A stretch of DNA of 40,849 nt from an uncultured Granulosicoccaceae bacterium (GTDB lineage: Bacteria; Pseudomonadota; Gammaproteobacteria; Granulosicoccales; Granulosicoccaceae). The position numbers were made by a program, and so were the translations under genes. The notes under the pieces were generated by a model. It saw nothing but the letters and a program-made list of their open reading frames with translations, ran no database searches and had not been told where the DNA came from. Below are positions 1-40,849 of this stretch, piece after piece. Position 1 is the stretch's first letter. Every line of letters starts with the position of its first letter. The stretch covers positions 1-40,849 of the forward strand of contig CAZQKJ010000001.1 of NCBI GenBank assembly GCA_964593315.1, read 5' to 3'.

Positions 1-263
1 TCGTTAACACATCGCGTGCAGAGATAATCGAACCCTCCGCACTAAAAGATGCGCTTGATAACGCGACCATTGCAGGCGCTGCCACTGATGTCTACCTGGT
101 AGAGCCCGCGACCGCATCCGACTGGATGGTCAGTCACCCTCGTATATTGCCCACACCGCACATAGGTTACTGCACGGATGAGACATTTCAGGTGTTCTAC
201 CAACAGATGTTCGAGGGCTTTAAAGCTTACTACACTGGATCACCCGTTCGAGTGATTGAGTGA
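1..263 (+). CDS. D-isomer-specific 2-hydroxyacid dehydrogenase family protein, C-terminal fragment (5' end lies outside the window)
   Basis: The frame is open from the window edge (codons from nt 3) to TGA 261-263. The translation ..VNTSRAEIIEPSALKDAL..IAGAATDVY..EP..HPRILPTPHIGYCTDE.. carries the family's C-terminal block, with the catalytic His in xTPHIGx. Confidence 0.7.
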   Translation, partial: VNTSRAEIIEPSALKDALDNATIAGAATDVYLVEPATASDWMVSHPRILPTPHIGYCTDETFQVFYQQMFEGFKAYYTGSPVRVIE

Positions 264-327
264 AACATCGCCGCCCGTGCTTGTAATTTTTCTCAGGCAA
301 GATTCATTGGTGCCAGCTACAAACGGG

Positions 328-347
328 GCGAACCATTGCGAACCATC
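328..347 (+). repeat. Perfect tandem direct repeat GCGAACCAT(T)/GCGAACCAT(C) in the leader of the 397..999 gene
   Basis: Read directly from the sequence: gcgaaccatt gcgaaccatc, about 50 nt upstream of the start codon. Function is unknown; it may be a protein-binding site. Confidence 0.5.
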
Positions 348-396
348 TCGTTCTATTCTGCGGTAAACTGCTCATCGACATGACAGGAGATCCATC

Positions 397-999
397 ATGC
401 GAAATATAATCACGCTGTTTTTGTATTGCTGTCTTTCAATTTCTGCATACGCCCAAACCACAGCATGCATTGATGAAGATAATGATGGCTGGGGCTGGAA
501 TGGAGTAGAATCCTGTGAACTAACACCTACCGCAGGTGATTGCTTTGATTCCGATCCTGTCGGCGACGGCTGGGGGTGGGATGGAGTACAGTCGTGCCGA
601 ATCGGGCAGTCAGCAGATGCCAGTACCAATCCAGTTGATGAACCTGTTGTTAACACAAGCAATAACCAAATAGATGAACTGGCATTGATCAGATCAAAAT
701 TTGGTGCCGATGAAAGCCAGTATTTCCCGGGGTGGAATCGCAGAGGTGTCGCAATCCTTTGCGCCGCGACACAACAAAGCGCTGAACAAGTTTATTTCTT
801 GTTCGATGACGGTGAACTAAAACTACTGAACGGTCACGGGTTATGGAGCGGTGGTTGGCACAATGATGACAATCAGTTGCAATTCCTCTGGCGTAACTTT
901 GATGATCCCGCAACCCGTACCTGGACCGTTGACATTACTGAAACGGGCGTTGTACTCGGTCGCGGAGGCAGAGAATGTACCTGGATTGAATCGAATTGA
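397..999 (+). CDS. Secreted protein with two Cys-bounded D-x-D-G-W-G-W-(N/D)-G modules; function unknown
   Basis: AGGAG at 385-389 lies 7 nt before the ATG. The N-terminal signal peptide is MRNIITLFLYCCLSISAYA/QT. The duplicated motifs are ACIDEDNDGWGWNGVESC and DCFDSDPVGDGWGWDGVQSC. Confidence 0.7.
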   Translation: MRNIITLFLYCCLSISAYAQTTACIDEDNDGWGWNGVESCELTPTAGDCFDSDPVGDGWGWDGVQSCRIGQSADASTNPVDEPVVNTSNNQIDELALIRSKFGADESQYFPGWNRRGVAILCAATQQSAEQVYFLFDDGELKLLNGHGLWSGGWHNDDNQLQFLWRNFDDPATRTWTVDITETGVVLGRGGRECTWIESN

Positions 1000-1008
1000 A
1001 CCGGACCT

Positions 1009-1476
1009 CTACCCGGCACTCCAAACCATAATAACGGTTTCAAAACCGCGATGTTTTGCCCTATGCAATTTTAGGAAATCGTGGTTCGTATACATTGGCA
1101 CCAGACTATCCTCACACTGCAGGTACAGTTTTTCCAAACCCAGTAATACACAATGCTGTTTCACTCGATCTATCAGTAACTTACCTACACCGGTTCCACG
1201 ATTTTCGGGATGAACGAAAAGCCCGCCCAGCCAGTGCTCATATTCCGGATGGTTTTTATTCTCTTTAAACTTCAACTCGACTACACCGATCAACGCATCT
1301 TCCTCAATTGCCACAAAAGCGAGTGGAATTTGATGATCACTTTTTGACTTGTTTTTTACGTTTGCAGCTAGTTCTTCAACCGTAGTCGTGAAAGCCGGAC
1401 CAGCCCATTCATCGTAGTACCACTGTGCTATTTCAGTAGCCTTATCAGGATACTCCGATAAAAATGAAATTTTCAT
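1009..1476 (-). CDS. GNAT family N-acetyltransferase
   Basis: The acetyl-CoA binding motif is VHPENRGTGVGKLLI. I place the start at the internal ATG (MKISFLSEYP..), which has GAGGA 8 nt upstream. The ORF track extends the ORF to 1512. Confidence 0.8.
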   Translation of the reverse strand: MKISFLSEYPDKATEIAQWYYDEWAGPAFTTTVEELAANVKNKSKSDHQIPLAFVAIEEDALIGVVELKFKENKNHPEYEHWLGGLFVHPENRGTGVGKLLIDRVKQHCVLLGLEKLYLQCEDSLVPMYTNHDFLKLHRAKHRGFETVIMVWSAG

Positions 1477-1527
1477 GTTGGGGGTCCTCACAAAGTTTCC
1501 TGCATACCCCACATGAGGTACAAGTTC

Positions 1528-1833
1528 CTATCGCTTGCTGGCAGTTAACTGACTTTTCAAAATACCAAGCTTCAACACCAGGCGGGCTTTATCCGCATCG
1601 GTAGTGGTGTCCTGCAGAAGGTCTTCAACTCGCAGGATCTCGGCTCGCAGTGCGATCTCGGGCGGGAGAAAACCTGAATTTTTTAGGATGCGATAACTCA
1701 CCCGCAACTCAGTCGGTATCGCTGAGTCATCATCCAGAGCCAATGGCTTACCCTGCCCTGGAAGATTGTCCAGTTCCCCCAGGTCGCGGGATGTGCGGAT
1801 TCTGTTCTCCGCTATTTTGTCCAGAAAATCCAC
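1528..1833 (-). CDS. DUF1992 (DnaJ-C28-like) domain protein
   Basis: The 101-aa product has the characteristic N-terminus IAE.RI......G..DNLPGQGKPL..DD and a helical C-terminus. Confidence 0.75.
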   Translation of the reverse strand: MDFLDKIAENRIRTSRDLGELDNLPGQGKPLALDDDSAIPTELRVSYRILKNSGFLPPEIALRAEILRVEDLLQDTTTDADKARLVLKLGILKSQLTASKR

Positions 1834-2106
1834 CTAAACCACTCCACAAATGCTTGGTTCGATCATATTTTAAGGCCGGGTGACCCGGTATTTCAGGGCA
1901 TTCCGGCATTTCGCACTGTGACTGTTATATTCACAAAAATGCCAACCGATACCAGACCGACGCATGCATATCTTCTCATGTCCGAAAAATTCTTCCATGA
2001 GTGAGACCTGTGTACATGGGTCAGCGCCAAATGTTTGGTAACTTTCGAATAAATTGGCACCAGCGTCAGATCACACTGATTGACACGATTGCGACAGGAG
2101 ACCGAT

Positions 2107-2259
2107 ATGCCAGCAGCTAGAAGACCGCGTCGCAGCAAGTTGCGGCGCAAACGAACCACTGATTTCGATACTTCAGTCTGGGGCGTCTACTTCAAAATAA
2201 TGATACCTCTTATCGTGCTGGTGGTGCCATTTGTCTTCGCATGGTGGATACTGAGATAA
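2107..2259 (+). CDS. Possible 50-aa tail-anchored small membrane protein (below the ORF-track cutoff)
   Basis: AGGAG at 2096-2100 lies 6 nt before ATG 2107. The product is MPAARRPRRSKLRRKRTTDFDTSVWGVYFKIMIPLIVLVVPFVFAWWILR, an Arg/Lys-rich N-terminus followed by one clear TM helix, ending at TAA 2257-2259. Confidence 0.4.
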   Translation: MPAARRPRRSKLRRKRTTDFDTSVWGVYFKIMIPLIVLVVPFVFAWWILR

Positions 2260-2325
2260 TCGTTACTCACGGAAGCGCATTATCTGAAGAAGGGATCTAT
2301 TGAGTGAATCTACCAGATAACAGAG

Positions 2326-3399
2326 TTAGGGCATTCTAACTTCTGTACCTTCTGAAACACCCTCTACAATTTCAATCTTCAAACCATCTGACAAACCCGT
2401 CTGTACTTCTGTTTTTTCAAACCCTTCACCTTCCCTGATCAGAACATAAGTTTTATCATCTTCAAATACCAGCGCCGCCTCATCCAGCGTTAACACATCA
2501 TCACGACGATCAAGCACAATATCAGCATTGGCGCTGTAGCCTGCCCTGATCTGACGCTCAGGATTCTGTTTAATAGCTGCACGAATACCAAACTGCACAG
2601 TGCCTTCCGCTCTATCACCCTTGGGTGAAATAAACTCAAGTTCACCTTCGAATGTTTCGTTTTCTATTGCACCGATACTGATCACCAACGCCATACCCTC
2701 TTCAATGCGGCCTACTTCGGATTCATCTACGGTACCCGTAAATATCATATCGGTCATATCGGCAACCGATGCGATTGTAGTACCTTCATTGAAATTGTTG
2801 GTCTCAGTCACCGTTTCTCCTTCTTTGACCGGGACCTGAAGTATGGTGCCCCTTACCGTTGAGCGGATTTCACTGGACACAGTACCAGCCTCGCCGCTAC
2901 CGCCTTCACGTATCAATCTAAGGTTACTTCTGGCACTGGCTTCCTCTTCGCGCTTGATATCAAACTCGTATTGGTATCTTGCGAATTCATCTTTTGAAAT
3001 AACATTGTCCTGCAACAGATCTTTGCGTCGGTCAAGTTCGCGACGGGCGTTTTCAGTACCAATACGTGCAGTATCCACGCGCGCCTGCGCTGAGTTAAGG
3101 GTAACTGCATCGGGCACAATTCTGATCTTTGCAATCAATGCTTCCCGCTCGACCGTCTCGCCCGCCTCAAGATAAAGCGTTTCTACCACGCCTGACACTC
3201 GCGATTTTATGGTCACTTCCCGTCTCGGCTCAATAGCACCAGTGGCGACTGCTTTTTTTATGATGATATCCGTAGAGACAGTCCTGGTCTCATAAACTTC
3301 TTCCGGTATATCGTTGCGTTTAATCAAAAAATACAACCCGCCACCAAGTAGCGCGAGCACTAAAAACAGTAATACAACTCTGACTAACATCCTAAACAT
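2326..3399 (-). CDS. HlyD/MacA-type periplasmic adaptor (membrane fusion protein) of the ABC exporter
   Basis: It has an N-terminal TM anchor, a coiled-coil hairpin region (ARVDTARIGTENARRELDRRKDLLQDNVISKDEF..) and a beta-barrel C-terminal part. It is the last gene of the 4-gene minus-strand operon, 2 nt after the preceding stop. Confidence 0.9.
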   Translation of the reverse strand: MFRMLVRVVLLFLVLALLGGGLYFLIKRNDIPEEVYETRTVSTDIIIKKAVATGAIEPRREVTIKSRVSGVVETLYLEAGETVEREALIAKIRIVPDAVTLNSAQARVDTARIGTENARRELDRRKDLLQDNVISKDEFARYQYEFDIKREEEASARSNLRLIREGGSGEAGTVSSEIRSTVRGTILQVPVKEGETVTETNNFNEGTTIASVADMTDMIFTGTVDESEVGRIEEGMALVISIGAIENETFEGELEFISPKGDRAEGTVQFGIRAAIKQNPERQIRAGYSANADIVLDRRDDVLTLDEAALVFEDDKTYVLIREGEGFEKTEVQTGLSDGLKIEIVEGVSEGTEVRMP

Positions 3400-3401
3400 A
3401 A

Positions 3402-4673
3402 TTATTCCGCACGAAGTGCTTCTACTGGGTTTATCTTCATGGCATGCCGCGCCGGTATTAACGTCGCCAGTAATGAGGCAACGGCCAATGCCACGATGGC
3501 GGCAATTGCGATTTTAAGATCTATGACAGGGGTATCAAACAACACATCGGCATCCACACTTTTGGTAATGGGTCGGGTGAATACATCAACAATAAATAAG
3601 GCGAACAGACCGGCTAACAGCCCCATGAAGCCGGACACTCCTACCAGAAATGTGGTCTCGGCAAGTACCATGGTCAGCACAGAGCGTGGCGTTGCACCAA
3701 TGGATTTTCGAATTCCAAATTCACGACGCCTTTCGCGAATAGCAATCATCATGATGTTACTAACGCCTAATACACCCGCTAACAGTGTCGCTAACCCCAC
3801 CGTCCAGATAAAAGCTCGAATCCCGATAAACAATCTCTCGATTCGCAAAAACTCAGTCTCTGAGTTCCAGTTACCGAAAGCGCGATTATCAGCGGGTGCA
3901 ACACGATGGCGTTGTTTCAGAAGCTGGCGCATATCTGCAGCCACATCTTTACTGCGCAGACCTGGTTCCGGCACCATTGCATAAAATCCGATCTCTTCAC
4001 CGTAGTTGAACACCTGCTGAAAAGTTGAGATCGGCGTCATCACCAGACTGCCCATGCGTTCCCGATTGTTTCCATAGCGCCTGGGTTTAAAAACTCCCAC
4101 AACAGTAAAGCTGATACGTCTGATCTGGATTTGTAGCCCAACGGGATCCACACCTTCACCAAAGAGATCACGATGGATTCGTTCACCGATCACGGCAACC
4201 TTGCGCTTTTGATCGATATCGATCGGATTTATAAATCGACCGTACTTGAGTGTCATTGGCAATACATTGCGATATTCCGGCACATCACCGGAGATCTCCG
4301 CGTCGGTGATCTTGTTACCACTGACGACATCACTTCTACCCCGAAAACGGGCCAATCGAACCCGCGGCGCTAAGGTACTGATGCCGGGTACTTTTGCCAT
4401 TAACGCATCGGTATCTTCATTGTCCAGATTAATCTCTCTACCGGGAGGCAAACCCTGCCAGGGTGTTGAAGTTGCCTGCCCCCACAAGTAGAGCGCATTG
4501 GTCGCGTAACCCGACATACTTTTATTAACACCGGCCTGAATACCGTTACCAAATCCCAACATCACAATAAGAATAAAAACACCCCAGAAGATACCGGATG
4601 CAGTAAGCAATGTTCGAAGGCGGTTGCTTCTTAAGACTTGCCAGATTTCACTCCACAGTTCGCGATCCATCAT
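3402..4673 (-). CDS. ABC transporter permease, FtsX/MacB-type (paralog 2)
   Basis: The layout is TM1, a large periplasmic domain, then three C-terminal TMs. The FtsX-domain signature is IAIRERRREFGIRKSIGATPRSV. Its ATG overlaps the stop of the upstream permease (ATGA at 4670-4673). Confidence 0.9.
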   Translation of the reverse strand: MMDRELWSEIWQVLRSNRLRTLLTASGIFWGVFILIVMLGFGNGIQAGVNKSMSGYATNALYLWGQATSTPWQGLPPGREINLDNEDTDALMAKVPGISTLAPRVRLARFRGRSDVVSGNKITDAEISGDVPEYRNVLPMTLKYGRFINPIDIDQKRKVAVIGERIHRDLFGEGVDPVGLQIQIRRISFTVVGVFKPRRYGNNRERMGSLVMTPISTFQQVFNYGEEIGFYAMVPEPGLRSKDVAADMRQLLKQRHRVAPADNRAFGNWNSETEFLRIERLFIGIRAFIWTVGLATLLAGVLGVSNIMMIAIRERRREFGIRKSIGATPRSVLTMVLAETTFLVGVSGFMGLLAGLFALFIVDVFTRPITKSVDADVLFDTPVIDLKIAIAAIVALAVASLLATLIPARHAMKINPVEALRAE

Positions 4674-5902
4674 GAGGGTTGCAACGCCTCTACAGGATCA
4701 ATCGCGGCGGCTTTTCGCGCTGGCAGATAACCTGCCAGGGTGCCAGACACCACTACCAGTAATGTCACTGCCACCACAACAAAGGTATTTACATCGGGCT
4801 GATACATATATTCATTTTCAGGCACTGTCGCCTTAAGCAGTTCCAGCAAGCCAAGACTTGCGAGCAGTCCGAGGTAGCCTGCGACCGATGTGACTATGAC
4901 CGACTCCAGAACGATCAGTCTGGTAATTGAACCCGGCGTGGCACCAATCGCTTTGCGGATACCGATCTCACGTCTGCGCTCGGACACAGAGATCACCATA
5001 ATGTTGCTAACGGCCAGAATACCGGTGAGTACTGTGCCGATACCAACCACAGCGACAAACACTCGCACCCAATAAAACAAATCAGTGACTTTTTTGTATT
5101 CATCCAGATTGTTGTATATACGGGCCGCACGTTGATCATGTACAGAAAAATTATGCGATCTCGCCAGCTGCTCTCTTACTTGCTGTTCACTGTCTTTACT
5201 TTGCTGGTAAGTGGCATCCCCCACTGTGTACATGAGTTGATGTAGACGATCCGGCTCTCCATACAATAACTGAGTAGTAGATATCGGCAGGTAGATAGTC
5301 TCTTCCTCGCCACGTGATCCGGCATCCGTGAACACTCCAATTACCTGGCAGCCGTTAACACCGATTCCGATAAATTCACCAATCGCACCGCTGCCTGTCT
5401 GACCAAATAACTGGTCAACAACCTGCGCCCCGATAACACAGACCTTACGTCGTTCAACCATATCCAAATCATTAATAAAGCGTCCATCTGTGATCACGGT
5501 TTTTTCGAGATACAGATGATCAGGATGCACACCACGAATATCAAACGCTGCCTGTCTGCCTCCATAACTGACAGGGTTATCACCACCCACATAGTATCGG
5601 CCTGTCAGTTTATCTACATGATCAATCTTGTTGCTCAGCAGGCTGTAGTCTTCATTGCTGTAGCGAACAGCGCGGCCACGTGGCAGTCCCTCGTGGTCAA
5701 TCGTGGTTTTGCCCTGATAAATTCTGATGCTGTTTACTGCATCATCTGCAAACTGTAGCTCCACACCGTTTTGTAGTCCCCGACCCGCTCCGAGCAACAA
5801 CACCAGCATAAATATTCCCCACGCCACTGTCAGCACCGCCAGAGCTGTACGGGTTTTATGTGTACGCAATGAGTCTGCGATTTCCCTGAGTGAGTCAATC
5901 AC
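4670..5902 (-). CDS. ABC transporter permease, FtsX/MacB-type (paralog 1)
   Basis: It has the same architecture as 3402..4673 and the signature VSERRREIGIRKAIGATPGSI. It lies 5 nt downstream of the ATPase gene. Confidence 0.9.
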   Translation of the reverse strand: MIDSLREIADSLRTHKTRTALAVLTVAWGIFMLVLLLGAGRGLQNGVELQFADDAVNSIRIYQGKTTIDHEGLPRGRAVRYSNEDYSLLSNKIDHVDKLTGRYYVGGDNPVSYGGRQAAFDIRGVHPDHLYLEKTVITDGRFINDLDMVERRKVCVIGAQVVDQLFGQTGSGAIGEFIGIGVNGCQVIGVFTDAGSRGEEETIYLPISTTQLLYGEPDRLHQLMYTVGDATYQQSKDSEQQVREQLARSHNFSVHDQRAARIYNNLDEYKKVTDLFYWVRVFVAVVGIGTVLTGILAVSNIMVISVSERRREIGIRKAIGATPGSITRLIVLESVIVTSVAGYLGLLASLGLLELLKATVPENEYMYQPDVNTFVVVAVTLLVVVSGTLAGYLPARKAAAIDPVEALQPS

Positions 5903-5907
5903 AGGCG

Positions 5908-6582
5908 CTACAGACTCTGATCGCTGATCACATCACCATCGCGCAAGACGATAGATCGATTTGACTGTGCCGCGATATCAGGCTCGTGAGTTACCAGAAC
6001 CACAGTCATCCCCTGCGCGTTGACCTCTCTAAACATTTGCATGATTTGTTCTGACGTTTGAGTATCTAGCGCACCGGTAGGCTCATCTGCCAACAGCAGT
6101 GCTGGCTCTGTTATCAGAGCTCGAGCAATCGCCACGCGTTGTGACTGGCCGCCGGACAACTCCGAAGGCTTATGGTCCGCGCGATCAGCCAACCCAACAC
6201 GCTCAAGATATTCCATCGCAATTTTGTTACGCTTTTTTCGGGACACGCTTTGATAGTAGAGCGGTAGCGCTACATTCTCTAGCGCACTCTTGTGATGAAT
6301 CAGATTAAACGACTGGAATACAAAACCAATAAAGCGGTTACGGTAACGCGCAGCCTCTGTATCAGACAGATTGACTATCGGGTGACCATCGAGCGTATAA
6401 GTACCATTATCCGGTGTATCCAGTATGCCAAGGATATTCAGTAGCGTTGACTTACCAGATCCGGAGGAGCCTTGAATCGCGACAAACTCGCCCTGCTCGA
6501 TTTGCAGGTTTATATCCGCCAATGCATGCACCCGATGCTGCCCCATCAAATAGGATTTGGCGATATTGGCAAGATCAATCAT
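5908..6582 (-). CDS. ABC transporter ATP-binding protein (MacB/LolD-like nucleotide-binding subunit)
   Basis: Motifs read: Walker [11 protein letters not shown]-loop, signature [15 protein letters not shown], Walker [13 protein letters not shown], and H-loop VLVTHEP. Confidence 0.95.
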
Positions 6583-6789
6583 TCGCTACAGGGACTCCGT
6601 GTACAGTCACCATATTCTAACCAAAATAGCAGATTCAAGTGACGACTTGCTCCTCAAACCTGTTTCTATTGTACTGAATTTCAATACAGACGTTACAAGC
6701 CGGATGACGCGACTATTTGCCTTGCTCTGCAGCGCTGCCATAGCGGTGCAGTACAACGTCCGACTTGCATTTCTGCTAACCTTACAGCG

Positions 6790-7785
6790 TTGAACCAGCA
6801 ATACGGCCAATCAATACAGATGAACCACAGTACCCGCCAAACCTCACCGTGCTGCACTCCCTCTATCGATGGCACTAAAGAGGCAGCCGCTACAGCTGCC
6901 GCTAAAAAACAGCCGGTGAAAGAGCTTACCGAACATGCCGGAATCGCAAATGAGTCGATCGCTATTCCTCCAGGCACAGCACTACTGGGTACTGATCGGC
7001 CAATGATTTCCATTGATGAAGAAGGCCCTTGCCGCACCAAAAATATAGCCGCTTTTCGCATGATGGAAGCACCGGTTACCAATGATCAGTTCAGCCGGTT
7101 CATCGATGCCACAGGTTATGTCACAGACGCAGAACGCTACGGCTGGTCTTTCGTATTCCACGATCAACTGCCGGCAAACTTTCAAGCCACCCAGGCGTTA
7201 GTTGATACTCAATGGTGGCGCAAGGTTGATCATGCCGACTGGCGGAGACTCTGCGGACCTGATGTCGAGCACGCTCTTGAGCCGGATCATCCGGTAGTCC
7301 ATGTCTCCTGGAACGATGCAAACGCCTTTGCCAGATGGGCTGGTGGCAGACTACCATCAGAGACCGAGTGGGAACATGCTGCTCGCGGTGGTTTGGGAGA
7401 TGTTATGTTTCCCTGGGGCGACCGTGAACCGGATGATACGAGCTTCCATCCATGCAATATTTGGCAAGGAACATTCCCGGTGCAAAATCTCCAAAAAGAT
7501 GGATTCGCTGCAACCGCCCCTGCAAAATCCTTTGAACCCAACGGCTATGGCTTGTACAACATGTGTGGCAATGTTTGGGAATGGACGTCCGGACGCTTGA
7601 AGATAACCGGAAAAACACAAGCGTCACGCGCTCAAGCCAAACACTACAAAGGCAGCAAGCTACTAAAGGGCGGATCATTTCTATGCCATAAAAGCTACTG
7701 TTTCAGATACAGAATTGCCGCACGCACCGGCACCACACCTGATTCCACTACCACTCATCAGGGGTTTAGACTGGTATTCGATTAA
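6790..7785 (+). CDS. Formylglycine-generating enzyme (FGE-sulfatase/SUMF1 family)
   Basis: Motifs read: RLPSETEWEHAARGG, GNVWEWT, and the catalytic Cys pair in GGSFLCHKSYCFRYRIAAR. The start is ambiguous between TTG 6790 and ATG 6820. Confidence 0.9.
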   Translation: MNQQYGQSIQMNHSTRQTSPCCTPSIDGTKEAAATAAAKKQPVKELTEHAGIANESIAIPPGTALLGTDRPMISIDEEGPCRTKNIAAFRMMEAPVTNDQFSRFIDATGYVTDAERYGWSFVFHDQLPANFQATQALVDTQWWRKVDHADWRRLCGPDVEHALEPDHPVVHVSWNDANAFARWAGGRLPSETEWEHAARGGLGDVMFPWGDREPDDTSFHPCNIWQGTFPVQNLQKDGFAATAPAKSFEPNGYGLYNMCGNVWEWTSGRLKITGKTQASRAQAKHYKGSKLLKGGSFLCHKSYCFRYRIAARTGTTPDSTTTHQGFRLVFD

Positions 7786-7930
7786 ACAGCACACGGCACG
7801 GTGCCGGTCAAAACCCGTCAGCCACTTCGGTAACGGTTGAACACAATATTTAAATCGGGTTATTTTCTGTTCACAGGTGAGCTTGCCTTAGTTGTGCCAG
7901 ACCCATCCCTAAAATACGACGAGATCAAAT

Positions 7931-9568
7931 ATGAATCCGGCAGTCAAAGATGTACTAGATCAGTTGAGCATTGATGGCAATACATCTATCACTCTGCCGA
8001 TACACTTTAATTTTGCCTTCGACATCATTGACTATCAGGCAGATCACGATGACAAAACGGCTTATGTAGAAGTCAACTCTGATGGATCAAAGATTGTTGA
8101 GCACAGCTTTTCGCAGCTTAAGAGTAGATCAGCACGTGTTGCATCTGCGCTCCGAGATACAGGTATTGAACACGGCGAATTTGCAGTCGTTATTCTGCCG
8201 AGAATTCCAGCCTGGTATGAAGTTATTATCGGCTGCGCCAAGGCGGGCGTTGTATCTATGCCCGGTACTAATCTGCTCACTGCCAAAGATATCGAGTATC
8301 GGATAAAAAAGGCAGAAGCCAGCACCGTGATTGTCAGTACTGAACACGTTGAGAAAATTGAAGCAATAAAAGCCAATTGCCCTACCTTAAAGCATTTCAT
8401 TGTGGTAGGAGAATCTTCAAACAACAACTGGTTGAACTACGAAGATGCACTGGCACGTGCCAATGACAGCTTCACCCGTGAGAGCACCCAACAGACCAGC
8501 AACGATGATCTGATGATGGCCTATTTTACATCTGGCACTACATCTGACCCCAAGCTGGTAACACGCAATTACGGTTATGGGCTGGCACATGTTGCAACAG
8601 GTGCTTATTGGCTGGACTTGAAACGCGATGATCTGCACTGGACACTGTCAGACACAGGCTGGGCCAAAGCTGCATGGGGTATGCTTTACGCGCCGTGGTT
8701 AATGGGCAGTGCAATGGTACTATTTAATGGCAGCGGCTTTGATGCAGAGCTACATTTGAACTTAATCAAAAAGCTCAAGGTCACTACCTTCTGCGCTCCT
8801 CCAACAGTTTTTCGGCTCTTTGCACAAATGCAGCTCGGCGATTACGATCTATCTTCTATTCGCCACACTGTCAGTGCCGGAGAGCCGTTAAACCCTGAAG
8901 CGATCCGAGTTTGGGAAGAAGCCACGGGCACCACTATTCACGATGGCTATGGTCAAACTGAAACCGTTAATATCGTCGCCAATCGACCGGGCATTGAAGT
9001 GCGCCACGGCTCAATGGGTAAACCGGTACCAGGCTTTGAAGTCGAAGTGATCGATGATGAAGGCAAACGTGTTAACGACGATGAGATAGGTCATATCGCA
9101 ATGAGGATCACAGATCCTGCCCCGATAGGATTATTCGATGGGTATTATGAAAGCCGTACAGAACGCAACCGCAGTGCTTTTAAAAACGGCTATTACTATA
9201 CAGGTGATACCGCTACCCGTGATGCAGAAGGATATATCTGGTTCGTTGGACGCTCTGATGACATCATCAGCTCAGCGGGTTATCGAATCAGCCCGTTTGA
9301 AGTAGAAAGCGTCCTGATGGAACATCCGGCGGTTGTAGAGTCTGCTGTTGTCGCCAAACCAGATGAATTGCGTGGCCATATTGTCAAGGCGTTTCTGGTT
9401 CTGGGTGAAGGCTATACTCCCAGTGAAGAATTGACCGGTGAAATACAGGAGTTTGTTAAGAGCAATACCGCGCCCTACAAATACCCGCGCGAAATCTCTT
9501 ACCGTGACTCACTGCCCAAGACTATATCCTCCAAGATCCGACGCGTAGAGCTACGAGAAGACGATTAA
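7931..9568 (+). CDS. AMP-forming acyl-CoA synthetase (medium-chain/ACSM-like)
   Basis: ANL-superfamily motifs are present: YFTSGTTSDPKLV, GYGQTE, YYTGD, GRSDDIISSAGYRISPFEVES and PKTISSKIRR. Confidence 0.9.
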   Translation: MNPAVKDVLDQLSIDGNTSITLPIHFNFAFDIIDYQADHDDKTAYVEVNSDGSKIVEHSFSQLKSRSARVASALRDTGIEHGEFAVVILPRIPAWYEVIIGCAKAGVVSMPGTNLLTAKDIEYRIKKAEASTVIVSTEHVEKIEAIKANCPTLKHFIVVGESSNNNWLNYEDALARANDSFTRESTQQTSNDDLMMAYFTSGTTSDPKLVTRNYGYGLAHVATGAYWLDLKRDDLHWTLSDTGWAKAAWGMLYAPWLMGSAMVLFNGSGFDAELHLNLIKKLKVTTFCAPPTVFRLFAQMQLGDYDLSSIRHTVSAGEPLNPEAIRVWEEATGTTIHDGYGQTETVNIVANRPGIEVRHGSMGKPVPGFEVEVIDDEGKRVNDDEIGHIAMRITDPAPIGLFDGYYESRTERNRSAFKNGYYYTGDTATRDAEGYIWFVGRSDDIISSAGYRISPFEVESVLMEHPAVVESAVVAKPDELRGHIVKAFLVLGEGYTPSEELTGEIQEFVKSNTAPYKYPREISYRDSLPKTISSKIRRVELREDD

Positions 9569-9599
9569 GTAATCAAAGTAGCGGCCAGCAGCGGTGTAT

Positions 9600-10139
9600 T
9601 CAACCACCAACTTTTGCATACACCAGTGTATTACTCAGTTCACCGCCAGGCAGACGCCGTTCATTTTGTAGCTCTGCCTCTTTACTATAGCCGCATTTCT
9701 CTGCAACCGATCTACTCTTAACATTGCTCGATGCCATTCTGATTTCCAGTCGTTTGGCATTTTTTTGCTCAAATGCATACTGTTCAAGTAATACAACAGC
9801 TTCTGTGGCATAACCATTACCCACCTTAGAACTTCTTATCCAGTATCCGATTTCAAAGAATGGCACATCAGGGTCCCTGACCACTAATCCAATCGCACCG
9901 ATGAGCGCTGCGTTACTGATATTGATAATATAGAACCGCACTTCAGCTTCAAATGCCCGATAGTTCTCAATGGCAGTCTGCATATTTTTCTCAGGATCTT
10001 GCATGGCAGATTCAATCCACCCGAGATACTCGCTTAACTCCACTGCACTTTCACGTGTCGCATCCACAGAATCCCGTACCAAATCCATCGATGGTGGAAC
10101 CAGTTTTATTCGTGTGCTTTTCATCATACGATCTGACAC
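9600..10139 (-). CDS. GNAT family N-acetyltransferase (RimJ/RimL-like)
   Basis: It has the typical RimJ-like layout: TRIKLVPPS.., IGAIGL..., and EIGYWIRSSKVGNGYATEAV (the acetyl-CoA loop). Confidence 0.85.
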   Translation of the reverse strand: MSDRMMKSTRIKLVPPSMDLVRDSVDATRESAVELSEYLGWIESAMQDPEKNMQTAIENYRAFEAEVRFYIINISNAALIGAIGLVVRDPDVPFFEIGYWIRSSKVGNGYATEAVVLLEQYAFEQKNAKRLEIRMASSNVKSRSVAEKCGYSKEAELQNERRLPGGELSNTLVYAKVGG

Positions 10140-10331
10140 CTGTTAAACAGAAAGTTAAGCTTATCAGCTACTCATTCAAGACCATAGTATCCAGACCAGG
10201 ATCTTTTCCTGTGACGGAGGAAAGACTATCGGTATGAAGACAGGTAATCTATACACGCTCTAACTGTCAGTTATACTATCACCGTTATATGTTATCCACT
10301 GACCGGAATCCCCACTACAGGAGATCAAACT

Positions 10332-11003
10332 TTGAAACGTCCTGCTTTATTGGGGCAAGCTACAATCGCTGGCAGTGATCGAGTATTAAAACTATTTCAA
10401 AGCAAAGACGATTGCAGCATTGTTATTTCCGGGCGCGGCGAGCTCATGTCTACTCGCAAGCACGCTTCTGAAGATGCACTGGGTACACTGCCCTGTCAAA
10501 TGATCACTCAAACCCATGCTGCCGCAGTGTTGATTGGTGGCCTCGGCATGGGCTTTACCTTAGCTGCCGCATTGAAGGCAACCGGCAAAGATGCACAGAT
10601 TGTTGTTGCCGAACTGGTTCCGGAGATCATTGAATGGAACAAGGGTCCGTTAGGCAGATACTCCGGCTACCCGTTGGATGATCCTCGAACTACTGTCTAT
10701 CAAGGGGATGTCTGCGATCTGCTGCGACGTTCTGAACCACACTACGATATCATAGCGCTTGACGTAGATAATGGCCCGGAGGCATTGAGCTCTAACGCTA
10801 ATGAGTGGTTATACTCTACAGAGGGAATTGGGTGTGCTTGTCAGTGTTTGAAGCCAGGTGGAGTACTTGCTTACTGGTCTGCGAGTGCGGATATAGTTTT
10901 TACCAAGCGTTTAAGTGACTGTGGCTTACAAGTGAAAGAAGAATCCGTATTCGCACACGGAAGCAAAGGTACAAAACACATGATCTGGCTTGCGCAGTGC
11001 TGA
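10332..11003 (+). CDS. Spermidine-synthase-like SAM-dependent methyltransferase-fold protein
   Basis: A TTG start has AGGAG 8 nt upstream. The Rossmann motif is VLIGGLGMGFTLAAAL, followed by VVAELVPEII.WN and DIIALDVDNGP. Confidence 0.7.
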   Translation: MKRPALLGQATIAGSDRVLKLFQSKDDCSIVISGRGELMSTRKHASEDALGTLPCQMITQTHAAAVLIGGLGMGFTLAAALKATGKDAQIVVAELVPEIIEWNKGPLGRYSGYPLDDPRTTVYQGDVCDLLRRSEPHYDIIALDVDNGPEALSSNANEWLYSTEGIGCACQCLKPGGVLAYWSASADIVFTKRLSDCGLQVKEESVFAHGSKGTKHMIWLAQC

Positions 11004-11027
11004 AACCATCGGTGAATCGCTAATACT

Positions 11028-11786
11028 GTGCCTGATATTACCTCTCTACTGGCAGAGCCAGTCACTCTGGGTTTGTTGTTTCTTGCGGCTTTTCTAATCG
11101 GTCTGTCCAAAGGCGGACTACCCGCCATTGGTATGCTGAGCGTCCCGATACTATCAATCACCATGTCACCGCTCATCGCCGCGATACTGCTGTTGCCAAT
11201 ATACATACTTTCTGACCTTGTCAGTGTCTGGCTCTACCGCCGCGAGTACAGCCTGGAGAATATAAGAATACTGATACCAGCCGGTATTGCAGGAGTGCTT
11301 ATCGGTTGGGCAACCGCCTCTGTGGTGTCAGATCGAGTGGTGGCACTAATGATCGGAGTAATGGGAATTACTTTTTGCCTTTACACCTGGTTTATAAAGA
11401 AAACAGACAGCGTTGCAAAATCTGCCAATGTAAAAAAGGGCTTGCTGTGGGGAACACTATCGGGCTTCACCAGTTTTGTATCACACGCAGGTGCACCACC
11501 TTTTCAGATTTATGTGCTGCCGCAAAAGCTGCCAAAGATGGTGTTCGCAGGCACAACAACGATGGTATTTGCAGCCGTTAATCTCGCCAAGATTATTCCC
11601 TATTCAAAGCTTCAGCCCTACACCACCTCAACACTTGAAGTATCGCTCTATCTGCTGCCACTGGCGGCATTAGGTACTGTGGTTGGCAAAAAACTGATAG
11701 AACACCTCGCCGAGAAATGGTTTTTTCTGACGGTGCAGATTGCGCTGTTTGTCATCTCGCTCAAGCTTGTGTACTCATCGGTATAG
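11028..11786 (+). CDS. TauE/SafE (TSUP, DUF81) family anion exporter membrane protein
   Basis: It is a polytopic membrane protein of about 8 TMs with the family N-terminus FLIGLSKGGLPAIGML and an internal repeat (GFTSFVSHAGAPPF). Confidence 0.85.
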   Translation: MPDITSLLAEPVTLGLLFLAAFLIGLSKGGLPAIGMLSVPILSITMSPLIAAILLLPIYILSDLVSVWLYRREYSLENIRILIPAGIAGVLIGWATASVVSDRVVALMIGVMGITFCLYTWFIKKTDSVAKSANVKKGLLWGTLSGFTSFVSHAGAPPFQIYVLPQKLPKMVFAGTTTMVFAAVNLAKIIPYSKLQPYTTSTLEVSLYLLPLAALGTVVGKKLIEHLAEKWFFLTVQIALFVISLKLVYSSV

Positions 11787-11802
11787 ATGGCTACCAATGG
11801 CT

Positions 11803-13533
11803 TTAGAAAATGGCTGGCTCGTCTACCGCATCCCCGTGGGATGTCTCCAGAAAATCAAAATCACAACCACTGTCGGCCTGTAAGATATGGTTACTGAACA
11901 TCCAGCCATAGCCGCGTTCGTATCTGGGTTGAGGTGCTTGCCATGCATCCTGACGTTTTTTAAGTTCTGCAGCGTCAACCTTAAAATCGATAGTCCTTGC
12001 GGGCACATCAACTACGACTATATCCCCGGTTTTGACCAGTGCCAGCGGCCCACCCACGTATGACTCAGGTGCAACATGCAAGATACACGCACCATAGCTG
12101 GTGCCACTCATCCGCGCATCCGAGATCCGCACCATGTCACGTACGCCCTTACGGAGTAATTTCTTCGGGATCGGCAACATGCCCCACTCAGGCATGCCTG
12201 GCCCGCCTTTAGGGCCCGCGTTACGTAAAATCAGTACCGTGTTTTCATCAACATCGAGATCGTCATCATCTATGTTGGCTTTCATGTCTGCATAGCTGTC
12301 AAATACCAGTGCTGGCCCCTCGTGCTGCAACAAACGCGGCTCACAGGCGGAGGGCTTTATCACACAACCATCCGGTGCCAGTGAACCTTTCAGTACCGCA
12401 AGCGCGCCCTCTGCGTAGATCGGGTTGCTGGTAGGTCGTATCACATCATCGTTATACACTTCAGCACGCGCAAGTGCTTCGGACCAGGTCTTACCTGATA
12501 CCGTCATACAATCAGTATGCAGTTCATCTTCTATACGCGATAACATGGCCGGCAGACCTCCGGCGTAGAAGAAATCTTCCATCAGATAGGTGTCCCCACT
12601 GGGGCGGATATTTGCGATCACCGGTACGCGACGACTTTTAGCTTCAAAGTCTGCAAGACTCAAATCAATACCGCTGCGACGAGCCATAGCTATTAGATGG
12701 ATAATCGCATTGGTAGAACAACCCATAGCCATCGCTGCTGTAACCCCATTTTGATAGGCGTTGGCACTGAGAATATCGGAGGGTTTAAAGTCATCCCATA
12801 CCATCTCGACAATGCGGCGCCCGGAGGCACTGCACATTCTTATGTGGTTAGAATCTGCAGCCGGAATAGAGCTCGCACCATTGAGGCACATACCAATACT
12901 GTCTGCGATTGACATCATCGTTGCTGCAGTACCCATGGTCATACAGGTGCCGTAGGATCGGGCTATACCACCCATCACTTCATTCCAGTCCTGTTGGTCA
13001 ATTTCACCGGCACGCAGATCATCCCAGTATTTCCAGGAGTCAGATCCCGAACCGAGCGTCTTACCCTTCCAGTGACCTCGCAGCATCGGACCAGCGGGAA
13101 CGTAGATCGCAGGAATATCCATACTAATCGCGCCCATTAAAAGTGCCGGTGTAGTTTTGTCACAACCGCCCATCAACACTGCGCCATCGATTGGATGACT
13201 GCGCAGCAGCTCTTCAGTCTCCATAGCGAGGAAGTTTCGATACAGCATGGTCGAGGGCTTTACAATCGGTTCTGACAGGGAAATAGCAGGCAGCTCCAGA
13301 GGTAATCCACCGGCTTGAAATACCCCGCGTTTGATATCGTCCACCCGGTGCTTAAAGTGTGAATGGCATTGATTGATATCCGACCAGGTATTGACGATGG
13401 CAATTACCGGCCGCCCCTGCCAGTCATCTTCGCCATAGCCCATTTGCATGAAACGCGAACGATGACTGGAGGAGCGCAGGTCATCCTCACCCAACCAGCG
13501 GTAGCTTCTGAGAGATTCGGGACTTTTTTTCAT
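11803..13533 (-). CDS. IlvD/Edd family dehydratase (dihydroxy-acid or sugar-acid dehydratase)
   Basis: Motifs read: MGGCDKTTPALLMGA, GTCMTMGTAATM, and the C-terminal DARMSGTSYG. I place the start at ATG 13533 (MKKSPESLRSYRWLGEDD..), which matches the family N-terminus. The ORF track extends it to TTG 13602. Confidence 0.9.
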   Translation of the reverse strand: MKKSPESLRSYRWLGEDDLRSSSHRSRFMQMGYGEDDWQGRPVIAIVNTWSDINQCHSHFKHRVDDIKRGVFQAGGLPLELPAISLSEPIVKPSTMLYRNFLAMETEELLRSHPIDGAVLMGGCDKTTPALLMGAISMDIPAIYVPAGPMLRGHWKGKTLGSGSDSWKYWDDLRAGEIDQQDWNEVMGGIARSYGTCMTMGTAATMMSIADSIGMCLNGASSIPAADSNHIRMCSASGRRIVEMVWDDFKPSDILSANAYQNGVTAAMAMGCSTNAIIHLIAMARRSGIDLSLADFEAKSRRVPVIANIRPSGDTYLMEDFFYAGGLPAMLSRIEDELHTDCMTVSGKTWSEALARAEVYNDDVIRPTSNPIYAEGALAVLKGSLAPDGCVIKPSACEPRLLQHEGPALVFDSYADMKANIDDDDLDVDENTVLILRNAGPKGGPGMPEWGMLPIPKKLLRKGVRDMVRISDARMSGTSYGACILHVAPESYVGGPLALVKTGDIVVVDVPARTIDFKVDAAELKKRQDAWQAPQPRYERGYGWMFSNHILQADSGCDFDFLETSHGDAVDEPAIF

Positions 13534-13663
13534 GAATTTTGATCGGATAAAAGGTACGGGTAGTGTACCTGTGCTGGCAGCTGTGAGTCGAACCGGTACC
13601 AATTTTTCATCGGCAGCTCTAGAATAGAGCCAACTTCAATCAAACAGAACTCAGGAGAACAAC

Positions 13664-14104
13664 ATGACCTGGAGCGTATACCTCTCTGGAGAGATCCACA
13701 CCGACTGGCGCCATCAGATTTCGAGCGGTTGTCAGGCCTTGAACCTGCCAGTAAGCTTTTGCTCCGCTGTCACCGATCACGACGCGAGTGACGCCGCTGG
13801 AGATGTGCTCGGCGCTGAATCTGACAATTTCTGGCGTGATCACAAGTCATCCAAAGTGAACAGTATTCGCACACGAAACCTGATTGCTAATTGTGATATC
13901 GCCGTGGTGCGTTTTGGTGAAAAGTACAAGCAATGGAATGCAGCTTTTGATGCGGGGCAACTGGCAGCACTCGGCAAGCCCTACATCACACTGCACGATG
14001 AAGACATCATACATCCGCTTAAAGAGGTAGACGGTGCTGCGATGGGTTGGGCTAAAACACCAGAGCAAGTAGTCGAGATACTCAAATACGTGACCACAGC
14101 CTGA
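13664..14104 (+). CDS. YtoQ family protein (nucleoside 2-deoxyribosyltransferase-like fold)
   Basis: AGGAG lies upstream. VYLSGEIHTDWR...FGEKYKQWNAAFDAG...GKP matches my recollection of B. subtilis YtoQ. Confidence 0.8.
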   Translation: MTWSVYLSGEIHTDWRHQISSGCQALNLPVSFCSAVTDHDASDAAGDVLGAESDNFWRDHKSSKVNSIRTRNLIANCDIAVVRFGEKYKQWNAAFDAGQLAALGKPYITLHDEDIIHPLKEVDGAAMGWAKTPEQVVEILKYVTTA

Positions 14105-14119
14105 AGTATCCTCAGTCCA

Positions 14120-14419
14120 ATGAGCCGAAAAGCTGAAAAAATTTCAGTTGAAAATGTCAATGTACCAGGCAGCCAGAATCGTGTTGATGCTGAAAAATAC
14201 AACGAGATGAAAACAGCCATGCTCAAGGTATTGCCAGGCAAAGCACCAGGCTTTACCCATGCAGAAATGTGTGAGGCGGTAAAACTTCATCTGGCAGACT
14301 CGATATTCCCAAATGGTGAAAAAGTCGCATGGTGGTCAAAGACAGTACAGCTGGATCTTGAAGCCAAAGGCATTCTCAGTCGGGAGGCATCAAAACCTTT
14401 GCGCTGGCACAAAACTTAA
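14120..14419 (+). CDS. Conserved hypothetical protein (99 aa)
   Basis: It starts 15 nt after the ytoQ-like stop on the same strand. The composition is globular with no TM helix. I do not recognise a family with confidence. Confidence 0.55.
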   Translation: MSRKAEKISVENVNVPGSQNRVDAEKYNEMKTAMLKVLPGKAPGFTHAEMCEAVKLHLADSIFPNGEKVAWWSKTVQLDLEAKGILSREASKPLRWHKT

Positions 14420-14652
14420 ACTCAGCATACCCGGCTCGCCCTGGATTAAGACAGGATAAAATTGGCTGGCAAAGAAGCACAACAATACTACCGGTCAGCT
14501 TTACTTAATGAGCTGCGCACTGCACTAATGCACACTTTAACTACGAAAGGAGTACCTCATCATTGGCATTTTTTTATCGTCGTCGCAAAAGTAGTCTGAC
14601 GATCCAATACCACTGCAGCTGCCAGATGCAAGTGCAGCGATGATATGCGATT

Positions 14653-15093
14653 ATGCTAACCATACTGCCAAATAAGACTCAGCTCGATCAGCTTGCAGGC
14701 ATGGCTAAGGCATTGGCGTTACAACGGAGGATTTTTAAGGTGTCGGACAACAATCTGGATAAACTGGTAGCCTCGGCCCGCGCTGACTACCAGAAGCGCG
14801 AAGACGGTTACCGACAACGTGCGTTGAAAATGTACCCATGGGTGTGCGGTCGCTGCATGCGTGAATTTGACAACAGCAATGTACGCGAGCTTACCGTGCA
14901 CCACCGGGATCACAATCACGATAACAACCCTGAAGACGGTACAAACTGGGAATTATTATGTGTGTTCTGCCACGACAACGAACACCAGCGATTTGTTGAA
15001 CAAATAACCTACGGCGAAGACGCGGCTTCAGTAACTACTCACAATCCGTTTGCAGACCTGAAAAATATGATAGATAAAAAAGACGGACAATAG
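14653..15093 (+). CDS. yajD: HNH endonuclease family protein YajD
   Basis: GYRQRALKMYPWVCGRCMREFDNSNVRELTVHHRDHNHDNNPEDGTNWELLCVFCHDNEHQR and the C-terminal NPFADLKNMI closely parallel E. coli YajD. The start is uncertain (ATG 14653 or ATG 14701), and neither has a good SD. Confidence 0.85.
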   Translation: MLTILPNKTQLDQLAGMAKALALQRRIFKVSDNNLDKLVASARADYQKREDGYRQRALKMYPWVCGRCMREFDNSNVRELTVHHRDHNHDNNPEDGTNWELLCVFCHDNEHQRFVEQITYGEDAASVTTHNPFADLKNMIDKKDGQ

Positions 15094-15122
15094 TCAGGCA
15101 CTCTCAATGCTGCTCTCGGCCA

Positions 15123-15596
15123 CTACAGGTCACCAAATTTATCTCTCACATACTGCGGTATCTGATCTTTTGATGGAATAGGTGTAGATTTTCCCTCTTC
15201 ATCAACAGCGACAAAAGTAAATGTAGCATCCGTAACTTTCTCACGAATACCGATGCGATCTCGCCGCACCCACGCCTCAACCAGTATATCCATAGAAGAT
15301 CTTCCAATACGGGTAGTTGTGGTATACACACCCAGAATGTCTCCCACTTTAACCGGCCGGTAAAAATGCATACCGTCTATGGCAGCCGTGACGACTCTGC
15401 CCTGTGATCGTTGACCCGCGCAGATGCCAGCGGCGATATCCATCTGTGACAGCACCCAGCCTCCAAATATATCACCGGCAGCATTGGTATCACCGGGCAT
15501 TGCCATAGTGCGAGTTGTGGGGGATCGAGCGGGTGGCTCAGTTCCGGCGTCGTCAGTCATAGTCATATTTTCAGGCCTTACAAAACGCTGGACCAT
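15123..15596 (-). CDS. Acyl-CoA thioesterase, YciA-like hotdog fold
   Basis: MPGDTNAAGDIFGGWVLSQMDIAAG and the rest of the hotdog core are present. Alternative starts lie at 15566 and 15560. Confidence 0.85.
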   Translation of the reverse strand: MVQRFVRPENMTMTDDAGTEPPARSPTTRTMAMPGDTNAAGDIFGGWVLSQMDIAAGICAGQRSQGRVVTAAIDGMHFYRPVKVGDILGVYTTTTRIGRSSMDILVEAWVRRDRIGIREKVTDATFTFVAVDEEGKSTPIPSKDQIPQYVRDKFGDL

Positions 15597-15646
15597 AGCA
15601 TCCCCGACTGTCTGCTATCCAATAAGACCCGTTACCAATCCGGAAG

Positions 15647-15937
15647 CTAGCGCAATCCATCCTCACCGATAGCATCAGATGCTTCAGGGCCGCCTAACCT
15701 GGGTAGCGGCCTGCCGGGGTCTGTTACCGCAATAGCCACCATAATTTCTGAAGCTCTGGGCGCATCGACGATTGACACTTCCATGCCATCAAAGTGACTG
15801 CGGACGTAGGTTGCATCTTAATGCCCCAAAGGTACATCCAGTGGTTGTCCGCAGCTCCCCATCTTTTTACCCGACGGCACCAACGCTGCACCTTTTTCTA
15901 CAGCCTGCCGCAGCGGCGCACCCAGTGAAACAGAGCA
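15647..15937 (-). pseudogene. Decayed partial paralog of the adjacent DUF1185 gene (C-terminal ~95 codons, internal stop)
   Basis: The minus-strand translation is CSVSLGAPLRQAVEKGAALVPSGKKMGSCGQPLDVPLGH*DATYVRSHFDGMEVSIVDAPRASEIMVAIAVTDPGRPLPRLGGPEASDAIGEDGLR*. It aligns with residues ~100-194 of the 15938..16522 product (..IVPSTKKVGAPGTKLDVPMTHTNASYVRSHFDAMEVGVNDAPRANE..GEDGLR*). There is an in-frame TAA at 15818-15820. The fragment starts directly after the intact gene's stop, in the same frame. Confidence 0.6.
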
Positions 15938-16522
15938 TTAACGCAAACCGTCTTCACCGACTACATCCTTCGCATCCAGCCCACCCGCTCTATTGTGTAT
16001 TCTTTCACCAGTAGACATAACCAGCACCAATACCAGCTCGTTGGCACGCGGCGCATCGTTCACACCGACTTCCATGGCATCAAAGTGGGATCGAACGTAT
16101 GACGCATTGGTGTGTGTCATTGGTACATCGAGCTTGGTACCCGGTGCACCGACTTTCTTAGTCGACGGTACAATTGCCATACTGTCCCTGATAAGTTCCC
16201 GCATAGAATATCCACCAGGTACGTGCCAAAGCGCACCGTGTTCTATCTCGCCAGCCTCACCTACTATCGCGCCTTTGCCATACCCTTGTATGTCACCCGC
16301 ATTGCCGCCGAGTGCCTCAATCAGCTTGCCCGCCATCTCTACACCTAACGGTTTAAGATCATCCATAAATCCCGCTATCTCAGCTTCGTATCTGCCAGCG
16401 TACGGATTTTCTATCACGGCAAGGCACGAAGCCTTACGCAGCGGATTCTCTGCAACCGGTCCACCTTCGTGAAAAGTTTCTTCCACACTGACCAGCATCT
16501 TGCGTATTTTTACCTCAGGCAT
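15938..16522 (-). CDS. Amino acid synthesis family protein (DUF1185)
   Basis: The 194-aa product has the family-typical N-terminus (IRK....VEE..HEGGP........A.AVI.NPYAGRY) and the C-terminal YVRSHFDAMEV block. Confidence 0.8.
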   Translation of the reverse strand: MPEVKIRKMLVSVEETFHEGGPVAENPLRKASCLAVIENPYAGRYEAEIAGFMDDLKPLGVEMAGKLIEALGGNAGDIQGYGKGAIVGEAGEIEHGALWHVPGGYSMRELIRDSMAIVPSTKKVGAPGTKLDVPMTHTNASYVRSHFDAMEVGVNDAPRANELVLVLVMSTGERIHNRAGGLDAKDVVGEDGLR

Positions 16523-16654
16523 TGGTAAATCCTCTTTGTTGTTTGACTATTCGGGTATCAGTGGGTCTATCGAGGCTAACTTTTAACCTTCTGATGTTTA
16601 CTGGACTGATGTTTTTTGGGCGGATTCTGATCCCACATAGAGTGATGCGCCCGA

Positions 16655-18937
16655 TCATTCGCGGTCAACTGCCAACAATACCGGTGGCAGCAACAGGAAG
16701 TCCGCCAGCAAAGCGAATGCGATCGTCACGGCAGTAAGAATCCCCAGCTCTGAATTGACCTTGAAGCCAGACCAGAACAACACCATAAAGCCTGCTATTA
16801 GTGTGATCGATGTAATCCATAGCGCAACGCCGACGGTTTCAAAAGTATTAACCACCGCCTGTTGAGGCGTCATACCCTGCTCGCGTCGGGCACGAAGATA
16901 TTTACTTAAAAAGTGTACTGTATCATCGACCACGATTCCGAGAGTCACTGCAATTACCACGGCGATCGACAAACCTGCCACGCCCACGGTATACCCCCAC
17001 AATCCGAGAGCCATTGCCGCAGGTACTAGATTCGGAATAAGACTCACTAATCCGATTTTTATACTGCGTAGTGCAAACACCAGTATAAAGGATATAAATA
17101 TCAGCGCGATCAGTGATCCAAACAACATAGAATTGATATTACGCTCAGATATATAGGCGAATATCATCGACAGACCACCACCTTCCACATATTGATCCGG
17201 TGCATTTCCACCAAGCCATTGTCCGGCCCGGGTATTGAGTTCACGCAGGTCAGCAGAAGATGCGTTTTGTACCAGCGCAATAACCCGGCTTTGGGATTTT
17301 GCTACATCTATAGAGTTGTTGAGATCAAGCCCGTACGGCAATGACATCTCATACATCAATAGATATTGTGCCGCCAGCTCACGCGACTCGGGCAAGATAT
17401 AAAAGGCCGGATCATCACCGTTCATACTTTGATTAAGTTCTTTCATAGTGGTGGTGATACCACCAACATTAGTCACTTTAGGTTGTAGCTTCAGCCAGTC
17501 TATAAAACTGTCTACACGGGCAAGATAGTCAGGCTCGCTGATGCCACCATCATCCGCAGCCGGCACCGACCACTCGATAGCGTTCAAACCGGTAAGGTTG
17601 CGCTCGATAAAATCGGAATCGCGGCGAATCTCAAATTTCTCGCTGAAGTAAGTCAGGAAGTTATCATCGAGCTTTATTTTTAGACTACCGAGTGACAACA
17701 CCAACACCATTGAACCAGCTATCCATAACAGAGCACGGCTCTTCCCCACCACAAAATTACCGATAGCACGCATGCCAACAAGCACCGCAGAAGGACCTGT
17801 GGAGGGTTTGAGTTTTACCAGCGAAAGCATCGCGGGCAACAGCGTCACTGACAAGACAAACCCTGCAAGCACCCCGGTTGCAACGATGTTGCCGAGAAGA
17901 CGAAATGGCGGTGCCTCAGAGAAGTTCAGCGTCATGAAACCAATCGCAGTGGTCGCACTGGTAATAAAAATAGGCGATAAGTTGACTCTAAGCGATTCTA
18001 CAATCGCGAGTTTCTGTGCCATGCCGTGGGACATCCTTTGACGGATGGTGACCAACAAATGAACGCAGTGCGCAACACAGAGCGTCGGTATAATGATCGG
18101 TGCACCAGTGGTACCTGCATTCAGAACCACCCCGACCCATCCACTCAAACCCATTGCCACACTGACTGACAATACGATCAATAGCATGACCGCAAGCGTT
18201 GCCCATACCGTTTTTAGAAACACCCCGACTATTATCAGTATCAATAAAAACATAATCGGGATCAGTACCGCACCCTCTTCAGCGGGTAAAACGGCGAACG
18301 CCACATCAAACGCCGCACCACCGGTGATATAGAAGTTGATCGACGGGTAACGAGCTTCGTACTCACTGACCATTGCCTGCACATGGTCAACTATTTCATA
18401 CACTGCATCATTATTGCCCTCTGGTTTGAGCAACGTGATATTCAAACCTGAGACCGTTGCATCCGGTGAAATCAATCGGTTTACCAGAAACTCTTTACTT
18501 AGCGCCGTGCTGACCACCTCTGTGGCGATAGATTGTGTAATCGGCACATCAGAGACGACAAGATCAGTCACCAGAAGATCGTCACCATCGGCACGAGTGT
18601 TCTGAAAATTAGATAGCGAATCGACTCGGCTGGAATAAGGTACCTGCCAGGCAGCTTCGGTTATCTCGGTGATGGCAGTCAGGAACTCCGGATTTGCGAT
18701 AGTGCCGGATTCCGGCGCCATTGCAACGAAAATGTTGTCAGCTTTGGTGTAGGTATTTTCAAGTGTTTCAAGCGCTTGCAACTGAGGGTTGTTTTCATCA
18801 AAAAACACACGGTTATCGGGATTATTGGTGAGCCTTACGATTCCCGCAGATGCCACGAGCGCCACCACGAGACAGAGCACCAGAACCAGCATTGCATGAC
18901 GCACAACCCATTCACCGAATGTTTGTGATATCGACAA
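16655..18937 (-). CDS. RND-superfamily exporter (MMPL/COG1033-type, two 6-TM bundles)
   Basis: The 760-aa product has the duplicated layout TM1, periplasmic loop, 5 TM. The SSD-like TM blocks are (..GAPIIIPTLCVAHCVHLL.. and ..VTLGIVVDDTVHFLSKY..). The start is TTG and is unsupported by an SD. Confidence 0.9.
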   Translation of the reverse strand: MSISQTFGEWVVRHAMLVLVLCLVVALVASAGIVRLTNNPDNRVFFDENNPQLQALETLENTYTKADNIFVAMAPESGTIANPEFLTAITEITEAAWQVPYSSRVDSLSNFQNTRADGDDLLVTDLVVSDVPITQSIATEVVSTALSKEFLVNRLISPDATVSGLNITLLKPEGNNDAVYEIVDHVQAMVSEYEARYPSINFYITGGAAFDVAFAVLPAEEGAVLIPIMFLLILIIVGVFLKTVWATLAVMLLIVLSVSVAMGLSGWVGVVLNAGTTGAPIIIPTLCVAHCVHLLVTIRQRMSHGMAQKLAIVESLRVNLSPIFITSATTAIGFMTLNFSEAPPFRLLGNIVATGVLAGFVLSVTLLPAMLSLVKLKPSTGPSAVLVGMRAIGNFVVGKSRALLWIAGSMVLVLSLGSLKIKLDDNFLTYFSEKFEIRRDSDFIERNLTGLNAIEWSVPAADDGGISEPDYLARVDSFIDWLKLQPKVTNVGGITTTMKELNQSMNGDDPAFYILPESRELAAQYLLMYEMSLPYGLDLNNSIDVAKSQSRVIALVQNASSADLRELNTRAGQWLGGNAPDQYVEGGGLSMIFAYISERNINSMLFGSLIALIFISFILVFALRSIKIGLVSLIPNLVPAAMALGLWGYTVGVAGLSIAVVIAVTLGIVVDDTVHFLSKYLRARREQGMTPQQAVVNTFETVGVALWITSITLIAGFMVLFWSGFKVNSELGILTAVTIAFALLADFLLLPPVLLAVDRE

Positions 18938-19418
18938 AGGTCTGTTGGGACTGCTGCTGTCTATTGTTTTAAACCTGCATTGAGCACAGTTGGTCGATCA
19001 ACTGCTTAAAACCAGAGGTTACAACAACCCCAATTGTGAAGTGACGTTAATTCCAGTTCCATTACGGCAACTCCTGGCTCTGTCGTGAGACTATAAGTGT
19101 CGAGATTGTTACATCTCGAACACATCCTGGGTAACGGAGATCAGCTTTGCAACAGTCATTTCTATCACTCTTTCTGATGGCAAAATTCTACCTGATAGAT
19201 CTGCCTCGAGTCCTCAGCGAGTCTGAACCACCCGAAGCCGCGCTGCTGTAAGTCAAAAACCGATTCCAAAGCCACGGTATCGGCAACGATACGAGCACAT
19301 TTTTTTCAGCAGGCATGATAAACTTGACCCGACAATTTGGGACAAGACACTATCCGCTGCAGTCACGAGTACTACCGCAATAAAGCTGGTCGGCGGCGCA
19401 CATAATTAAGGGGACAAG

Positions 19419-19739
19419 ATGCGAAATTCGGATGAAAGCCGTGCTGCCGCTCGAATGCATGAAGATCGTTACGATGACAGACAATTTACACCTAACTATG
19501 ATTCCCACTACGATGAAGGCGAGGATCACGTCGGGTTTGTCAATATCATTGACATGGATATACCGTTCTTCCAATTGGTGTGGCTAATTTTCAAGGTGTT
19601 TTTGGCAGCCATTGTCGCAGCATCAATGATCGCACTGCTGGGCATGCTGCTGAGCTGGATACTTTCACTACCCGCCGTACAAAATCTGCTACCGGGTGAT
19701 ACAGCGTGGCTCAAAAACCTGCTGAGTCCGGGCAGCTAA
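19419..19739 (+). CDS. Small membrane protein (106 aa); function unknown
   Basis: AAGGGG lies 6 nt upstream of the ATG. The N-terminal half is acidic and soluble, followed by two hydrophobic helices (FFQLVWLIFKVFLAAIVAASMIALLGMLLSWILSL). Confidence 0.55.
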   Translation: MRNSDESRAAARMHEDRYDDRQFTPNYDSHYDEGEDHVGFVNIIDMDIPFFQLVWLIFKVFLAAIVAASMIALLGMLLSWILSLPAVQNLLPGDTAWLKNLLSPGS

Positions 19740-19804
19740 AGCTTGTAACTACATCAGTGTTCCAACACACCTGCATTGTTCCCAGGTACGGGACTACCCG
19801 CAGG

Positions 19805-20500
19805 CTACGATAACGCAAAGTCCATTGCGGCCTGAGCATGAAGTGCAGTCGTATCAAATGTTGGCTGAGTGATATCATCATCGCTCAGCAACAACCCGAC
19901 CTCGGTACAACCAAAGATCACCGCATCCGCACCCGCTTCTGACATTGATTTTTCAATGACACTCAGATAGCGCGCTTTCGATTCCGGCCGCACAATTCCG
20001 AGACATAGCTCTTTATAAATGATGTCGTGCACTGTGGTTCGTTCGGCCGATGTGGGAATCACTACCTCGATATTATGGTGTTGTTGTAAATACCCTTTGT
20101 AGAAATCCTGCTCCATCGTATAGCGTGTAGCAAGAAGCAACGGTGCGCTACTCTTTGCCGCTTTAATGGCAGGTGCTGTTGCATCCGCAATGTGTACAAG
20201 GGGGATATCAACTGATGCCTGCACATCGGCCGCCATTTTGTGCATGGTGTTGGTGCAAATAACTATACAGTCAGCACCACCCTGCTCCAGACTGCGGGCA
20301 GCCGCAATCATTAGTTCTGTTACGCCTTCCCAGTCACCGGATGACTGATATTTTTCTATATCTGCAAAATCAAACGACCACAACAGCAGATTGGCAGAAT
20401 GCAGTCCACCCAGTTTGTCCCGAGCAAGCCGGTTTAGTAGCTGATAGTAGACAACGGTACTCTCCCAGCTCATGCCACCGATCAATCCGATTTTTCTCAT
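19805..20500 (-). CDS. Aspartate/glutamate racemase family protein
   Basis: Motifs read: IGLIGGMSWEST, the catalytic Cys motifs VICTNTMH and FGCTE. Confidence 0.9.
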   Translation of the reverse strand: MRKIGLIGGMSWESTVVYYQLLNRLARDKLGGLHSANLLLWSFDFADIEKYQSSGDWEGVTELMIAAARSLEQGGADCIVICTNTMHKMAADVQASVDIPLVHIADATAPAIKAAKSSAPLLLATRYTMEQDFYKGYLQQHHNIEVVIPTSAERTTVHDIIYKELCLGIVRPESKARYLSVIEKSMSEAGADAVIFGCTEVGLLLSDDDITQPTFDTTALHAQAAMDFALS

Positions 20501-20606
20501 AACAGTATTCTCTCAGTACAACCCTGGCACTACCCATACGATGTGTCACTGCGGCTGAATAGACACAGGGCGTGCTACATCATTATAGTGATCTCAGCTT
20601 AATACT

Positions 20607-21437
20607 ATGGTGAATTGCATGTCTTGTTTTTTTCAGAACAATTTTCAACGTGGATTTGGCACGTTTCCTCTGCAGGCTGTAGATCTCAACAGAGCTCTCA
20701 CTTGCGCCATTAAGACCGGCTACCGTGCCATTGACACGGCTCAAATGTACGGTAACGAAACGCAAACCGCCACCACCATCGCCAATTCAGGCGTACCACG
20801 TGATGAATTTCTGTTAACAACCAAAGTCTCACCGAACAACTACGAAACACATGCTTTCCTGCCTTCAGTGGAGAGAAGCCTGAAAGATCTTCAAACCGAC
20901 TGCGTCGATGTTTTATTACTGCACTGGCCACCGGCAGACGGCAACATTGAGCCTTCACTCAAGCTATTAAACAAGGCAGCGGATGAAGGCATGGCCCGCA
21001 ATATTGGCGTATCAAACTACACCGCAAAGATGATGCACGCCGCTCTGAGTATTACCCACTATCCACTGGTTACTAATCAAGTTGAATTCCATCCACTACT
21101 CGATCAGACCAAACTTTTGGAGGCAGCAACAGAGACAGGAATTCCGCTGTCTTCGTACTGTTCTGTGGCGCGTGGCAAAGCGCTAACTCATCCGGTGATA
21201 AAAGAGCTTGCGGATCTCTACAATAGAACAGAAAGCCAGATAGTTTTACAGTGGATCCTACAAACGGGAGTATCCATTAACACCATGTCAACAAAGCCTG
21301 CGAATATTAAAGCCAACTACAATCTGATGGATTTTTCACTGAGCTCGGTTCACATGGGCATGATCCGTTCATTGAACGAACAGCAATACAGAATAGTCGA
21401 TAAGGAAAAAGTGCCCTGGGCCCCTGAGTGGGACTAA
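20607..21437 (+). CDS. Aldo/keto reductase (2,5-diketo-D-gluconate reductase-like)
   Basis: Motifs read: GFGTFPL, YRAIDTAQMYGNE, LLHWP, GVSNY and NQVEFHP. The true start may be the ATG at 20619. Confidence 0.9.
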   Translation: MVNCMSCFFQNNFQRGFGTFPLQAVDLNRALTCAIKTGYRAIDTAQMYGNETQTATTIANSGVPRDEFLLTTKVSPNNYETHAFLPSVERSLKDLQTDCVDVLLLHWPPADGNIEPSLKLLNKAADEGMARNIGVSNYTAKMMHAALSITHYPLVTNQVEFHPLLDQTKLLEAATETGIPLSSYCSVARGKALTHPVIKELADLYNRTESQIVLQWILQTGVSINTMSTKPANIKANYNLMDFSLSSVHMGMIRSLNEQQYRIVDKEKVPWAPEWD

Positions 21438-21483
21438 CAACAATCCCGCTAACTCATCGTCATCGTAAAGGCCACCGTCTTTT

Positions 21484-22431
21484 TTAGAGTGTAGCCAGTC
21501 GCTGCACTATCAGTTCAAAAAATCGGTCACTGTCACCATCGGTTATCACCGTGGCATTGGGTGCAGCCTCGGTCACACCATACCAATCTGCTACAGTTCT
21601 GCCAAAATTCGGGCCATCGACAGTATCAATCTCCAACGGCATTTCACGACCGCTGAAAAGTGCCGGATCGATCAAATGCGCTATGGTACACGGGTCATGT
21701 AGCGGTGCACCATCCCATCCATACTTTGACATATCGTATTGATTGAAAAAATCCAGCAGATCGGCGACGACCCCGCCGGCTCTTCCACCTTGCTCCGCAA
21801 TCGACTTGAGTCTGGGTGCTGTAATTAACATCTGGTGTGTGATATCGAGACTAAACACAATCGGATGGACCCCGCTGGCAAAGACTGCCTTTGCAGCATG
21901 CGGATCAACGTAGATATTAAATTCGGCGGCGGGGGTGATATTACCCGGCTCATGGCATGCGCCCCCCATTATTACCAACTGATGTAGCCGGTCACATATG
22001 TCGGGCGCCATGGCAAATGCCACAGCGATATTGGTTAGCGGCCCGGTAGCAACCAGTGTCACGGTATCTTTCGGATGCGTGCGTATTGTGTCGATTATAA
22101 AATTAACCGCATGAAGCTCTGCCAATTCACACTCTGGCAGATCGAGCAGTTTGCCACTGCCGGTATCCAGGCCTGACTCACCATGTACATGCTCGGCTGT
22201 CACCATGTCACGCACCATCGGCCTGGGACAACCGGCATACACACCGACGTCATCACGTCCGGCCAATGCCAGTACTCGCAGCGCGTTATCTGTGGTCAGT
22301 TTGAGTGGCACATTGCCACCCACCACGCTGAGACCCAACAGATCAATCTCTGCCGGCGAAGCCAGTGCGAGCAAGATCGCTACCGCATCATCATGTCCCG
22401 GGTCACAATCAAGAATAATTTTATTTGTCAT
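21484..22431 (-). CDS. Nucleoside hydrolase (inosine/uridine-preferring family)
   Basis: The N-terminal metal-binding motif is IILDCDPGHDDAVAILLA. I place the start at ATG 22431 (MTNKIILDCD..). The ORF track extends it to 22518. Confidence 0.9.
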   Translation of the reverse strand: MTNKIILDCDPGHDDAVAILLALASPAEIDLLGLSVVGGNVPLKLTTDNALRVLALAGRDDVGVYAGCPRPMVRDMVTAEHVHGESGLDTGSGKLLDLPECELAELHAVNFIIDTIRTHPKDTVTLVATGPLTNIAVAFAMAPDICDRLHQLVIMGGACHEPGNITPAAEFNIYVDPHAAKAVFASGVHPIVFSLDITHQMLITAPRLKSIAEQGGRAGGVVADLLDFFNQYDMSKYGWDGAPLHDPCTIAHLIDPALFSGREMPLEIDTVDGPNFGRTVADWYGVTEAAPNATVITDGDSDRFFELIVQRLATL

Positions 22432-22708
22432 TACGCTATCTATCTTTGCTAAACTGAGCAGGGTCACACCATGATCGGTCATCTGATGCAATTTGTCATG
22501 CTTCCACAGGCCTTTCATACGCCACTACCAGTGTGTTTGAAGCGTCCGGAGTTGATATTTTTTTTCTTAATATCGATACAATTTACTATCTGATCACAGC
22601 ACGACTCTGTACTATTTGAACACCGCTACACTATTTATTTACCGTTACAACGGGATCGCGGATAGACGGTTTGCGCACATCCCATCGATCCAGGATCATT
22701 TTTACTCA

Positions 22709-23035
22709 ATGATACGCTCTGCAAAATTTGATATCGGTCAGTCTGTAAAGCACCGGATCTACCCTTTCCGCGGGGTGATCTTTGATGTCGACCCGACATT
22801 CGCAAATTCCGAAGAATGGTACGAATCAATTCCGGAAGATGTCCGGCCACGCAAGGACCAACCGTTCTATCACCTGTATGCAGAAAACGAAGAGACAGAG
22901 TATGTCGCCTATGTCTCAGAGCAAAACCTGTTACCTGATGATAGCGAAGAGCCAGTCAGGCACCCGATGGTCGAAGAGAGCTTTGTACGCGATGCATCCG
23001 GGCGATATGTTCCGAAAGACGCCATCGGCCACTAG
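22709..23035 (+). CDS. hspQ: Heat-shock protein HspQ (hemimethylated-DNA-binding YccV domain)
   Basis: MIRSAKFDIGQSVKHRIYPFRGVIFDVDP...FYHLY.E... parallels E. coli HspQ (MIASKFGIGQQVRH..GVVVDIDP..). I place the start at ATG 22709 rather than the track's 22616. Confidence 0.85.
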   Translation: MIRSAKFDIGQSVKHRIYPFRGVIFDVDPTFANSEEWYESIPEDVRPRKDQPFYHLYAENEETEYVAYVSEQNLLPDDSEEPVRHPMVEESFVRDASGRYVPKDAIGH

Positions 23036-23562
23036 CCTGGATTATTCATGCGGAATCCGCTCGCGGAGACAATTGCACTAATTGCTCGTGTGATTGCCTG
23101 AAAAATCGTGACTCGCTGCGTGACATAAGGAGTCGCGAGAAATGTGACGGGCTTTTGGCCCAGTCGCCTCGTGAATAAGTCGGACTGGTTTGACGCAATA
23201 GGCTAGTCAGGTGCTGGCGCCACGAATCTCGCATCATCACTGGCCTGCCCAGGCCTACAAAGGCTGTGAACTGTAATAGTAATGGCCAGTAACAGCCGTG
23301 CAACCACCACCGTTCACGACGCGTGTTTGGTCACCGATCTTACTGAAACCCGTAGCAGGGCCGCCACAGGTTTTTGCAAAACTCGGGTGTGTAGCAGCAA
23401 TCCATTCTCTGCGATCGTGCGGTTTTGGGGCCTCTCCCACGCTGACACAGTGATCTGGTTCACAGATTTGCCACCACCAACCCTGCAAAACGCTGTAATG
23501 AATAAAAAGATGTGATTATTCGCGCCGTTACACCATGTAAGGTTATCGGAATAAATATAACA

Positions 23563-24594
23563 ATGTCGGACCTGACACCCAAAGGGCACATACTGATCGT
23601 CGACGACGATGAAGCAATCGTGTCCATCGCAAGTAACGTCCTTCTACAAGCAGGCTATGTAACGCTGCCCGCGTATAGTGGCGAGCAAGCGATGGAAGTG
23701 TACGCCACCAACAAGGTAGACGTAGTGCTGACTGATGTCCGTATGGACGGCATGGATGGCTTTGAACTGACAAAGCGCCTAACGCTCGTCGATCAATCAC
23801 TCAATATTATTGTAATGACGAGCTATGACAGCTACGACACTGTCTTAACTGCCCTGCAATGCGGCGCTTATGATTATTTGCAAAAACCACTGGATAATCA
23901 CGACGTATTAACAGCCGCTGTCAACAGAGCCTATTCAAGCAGTAAGCTGCAACGAGAAAATACCAATCTTCTTCTGCAACTTGAAAACAACCACGAAAAA
24001 CTATCCAAAGCCAACAGGCGCCTGGTAGACGCAAACTACAAGTTAAAACGCCTGGCCTCCACTGATACATTAACACTGCTATACAACAGACGTTACTTTG
24101 ATCAAGTATTAAAGCGTGAGTCAGATCGTCGCAACCGCTACAAATTACCATTGTCCGTGGTCATGCTCGACATAGACGATTTTAAGCAAATCAATGATCA
24201 GTACGGACACGAGGCTGGTGACAACGCTATAAAGCAAGTGGCAGTAATTCTCGACGAGTGTGCTCGAGCGGCCGATATTGTTGCGCGCTACGGCGGCGAG
24301 GAGTTTGTCGCACTGCTCCCTCAAACCACACCTGAGAACGCAAACATCTTCGCTGAACGAACACGCGCTGCCATTGAGCAAGCCCGGTTCAAGCTATCCG
24401 ACGATATTCGAGTAAATCTCACCGCAAGCCTCGGCATTGCCGGTGCGCAAGCGACAGATGGTGCAGTCGGGCCACAAAAAATGTTGTCAGCAGCAGACAA
24501 AGCGCTTTACGTTGCTAAACAAAACGGCAAGAACTGCTCAGTCAGCGCATTTGATCTCGACGACTCGGACGAAAACCCGCAAAAAGCCGCGTAG
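23563..24594 (+). CDS. Response regulator with GGDEF output (PleD/WspR-like diguanylate cyclase)
   Basis: The REC domain is present (ILIVDDDE..., DVVLTDVRMDGMDG, the phospho-acceptor Asp). A coiled-coil linker follows, then a GGDEF domain with active site RYGGEEF and an intact I-site RAAD five residues upstream. The start is at ATG 23563 (MSDLTPKG). Confidence 0.9.
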   Translation: MSDLTPKGHILIVDDDEAIVSIASNVLLQAGYVTLPAYSGEQAMEVYATNKVDVVLTDVRMDGMDGFELTKRLTLVDQSLNIIVMTSYDSYDTVLTALQCGAYDYLQKPLDNHDVLTAAVNRAYSSSKLQRENTNLLLQLENNHEKLSKANRRLVDANYKLKRLASTDTLTLLYNRRYFDQVLKRESDRRNRYKLPLSVVMLDIDDFKQINDQYGHEAGDNAIKQVAVILDECARAADIVARYGGEEFVALLPQTTPENANIFAERTRAAIEQARFKLSDDIRVNLTASLGIAGAQATDGAVGPQKMLSAADKALYVAKQNGKNCSVSAFDLDDSDENPQKAA

Positions 24595-24657
24595 CGCGAT
24601 AACACACCCTGGATGATCATTCAGCTGCCGACACAGGCAAGCTGATCACTTTTTATA

Positions 24658-26172
24658 TCAGGCGTGGCATGAAGGCCGTCTCGGGCATGCACTACTTCGG
24701 GGGCATATCACTCGTGCATCGTTTTCTATGCCTCGCTCCACCCAGGAAATATTCAGGATCTTGGCCGTTTTGATCAGTTCCTTTTTCAAGGAAGCCGGTA
24801 TGGGTGCCGAGCCGCCATTGCCACCGCAGGCCTTTTTCAAATCAGCGGCCAGTGACAGAGGATCCTGACCCTGTGCGGCAATAGCAGGATTTACATCAAC
24901 ACCTGCACATAGAACTTGAGGTGCACCGGAAAGATCATTGACTATCACTGACTCGCAGGCATAGATACGACTCTCACCTCCAACATCGAGCAATGAAATC
25001 TGTGCCGATGCATTAGCAGCTTCTTCAGTTAACTTTCTGAATACCGCCCAGTGCTGACAAGGATCCTGAACCATACGCATATTACCCCACGGCAATGGAA
25101 TACCATTACCGCGATACACCGCATTTAATCGACCCGGTGGATAAGCATCAAAGTAGTGCCAGTGTGGGTAAGGAGAAACCGATGTCATACGTCGCATAGC
25201 AATTGAATATGAAACATCTACCAGCGTACCACTGTTGACTTCATAACCATTGCGCTCAAGTAAACGCCTGAAAGGCACTTTAGGACAAAGTAGTGCAGCA
25301 GCAAAAAAGCTACACTCAAAGTCACGCCATGCCAGCATAATATCTTTTGCATCAACAGCACTTTTTTTGTTGATGTCAGTAGTCGCTTCTGTAACCCCGC
25401 TTACATAGTGCTTACTACTTAGCATCACGCTTTTTACTCCGTCACCATCGTGCAGAACCTTGTGACCTATATACACAGCAAGATCATATTTTTTACGCAC
25501 CGGATCCTTTTCAAGCGCAGAGTTAAGATGGATTGTCTTCGGAGCTTCAAAATAGGAACGCACATGACTACCACTATCAACACGCAGCTCCTCTGCCTGC
25601 TGATCCGTTAGCTTATCGAACCACTTTATTTTTACACCAAGCGATTTAACTATTTCTTCAAGTGCCTGCAGTGAAAGAGGCATCTGCTTGTGACCGATGC
25701 TTTCAGCGAGACGCTCAAGATCCGGAAACTGATTCTGGTGTGCCTCCTGGTGAGCTCTTATTAAGAGATGCGCAAACTGACGACCAGTGGTGCCGGTCTG
25801 AGACAGCATCTCCGGAATCGCGATTTGGAGAATCTCACTGGAGAAGAGGAAGCCTGGCTCGAGCGCCATGCCGGTTATCCCGCCACGACCGCCTTTGTCC
25901 GGCACCAGGCCTTCATCCACCGGCATGTCATCGAGAAACCATTCCGGGTCCTTTTGAAAAACCGACGCAATAACACCGAGCATTGCAGCGCCTGGTGTGC
26001 GCTTTCCACGCTCAATCATCGATATGTAAGAAACCGACGGCGCCGCCTCTGCATCAATTTTGATACATCGTGCAGATAAATCTTCCATCGTTAACTTGTT
26101 GCTTTTACGCAGATTTCTAATTTTTACACCCAGAAAGTGTGCGTTTCTCAACATTCGTTTTGGACTATTCAT
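24658..26172 (-). CDS. XRE-family HTH regulator of the RamB/PrpR (short-chain fatty acyl-CoA regulator, DUF2083) type
   Basis: The N-terminal HTH is LGVKIRNLRKSNKLTMEDLSARC...SYISMIERGKRTP. A long effector domain follows, then a C-terminal Cys cluster VICPRSSACPRRPSC. The gene is divergent from the glyoxylate-shunt genes, as RamB/PrpR family members usually are. Confidence 0.8.
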   Translation of the reverse strand: MNSPKRMLRNAHFLGVKIRNLRKSNKLTMEDLSARCIKIDAEAAPSVSYISMIERGKRTPGAAMLGVIASVFQKDPEWFLDDMPVDEGLVPDKGGRGGITGMALEPGFLFSSEILQIAIPEMLSQTGTTGRQFAHLLIRAHQEAHQNQFPDLERLAESIGHKQMPLSLQALEEIVKSLGVKIKWFDKLTDQQAEELRVDSGSHVRSYFEAPKTIHLNSALEKDPVRKKYDLAVYIGHKVLHDGDGVKSVMLSSKHYVSGVTEATTDINKKSAVDAKDIMLAWRDFECSFFAAALLCPKVPFRRLLERNGYEVNSGTLVDVSYSIAMRRMTSVSPYPHWHYFDAYPPGRLNAVYRGNGIPLPWGNMRMVQDPCQHWAVFRKLTEEAANASAQISLLDVGGESRIYACESVIVNDLSGAPQVLCAGVDVNPAIAAQGQDPLSLAADLKKACGGNGGSAPIPASLKKELIKTAKILNISWVERGIENDARVICPRSSACPRRPSCHA

Positions 26173-26181
26173 TTGTATATT

Positions 26182-26194
26182 TTACACTGTGTAA
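26182..26194. promoter_or_regulatory. Perfect 13-bp palindrome TTACAC-T-GTGTAA in the divergent regulator/aceA-locus promoter region (candidate operator)
   Basis: Read directly from the sequence. It sits 10 bp from the regulator start codon and is flanked by two copies of AATTTCTAT (26193-26201 and 26220-26228). Confidence 0.35.
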
Positions 26195-26281
26195 TTTCTA
26201 TTGTGCAATTATTATTTGAAATTTCTATACTTTGCTCCGTACTCGCTAACCGGCAAAAGCCGACTGCTCAGGGATCAAATT

Positions 26282-27478
26282 ATGACCGCTCATACTGACA
26301 ACAAATTCACTAAGCACCATAAGCACTCAGTTCACACTGAGCTTGCCCGATTCATTGAAAACACAGTTCTGCCTATCAGCCAAATGCAGGCGGAAGAATT
26401 CTGGAGTGTATTTTCCAGGGCACTTCAGGTTGTTGCAGACAACACACACTCGAACCTCACCGAGATACCATCAGCCTGCGTCAAGGGCGACAACAAAACT
26501 CCGGTACACACCTCCGACCTTACAATGAATGCAATAAGCCCGCGCTGGGGCAGCTTGTATGGCGCTTTGTACCGCGATGAGTTTATTCCTCACACCGCCG
26601 GGCTACGGATTGGCAACAGCGTCAATGTCGCCAGACGAGACAGGGTCGTTGGCTGTGCGAAGAACTTTCTGGACATGGCATTCCCACTGACCGAAGGATC
26701 ACACCGGGATGCTGCCGGCTATCTCGTGTACTTTAAAAACCTGCTGGTTATTCTCGCCGATGGCAGCACAACAGGCTTAAAGCAGCCAAGACAGTTCATT
26801 GGTAAAAACGGATCTGCGAGTGAACCCGAGAGCATTCTGCTTGAACACTGTGGAATGCGAGTTGAAGTGAATTTTGATCGCCATGGCATTATTGGCGAAC
26901 ACGATATTGCCAATATCGATGATATTCAGCTTGAAACTAAGAGCAACGCACTCACAGACTTCACCGCTACCACCGAGACTGAAAAGTGCGACTTATACAA
27001 GCACTGGTTTGAGCAGGCTTGTAAGACCCGTAGCAATGAAGAGTCCTCGACCAATCATAGAGCGATGCAATTACCAGAGAATAGTATCTGGGAGGTAAAA
27101 CTGTCAGGTGACACTGACACTTGCCAACTGGTTATGGATGACAACGGCAACCCTGTTCACAGTTCAATCGTTGATGCATTAGTCGCGGTATTTATCTACG
27201 CAAATAACACGCACGGAAAAACACATCTGAACATTTATATACCTGCCGGCAACGCAGAAATTAGCCCGACACACATAGAAAAGCTTGGGGAAATCCTGCT
27301 TTTAACTCAAAAAAATGCTAACGGCATCACCAAACAGCCCGCCCGCATTAAAGTTGTACCTATTAAAGTCGATACCGTGACACGCGTAGCTGACAGCTCA
27401 GTTCCGTATTGCTCTGTGAATCTGGATAACGGCGTTATCGATGCGATGGAACAGCATTTCACAGCACAAAACGGATAA
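26282..27478 (+). CDS. Malate synthase G-like protein, truncated (~398 aa) and lacking recognisable catalytic motifs
   Basis: Blocks align by eye with E. coli GlcB: RFIENTVLP..EEFW / RFVDEEVLPGTG..AAFW; SPRWGSLYGALY / NARWGSLYDALYG; FLD..FPL.EGSH; PRQFIG / PAQFVGY; ILLEHCGMRVEVNFDRHGIIGEHDIANIDDIQLE / [34 protein letters not shown]. The ORF is uninterrupted and lies 74 bp upstream of aceA with no terminator between them. I place the start at ATG 26282; the track uses TTG 26201. Confidence 0.7.
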   Translation: MTAHTDNKFTKHHKHSVHTELARFIENTVLPISQMQAEEFWSVFSRALQVVADNTHSNLTEIPSACVKGDNKTPVHTSDLTMNAISPRWGSLYGALYRDEFIPHTAGLRIGNSVNVARRDRVVGCAKNFLDMAFPLTEGSHRDAAGYLVYFKNLLVILADGSTTGLKQPRQFIGKNGSASEPESILLEHCGMRVEVNFDRHGIIGEHDIANIDDIQLETKSNALTDFTATTETEKCDLYKHWFEQACKTRSNEESSTNHRAMQLPENSIWEVKLSGDTDTCQLVMDDNGNPVHSSIVDALVAVFIYANNTHGKTHLNIYIPAGNAEISPTHIEKLGEILLLTQKNANGITKQPARIKVVPIKVDTVTRVADSSVPYCSVNLDNGVIDAMEQHFTAQNG

Positions 27479-27552
27479 CTAACAACTAATAACCATAACT
27501 GAAAGCAAACGCCGCCAGTTTTACTAATAGCTTTAATAACAGAGGTCTTTAC

Positions 27553-29151
27553 ATGAGTTCATATTCCAGTGAAATCAATAGCAGCGCCAAACTAATCTCA
27601 GCCAACGGTGACAGCTGGAGTGCTATCGATGCAGAATACGTTGCAAGAATGCGCTTACAAAATCGCTTTAAGACTGGTTTGGATATAGCGAAGTACAACG
27701 CTACGCTAATGCGTGAAGATATGGCGGCCTATGACGCAGACAATTCCAAGTACACTCAGTCACTCGGTGTGTGGCACGGATTTATCGCACAGCAGAAGAT
27801 GATCTCGGTGAAAAAACATTTCGAGACTACCCGAGGTAGTTATTTATACCTTTCAGGCTGGATGATCGCGGCGCTGCGCTCTGAGTTTGGTCCATTGCCA
27901 GATCAATCAATGCATGAAAAGACATCGGTGCCCGCATTGATCGAAGAACTCTATACTTTCTTAAAGCAGGCAGATGCAAGAGAGTTACGCCATCTGTTTA
28001 CCGAGCTGGATGATGCTCGCGCCGCTGGCAACGAAGTAAAAGCCAAGGCGGTAACAGACAAGATAGAGAATTTTGAAACTCACGTAGTCCCGATTATTGC
28101 TGACATCGATGCAGGTTTTGGTAATGAGGAAGCGACCTATCTACTAGCCAAGAAACTGATCGAAGCTGGCGCCTGTTGTTTGCAGATTGAAAATCAGGTT
28201 TCAGACGTCAAGCAGTGTGGACATCAGGACGGGAAAGTTACGGTACCGCATGAGGACTTCCTGGCTAAAATTAACGCGCTGCGCTATGCGTTTCTTGAGC
28301 TCGGTGTCGATGACGGTGTGATCGTCGCTCGTACTGATTCACTGGGTGCAGGTCTTACCCAGAAGATCCCGGTTTCACATAGCCCTGGTGATCTGGCTGA
28401 TCAATATAACGCTTTCATTGACGGTGAAGTCGTGACTGACCCTAAGCAACTCGGATCAGGTGATATCGTTATTCAACGTGATGGCGAAATGGTTAAAACC
28501 GCCCGCCTGCCGAACGGTTTGATTCAGTTTAAGCCAAATACTGGTGAAGACCGGGTTGTGCTGGATTGCATCACGGCACTTCAAAACGGTGCTGACCTGC
28601 TGTGGATTGAAACAGAGAAACCACACGTCGGGCAGATAGCCGGCATGGTTAATCGAATTAAAGAAGTTGTTCCAGACGCCAAGCTTGTTTATAACAACAG
28701 CCCGTCTTTTAACTGGACGCTCAATTTCCGCCAGCAAATTTTTGATGCATGGAAGGACGAAGGAAAAGACGTCTCGGCCTATGTTCGCGACAATCTAATG
28801 AGCGTTGACTACGATGATACTGACCTAAGCCGTGAAGCCGATGAAAAGATCCGTACTTTCCAGGCTGATGCAGCAAAAGGCGCCGGCATTTTCCATCACC
28901 TGATCACCCTGCCAACTTATCACACGGCTGCGTTGTCTACAGACACTCTGTCTAAAGGTTATTTCGGTGATCAAGGCATGCTGGCCTACGTGCGCAACGT
29001 ACAGCGTCAGGAGATCCGCAACGGACTGGCCTGCGTTAAGCACCAGGATATGGCAGGCTCCAATATTGGCGACGATCACAAAGAATACTTCTCTGGTAAT
29101 CAAGCGCTGAAAGCTTCAGGTAAAGACAACACCATGAATCAGTTCGGCTAA
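27553..29151 (+). CDS. aceA: Isocitrate lyase (long, Pseudomonas-type ~530-aa form)
   Basis: AGAGG SD is present. The product is near-colinear with my recollection of P. aeruginosa AceA (..YAARMR.QNRFKTGLDIAKY.., IADIDAGFGN.EATYLLAKK.IEAGACC.QIENQVSD.KQCGHQDGKVTVPH, ..NTMNQF). The catalytic KxCGH motif is present. Confidence 0.95.
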   Translation: MSSYSSEINSSAKLISANGDSWSAIDAEYVARMRLQNRFKTGLDIAKYNATLMREDMAAYDADNSKYTQSLGVWHGFIAQQKMISVKKHFETTRGSYLYLSGWMIAALRSEFGPLPDQSMHEKTSVPALIEELYTFLKQADARELRHLFTELDDARAAGNEVKAKAVTDKIENFETHVVPIIADIDAGFGNEEATYLLAKKLIEAGACCLQIENQVSDVKQCGHQDGKVTVPHEDFLAKINALRYAFLELGVDDGVIVARTDSLGAGLTQKIPVSHSPGDLADQYNAFIDGEVVTDPKQLGSGDIVIQRDGEMVKTARLPNGLIQFKPNTGEDRVVLDCITALQNGADLLWIETEKPHVGQIAGMVNRIKEVVPDAKLVYNNSPSFNWTLNFRQQIFDAWKDEGKDVSAYVRDNLMSVDYDDTDLSREADEKIRTFQADAAKGAGIFHHLITLPTYHTAALSTDTLSKGYFGDQGMLAYVRNVQRQEIRNGLACVKHQDMAGSNIGDDHKEYFSGNQALKASGKDNTMNQFG

Positions 29152-29175
29152 TACCGACCGTTGTGAGCACTACAA

Positions 29176-29205
29176 GGCGCAGGTTTTTACCTGCGCCTTT
29201 TTTTT
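29176..29205 (+). terminator. Rho-independent terminator of aceA
   Basis: The stem is GGCGCAGGT-tttt-ACCTGCGCC (9 bp, GC-rich), followed by T8 (29198-29205), 25 nt after the aceA stop. Confidence 0.85.
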
Positions 29206-29217
29206 ACCCTCTCAAAG

Positions 29218-30594
29218 TCACACCAAACCGTTCTGTGCCGTCATCTCACGCTCGACCTGACGCAGGCGCATTTTGAGTCTTATAAATAGCAAAATCGCCG
29301 CAACACTCAATCCAAGTATCAACCCACCCCAAAGACCTTTAGCGCCCCAGCCAAGGTGATGCGCCGAATAATAGCCCGCAGCAAATGCCACGGCCCAATA
29401 GGAAAAGGCATTGATCAGCATTGGAACTCGCGTGTCATTCATGCCTCGCAACATACCGAGTAACGACACCTGTGCGCCGTCCGATAATTGGAAAACAGCC
29501 GCCAGCGCCACAAGCTGTGCTGCAAATAGTCGCAGTTCAGCGTCTGAGGAATAGAGGCCAGTTAGCTGATAACGAAACAACACCAGCAAAGTAACTGTTA
29601 TAGCCGCCAACAGTAAAGTGATGACAAGACCGCTTGCAACACGTAACTTCAGCAGCTCGTACGAGCCCCTTCCGTAAACCCGCCCTACTCTCGCCGTCAA
29701 CGCAAAAGACAATCCGAGTGGCAACATGTAACACGCACCCGATATGCCAATAGCTATATTATGTGCCCCGGCTTCAAGCGTACCCAACATCCCCATCTGC
29801 ACTGCTGTGGCTGTAAACAGTCCGGCCTCGAATAACAGCGCCAGATAGATCGGTACCGATAACACCAGCATTGGCTTGATATCCTGCCAACGCGGCCATT
29901 CAAATTTAGACAAAAACTGGTAGCGCGAAAAACGCTTACCACGCAAATGGAACAGTAACGCTACCGCCATCGCAACTGACACTAATGAAGTGGCAATACC
30001 AATGCCTGACAGGCCAAGCCTGGGAAATCCAAACCAACCAAGACCTATAGCAAGATCGACCACAATATTAATACCAAGCCCCATCAGTTGGACCAATAGC
30101 ACACCACGGGTAAATCCTGTTGCCTCACACGCATTGCGACAAGCCATTACCACCGCGAAGGCAGGCAAACTTAAACTCGCAGGTAGCAAATAGCGCTGGA
30201 TTAACGGAATCAACTCACTATCGAGCGACCACGTTGGCAGTGTTGCGATCATCAGCCAGGTTAGCAGCATCGCAAATACACCCGTGGCAAAACCTATCCA
30301 CAGTCCCTGGGTAAATACCGAGCCAACAAAAGCCCGACGACGCTGACCAATAAGCCTCGAGAGTGTGGGTGACAACCCTGCCATTAGTCCGATACAGGAA
30401 AGCGATGCAAAAAACCACAGTCCGGCTCCGATACCACCTGCGGCAAGCTCATTTCTCCCCAGGCGACCGGCCACCAGCGCGTCGACTAATCCGTTACAGA
30501 CGTACAACAGCTGCGCAAGCATCAGCGGGGTTGCTAACAATAACGTGCGCTTAGCATCAAGCAACAAACGTCGCAGCGTTCGCCGGTTAATCAA
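29218..30594 (-). CDS. MATE family efflux transporter (NorM-like)
   Basis: The 458-aa product has 12 predicted TMs. The N-terminus ..LLLATPLMLAQLL....LVDALVAGRLG is typical of MATE proteins. Confidence 0.9.
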   Translation of the reverse strand: MINRRTLRRLLLDAKRTLLLATPLMLAQLLYVCNGLVDALVAGRLGRNELAAGGIGAGLWFFASLSCIGLMAGLSPTLSRLIGQRRRAFVGSVFTQGLWIGFATGVFAMLLTWLMIATLPTWSLDSELIPLIQRYLLPASLSLPAFAVVMACRNACEATGFTRGVLLVQLMGLGINIVVDLAIGLGWFGFPRLGLSGIGIATSLVSVAMAVALLFHLRGKRFSRYQFLSKFEWPRWQDIKPMLVLSVPIYLALLFEAGLFTATAVQMGMLGTLEAGAHNIAIGISGACYMLPLGLSFALTARVGRVYGRGSYELLKLRVASGLVITLLLAAITVTLLVLFRYQLTGLYSSDAELRLFAAQLVALAAVFQLSDGAQVSLLGMLRGMNDTRVPMLINAFSYWAVAFAAGYYSAHHLGWGAKGLWGGLILGLSVAAILLFIRLKMRLRQVEREMTAQNGLV

Positions 30595-30636
30595 TTGACA
30601 GGCATCAAGGTTGAATGATCAGTAAGGCGAGTTAAA

Positions 30637-31242
30637 TCAGGCAGGACGGGTTTTCATCAAGGACTCACGCTGTGCCATCCGTTGGTACCACTCTGCAAGC
30701 GCTGGAGCATCTTTACGCCATTCTTCATCCGGATTCCTGAAATCGAAGTAAGCAAGAGCAATGGCAATACTCAACGTGCCAATATCCGGAACATCATCAA
30801 AACCCACACATTCTTTCTCCAGTAGGTCTATGGTCCGACGACACTTGTTGAGCTGTGCGTCAACCCACTCCTGCCACTGCCTGTCCTCAGGTCGCACAAA
30901 CCCCTCATAGCGAACCAGAACCGCGGCATCACAAAAGCCGTCACCCAGCGACTGGCGCCGAAGGGTTATCCAACGCTGCTTTGCATTTTCCGGGAAAAGT
31001 GTGCCGCCAAAAGTAGTATTGAGGTATTCACAGATGACGCGCGAATCAAACAATGTATCGCCGTTATCCAGCACCAGCGCCGGGATTTTACCCAGAGGAT
31101 TATCCCCGTTCAGACCTGTATCAGGACTCACGGGTGTGAGGGCCACTTGCTGCAATTGTATCTGGTCTTCGATGCCGCACTCGTGAGCGACAACCAGGAC
31201 TTTGCGAACGAACGGTGATGCCGGATTATGATAGAGTTTCAT
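30637..31242 (-). CDS. Glutathione S-transferase
   Basis: The N-terminal thioredoxin-like domain is MKLYHNPASPFVRKVLV.., followed by ..GKIPALVLDNGDTLFDSRVICEYL and a helical C-terminal domain. Confidence 0.9.
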   Translation of the reverse strand: MKLYHNPASPFVRKVLVVAHECGIEDQIQLQQVALTPVSPDTGLNGDNPLGKIPALVLDNGDTLFDSRVICEYLNTTFGGTLFPENAKQRWITLRRQSLGDGFCDAAVLVRYEGFVRPEDRQWQEWVDAQLNKCRRTIDLLEKECVGFDDVPDIGTLSIAIALAYFDFRNPDEEWRKDAPALAEWYQRMAQRESLMKTRPA

Positions 31243-31360
31243 GCAAATCCCGATGCGTAATTCAATAACTGAGCGGGTCGCCCCGAAGGTTTAAAATTTT
31301 TCAGCAGCCGCCAGAGCCGCGTTAGAACAACTCGACAGCTAGTGTACATCAGAGACCAAT

Positions 31361-32024
31361 ATGTTCATCGTTATAATCGCATTATCATTTATCGGATCTG
31401 CATTGGTGCGCGCGTGGATGACCCGCACCTATGGTAATTGGAGTGCAGTACAAAACCAGGCTGGCATAGACGGCCATGCAGCCGCGCTGCCACATACTTG
31501 ATAACAATCAACTGACACAAGTAAAACTTGAAGTTTCAAAAGGAATGCTGACAGACCACTATATTCCGAGTCAAAAGCTCATACGCCTGTCACAGGATAT
31601 CAATAACAGGCCGAGTATCGCAGCGCTTGCAGTTGCCGCACACGAGGTTGGCCACGCCATACAAGACAAGCAGGGTTATGCCCCGCTAAAACTCAAAGCG
31701 GTAATGATGCCGCTGGCCGCTATCGGGAATCGCTTCGGCCTGATTTTAACCGTGGGTGCGAGCTTCATCGGTAGCGGTTTCCTGATCAATATCGGCCTGC
31801 TTATGATGTTACTCGGTATGCTGATGCCTGTACTGACACTGCCGATTGAATTCGATGCCAGTAAACGAGCGCTGCAGGAACTAACCAGATATAAAATGGT
31901 TAATGAAGAAGAGTACGCTGGTGCTAAATCCATGTTAACTGCAGCAGCGCTCACCTACGTTGCCGGTGCAGCATCTTCCATGGCAATAATCGGTCTGCTT
32001 GCCATGCGATTCCTCCGAAGATAA
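31361..32024 (+). pseudogene. Zn-metallopeptidase (YugP/Zn_peptidase_2 family) interrupted by a +1 frameshift
   Basis: Frame A runs from ATG 31361 and encodes MFIVIIALSFIGSALVRAWMTRTYGNWSAVQNQAGIDGHAAALPHT*, ending at TGA 31499-31501. Frame B (the track ORF from 31476) continues with ..HILDNNQLTQVKLEVSKGMLTDHYIPSQKLIRLS....AVAAHEVGHAIQ... Joined, the two pieces give the canonical family N-terminus (TM helix, then G.TG.E.AR.IL..N.L..V.I....LTDHYDP, then HExGH). The shift lies near 31485-31492. Confidence 0.65.
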
Positions 32025-32087
32025 CTAACCACGCATAAATAAAGACTGATACCCGATGCACAGCAGCGATTGAATACCGGTAGAGCC

Positions 32088-33383
32088 ATGAGTGAAGAAG
32101 AGTTATTAAGCGCAATGTTTCAGGCAGCAGTCGTGGCAGCACAGCCAGAAAAAGCACTGCCGCACTATTTGCCCGAGCCACCGGTCGGTCGCACGATTGT
32201 TATTGGCGCAGGCAAGGCTTCTGCAGAAATGGCTCGTGTTTTCGAATCTCACTGGCGCGGCCCGGTAGACAAACTATCCGGCCTGGTAGTCACCCGCTAT
32301 GACTATGCGGTGCCCTGCGAAACTATAGAGATAACCGAGGCGGCCCATCCGGTACCGGATCAAGCCGGTGAGATAGCGGCAAAGAGGATTCTCGATCTGG
32401 CAACAGATGCAACAAAAGACGATCTGATCGTATGCCTTATTTCAGGTGGTGGCTCAGCGCTGCTATCGTTACCGGCAGTGGGTCTGACACTGGACGACAA
32501 ACAGCAGCTTAATCGGGCACTCTTGAAAAGCGGTGCAAATATTCGCGAGATGAACTGCGTTCGTAAACACTTATCCGGCATCAAGGGTGGTCGACTTGCA
32601 GCTGCAGCGCACCCCGCCAGGCTCGTGACATTGATGATTTCGGATGTGCCGGATGATGATCCTGATGTCATTGCGTCCGGACCGACCGTGGTTGATCCGA
32701 GCACCTATCAAGAGGCGATTGAGATCATCAACAAGTACGCTATCAAACAACCAACAGCTGCAATCGAGCATCTTAAACACGGCGCTGCTGGTGCGCCGTC
32801 TGAAGACAACCGTTATAGCGAAACCCCGAAACCCGGAGACGCAAAACTTAACGCCAGTGAAGCACTGTTAATCGCAACCCCTCAAATGTCGCTCGAAGCA
32901 GCGGCCGATGTAGCCAGACAAAATGGCATCACACCCGTAATTCTTGGAGACAGCATTGAAGGCGAAGCCTCACAGGTTGCGATGGTACACGCGGGTATCG
33001 CAAAGCAGGTTGTCCGTCACGGCCAGCCTGTCCCAAAACCCTGTGTACTACTATCAGGGGGTGAGACTACCGTCACTGTGAAAGGCAATGGCCGTGGTGG
33101 TCGCAACGCCGAGTTTTCACTGGCACTGTCACAGGCTTTAAATGGATTGCCTGGCGTATACGCTCTGGCGGCAGATACAGATGGCATTGATGGCACCGAA
33201 GATAACGCTGGCTGTATGGTAACTCCGTCTACACTAGAGCGCGCTTGCACATCAGGACTTAACCCGGGTTCCTACTTGCAGAACAATGATGCTTACCATT
33301 TTTTTGATCAACTGGGTAATCTGCTAAAAACCGGCCCAACGCTTACCAATGTCAATGACTTCAGAGCCATTCTGATCACATGA
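32088..33383 (+). CDS. Glycerate 2-kinase / hydroxypyruvate reductase family protein (DUF4147 + MOFRL)
   Basis: Motifs read: VIGAGKAS..MA, LISGGGSALL, and SGGETTVTVKGNGRGGRNAEF. I place the start at ATG 32088; the track uses TTG 32070. Confidence 0.9.
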   Translation: MSEEELLSAMFQAAVVAAQPEKALPHYLPEPPVGRTIVIGAGKASAEMARVFESHWRGPVDKLSGLVVTRYDYAVPCETIEITEAAHPVPDQAGEIAAKRILDLATDATKDDLIVCLISGGGSALLSLPAVGLTLDDKQQLNRALLKSGANIREMNCVRKHLSGIKGGRLAAAAHPARLVTLMISDVPDDDPDVIASGPTVVDPSTYQEAIEIINKYAIKQPTAAIEHLKHGAAGAPSEDNRYSETPKPGDAKLNASEALLIATPQMSLEAAADVARQNGITPVILGDSIEGEASQVAMVHAGIAKQVVRHGQPVPKPCVLLSGGETTVTVKGNGRGGRNAEFSLALSQALNGLPGVYALAADTDGIDGTEDNAGCMVTPSTLERACTSGLNPGSYLQNNDAYHFFDQLGNLLKTGPTLTNVNDFRAILIT

Positions 33384-33423
33384 ATATCGATACAGTGCGA
33401 GACTCAACTATGGAGCAAACACT

Positions 33424-34356
33424 ATGACCAGTGACAAGCTGGATCAGGAGATTGCAACGTACCTGACTACTGTGCAAGAAACATTGGCAACAGCACATCA
33501 CTTATCTGTACCACAGATGCGTGAGACCTTTCACGAGCTACGCATGGCTCCCGGAAACCCTGCCGACGTTCATGAAGTAGCTGATATAGAAATACCTGCT
33601 CCACACGGCGCTATTAAATGCCGGATGTATAAACCGTCCGCTGATAATCAGTTACCCGTTCTGGTGTGGTTTCACGGTGGTGGCTGGGTACTGGGTGATC
33701 TCGATAGTGCAGACATGACTTGCCGAGATCTCGCATCCCAATCGGGCTGCATGGTGCTATCGGTTGATTATCGCCTGGCACCTGAACATCAGTTTCCTGC
33801 AGCTTTTAATGATGGACAATGTGCACTGGAGTGGATTTCCAAAAACGCCTCATCTATTGGAGCTGATCCATCTAACATTGCAATTGGCGGGGACAGCGCC
33901 GGTGCGAACATTGCGACCTGTGTATGCCTTGCATCCGGCGATATGTCGCCGGCAGTAAAATTCCAGCTTCTGGTGTACCCGGTGATTGAAGCTGACTTCA
34001 ACAATCAGAGTTATCTTGAAAACGCAGACGGCTATTTCCTGACTCGCAATCTGATGCAATGGTTTTGGGATCACTACGTGCCTGAAGCACACTTAAGAAA
34101 CGATTCCCGGGTATCACCTTTATCTGCACCGCTACAGAATCTTCCCGATGCATGGGTGATGACAGTCGACTTCGATCCCTTGCGTGACGAGGGTATAAAG
34201 TACGCTAAGCTGCTGAAAAACGCCGGCGTAAAGGTCACAACCACCACTGTGCATGACGCGGTTCACGGTTTTTTCACTATGCCGATCAAAGCTGGCGCTG
34301 CCGCTCGCTCCAATGCAGCACTGCAACTGAAGAACGCATTAGTGCATCAATATTGA
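33424..34356 (+). CDS. Alpha/beta-hydrolase esterase/lipase (hormone-sensitive-lipase family)
   Basis: The oxyanion motif is FHGGGW. The nucleophile elbow is GDSAGAN. The catalytic Asp lies in DPLRDEG and the His in HGF. Confidence 0.9.
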   Translation: MTSDKLDQEIATYLTTVQETLATAHHLSVPQMRETFHELRMAPGNPADVHEVADIEIPAPHGAIKCRMYKPSADNQLPVLVWFHGGGWVLGDLDSADMTCRDLASQSGCMVLSVDYRLAPEHQFPAAFNDGQCALEWISKNASSIGADPSNIAIGGDSAGANIATCVCLASGDMSPAVKFQLLVYPVIEADFNNQSYLENADGYFLTRNLMQWFWDHYVPEAHLRNDSRVSPLSAPLQNLPDAWVMTVDFDPLRDEGIKYAKLLKNAGVKVTTTTVHDAVHGFFTMPIKAGAAARSNAALQLKNALVHQY

Positions 34357-34361
34357 TACAG

Positions 34362-34524
34362 ATTGTATCATTATATGAACAAAATCACAGAATCTGGATG
34401 GCTGAAGGTGCATAATATTTCATCAGCTGCACACACAGCTTCAGACCCAAATTCTCCAGAGCCGTTGACGGTAGCCCCGTTGACCAGAAAAGACTGTTCT
34501 CGTAACAGTCTTTTCCTCTGCCTG
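34362..34524 (+). repeat. Noncoding module A of a head-to-tail duplication (candidate sRNA gene or regulatory leader)
   Basis: The module contains: a 29-nt box at 34362-34390; GCATAAT at 34410-34416; the hairpin AGCTG-cacaca-CAGCT at 34425-34440; and a conserved core at 34444-34524 that ends in a hairpin plus T4. It is paralogous to 34590..34762. Confidence 0.6.
34488..34514 (+). terminator. Terminator-like hairpin of module A
   Basis: The hairpin is AAAAGACTGTT-ctcgt-AACAGTCTTTT. The stem is 11 bp but has only 3 G:C pairs, and the A-tract and T-tract are part of the stem. It would be weak as an intrinsic terminator. Confidence 0.35.
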
Positions 34525-34589
34525 ATCGATAATCATTCTCTCGCAGAGCACTGGCTCAAAAGCTACTACTTGTAAAGAAAATGATACGC

Positions 34590-34762
34590 AATGTATTATT
34601 ATGTGAACAACATCACAGCATGAATACAGTAATCAGGGCATAATTCAATCATCAACTGAAGGCAAGCATCATCTGCCTTCCGGACCCAATTCTCCAGAGC
34701 CGTTGACGGTAGCTCCGTTAACCCGAAAAGACTGTTCCTGAAACAGTCTTTTCCTCTGCCTG
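34590..34762 (+). repeat. Noncoding module B of the head-to-tail duplication
   Basis: The module contains: a 29-nt box at 34590-34618 (25/29 identical to A); GCATAAT at 34638-34644; the hairpin GAAGGCA-agcatcatc-TGCCTTC at 34658-34680; and a core at 34683-34762, about 91% identical to 34444-34524. Confidence 0.6.
34726..34752 (+). terminator. Terminator-like hairpin of module B
   Basis: The hairpin is AAAAGACTGTT-cctga-AACAGTCTTTT. The stem is identical to copy A, while 3 of the 5 loop bases differ. Confidence 0.35.
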
Positions 34763-34885
34763 GGCCAAACTGCATTGCCTGCCGATGTGTCTTTCTCTTC
34801 TGTATCGCCTCAAAAATACAACTGCCAGTCTTCAGCAACTATGCGTTCTGTTTTATGATTTGCTCTGCCACGCGGAGGATCAAGC

Positions 34886-35935
34886 ATGTCTGAGCAACCA
34901 ACAACCACTCTGTTAGACACTGATGTAAGTTACCTGGACTGCAGCAATGAGGCATCCAGTATCAGGACAATTCCAGACCACAGAAGAGTTTGGATTGCCA
35001 GAGACATCACCCGTACTGACTGGCTTATAAAATTAAACTCAAAAGCCGTTGCCGAAGTTCGTAACGCAGCAGACTTTATAAGCAATCATCCGGTTGGCAA
35101 TATGGCACGCACGCCAGATGATCTCGAGCTCTCCGAATGCAGAAAAATATTCAAAGAAGTAAAAAGAAATCTCGATGAAGGCGTGGGCTTTGCGGTTGTA
35201 GATCATCTGCCAGTGGATGACTATCCGCTGGAAGTGAGTGTTGAACTCTACTGGGTACTGGGTCAGCTGATAGCAAGACCGGTCGCCCAAAAGCGAAGCG
35301 GACAAATGATCTATGACGTACGCGACATCAGTCAGGCTTACACCTATGGTGTACGCGGCTCATGGACTAACGTTGAGCTGAATTTTCACACCGATAATGC
35401 ATTTGGAAAATGCCCTCCCGATTACGTCGGCTTGTTCTGTAAACACCCGGCCAAAGAAGGAGGTATCAGTCGTTTTTGTAGTCTGTATGCTGTTCACCAA
35501 CGCCTGCAAGATCATTATCCTGACGCACTGTCGCGCCTCTACCAACCCATGTTATTTGATCGTCAAAAAGAACATGCTGAATCTGAACCTGCCGTCACGC
35601 TTGCACCATTTTTCAGTTGGCGCTATGACCGTCTTTTTGCCCGCGCCAACCCTTCTCTGGTTCGCAAGGGTTATGACGTTGCCGGTAAATGTATGGACGC
35701 AGACCTCACGGATGCGCTCAATGCCGTAGATGAAGTAAGCCAGTCATCAGACCTGTGGTTTGAAGCAGCGCTTGAACGCGGCCAGATCCAATACCTGAAT
35801 AACAGTGAGGTTGGCCACTATCGAAGCGAGTTTATCGATCACGATGAAAGCCACTTAAAGCGCCACCTGTTCAGGCTGTGGCACCGCAAGCACGGCTCCG
35901 CCTGTTATGACGGCGGCACCAGTGTATTGCCCTGA
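34886..35935 (+). CDS. TauD/TfdA-family Fe(II)/2-oxoglutarate-dependent oxygenase
   Basis: GGAGG lies 7 nt upstream. The HxD facial-triad motif is in VELNFHTDNAF. A distal His and Arg lie in GHYRSEF...RHLFRLW. Confidence 0.8.
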   Translation: MSEQPTTTLLDTDVSYLDCSNEASSIRTIPDHRRVWIARDITRTDWLIKLNSKAVAEVRNAADFISNHPVGNMARTPDDLELSECRKIFKEVKRNLDEGVGFAVVDHLPVDDYPLEVSVELYWVLGQLIARPVAQKRSGQMIYDVRDISQAYTYGVRGSWTNVELNFHTDNAFGKCPPDYVGLFCKHPAKEGGISRFCSLYAVHQRLQDHYPDALSRLYQPMLFDRQKEHAESEPAVTLAPFFSWRYDRLFARANPSLVRKGYDVAGKCMDADLTDALNAVDEVSQSSDLWFEAALERGQIQYLNNSEVGHYRSEFIDHDESHLKRHLFRLWHRKHGSACYDGGTSVLP

Positions 35936-35978
35936 ACACTCGCCTTCACAAGCGCTCAATCACAAAACTTAACCGGGT

Positions 35979-36482
35979 TTAAACCAGCGCTGTACCGACC
36001 ACCGAGACACTGGCAAACGCACTGTTCTCAACGACAATCGACACGGTCTTTTGTAGAGTCTCTGTGAGAGAGCCGGGTACACTCGAGCCAGCAATCATTG
36101 CAAGTGGTTTGCGCTGCATTCCAACTGTCGCAGACTTACCGGCGGCAAGTCGCAGTGGACCATTGGCAAGGAGTGGAGTGAAATCAAACTCCCCTCTGGC
36201 AACACGGACTTTCGCGGGAGTCAGCTGAGTGATAGTGAGTCTTTGATCACCAGTGTTGGTAATTACCACTTCTAGCTCATTTCGAATTGCAGATACACGA
36301 GTCGACACTTGAACCGTAGCAAGTTCAGCTGCATCGCGCCCTGAGTTACCAGATGCCTTATTGGATAAAAAATCCTGATTGCCACTCCAGGCACTCTCTG
36401 CACGTGCCGCCTTTGTGATGGCTGTCGCCGCTATAGTTAACGCCAGGGATTTGAGGGTGTTTCGCTTGCTGTTATCAATCAT
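35979..36482 (-). CDS. Secreted protein with a Tat-like (KR variant) signal peptide; function unknown
   Basis: The signal region is MIDNSKRNTLKSLALTIAATAITKAARA/ES: a K-R-N-T-L-K motif, a hydrophobic stretch and an AxA cleavage site. The mature ~139 aa look beta-rich and contain no Cys, His or Tyr. Confidence 0.55.
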   Translation of the reverse strand: MIDNSKRNTLKSLALTIAATAITKAARAESAWSGNQDFLSNKASGNSGRDAAELATVQVSTRVSAIRNELEVVITNTGDQRLTITQLTPAKVRVARGEFDFTPLLANGPLRLAAGKSATVGMQRKPLAMIAGSSVPGSLTETLQKTVSIVVENSAFASVSVVGTALV

Positions 36483-36797
36483 AGTGAGCTGAGAATGGTT
36501 TAAGACCCCAACAACATGCCGTCAAATCTCCTGCTTCTCAAGAGCCTTCAAACTATTTTACATTCAGATTACCGGATACGCGCTGCTTGCTGACCTCAGC
36601 ACTCGCAATAACACAGATGGCCGGCATCTCAACCGATACTTAGCAAAGCGCGACAACCCCGACTACTCGCTCTCAAATGGGCAGACGCTTATGATAAAAC
36701 TCTGGCAGCTAATTTGAGTCATGGTGAGCTGAAATTCTCAATACCGGCAGCGGCCAGACAGATCGCACCTCCAAAAGCATATCTCCAGAAAGCACCT

Positions 36798-38321
36798 ATG
36801 ACTCGACGCATCCGAAAAAGCCGACGGAACCGCAGCAGTGATAACGCGACTCCAGTATCCGCCTCACCCTACATTAAACGTCAATTGTCTTTCTTTGATC
36901 CACTGGATGAAGAACAACTGACAAAAATCGATGATCAGGTTGACTGGATGCTTGAAAACATCGGCTTTGCGTTTCGCGATGACCCGATAGCGCTACAGAT
37001 ATGGAGATCCGCCAAGGTAAAAATAGAGGGTGACAAGATTTTTGCGGATGCCAAATGGGTGCGTGAGCAATGCGCTAAAGCCCCGTCTGAATTCACTCAA
37101 CTGGCGCGTAACCCGGAACGTTCGGTCACCATCGGTGGACACAATCAGGTATTTGCTCCTATCTATGGTGCACCGTTTGTAAGAGACCTTGAGAGGGGCA
37201 GACGCTACGCCACGTTTGACGACTTTGAAAAACTGGTAAAGCTCACGTCAATGCACCCTAACCTGCACCACAGCGGCTTAGTGATAGCGGAACCCACCGA
37301 CATACCCGTGAGTAAACGCCACCTCGATATGGTGTACGCCCACATGACCCTGGGTGACAAACCTCACTTAGGGGCTATCACCGAGAAGAGCCGTGCACAA
37401 GACAGTGTAGACATGGCAGAGATTCTCCACGGCAAAGACACCATGGATAACAACGTTGTGATTATGGCCAACGTGAATACTAACTCGCCGTTGCTGATTG
37501 ATCGAGTAGTGACTGAAGCAATTCAAGTCTACTCTTCACGCGGTCAGGCTATGGTGATAACCCCGTTTATACTCACCGGCGCAATGGGTCCGGTATCTAC
37601 TGCCGCTGCTATTGCACAGGCTATGGCAGAGGTCATGATTACCATTGCCTTTGGCCAATTGGTAAAACCCGGCTCTCCATTTGTGATGGGTAATTTTTTG
37701 TCTTCCATGAGCCTTAAATCCGGAGCGCCCACTTTTGGTATGCCTGAGCCTGTCATCTCAAATTATATTATTGCTCAAATGGCAAGACGCTTGAACCTGC
37801 CATTGCGTTGCGGTGGCTCTTTAACAGCCTCCAAAATTGAAGACGCTCAAGCAGCCTATGAAAGCGCTGATTCCATGCACTCCACTGCGTTAGCAGGATC
37901 GCACTTTACTCTGCACGCAGCAGGCTGGCTTGAAGGTGGATTGTCCACCGGGTTTGAAAAACTCATCATGGATGCCGATCGTCTTGGCAGCTATCAAAAA
38001 GTACTCAACGGTCTGGATACCAGTGATGATCAATTCGCTCGTGACGCCTACCAGGAAGTTGAACCGGGTGGGCACTTTTTAGGTTCTGCACACACCATGC
38101 GGCATTATCAAACCGCTTTTTACGACGCCACACTCAGCGACAGTGAAAACTGCGAAAGCTGGGAAGAAGGCGGAAGCCAGGACATGCGTAAGCGTGCTTA
38201 TAAAAAGTGGAATAAAATGCTGGACGAATATGAAGCACCACCCATGGATCCTGCAACCAGGGAAGCGCTGGATGCACACATAGCAAAACGCAAGGAAGAG
38301 TTGCCAGACGCGTGGTATTGA
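36798..38321 (+). CDS. Trimethylamine methyltransferase (MttB) superfamily protein, non-pyrrolysine member
   Basis: Family blocks are present: NVNTNSPLL.D, PFILTGAMGPVSTAAAIAQA, SGAPTFGMPE, HAAGWLEGGLSTGFEKLIMDAD and VEPGGHFLGSAHTMRHYQTAFY. There is no in-frame TAG. I place the start at ATG 36798 (MTRRIRKSRRNR..); the track uses TTG 36714. Confidence 0.9.
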   Translation: MTRRIRKSRRNRSSDNATPVSASPYIKRQLSFFDPLDEEQLTKIDDQVDWMLENIGFAFRDDPIALQIWRSAKVKIEGDKIFADAKWVREQCAKAPSEFTQLARNPERSVTIGGHNQVFAPIYGAPFVRDLERGRRYATFDDFEKLVKLTSMHPNLHHSGLVIAEPTDIPVSKRHLDMVYAHMTLGDKPHLGAITEKSRAQDSVDMAEILHGKDTMDNNVVIMANVNTNSPLLIDRVVTEAIQVYSSRGQAMVITPFILTGAMGPVSTAAAIAQAMAEVMITIAFGQLVKPGSPFVMGNFLSSMSLKSGAPTFGMPEPVISNYIIAQMARRLNLPLRCGGSLTASKIEDAQAAYESADSMHSTALAGSHFTLHAAGWLEGGLSTGFEKLIMDADRLGSYQKVLNGLDTSDDQFARDAYQEVEPGGHFLGSAHTMRHYQTAFYDATLSDSENCESWEEGGSQDMRKRAYKKWNKMLDEYEAPPMDPATREALDAHIAKRKEELPDAWY

Positions 38322-38403
38322 TATCACGCTGCGTGGCACTGATTGCAGCACCTCTCAAAACTGATGCCAGTCTAATATCAAATAATTTATATCAGGGATT
38401 AAC

Positions 38404-40848
38404 ATGCCAGACTTTATAAAAGAAGGAGCAACCAGAGACGCATTACCCGGTCATGCCAAGGTTGTGATTGTAGGCGGTGGTGTTGTCGGTTGTTCAATTT
38501 TGTTTCATCTGGCAAAGTTTGGCTGGAAAGACACAGTGCTGCTGGAACGCGATGAACTGACTTCCGGTTCAAGCTGGCATGCTGCAGGTCAAATTCACAC
38601 CATTAGCTCAGACCCTAATATATCGCGCCTGCAAAGCTATACAATTAACTTGTACAAAGAGATAGAAGAGCTTTCAGGCCAGTCAATCGGGTTGAATCTG
38701 ACTGGCGGCTTTTATCTCGCATCCAATAAAACCTGGTATGACTATCTCAAGCGCGAACGATCGAAAGCACGATACATGGGTCTTGAACAGGAATGGATCT
38801 CACCTAAGGAAGTGGCAGAGCGCCATCCGTTAATAGACCCCAAACACTATATAGCTGCACTATGGGATGATCAGGATGGTGACCTTGATCCTTCCGGTAC
38901 CACCTACGCTTTCGCGAAAGCCGCCAGACATTACGGCGGTCAATACTTCACTCATACACCAGTCACTGCCACCACCCAACGCGCTGATGGCAGTTGGGAT
39001 GTTGTCACCGACAAAGGCACAGTCAATGCCGAACACGTGGTTAACTGTGGCGGGCTCTGGGCCCGTGAGGTGGGCCGACTTGCCGGACTCAACTTACCGG
39101 TACAGCCGATGGAGCATCATTACCTGCTGACTGAAACCATTGATGAGATAAAAAACTCAAGCTCACGCCTACCTTGCGGCATTGACTACAACGCCAATAT
39201 TTACTTCCGTCAGGAACGCGATGGCCTGCTGCTTGGCACTTATGAACCGGTAGGGGTTCCATGGCGCGTCGATGGCACACCGTGGGACTTTGGCCATGAG
39301 CTTTTAAACCCGAATCTTGAACACATAGCAGATCGATTAGAACTCGCCTTTGATCGCATCCCTGCACTGGCTGAAGCAGGTATCAGACAAACCATCAACG
39401 GGCCATTTACATTCGGCCCGGACGGCAACCCGATGATTGGCCCGGTGCCCGGCATGCACAACTACTGGTGTGCTGTCGGTGTGATGGCAGGCTTTTGTCA
39501 GGGTGGAGGTGTCGGGTTAACCATGGCGGAGTGGATGATAGACGGTGAGCCGTCTATTGATGTCTGGGCAATGGATGTTGCACGATTCGGCAACTGGGCC
39601 TCACCCGACTGGGGCACAGTCAAGTCAACCGAAAACTATGAACGCCGGTTTGTCATGACCTTCCCTAACGAAACCTTACCCAAAGGACGCTTGCAGCAAA
39701 CCACCTCACTCTATGACAGATTGATTGCCAAAGGTGCACGCATGGGACAGTCATTCGGACTGGAGCACGCACTGTGGTTTGCAGACAATCCGCAAGACGC
39801 TTATGAAGACCCAACCTTCGAACGCAACCGTTCACACGACTATGTCGCACGAGAAGTCGCAGCCGTACGCAGTGGTGTGGCGGGAATTGAAATCGCCAAC
39901 TTTGCAAAGCATGTAATTAAGGGAGCGGGAGCACGCGCATGGCTTGATCAAACCATGGCCGGGCACATTCCAAAACCCGGGCGCATCGCACTGACGCCCA
40001 TGCTGACACAGAAAGGCAAACTGTACGGTGATCTCACCGTCGCCTGCTACGCAGATGATCACTTTATGTTATTTGGTTCAGGTGCCATGCAAGATGCACA
40101 CAGCCGCTGGTTTGCAAAATCACTTCCAGAGAATGTCACCCACGAAAACCAGACCGGTGAATGGCACGGCATAGCCTTGTCAGGCCCAAAGTCTCGAGAG
40201 TTGCTGGATCGCATTTCTCGCGATGATGTATCTGCAGATGCTTTGAAGTTTAGAGATACCCGGCAGACTTACGTTGGAGGAGTACCTGTGATACTCAACC
40301 GGCTTAGCTTTTCAGGAGAACTTGGCTATGAGATTTATTGCCGACCGCAGTATCTGATTCGGCTGGCTGAAGCGATAGAAGAAGCGGGCTCGGATCTCGG
40401 GTACCGCTGGTACGGCAATCGCACCCTGATGAGTTTGCGGCTTGAAAAGGCCTGGGGAGCCTGGGGCCTCGAGTTCCGGCCGGATTTCAACGCCATAGAG
40501 TCAGGCATGGATGTTTTCATCAACTGGGACAAAGACTTTACCGGCCGGGACGCGACCCTCAAATTCAAAGAACAGGGCGTCTCGCGCCGACTGGTCACGC
40601 TTATTATCGACTCCCCGATTGATGTCACTCTGGATGAGGCGATACTCAAAGATGGTGAGGCGATCGGCTATGTCTCATCAGGTGGCTATGCCCACCATAT
40701 TGGCAAGTCCATGGCGATGGGTTACGTGGCGACAGAGCACGCAAGCCCCGGAACCCGACTACAGGTCGAGATCATCGGAGAAATGTACCCGGCAGAGGTG
40801 CAAGGTACGCCGCTGTACGATCCACAAGGTGCACGCATGCGAGGCTGA
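38404..40848 (+). CDS. Dimethylglycine/sarcosine dehydrogenase-like flavoprotein (FAD oxidoreductase fused to a GcvT-type folate-binding domain)
   Basis: The dinucleotide fold is VVIVGGGVVGCS. SSWHAAGQ is the flavinylation-type His context. The C-terminal aminomethyltransferase-like domain has GYEIYC and G.VSSGGY.H..GKS.AMGYV. The gene is complete, with its stop at 40846-40848. Confidence 0.9.
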   Translation: MPDFIKEGATRDALPGHAKVVIVGGGVVGCSILFHLAKFGWKDTVLLERDELTSGSSWHAAGQIHTISSDPNISRLQSYTINLYKEIEELSGQSIGLNLTGGFYLASNKTWYDYLKRERSKARYMGLEQEWISPKEVAERHPLIDPKHYIAALWDDQDGDLDPSGTTYAFAKAARHYGGQYFTHTPVTATTQRADGSWDVVTDKGTVNAEHVVNCGGLWAREVGRLAGLNLPVQPMEHHYLLTETIDEIKNSSSRLPCGIDYNANIYFRQERDGLLLGTYEPVGVPWRVDGTPWDFGHELLNPNLEHIADRLELAFDRIPALAEAGIRQTINGPFTFGPDGNPMIGPVPGMHNYWCAVGVMAGFCQGGGVGLTMAEWMIDGEPSIDVWAMDVARFGNWASPDWGTVKSTENYERRFVMTFPNETLPKGRLQQTTSLYDRLIAKGARMGQSFGLEHALWFADNPQDAYEDPTFERNRSHDYVAREVAAVRSGVAGIEIANFAKHVIKGAGARAWLDQTMAGHIPKPGRIALTPMLTQKGKLYGDLTVACYADDHFMLFGSGAMQDAHSRWFAKSLPENVTHENQTGEWHGIALSGPKSRELLDRISRDDVSADALKFRDTRQTYVGGVPVILNRLSFSGELGYEIYCRPQYLIRLAEAIEEAGSDLGYRWYGNRTLMSLRLEKAWGAWGLEFRPDFNAIESGMDVFINWDKDFTGRDATLKFKEQGVSRRLVTLIIDSPIDVTLDEAILKDGEAIGYVSSGGYAHHIGKSMAMGYVATEHASPGTRLQVEIIGEMYPAEVQGTPLYDPQGARMRG

Positions 40849-40849
40849 A

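Follow-up and report, generated by a model that had tools for sequence, protein, structure and literature searches.

The analysis concerned a locus within a 40,849-nt (40.8-kb) stretch of DNA from an uncultured Granulosicoccaceae bacterium, the whole of which is referred to here as the window. A gene related to malate synthase G (MSG; GlcB) was located upstream of aceA, the gene for isocitrate lyase (ICL), and was divergently oriented to a gene for a transcription regulator. The features of the locus were as follows.

24658-26172, minus strand: DUF3612-family transcription regulator, 504 aa, divergent from the MSG-like gene
26173-26210, plus strand: 38-bp conserved element, candidate operator of the DUF3612 regulator, abutting the regulator start codon
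26226-26231, plus strand: -10-like box TATACT, likely promoter of the MSG-like gene and aceA, by consensus match alone
26270-26274, plus strand: RBS-like AGGGA, 7 nt 5' of the ATG at 26282, by direct reading of the sequence
26282-27478, plus strand: predicted MSG-derived non-catalytic protein, 398 aa, ATG start, TAA stop
26300-26446, plus strand: N-terminal MSG vestige, aa 7-55, corresponding to E. coli GlcB 2-55 (hhalign, MAFFT)
26534-27001, plus strand: conserved core including the alpha/beta insertion domain, aa 85-240, corresponding to E. coli GlcB ~131-290
27002-27478, plus strand: fast-evolving tail, aa 241-398, made up of what remains of the first strands and helices of the TIM barrel, its catalytic motifs erased
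27479-27552, plus strand: 74-bp spacer between the MSG-like gene and aceA, with no plus-strand terminator-like site
27553-29151, plus strand: ICL (aceA) of the long 532-aa type (NCBIfam NF005074, 1033 bits versus a cut-off of 446)
29174-29199, plus strand: strong intrinsic-terminator-like hairpin, 11-bp stem (7 GC pairs) and a T run behind it

The start codon was assigned to the ATG at 26282, where the N-termini of the family begin in the ortholog alignment. A longer frame from the TTG at 26201 was considered and rejected as unlikely because it would enter the conserved operator element, and the ortholog N-termini gave it no support. The operon position claimed in the original prediction agreed with the terminator-free 74-bp spacer, and the hairpin 3' of aceA was the first strong terminator of the unit. 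This layout is consistent with predicted co-transcription of the MSG-like gene and aceA. No Rfam family was detected across the whole window.

The homology to MSG, also part of the original prediction, was borne out, at levels far above chance, by HMM, phmmer, hhalign and Foldseek searches. The Pfam family MSG_insertion (PF20658) was detected at aa 115-189 (E 2e-24) as the only Pfam match of the protein; MS_N, MS_TIM-barrel and MS_C were all absent. The NCBIfam MSG equivalogs matched with E-values of 1e-45 and 4e-40, but the scores missed their cut-offs (NF002825, 156.5 bits versus 565; TIGR01345, 138.1 bits versus 989). A phmmer search against the MSG chains of the PDB (E 1.3e-31) aligned residues 73-245 with MSG 122-298, and hhalign of the family profile against the MSG profile (probability 100, E 3.7e-70) aligned residues 7-392 with E. 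coli GlcB 2-549. Foldseek with the AF2 model of the whole protein (pLDDT 61.6) gave MSG alone among the 50 matches listed (best E 1e-16), and the AF2 model of the insertion domain (pLDDT 73) gave MSG matches with TMq of 0.61-0.64 and 40% identity. The pLDDT was 83-91 across aa 11-50 and fell under 50 in three stretches (aa 250-268, 345-353 and 361-390), so that the whole-protein model was of moderate quality and unreliable in the tail. The notion that the protein represents the first ~430 residues of MSG held with respect to homology, but not as a simple N-terminal truncation, as internal deletions were also present at the clasp helices (E. coli ~56-115) and in part of ~300-318. The last conserved motif aligned, with low confidence, to E. 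coli ~535-549 in both MAFFT and hhalign.

The catalytic motifs had been lost as claimed: DCEDS was replaced by DFT with a four-residue deletion, and IVKPKMHGP and GIMDEERR were gone. At the positions of R338, E427, D455 and D631 (E. coli numbering), the catalytic residues of GlcB, the window protein had L, T, P and a gap, respectively. Among 25 family members R338 was replaced by L, S or T, E427 was variable, D455 was replaced by A, P or T, and the D631 column was absent; all four positions were invariant in the 11 real MSGs of the same alignment. The C-terminal plug was entirely missing and the TIM barrel incomplete, leaving a 398-aa protein without the architecture of a functional MSG (~720 aa in four domains with full barrel and plug). 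A homolog of an active enzyme devoid of the catalytic residues corresponds to a pseudoenzyme, and the protein is, as judged from its sequence, a catalytically dead descendant of MSG. The statement that the window encodes no functional malate synthase was likewise supported, as neither malate synthase A nor G was detected elsewhere in the 40.8 kb by tblastn (queries: E. coli AceB, E. coli GlcB and two gammaproteobacterial MSGs) or by Pfam analysis of the other ORFs.

In the orthologous Granulosicoccaceae loci, the ORF was intact in 16 of 16 cases with lengths of 362-423 aa, and the dN/dS of the window family was about 0.08-0.2 overall (core 0.027-0.09, tail 0.12-0.33). dS was saturated in most pairs of the family, and the least saturated pair, L149 versus L001, was used as the main estimate. 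It showed a dN/dS of 0.082 (core 0.027, N-terminus 0.13, tail 0.12), compared with 0.013 in ICL and 0.009 in the regulator of the same two loci. The locus L148 is 99% identical to the window and differed by five nonsynonymous and two synonymous changes; these seven changed codons were too few to inform and give no argument for strong constraint. The window-family protein evolved 6-10 times faster than the products of the neighbouring genes. Forty columns were nevertheless invariant among 24 proteins of 31-46% identity, nearly all of them in the core (aa 85-240), and F40 and W41 in the N-terminal vestige were also invariant. The view that the gene is retained rather than dead was thus supported by the open ORFs at all 16 loci and by dN/dS values well under 1. 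The combination of purifying selection and ortholog conservation is that of a pseudoenzyme, and these comparisons indicate that the window gene is kept by purifying selection.

A similar constraint was observed in the other reduced forms, designated here as relics. The short and the other mid-length relics showed dN/dS of 0.03-0.14 in pairs with unsaturated dS (0.15-0.9), and core identity within relic groups was 0.63 and 0.51, versus 0.60 and 0.54 within real MSGs. The insertion domain stays constrained once catalysis has been lost. In the window family, some constraint was also seen on the N-terminal vestige and the tail (0.12-0.13 for L149 versus L001), and more than the insertion domain may therefore be required for the function in Granulosicoccaceae.

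The divergent regulator consists of an XRE-type HTH, an M78/IrrE-like middle region and a Cys-rich C-terminal DUF3612 domain (Pfam: DUF3612, E 1.5e-89; HTH_3, 1e-9; Peptidase_M78, 2e-6). Its assignment to RamB/PrpR in the original prediction was not sustained, as only the HTH matched the RamB model NF038139 (21.1 bits versus a cut-off of 700), and on these sequence matches it belongs to a separate DUF3612 family. The regulator was 57-92% identical to its counterpart in every related locus, and more than 3867 protein clusters matched it at E<1e-30. Nine Cys residues were invariant in 14 diverse members. A search of the PDB for relatives found a match for the HTH alone, the C-terminal DUF3612 domain having no solved relative. 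When Vibrio natriegens was evolved on acetate, two independent lines acquired mutations in the DUF3612 gene (bioRxiv 10.1101/2025.06.23.661028).

The 38-bp element between the two divergent genes comprised three direct TGTrAAATT repeats with a 14-bp period, with the consensus TTGTAAAATTCACACTGTrwAATTTyTATTGTGAAATT. It was found in 79 of 82 distinct spacers between a regulator and its partner (at most 7 mismatches), and 56 of these 79 contained a TAnAnT box at a constant distance 3' of the element. The copy in the window had 4 mismatches, and no other site in the window came within 12.

The original prediction had described the gene as a paralog wedged in at this locus. The comparison of loci gave a different picture, in which the gene is a positional descendant of glcB and represents one stage of a recurrent and widespread reduction. 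An intact arrangement, with the regulator divergent to a full-length MSG followed by ICL, was observed in a Cellvibrionaceae MAG (L019), in Marinomonas posidonica (L066) and in 10 metagenome loci. All 12 of these MSGs retained D270, E272, D273, R338, E427, D455 and D631. The window gene occupies the glcB slot of this ancestral arrangement.

An insertion-domain ORF was divergent to the regulator in 67 of 77 sampled DUF3612 loci with upstream sequence, at a distance of 36-283 bp from the regulator start. It encoded either a full MSG or a relic of 514, ~400, ~335-370, 160-205 or 111-122 aa. The remaining 10 loci had no relic, and in 8 of them ICL stood directly at the operator, indicating that the regulator can operate without a relic. 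Conversely, when the search was started from the relics, the regulator was present at every locus with enough flanking sequence. All relics spanned residues ~180-252 of the Marinomonas MSG, and the core was the sole portion common to all reduced forms. A neighbour-joining tree of the regulator, which presumes that regulator and partner were co-inherited, placed the loci without full-length MSG in 4-6 clades in 49 of 50 bootstrap replicates. The relics also differed in architecture, with the 514-aa form as an intermediate. On these comparisons, MSG has been reduced in a series of ~740, 514, ~400, ~335-370, 160-205, 111-122 and 0 aa in at least four regulator lineages, and the remaining relics retained the insertion domain and adjacency to the regulator.

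The genes 3' of the short relics were mutually unrelated, and a recurrent third gene was looked for there and not found, so that the constant unit was the regulator and the relic. Part of this association is inherited synteny, and the loci do not all count as independent evidence. The conserved domain and the constant regulator neighbour hint at a regulatory role for the insertion domain. The reading that we prefer, and to which we give an even chance, is that the window protein is a maintained, non-catalytic glcB descendant acting as an accessory of the DUF3612 circuit. The DUF3612 regulator would bind the triple repeat and govern the divergent promoter, and the relic, together with aceA where present, would then be its primary target. 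Acting through the insertion domain, the relic would be a protein partner of the regulator, modulate it by feedback or serve it as a ligand-binding adaptor, and would be neither an enzyme nor a subunit of ICL. Where the full-length enzyme is present, MSG itself may bear this second function.

The adjacency could, on the other hand, reflect just the oldest target of the regulator, with a function of its own. The relic would then be autonomous, with a non-regulatory role such as metabolite or protein binding via the insertion domain, and merely the most conserved target of the regulator. This alternative deserves weight, although we consider it unlikely. It accounts for the purifying selection on the gene, for its constant position 3' of the conserved operator-like element, and for the ten regulator loci that do without a relic. 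An autonomous relic should, however, sometimes part from the regulator, and none of the loci found by starting from a relic showed such a separation. The fold matches of the domain in the PDB were also MSG alone among the matches listed, and so give no hint of an independent function.

The suggestion, made in the original prediction, of a partner of ICL fitted the other loci poorly, and we regard it as improbable. The relic would here be a partner, scaffold or chaperone of ICL that preserves an MSG-ICL contact after the loss of catalysis. The predicted co-transcription with aceA at 16 of 16 Granulosicoccaceae-type loci with no intervening terminator would agree with this role, as would the presence of ICL as the next gene in every case of a regulator-linked full-length MSG, and in the window family parts of MSG beyond the insertion domain are kept and constrained. 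Against this, 44 of 47 short relics had no adjoining ICL, and in two of the loci (L064 and L070) a gene for monomeric isocitrate dehydrogenase came next instead; the only constant neighbour was the DUF3612 regulator. Moreover, ICL was 83-90% identical across the orthologous Granulosicoccaceae-type loci, whereas the relic was 30-47% identical, and a tight complex predicts otherwise.

A functionless protein, whose ORF persists through translational coupling to aceA or mRNA protection or which is a slowly decaying pseudogene, is very unlikely. The elevated evolutionary rate and the graded deletions, up to complete loss in some lineages, are what such decay would produce, but the dN/dS of every segment was well under 1 and the 40 invariant columns were spread over highly divergent proteins. 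The short relics are monocistronic and often face a convergent gene, and were constrained all the same. A random open frame of 400 codons has a probability of ~5e-9, (61/64)^400, and 16 of 16 were open. Least credible of all is an enzyme or substrate binder with a remodelled site, e.g. a sensor that binds glyoxylate or acetyl-CoA. In its favour, the RWGSLY.ALY segment (E. coli ~134-143) is kept and the E. coli 535-549 loop may have left a vestige, both lying near the CoA site of GlcB-CoA structures. Against it, R338, all Mg ligands and the catalytic base have been lost, with replacements that vary within the family, and the equivalents of R125, Y126, P536 and P538 vary as well; the protein also lacks a complete TIM barrel, and the alignment of the tail is of low confidence. 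The original prediction had likewise suggested a glyoxylate/acyl-CoA sensor, but the strongest selection fell on the insertion domain, which is not known to belong to the substrate site of MSG.

The accessory role in the DUF3612 circuit can be extended to the enzyme family. To our knowledge, no function has been assigned to the alpha/beta insertion domain in the time since MSG structures first became available, and we know of no part that it plays in the substrate site, while it was the region under the strongest selection here. A tentative possibility is that the insertion domain is a regulatory module for DUF3612 factors. MSG would then be a trigger enzyme in those gammaproteobacteria that have the intact arrangement of regulator, glcB and aceA. 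Once catalysis could be dispensed with, it would have been whittled down several times independently to co- or anti-regulators made of the domain alone, with the window protein at a middle stage of this process.

Compared with known systems, the window protein shares ancestry and fold with MSG (GlcB; TIGR01345/NF002825; PDB 1D8C, 1N8I, 5OAS). The alignment covers the N-terminal segment, the insertion domain and the first elements of the barrel, and the gene stands in the glcB position of the Marinomonas and Cellvibrionaceae loci. It differs in length (398 versus ~725 aa), in lacking the clasp helices, about half the barrel and the C-terminal plug, and in evolving much faster outside the insertion domain. 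Another counterpart was found in NF006511 (PRK08951), named "malate synthase", which comprises stand-alone insertion-domain proteins of ~160-190 aa from Alkalimonas, Rheinheimera, Shewanella and others. They have the same domain, with 35-58% core identity to the window protein, and a divergent DUF3612 regulator with the triple-repeat element, a trait defined here and not in publications. Like the window protein, they contain PF20658 and nothing catalytic, and appear to be under purifying selection. At more than double their length, the window protein retains the N-terminus of MSG and a portion of the barrel, and its gene is followed by aceA. It scored 133.2 bits (aa 112-244) against the NF006511 HMM, versus the cut-off of 173 and 158 for the Alkalimonas protein, and it falls into a family of its own, with its centre in Granulosicoccaceae. 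The short end of the reduction series is already catalogued as NF006511; for these proteins and for the window family alike, "malate synthase" is a misleading database name.

RamB and PrpR, which are of the ScfR type and regulate acetate and propionate metabolism in Actinobacteria, resemble the window regulator in the XRE HTH, the IrrE/M78-like middle region, the Cys-rich C-terminal domain and the adjacency to glyoxylate-shunt genes. The C-terminal domain of the window regulator is, in contrast, DUF3612, the HTH being the only part that matched, and we know of no pairing of RamB or PrpR with an MSG-domain protein. PutA and aconitase are moonlighting regulators, i.e. trigger enzymes. A regulatory function borne by an enzyme and outliving catalysis, as proposed here, would place the relics beside such trigger enzymes and pseudoenzyme regulators, with the difference that for the MSG domain the proposal is a hypothesis drawn from gene neighbourhood and selection. 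Literature searches yielded no publication on PF20658, PRK08951, MSG_insertion or PF12268, and nothing relevant on glyoxylate metabolism in Granulosicoccus or on a linkage of MSG, XRE and ICL.

If the proposed role is correct, a conserved enzyme domain so far without a function would gain a testable one, and MSG would be tied to transcriptional control at the isocitrate branch point. A two-gene module of DUF3612 regulator and MSG-insertion-domain protein would be defined along with a precise candidate operator, in a regulator family of more than 3800 protein clusters from marine and other gammaproteobacteria. The module would bear on the use of acetate and fatty acids, including that by acetate-engineered strains, as in the V. 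natriegens evolution. The loci provide a clean natural series for the transition from enzyme to pseudoenzyme. The NF006511/PRK08951 "malate synthase" genes and the ~400-aa "hypothetical proteins" would be unable to provide malate synthase activity, and counting such relics would wrongly close the glyoxylate shunt in metabolic reconstructions of Granulosicoccaceae and related algal and bryozoan symbionts.

The genes and sites considered here, in window coordinates, are as follows.

24658-26172, - strand: DUF3612 regulator gene, encoding an XRE HTH, DUF3612 (E 1.5e-89) and, in the middle, a weakly M78/IrrE-like segment
26173-26210: 38-bp triple direct repeat abutting the regulator start codon, conserved among spacers
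26226-26231: -10-like TATACT box following this element and matching TAnAnT
7 nt 5' of the MSG-like ATG, + strand: AGGGA, ribosome-binding-like in sequence
26282-27478, + strand: MSG-like ORF of 398 aa, ATG start and TAA stop
27553-29151, + strand, downstream of the MSG-like gene: aceA, isocitrate lyase (ICL) of the long 532-aa type (NF005074, 1033 bits)
29174-29199: strong terminator-like hairpin 3' of aceA

The homology of the ORF to malate synthase G (MSG, GlcB), claimed in the original prediction, was beyond doubt. Profile-profile comparison (hhalign) of 25 MSG-like family members with 25 real MSGs gave a probability of 100 and E 3.7e-70, query residues 7-392 corresponding to E. coli GlcB 2-549. 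In a phmmer search of the PDB only MSG chains were detected (E 1.3e-31; query 73-245 to MSG 122-298), and Pfam reported only the alpha/beta insertion domain of MSG (PF20658; E 2e-24, aa 115-189). The scores against the NCBIfam MSG equivalogs, 156 and 138 bits (E 1e-45 and 4e-40), were below both cut-offs (565 and 989 bits). AF2 models showed a pLDDT of 61.6 for the whole protein and 73.2 for aa 100-250 modelled alone. Foldseek against the PDB returned MSG in all 50 matches listed per model. The best matches had E 1e-16 with the whole-protein model; with the aa 100-250 model they reached TMq 0.61-0.64 and 40% identity across 110-119 columns. The ATG was the point from which the ortholog N-termini aligned.

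The protein was not a plain truncation of MSG. Compared with E. coli GlcB, residues 2-55 and about 120-298 were kept, about 56-115 (clasp helices) were missing, and beyond the equivalent of ~298 the first barrel elements survived in eroded form. The last conserved family motif, P.TAVI.AM.SHGYDV, was placed at E. coli 535-549 by both MAFFT and hhalign, the latter with low confidence. Catalytic columns were read from an alignment of the MSG-like family and eleven full-length MSGs, E. coli GlcB among them. Real MSGs were invariant at E272, D273, R338, E427, D455 and D631, whereas in the MSG-like family D273 was gone within a 4-residue deletion inside DCEDS, the positions of E272 and E427 were variable, R338 was replaced by L/S/T and D455 by A/P/T, and the D631 column was absent. 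As these columns were altered where real MSGs are invariant, the earlier motif-by-motif account of the lost catalytic blocks was correct. No other malate synthase was found in the 40.8-kb window, in line with the expectation that it encodes no functional one.

In all 16 orthologous loci with DNA sequence available, the ORF was intact, encoded 362-423 aa and terminated 30-170 bp 5' of aceA. In the least saturated pair, loci L149 and L001 (dS about 1.0), dN/dS was 0.082 for the whole gene (core 0.027, N-terminal part 0.13, tail 0.12), supporting the view that the gene is retained and not dead; the neighbouring ICL and regulator genes gave 0.013 and 0.009. Other pairs showed 0.09-0.21 with saturated dS. 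The MSG-like gene changes much faster than the surrounding genes, as the identity between the window and L001 was 88% for the regulator, 90% for ICL and 78% for MatE, but 46.5% for the MSG-like protein. Over 24 family proteins, whose identity to the window protein was no more than 31-46%, 40 columns were invariant, nearly all within aa 89-215.

The family scan covered one genome per species, a collection outside which the window's own genome lies. The ~400-aa form was found in Granulosicoccaceae-labelled MAGs, one Chromatiales-labelled MAG and the assembly 'Chromatiales bacterium ex Bugula neritina', always with the regulator divergent from the MSG-like gene, ICL downstream and, beyond it, MatE and GST encoded on the opposite strand. 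A metagenome contig (L148) was 99% identical to the window; a run of N at L148:1301-1457, a scaffold gap, falls exactly in its MSG-like/aceA spacer. The MSG-like gene occupies the position of glcB. Locus L019, from a Cellvibrionaceae MAG, had a regulator 62% identical to that of the window, divergent from a 740-aa MSG with all motifs that was followed by long ICL. The complete genome of Marinomonas posidonica (L066) was arranged likewise, its 723-aa MSG containing all four Pfam MSG domains.

The association with the regulator was investigated in 80 loci from metagenome contigs, scanned with an alignment of 14 regulators. Stop-to-stop ORFs of these and three further loci (83 in total) were searched with the insertion-domain HMM, and the counts refer to the 77 loci in which the sequence upstream of the regulator extends for 600 bp or more. 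A divergent insertion-domain ORF was located 36-283 bp from the regulator start in 67 loci (87%), and the 77 loci were distributed as follows.

47 loci: short form, 111-205 aa
3 loci: mid-length form, 332-372 aa, MSG 2-429 with deletions
11 loci: full-length MSG, 723-743 aa, with ICL next in every case
6 loci: insertion-domain ORF ending at the contig edge
10 loci: no insertion-domain ORF

Eight of the last ten (L073, L074, L081, L089, L094, L095, L096 and L104) had ICL directly at the divergent position without any MSG-derived ORF; they form the last stage of the reduction series and show that the regulator can occur with no relic. A 514-aa intermediate (L153:2106-3650, P0036) retained MSG 1-467 and had already lost E427 (GIMDEERR to GLMASEST); it adjoined a DUF3612 regulator and was followed by ICL 82% identical to that of the window. 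The only stretch common to all reduced forms was MSG residues about 180-252, and the genes 3' of the short forms were mutually unrelated and often convergent. Short and mid-length relics gave dN/dS of 0.03-0.14 in pairs with unsaturated dS (0.15-0.9).

Regulators with a full-length MSG partner were scattered across a neighbour-joining tree built from 103 distinct regulators, and the maximal clades without full-length MSG numbered 4 in 26, 5 in 17, 6 in 6 and 9 in 1 of 50 bootstrap replicates. As a truncated gene cannot regrow, these counts imply that reduction occurred independently at least about four times, assuming that regulator and partner were co-inherited, and the differing relic architectures supported this. 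The window's clade included forms of ~400 aa and of ~113 aa as well as loci from which the gene was lost completely. The insertion domain was as conserved among relics (within-group identity 0.63 and 0.51) as in real MSGs (0.60 and 0.54); relics shared 0.47-0.48 identity with regulator-linked MSGs and 0.35-0.42 with other MSGs. A strand motif, VYYQHLLaFF.DG, common to relics and regulator-linked MSGs (D-D-G-G-L.V.L.NG in other MSGs), may be phylogenetic signal only.

The RamB/PrpR-like identity previously given to the regulator was not upheld, since only the HTH resembled the RamB model (21 bits, cut-off 700) and the C-terminal part was DUF3612. No PDB relative was found beyond the HTH. Nine invariant cysteines (C36, C296, C372, C406, C422, C449, C490, C496 and C502) and an H-x3-H motif (IGHKVLH) lacking the catalytic Glu in the M78-like part suggest a metal or Fe-S sensing domain, not a protease. 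The 38-bp element (consensus TTGTAAAATTCACACTGTrwAATTTyTATTGTGAAATT) comprises three direct TGTrAAATT repeats with a 14-bp period. Of 82 distinct spacers between regulator and partner, which come from several gammaproteobacterial orders, 79 contained it with up to 7 mismatches, and nearly always no more than 0-2 nt separated it from the regulator start codon. In 56 of these 79 spacers a TAnAnT box came next, at constant spacing. No other copy was found in the window within 12 mismatches. As the element reaches the start codon, the regulator ATG has no canonical Shine-Dalgarno sequence. The element is probably the operator of the DUF3612 regulator and would overlap the promoter from which the MSG-like gene and aceA would be transcribed. 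As predicted, the spacer before aceA contained no + strand terminator-like site; the first strong hairpin lay after aceA.

Several other window genes were noted. A glycerate-kinase-type gene (DUF4147 + MOFRL; 32070-33383, + strand) about 3 kb 3' of aceA was syntenic in most related loci with 72-77% identity; it could indicate that glyoxylate is routed through glycerate, should malate synthase truly be absent, or reflect plain synteny. A response-regulator-GGDEF diguanylate cyclase gene (23512-24594, + strand), just past the regulator 3' end on the opposite strand, had the same position in L001 and L006, whereas in L004 this was not conserved. At 36714-40848 (+ strand), an MttB-family methyltransferase gene (PF06253, E 7e-210) and a DAO + GCV_T fusion encoding a dimethylglycine/sarcosine-oxidase-like protein look like a methylated-amine catabolism pair unrelated to the MSG-like gene. 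No Rfam family was detected in the window.

The relic may be an accessory partner in the circuit of the DUF3612 regulator; against this reading, it was absent from 10 regulator loci and the adjacency is partly inherited. Rival readings are that the MSG-like gene is an autonomous target gene of the regulator, that its product is a residual ligand binder, or that the ORF is a translated spacer or pseudogene. The earlier proposal of an ICL partner was weakened most, because the relic persists without ICL: stand-alone insertion-domain proteins with no ICL nearby were encoded beside, and divergent from, DUF3612 regulators in Alkalimonas (six loci), Rheinheimera marina, Shewanella eurypsychrophilus and two further organisms. 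In Granulosicoccus sp. 3-233 (L064:4176-6851) and L070, a relic of ~111-113 aa (111 aa in the former) was followed by monomeric isocitrate dehydrogenase (PF03971), not ICL; the regulator-relic module therefore sits beside either enzyme of the isocitrate branch point. Experimental evidence on the regulator family was limited to one hint: the DUF3612 gene was mutated in two independent Vibrio natriegens lines evolved on acetate (bioRxiv 10.1101/2025.06.23.661028), which fits a role in acetate metabolism and is uninformative on the relic.

Pseudoenzymes and moonlighting enzymes are known concepts, and the databases already hold the PF20658 model and a misnamed short-form family (NF006511/PRK08951). 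To our knowledge, the MSG insertion domain has no assigned function. No paper was found on MSG-like proteins, PF20658, PRK08951 or the DUF3612 pairing, and the ~400-aa form was unnamed, 'hypothetical protein' being the sole source name met. The regulator-relic module, the candidate operator and a recurrent reduction series singling out the insertion domain appear to be new. The stand-alone proteins of 111-205 aa (L050:9854-10390, L058:6001-6495, L065:6280-6795 and the 47 metagenome loci) are named 'malate synthase' by NCBI through NF006511/PRK08951, a label misleading for metabolic reconstruction because they lack the entire catalytic apparatus.

Our results showed that the MSG-like ORF descends from glcB, is non-catalytic and has been retained, and that it is one stage of a recurrent reduction that keeps the insertion domain and the link to the DUF3612 regulator. 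Through its insertion domain, the protein would serve as an accessory in the circuit of the regulator, and in organisms with the full enzyme, MSG itself would carry a second function equal to that of the relic.

Follow-up and report, generated by a model that had tools for sequence, protein, structure and literature searches.

At class II CRP-dependent promoters such as galP1, as described in the model of Busby and Ebright, the CRP site is centred at -41.5 and replaces the -35 element. The two PrrF sRNAs, which also give rise to the read-through transcript PrrH, are known to be arranged in tandem only in P. aeruginosa, and sRNA genes of the DapZ/MicL type are embedded in the 3' end of another gene and carry their own promoter. 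To our knowledge, almost no riboregulators are known from uncultured marine Gammaproteobacteria. There is good documentation of sRNAs that are activated by CRP and of sRNA promoters with a TGTGA-N6-TCACA site, both for CyaR (PMC5861431) and in Yersinia (PMC4376681); the CyaR promoter depends on cAMP-CRP (PMC5861431) and direct binding of CRP to cyaR has been shown (PMC4376681). Tandem sibling sRNAs are likewise a known theme (PMC4211561).

Here, we analysed a stretch of 40,849 nucleotides from an uncultured Granulosicoccaceae bacterium, which is referred to as the window in its full length. We consider it likely that the spacer at positions 34357-34885 holds two sibling copies of a gene for a CRP-activated, trans-acting sRNA of about 100-110 nt, which is present as a single copy in relatives. 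The sRNA family is previously undescribed, and the kind of regulator is familiar.

Tandem modules between an esterase and a TauD-like gene

The spacer is flanked by two genes and contains, between the modules, a short stretch that resembles the end of the first of them:

33424-34356, + strand: esterase/lipase gene (Abhydrolase_3, LipP1-like; Pfam and NCBIfam matches), the conserved upstream neighbour
In front of copy B, 5' of its upstream element: TTGTAAAGAAAA, similar to the end of the esterase gene, stop codon included, in the relatives
34886-35935, + strand: TauD/TfdA-family dioxygenase gene (Pfam match), downstream and co-oriented; the window species is the only one to carry it here

A first-pass annotation, made from the sequence of the window, had described two head-to-tail modules in 34357-34885, and all of their parts were found in the order and at the coordinates given there. 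The two 29-nt boxes match at 25/29 positions, and their alignment could be extended to 40 nt (34354-34393 versus 34582-34621, 83%). GCATAAT is present in both copies (34410-34416 in A and 34638-34644 in B), the two cores (34439-34524 versus 34677-34762) are 88-92% identical with 6 substitutions and 1 indel, and the recurrence of CAGTCTT at 34826-34832 was reproduced as well. Other parts of the description have to be revised. The spacer had been called AT-rich, which holds only mildly (44.4% GC versus 49.2% in the window). The hairpin with a conserved stem indeed has identical stems and differs at 3/5 loop bases, and the stem comprises 12 bp instead of the 11 bp reported. What had been read as an internal direct repeat, CCGTTGAC..CCGTTRAC, really represents both arms of a hairpin of 8 bp (P2, see below), which is held by G·U pairs.

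The core pattern and the box pattern each occur exactly twice in the 40.8 kb, where shuffled sequences lead one to expect 0.00 occurrences, and the repeat is therefore far beyond chance. The same tandem was assembled independently in two other metagenomes (L040 and L041, 99.2% ANI), so that it is seen in three independent assemblies. Judged from the alignment of the two copies, they arose by tandem duplication of a unit of about 230-240 bp, in which the promoter parts were kept and the neutral parts diverged to saturation; TTGTAAAGAAAA, located in front of copy B, is probably a remnant of this unit.

Promoter footprint of the two copies and their relatives

Upstream of each core, the following elements were assigned by inspection of the repeat and by promoter alignment:

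34354-34370, + strand: upstream palindrome of copy A, TGATACA-N3-TGTATCA, an inverted repeat centred at about -61
34374-34389, + strand: CRP-type site of copy A, TATGA-ACAAAA-TCACA, 9/10 half-site positions, centre 34381.5
34411-34416, + strand: -10 hexamer of copy A, CATAAT
34582-34598, + strand: upstream element of copy B, TGATACG-CAA-TGTATTA
34602-34617, + strand: CRP-type site of copy B, TGTGA-ACAACA-TCACA, 10/10 half-site positions, centre 34609.5; no other site in the window matches perfectly
34639-34644, + strand: -10 hexamer of copy B, CATAAT

The 29-nt box is thus real, and its nature, which the annotation had overlooked, is that of a near-consensus CRP-type site (TGTGA-N6-TCACA) at class II spacing. 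For an anchored alignment, six promoters were compared, namely those of copies A and B and of four related loci, L044, L046, L048 and L051. The half-sites match TGTGA-N6-TCACA at 10/10 positions in copy B, L046 and L048, at 9/10 in copy A and L044 and at 8/10 in L051, with the weaker half-sites being TATGA in copy A and TATGA/TCACG in L051. Invariant in the six promoters are TGAACA…CAC inside T(G/A)TGA-N6-(T/G)CAC(A/G) as well as ATAAT, and none of the columns is invariant in the 21-nt spacer between the CRP box and the -10 hexamer. The distance from the centre of the CRP site to the first base of the -10 hexamer is 29.5 bp in 6/6 promoters, and no TTGACA-like -35 element was found in any of them. 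The A of a conserved TCATC, which is the predicted start, is located 6-8 nt past the -10 hexamer, and the CRP site is centred at -41.5 only if transcription starts 7 nt past it. Three CRP-like sites are present in the window versus 1.7 expected, a count which alone is not significant.

The alignment establishes the fixed promoter geometry and the footprint, and each copy appears to possess its own class II CRP-type promoter, whose dependence on CRP we infer from these features. None of the window ORFs of at least 150 aa codes for a CRP-family protein, and candidates for the binding protein are CRP, Vfr, Clp and other members of the family. The left half of the upstream palindrome, TGATACA, is kept in 6/6 promoters, and the conservation of the palindrome at about -61 suggests that a second factor binds there besides the CRP-type protein. 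A reading of this palindrome as a Fur box was rejected, as the match is poor (5/7 per half-site) and the spacing is wrong. Similarly, a promoter-like match, TTGTAA-18-TATTAT at 34570-34599, was attributed to chance, since it is not kept in copy A or the relatives and would start transcription inside the CRP box.

Predicted RNAs and their conservation

The two predicted transcripts share a 5' hairpin, a linker and a domain of three helices, P1, P2 and P3:

34422-34520, + strand: predicted sRNA A, about 99 nt, with its putative start at the A of TCATC; 5' hairpin 34425-29/34436-40 (AGCUG/CAGCU); single-stranded, CU-rich linker 34441-34456 (…ACCCAAAUUCUCC); P1 34457-61/34516-20; P2 34464-71/34477-84; P3 34487-98/34504-15; then UUUUCCUCU(G)
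34651-34758, + strand: predicted sRNA B, about 108 nt, with putative ends; 5' hairpin 34658-64/34674-80 (GAAGGCA/UGCCUUC); linker 34681-34694; P1 34695-99/34754-58; P2 34702-09/34715-22; P3 34725-36/34742-53; then the U-tract

As the annotation had pointed out, the stems of the 5' hairpins are unrelated in sequence. The predicted folding energy is -31.8 kcal/mol for sRNA A (z = -4.75; covariance model match of 112.6 bits) and -37.5 kcal/mol for sRNA B (z = -5.41; 109.8 bits). A single architecture was obtained for 6/6 predicted transcripts, with z-scores from -4.4 to -6.6 and predicted lengths of about 100-110 nt in the window and 99-132 nt in the relatives. The linker consists of 12-16 nt, is CU-rich (…AAUUUCUCC) and is unpaired in 6/6 folds; its 3' end, CUCC, and the adjoining P1 arm (CUCCAGAGC) are conserved across five lineages with one exception, CUAC in strain L042. 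A second CUCC is carried by the P2 loop, which is nearly invariant, and the P1/P2/P3 domain also contains an invariant ACGGUAGCUCCGU hairpin. P3 has 11-13 bp with compensatory changes, and an invariant UUUUCCUCUG either follows it or overlaps with it. P3 was not flagged by a simple terminator scan of the window; in its maximal 12-bp form, the stem takes in the U4, and the U-tract, UUUUCCUCU, is both short and interrupted. When P3 is drawn as a 7-bp stem (GACUGUU/AACAGUC, 3 G-C pairs), it is followed by 5 U in the next 8 nt and fits the stated criteria of the same scan. The pairing of the A-tract with the U residues is not ideal for the binding of Hfq.

A covariance model built solely from the cores of the window species (R1) gave one full-length match in each syntenic relative, with 80.9 bits for L044, 81.1 for L048, 70.2 for L046 and 66.6 for L051. 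With the refined model R2, true copies scored 87-108 bits and unrelated DNA at most 12 bits (357 kb, including 31 decoy loci that contain the 18-mer TTCTCCAGAGCCGTTGAC); on the opposite strand, only the palindromic P3 hairpin matched, with at most 25.6 bits. In all four related loci, a single element is located just 3' of the same esterase gene (+ strand) and faces a convergent gene (- strand), and the TauD-like gene is absent between the sRNA and the hypothetical gene. The element thus has single-copy orthologues with the same promoter-to-terminator layout in four lineages, and the comparison of these loci establishes both its orthology and synteny and the independence of the RNA family from TauD. 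The carriers are related uncultured marine Gammaproteobacteria, with one copy in the relatives and two in the window species; on the basis of isocitrate lyase, they have their nearest named relatives in 'Chromatiales bacterium ex Bugula neritina AB1' (86%) and Granulosicoccus (79%).

The predicted fold is preserved in this set. Standard pairs make up 99.6% of 224 pair cells versus 38-57% after the partners are slid by 1-3 columns, and 10/50 paired versus 28/40 unpaired positions are variable (Fisher p = 2e-6). Changes on both sides were seen in 3 pairs, G-C to A-U and U-A to C-G in P3 and U-A/U·G to C-G in P2, which is the covariation that five lineages offer; four further pairs have one-sided changes that keep standard, mostly wobble, pairing, and P1 never varies and hence gives no covariation signal. 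Because of the G·U pairs in P2, the fold is specific to the + strand, the same strand as the promoter, and alignment of the lineages establishes that the RNA fold is strand-specific and supported by covariation. Between lineages, the identity of the cores is 76-86% versus 61-67% for the DNA of the adjacent esterase gene. Together, the single-copy orthologues that lack TauD and the compensatory or wobble-compatible helix changes support the proposal of the annotation that each module is a small transcription unit of its own and that the two form a sibling sRNA pair.

The annotation could not match the core to a known riboswitch class, and no gathering-threshold match was obtained with cmscan for the window or the four orthologous loci. 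The Rfam 15 families covered included CyaR (RF00112), Spot 42 (RF00021), PrrF (RF00444), OmrA-B (RF00079), Qrr (RF00378) and the riboswitch classes, and even at E up to 10 only sub-threshold snoRNA/miRNA noise of at most 17.4 bits was seen on 34200-35000. A megablast search of E. coli genomes gave no match. The exact 18-mer TTCTCCAGAGCCGTTGAC was matched 11 times in 185,579 species-representative genomes and 20 times in JGI metagenomes, in all cases by chance (18-21 nt, unrelated phyla), and it is a poor probe, as true relatives differ within it (…GAGCGGTTAAC / …GAGCGTTGAC). No homologues were found outside the clade in scans of large collections, which were limited to this one 18-mer that is missing even from true relatives. 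The family signature ACGGTAGCYCCGTTRRCN{2,3}GAAAAGACT had 0 matches in viral contigs, and the conserved motifs, when looked up as strings in the literature, gave no relevant result.

Proposed function, alternatives and known systems

We propose the following mechanism for the two sRNAs, in which CRP dependence, transcript ends, base pairing in trans and the TauD target are predicted from sequence. A CRP-family dimer would bind TGTGA-N6-TCACA near -41.5 and, in the class II manner and in place of a -35 element, recruit RNA polymerase to the xATAAT -10 hexamer. The A of the conserved TCATC would be the first nucleotide of the transcript, which would end at the P3 hairpin and UUUUCCUCU, giving an RNA with a 5' hairpin of variable sequence, a CU-rich linker and the compact three-helix domain P1/P2/P3. 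The CU-rich, anti-Shine-Dalgarno-like stretches may then pair in trans with the ribosome-binding regions of target mRNAs, so that the sRNA would act while cAMP-CRP is active, that is, during carbon limitation. A candidate target in the window species is the adjacent TauD-like gene, and the region in question is the following:

34861-34895, + strand: translation-initiation region of the TauD-like mRNA, candidate target, with three blocks complementary to the sRNA linker and the 5' arm of P1

The complementary blocks are GCUCU, GGAGGAU, which is the Shine-Dalgarno sequence, and GUCUGAG in codons 1-3. RNAduplex energies with this region were -20.2 kcal/mol for sRNA A and -17.6 kcal/mol for sRNA B, and the next best value among 12 local genes was -12.3 kcal/mol; the statistics are modest, with a shuffle p of ~0.012 (about 0.01-0.02) and 2.2% of window tiles scoring equally well. 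TauD homologues elsewhere are not complementary to the sRNA, and no gene among the syntenic genes was consistently top in local target prediction. We therefore regard the TauD ribosome-binding region tentatively as a lineage-specific target.

According to a different explanation, the modules form a leader or attenuator that acts in cis, either like a riboswitch or with the help of a protein, and transcription from the box/-10 promoters would end at P3 or run past it and thereby control the TauD-like and methylated-amine genes downstream. In its favour, TauD points in the same direction as both copies, the 5' part of the core is complementary to the TauD ribosome-binding region, and the terminator-like hairpin comes after a compact three-helix domain of high conservation. 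The 123 nt from copy B to the TauD ATG contain no recognisable sigma-70-like promoter, so that copy B may also be part of the TauD leader. However, the orthologous element faces a convergent gene in four lineages in which TauD is missing, which excludes a dedicated TauD leader or riboswitch for the family and leaves the duplicated leader for methylated-amine genes, considered in the first-pass annotation, unsupported at this level. Furthermore, each copy has a full promoter footprint, unlike tandem riboswitches, Rfam riboswitch and leader families gave zero matches even at E up to 10, an upstream anti-terminator alternative to P3 is not evident, and the read-through transcript from copy B to TauD folds without a dominant structure (MFE frequency 0.0004). 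The regions upstream of TauD homologues with 70-74% identity (L003-L008) contain no core. We consider a cis-acting leader unlikely. In a version restricted to a single species, copy B may have been co-opted secondarily in the window species. One might speculate, as a view that we hold to be improbable, that the P1/P2/P3 domain is a specific ligand- or protein-binding module and that copy B was captured as a conditional terminator and leader, its CRP-type promoter driving the newly inserted TauD-like gene. If true, copy B would be an sRNA gene caught while converting to a cis-regulatory 5' leader, or a dual-function sRNA and leader.

It is also conceivable, in our view with rather little probability, that the element is the 3' end of the esterase operon, that is, a terminator, a 3'-UTR stability element or a processed 3'-UTR-derived sRNA without its own promoter. 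The element always lies directly past the esterase stop codon with no intervening terminator, the stop codon in the window (TGA, 34354-56) falls within the first conserved promoter element of copy A, and no terminator-like hairpin comes before P3 on the downstream side of the esterase gene. A terminator, however, needs neither a CRP box and -10 hexamer at fixed spacing nor a conserved single-stranded linker nor an invariant P2 loop; copy B has the same promoter footprint despite following the terminator of copy A, and the duplication preserved the promoter parts in preference to the neutral ones. This explanation overlaps with two sRNA genes that have their own promoters, as in DapZ/MicL-type sRNAs with an own promoter and a shared terminator, and the esterase mRNA would then co-terminate at P3.

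A dispersed repeat of the REP/BIME/MITE type, a small protein gene or a functionless chance local duplication is highly improbable and already largely refuted: P3 is a perfect, REP-like palindrome and ORFs of 70 aa and 79 aa overlap the modules, but the element occurs twice at one locus in 40.8 kb, once per orthologous locus and, with model R2, nowhere else in 357 kb, its position is syntenic in five lineages, its core is better conserved than the neighbouring gene, and the modules are noncoding, as the annotation had argued despite the ORF calls, since the ORFs of A and B are not on the same strand, the copies and the lineages differ by 1-nt indels, and the 70-aa ORF has no true homologue among 1.84 billion protein representatives (the single match, P0262, is an unrelated 53-bp satellite array).

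Returning to two sibling sRNA genes under CRP-type control, this would give the uncultured marine Gammaproteobacteria a new sRNA family with comparatively good support, for which a covariance model and a signature pattern are ready and which a very clean promoter footprint ties to a CRP-type catabolite signal. A recent sRNA duplication beside a newly acquired gene with a complementary ribosome-binding region would also be a natural case for the origin of siblings and new targets. No new regulatory principle is revealed by it, and its parts can be compared with several known systems. Like DapZ/MicL-type genes, the sRNA would have a promoter that abuts or overlaps an upstream stop codon and a putative terminator that is the first downstream of that gene, whereas here the promoter is essentially past the CDS and the sRNA lies outside the coding 3' region. 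As at class II promoters such as galP1, the 16-bp site lies upstream of the first base of the -10 hexamer at a distance that would equal -41.5 with a 7-nt discriminator, in six identical geometries, but the extra conserved palindrome at about -61 sets this family apart. PrrF1/PrrF2 of Pseudomonas and OmrA/OmrB of E. coli are also head-to-tail homologues, each with its own regulated promoter and terminator, a conserved core and a diverged rest (PMC4211561). In contrast to PrrF (Fur) and OmrA/B (OmpR), the regulator here would act at a CRP-type site, and neither RF00444 nor RF00079 was matched by the window modules. The duplication found here is lineage-specific, as is the PrrF tandem. CyaR (RyeE), an Hfq-dependent sRNA, differs in that it is enterobacterial and its family (RF00112) shows no sequence or structure match by cmscan even at E up to 10, the fold of the window family being the three-helix P1/P2/P3 domain, and the CRP dependence proposed here for an uncultured marine gammaproteobacterium is read from the footprint. 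Similar to CyaR, the RNAs predicted here would have about 90-110 nt, pair with Shine-Dalgarno regions through a C/U-rich seed and end in an intrinsic terminator, and would follow the same proposed logic, in which carbon limitation leads to post-transcriptional repression.

Tandem modules and their genomic setting

The two head-to-tail modules that the first-pass annotation had described at 34357-34885 were recovered by a repeat search and a MAFFT alignment, with the sequence as claimed. They lie between an esterase and a TauD-like gene.

Features of the locus (window coordinates)
33424-34356, + strand: esterase gene, immediately upstream of the modules
34354-34393 (copy A) and 34582-34621 (copy B): 40-nt box, 83% identical
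34439-34524 (A) and 34677-34762 (B): 86-nt core, 88-92% identical
34886-35935, + strand: TauD-like dioxygenase gene, downstream of the modules
35979-36482, - strand: 167-aa gene, conserved in all five lineages (154-174 aa) as the neighbour convergent with the sRNA

Both modules contain GCATAAT and a hairpin at an equivalent position, the stems of which are unrelated between A and B, and the core closes with a perfect 12-bp hairpin, three of whose five loop bases differ between the copies. Across the 40.8-kb window, exactly two occurrences were counted for the core pattern and two for the box pattern, compared with 0.00 expected. The spacer, previously called AT-rich, is only slightly so (44.4% GC vs 49.2% in the window), and the supposed internal direct repeat CCGTTGAC…CCGTTRAC turned out to comprise both arms of P2, an 8-bp hairpin with G·U pairs. 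That the modules are noncoding is borne out by overlapping ORFs on different strands in A and B, by 1-nt indels between copies and lineages, and by a 70-aa ORF without a real homologue. This ORF was rejected as a gene; its sole protein match, P0262, a 347-aa 'protein' of a public collection (L043 1501-2544), is a translated 53-bp tandem satellite array unrelated to the sRNA locus.

As both copies are also present in L040 and L041, two further metagenome assemblies of this species (99.2% identical over 5.8-7 kb), the tandem is no assembly artefact. Three more contigs break within the tandem repeat and terminate in sequencing adapter. In public metagenome contigs of the window species (L001:1-77, L002:1-16, L042:5177-5223), Nextera/Illumina adapter lies exactly at the repeat borders; their assembly stopped inside the repeat, and the adapter was left untrimmed.

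The window comes from the chromosome of an uncultured marine gammaproteobacterium, with 'Chromatiales bacterium ex Bugula neritina AB1' (86%) and Granulosicoccus (79%) as nearest named relatives by isocitrate lyase. Upstream of the modules come, in this order, RamB-like regulator, malate synthase, isocitrate lyase, MatE, GST, Zn-peptidase, glycerate kinase and esterase. In the Zn-metallopeptidase gene (31361-32024), a 1-nt insertion (GCGCTGCC vs GCGCGCC in strain L040) leaves two ORFs of 46 and 182 aa, where L040 has one gene of 220 aa; L042 shows the split too, and the split is a frameshift or strain polymorphism. The 167-aa gene, for which Pfam and NCBIfam gave no match and PDB no significant one by sequence (best E = 0.44), is followed by genes for an MttB-family methyltransferase and a dimethylglycine-dehydrogenase-like protein.

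Counterparts in related lineages

The Rfam search proposed in the first-pass annotation gave zero matches to the modules, and no Rfam family membership was found for the window or the orthologous loci. An exact 18-mer of the core had only chance matches in 185,579 species genomes and the JGI metagenomes; true relatives differ within this 18-mer. No core was found upstream of TauD homologues (up to 74% identity). Relatives were located by synteny, using esterase homologues (61-66% identity) on long contigs with matching gene order, giving a comparative set of five lineages. A covariance model with window-species cores as sole input (R1) finds one full-length match in each of the four relatives.

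R1 matches
L044, 9059-9144: 80.9 bits
L046, 9036-9121: 70.2 bits
L048, 6086-6172: 81.1 bits
L051, 6029-6111: 66.6 bits

With the refined model (R2), the six copies score 87-108 bits and nothing exceeds 12 bits outside the sRNA loci in the 357 kb scanned, including 31 decoy loci chosen for containing the 18-mer; opposite-strand matches comprise the palindromic P3 only (at most 25.6 bits). Core identity between lineages is 76-86%, compared with 61-67% for the adjacent esterase gene DNA.

In 4/4 relatives the element is single-copy and lies between the esterase stop codon, which it directly follows, and the convergent gene, a homologue of the 167-aa gene, with no TauD gene at the locus. The earlier alternative of a leader or riboswitch is therefore not supported for the family, as the element cannot be the leader of TauD or any downstream gene where a convergent gene follows and TauD is absent. 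Judged by these gene orders, two changes are specific to the window species: the duplication, and the insertion of the TauD-like gene together with its leader of 123 nt. The interval from the sRNA to the convergent gene spans 34763-35978 in the window vs 9145-9230 in L044, 9122-9142 in L046, 6173-6440 in L048 and 6112-6228 in L051, and is filled by the TauD-like gene and leader in the window species only. TauD homologues at 71% identity lie elsewhere (L003), beside creatinase, MttB and DMGDH genes.

The tandem duplication unit of ~230-240 bp included the promoter and probably a remnant of the ancestral esterase stop region; TTGTAAAGAAAA preceding copy B matches …TGTAAAGAAAAA of L046. Since the duplication, the neutral parts, namely the box-to--10 spacer, 5' hairpin and tail, have diverged to saturation between the copies, while box, -10 and core are still 83-92% identical. 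The recurrence of CAGTCTT noted earlier is real and lies within CCTCAAAAATACAACTGCCAGT (34807-34829), which resembles the left arm of a bidirectional terminator, AAAAAAATACCTGCCAGTGGCAGGTATTTTT, beside the convergent gene of L044 (~9165-9192), and may be a remnant marking the TauD insertion point. L048 has ~270 extra nt between sRNA and convergent gene (6173-6440), with TATAAT and then TTCCACTTCATGCTGCG, resembling the sRNA -10/TCATCAGCTGC start region, and no core; this stretch may hold a decayed second copy or encode some other small transcript.

Predicted promoter and RNA

The six promoters (copies A and B and one from each relative) were aligned, anchored on the box. Conservation is complete or nearly so at TGATACA (about -69 to -63), T(G/A)TGAACA-N3-TCACAG and ATAAT, whereas the 21 nt separating box and ATAAT contain zero invariant columns. 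We assign the box as a predicted CRP-type site, TGTGA-N6-TCACA, with half-site agreement of 10/10 in copy B, L046 and L048, 9/10 in copy A and L044, and 8/10 in L051. In 6/6 promoters its centre lies 29.5 bp upstream of the first -10 hexamer base, which, with the usual 7-nt gap to the predicted start, would place it at -41.5, the class II position. At class II CRP promoters the activator site at -41.5 replaces the -35 element, and no -35 element was found by the promoter scan of the modules. The A of a conserved TCATC, 6-8 nt after the -10, is likely the transcription start. Three CRP-like sites were found in the window vs 1.7 expected, a count not significant alone; the CRP argument depends on the phylogenetic footprint and fixed geometry instead. 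A response-regulator/GGDEF diguanylate cyclase ORF (23512-24594) has the third site, AGTGATCTGGTTCACA (9/10, 23449-23464), 48 nt ahead of its GTG start. A perfect palindrome, TGATACA-N3-TGTATCA (34354-34370; copy B counterpart 34582-34598), is centred ~20 bp upstream of the copy A CRP-site centre. Its left half is kept in 6/6 promoters (e.g. L044 8964-8970, L048 5967-5973); it is only loosely Fur-box-like and may be the site of a second regulator.

The six predicted transcripts (99-132 nt) share one fold, with z-scores of -4.4 to -6.6.

Elements of the predicted RNA, 5' to 3'
5' hairpin: unrelated sequence, variable length
Linker: 12-16 nt, unpaired, CU-rich (…ACCGAAUUUCUCC)
P1: closing helix CAGAG/CUCUG
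P2: top ACGG-UAGCU-CCGU almost invariant
P3: then UUUUCCUCUG

Across nine distinct sequences, 99.6% of pair cells hold standard pairs, compared with 38-57% after shifting the partners by 1-3 columns. Three pairs changed on both sides (G-C>A-U and U-A>C-G in P3; U-A or U·G>C-G in P2) and four more on one side with a standard pair kept; P1 is invariant and hence gives no covariation signal. Variable columns make up 10/50 paired vs 28/40 unpaired positions (p = 2e-6). Read from the opposite strand, the G·U pairs of P2 would turn into A·C mismatches, so the fold is specific to the strand read from the promoter.

Possible targets and known systems

Three blocks of the TauD ribosome-binding region, GCUCU, GGAGGAU (SD) and GUCUGAG (codons 1-3), are complementary to the linker and P1 5' arm, with energies of -20.2 kcal/mol (A) and -17.6 (B); among 12 neighbouring genes the next best reaches -12.3 (shuffle p ~0.012; 2.2% of all window tiles score equally well). 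TauD homologues elsewhere lack complementarity to the sRNA, and no gene at the syntenic loci is consistently complementary. Tentatively, TauD could be a lineage-specific target of the sRNAs. Read-through from copy B, co-opted as part of the TauD leader, might operate in the window species only; in its favour, the promoter scan recognised no promoter between copy B and TauD.

The tandem sibling sRNAs put forward in the first-pass annotation are the reading best supported by sequence comparison, through single-copy orthologues, promoter footprint and covarying fold: the element would be a trans-acting sRNA gene, each copy of which a CRP-family protein would activate from a class II promoter. We propose a new sRNA family of a known kind, well supported by comparative evidence. 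Its conserved CU-rich stretches (CUCC in the linker, CUCC in the P2 loop/3' arm, CCUCU at the 3' end) resemble the anti-Shine-Dalgarno type of seed known in CyaR, a cAMP-CRP-activated sRNA (PMC5861431) whose mode of working the element may share. CRP sites are common at sRNA promoters (PMC4376681), and sibling sRNAs in tandem have precedents (PMC4211561); copies A and B have the same organisation as PrrF1/2 and OmrA/B. The promoter adjoins the stop codon of the esterase gene, for which P3 is the nearest terminator-like hairpin downstream; the esterase mRNA probably co-terminates at P3, an arrangement that we liken to DapZ/MicL.
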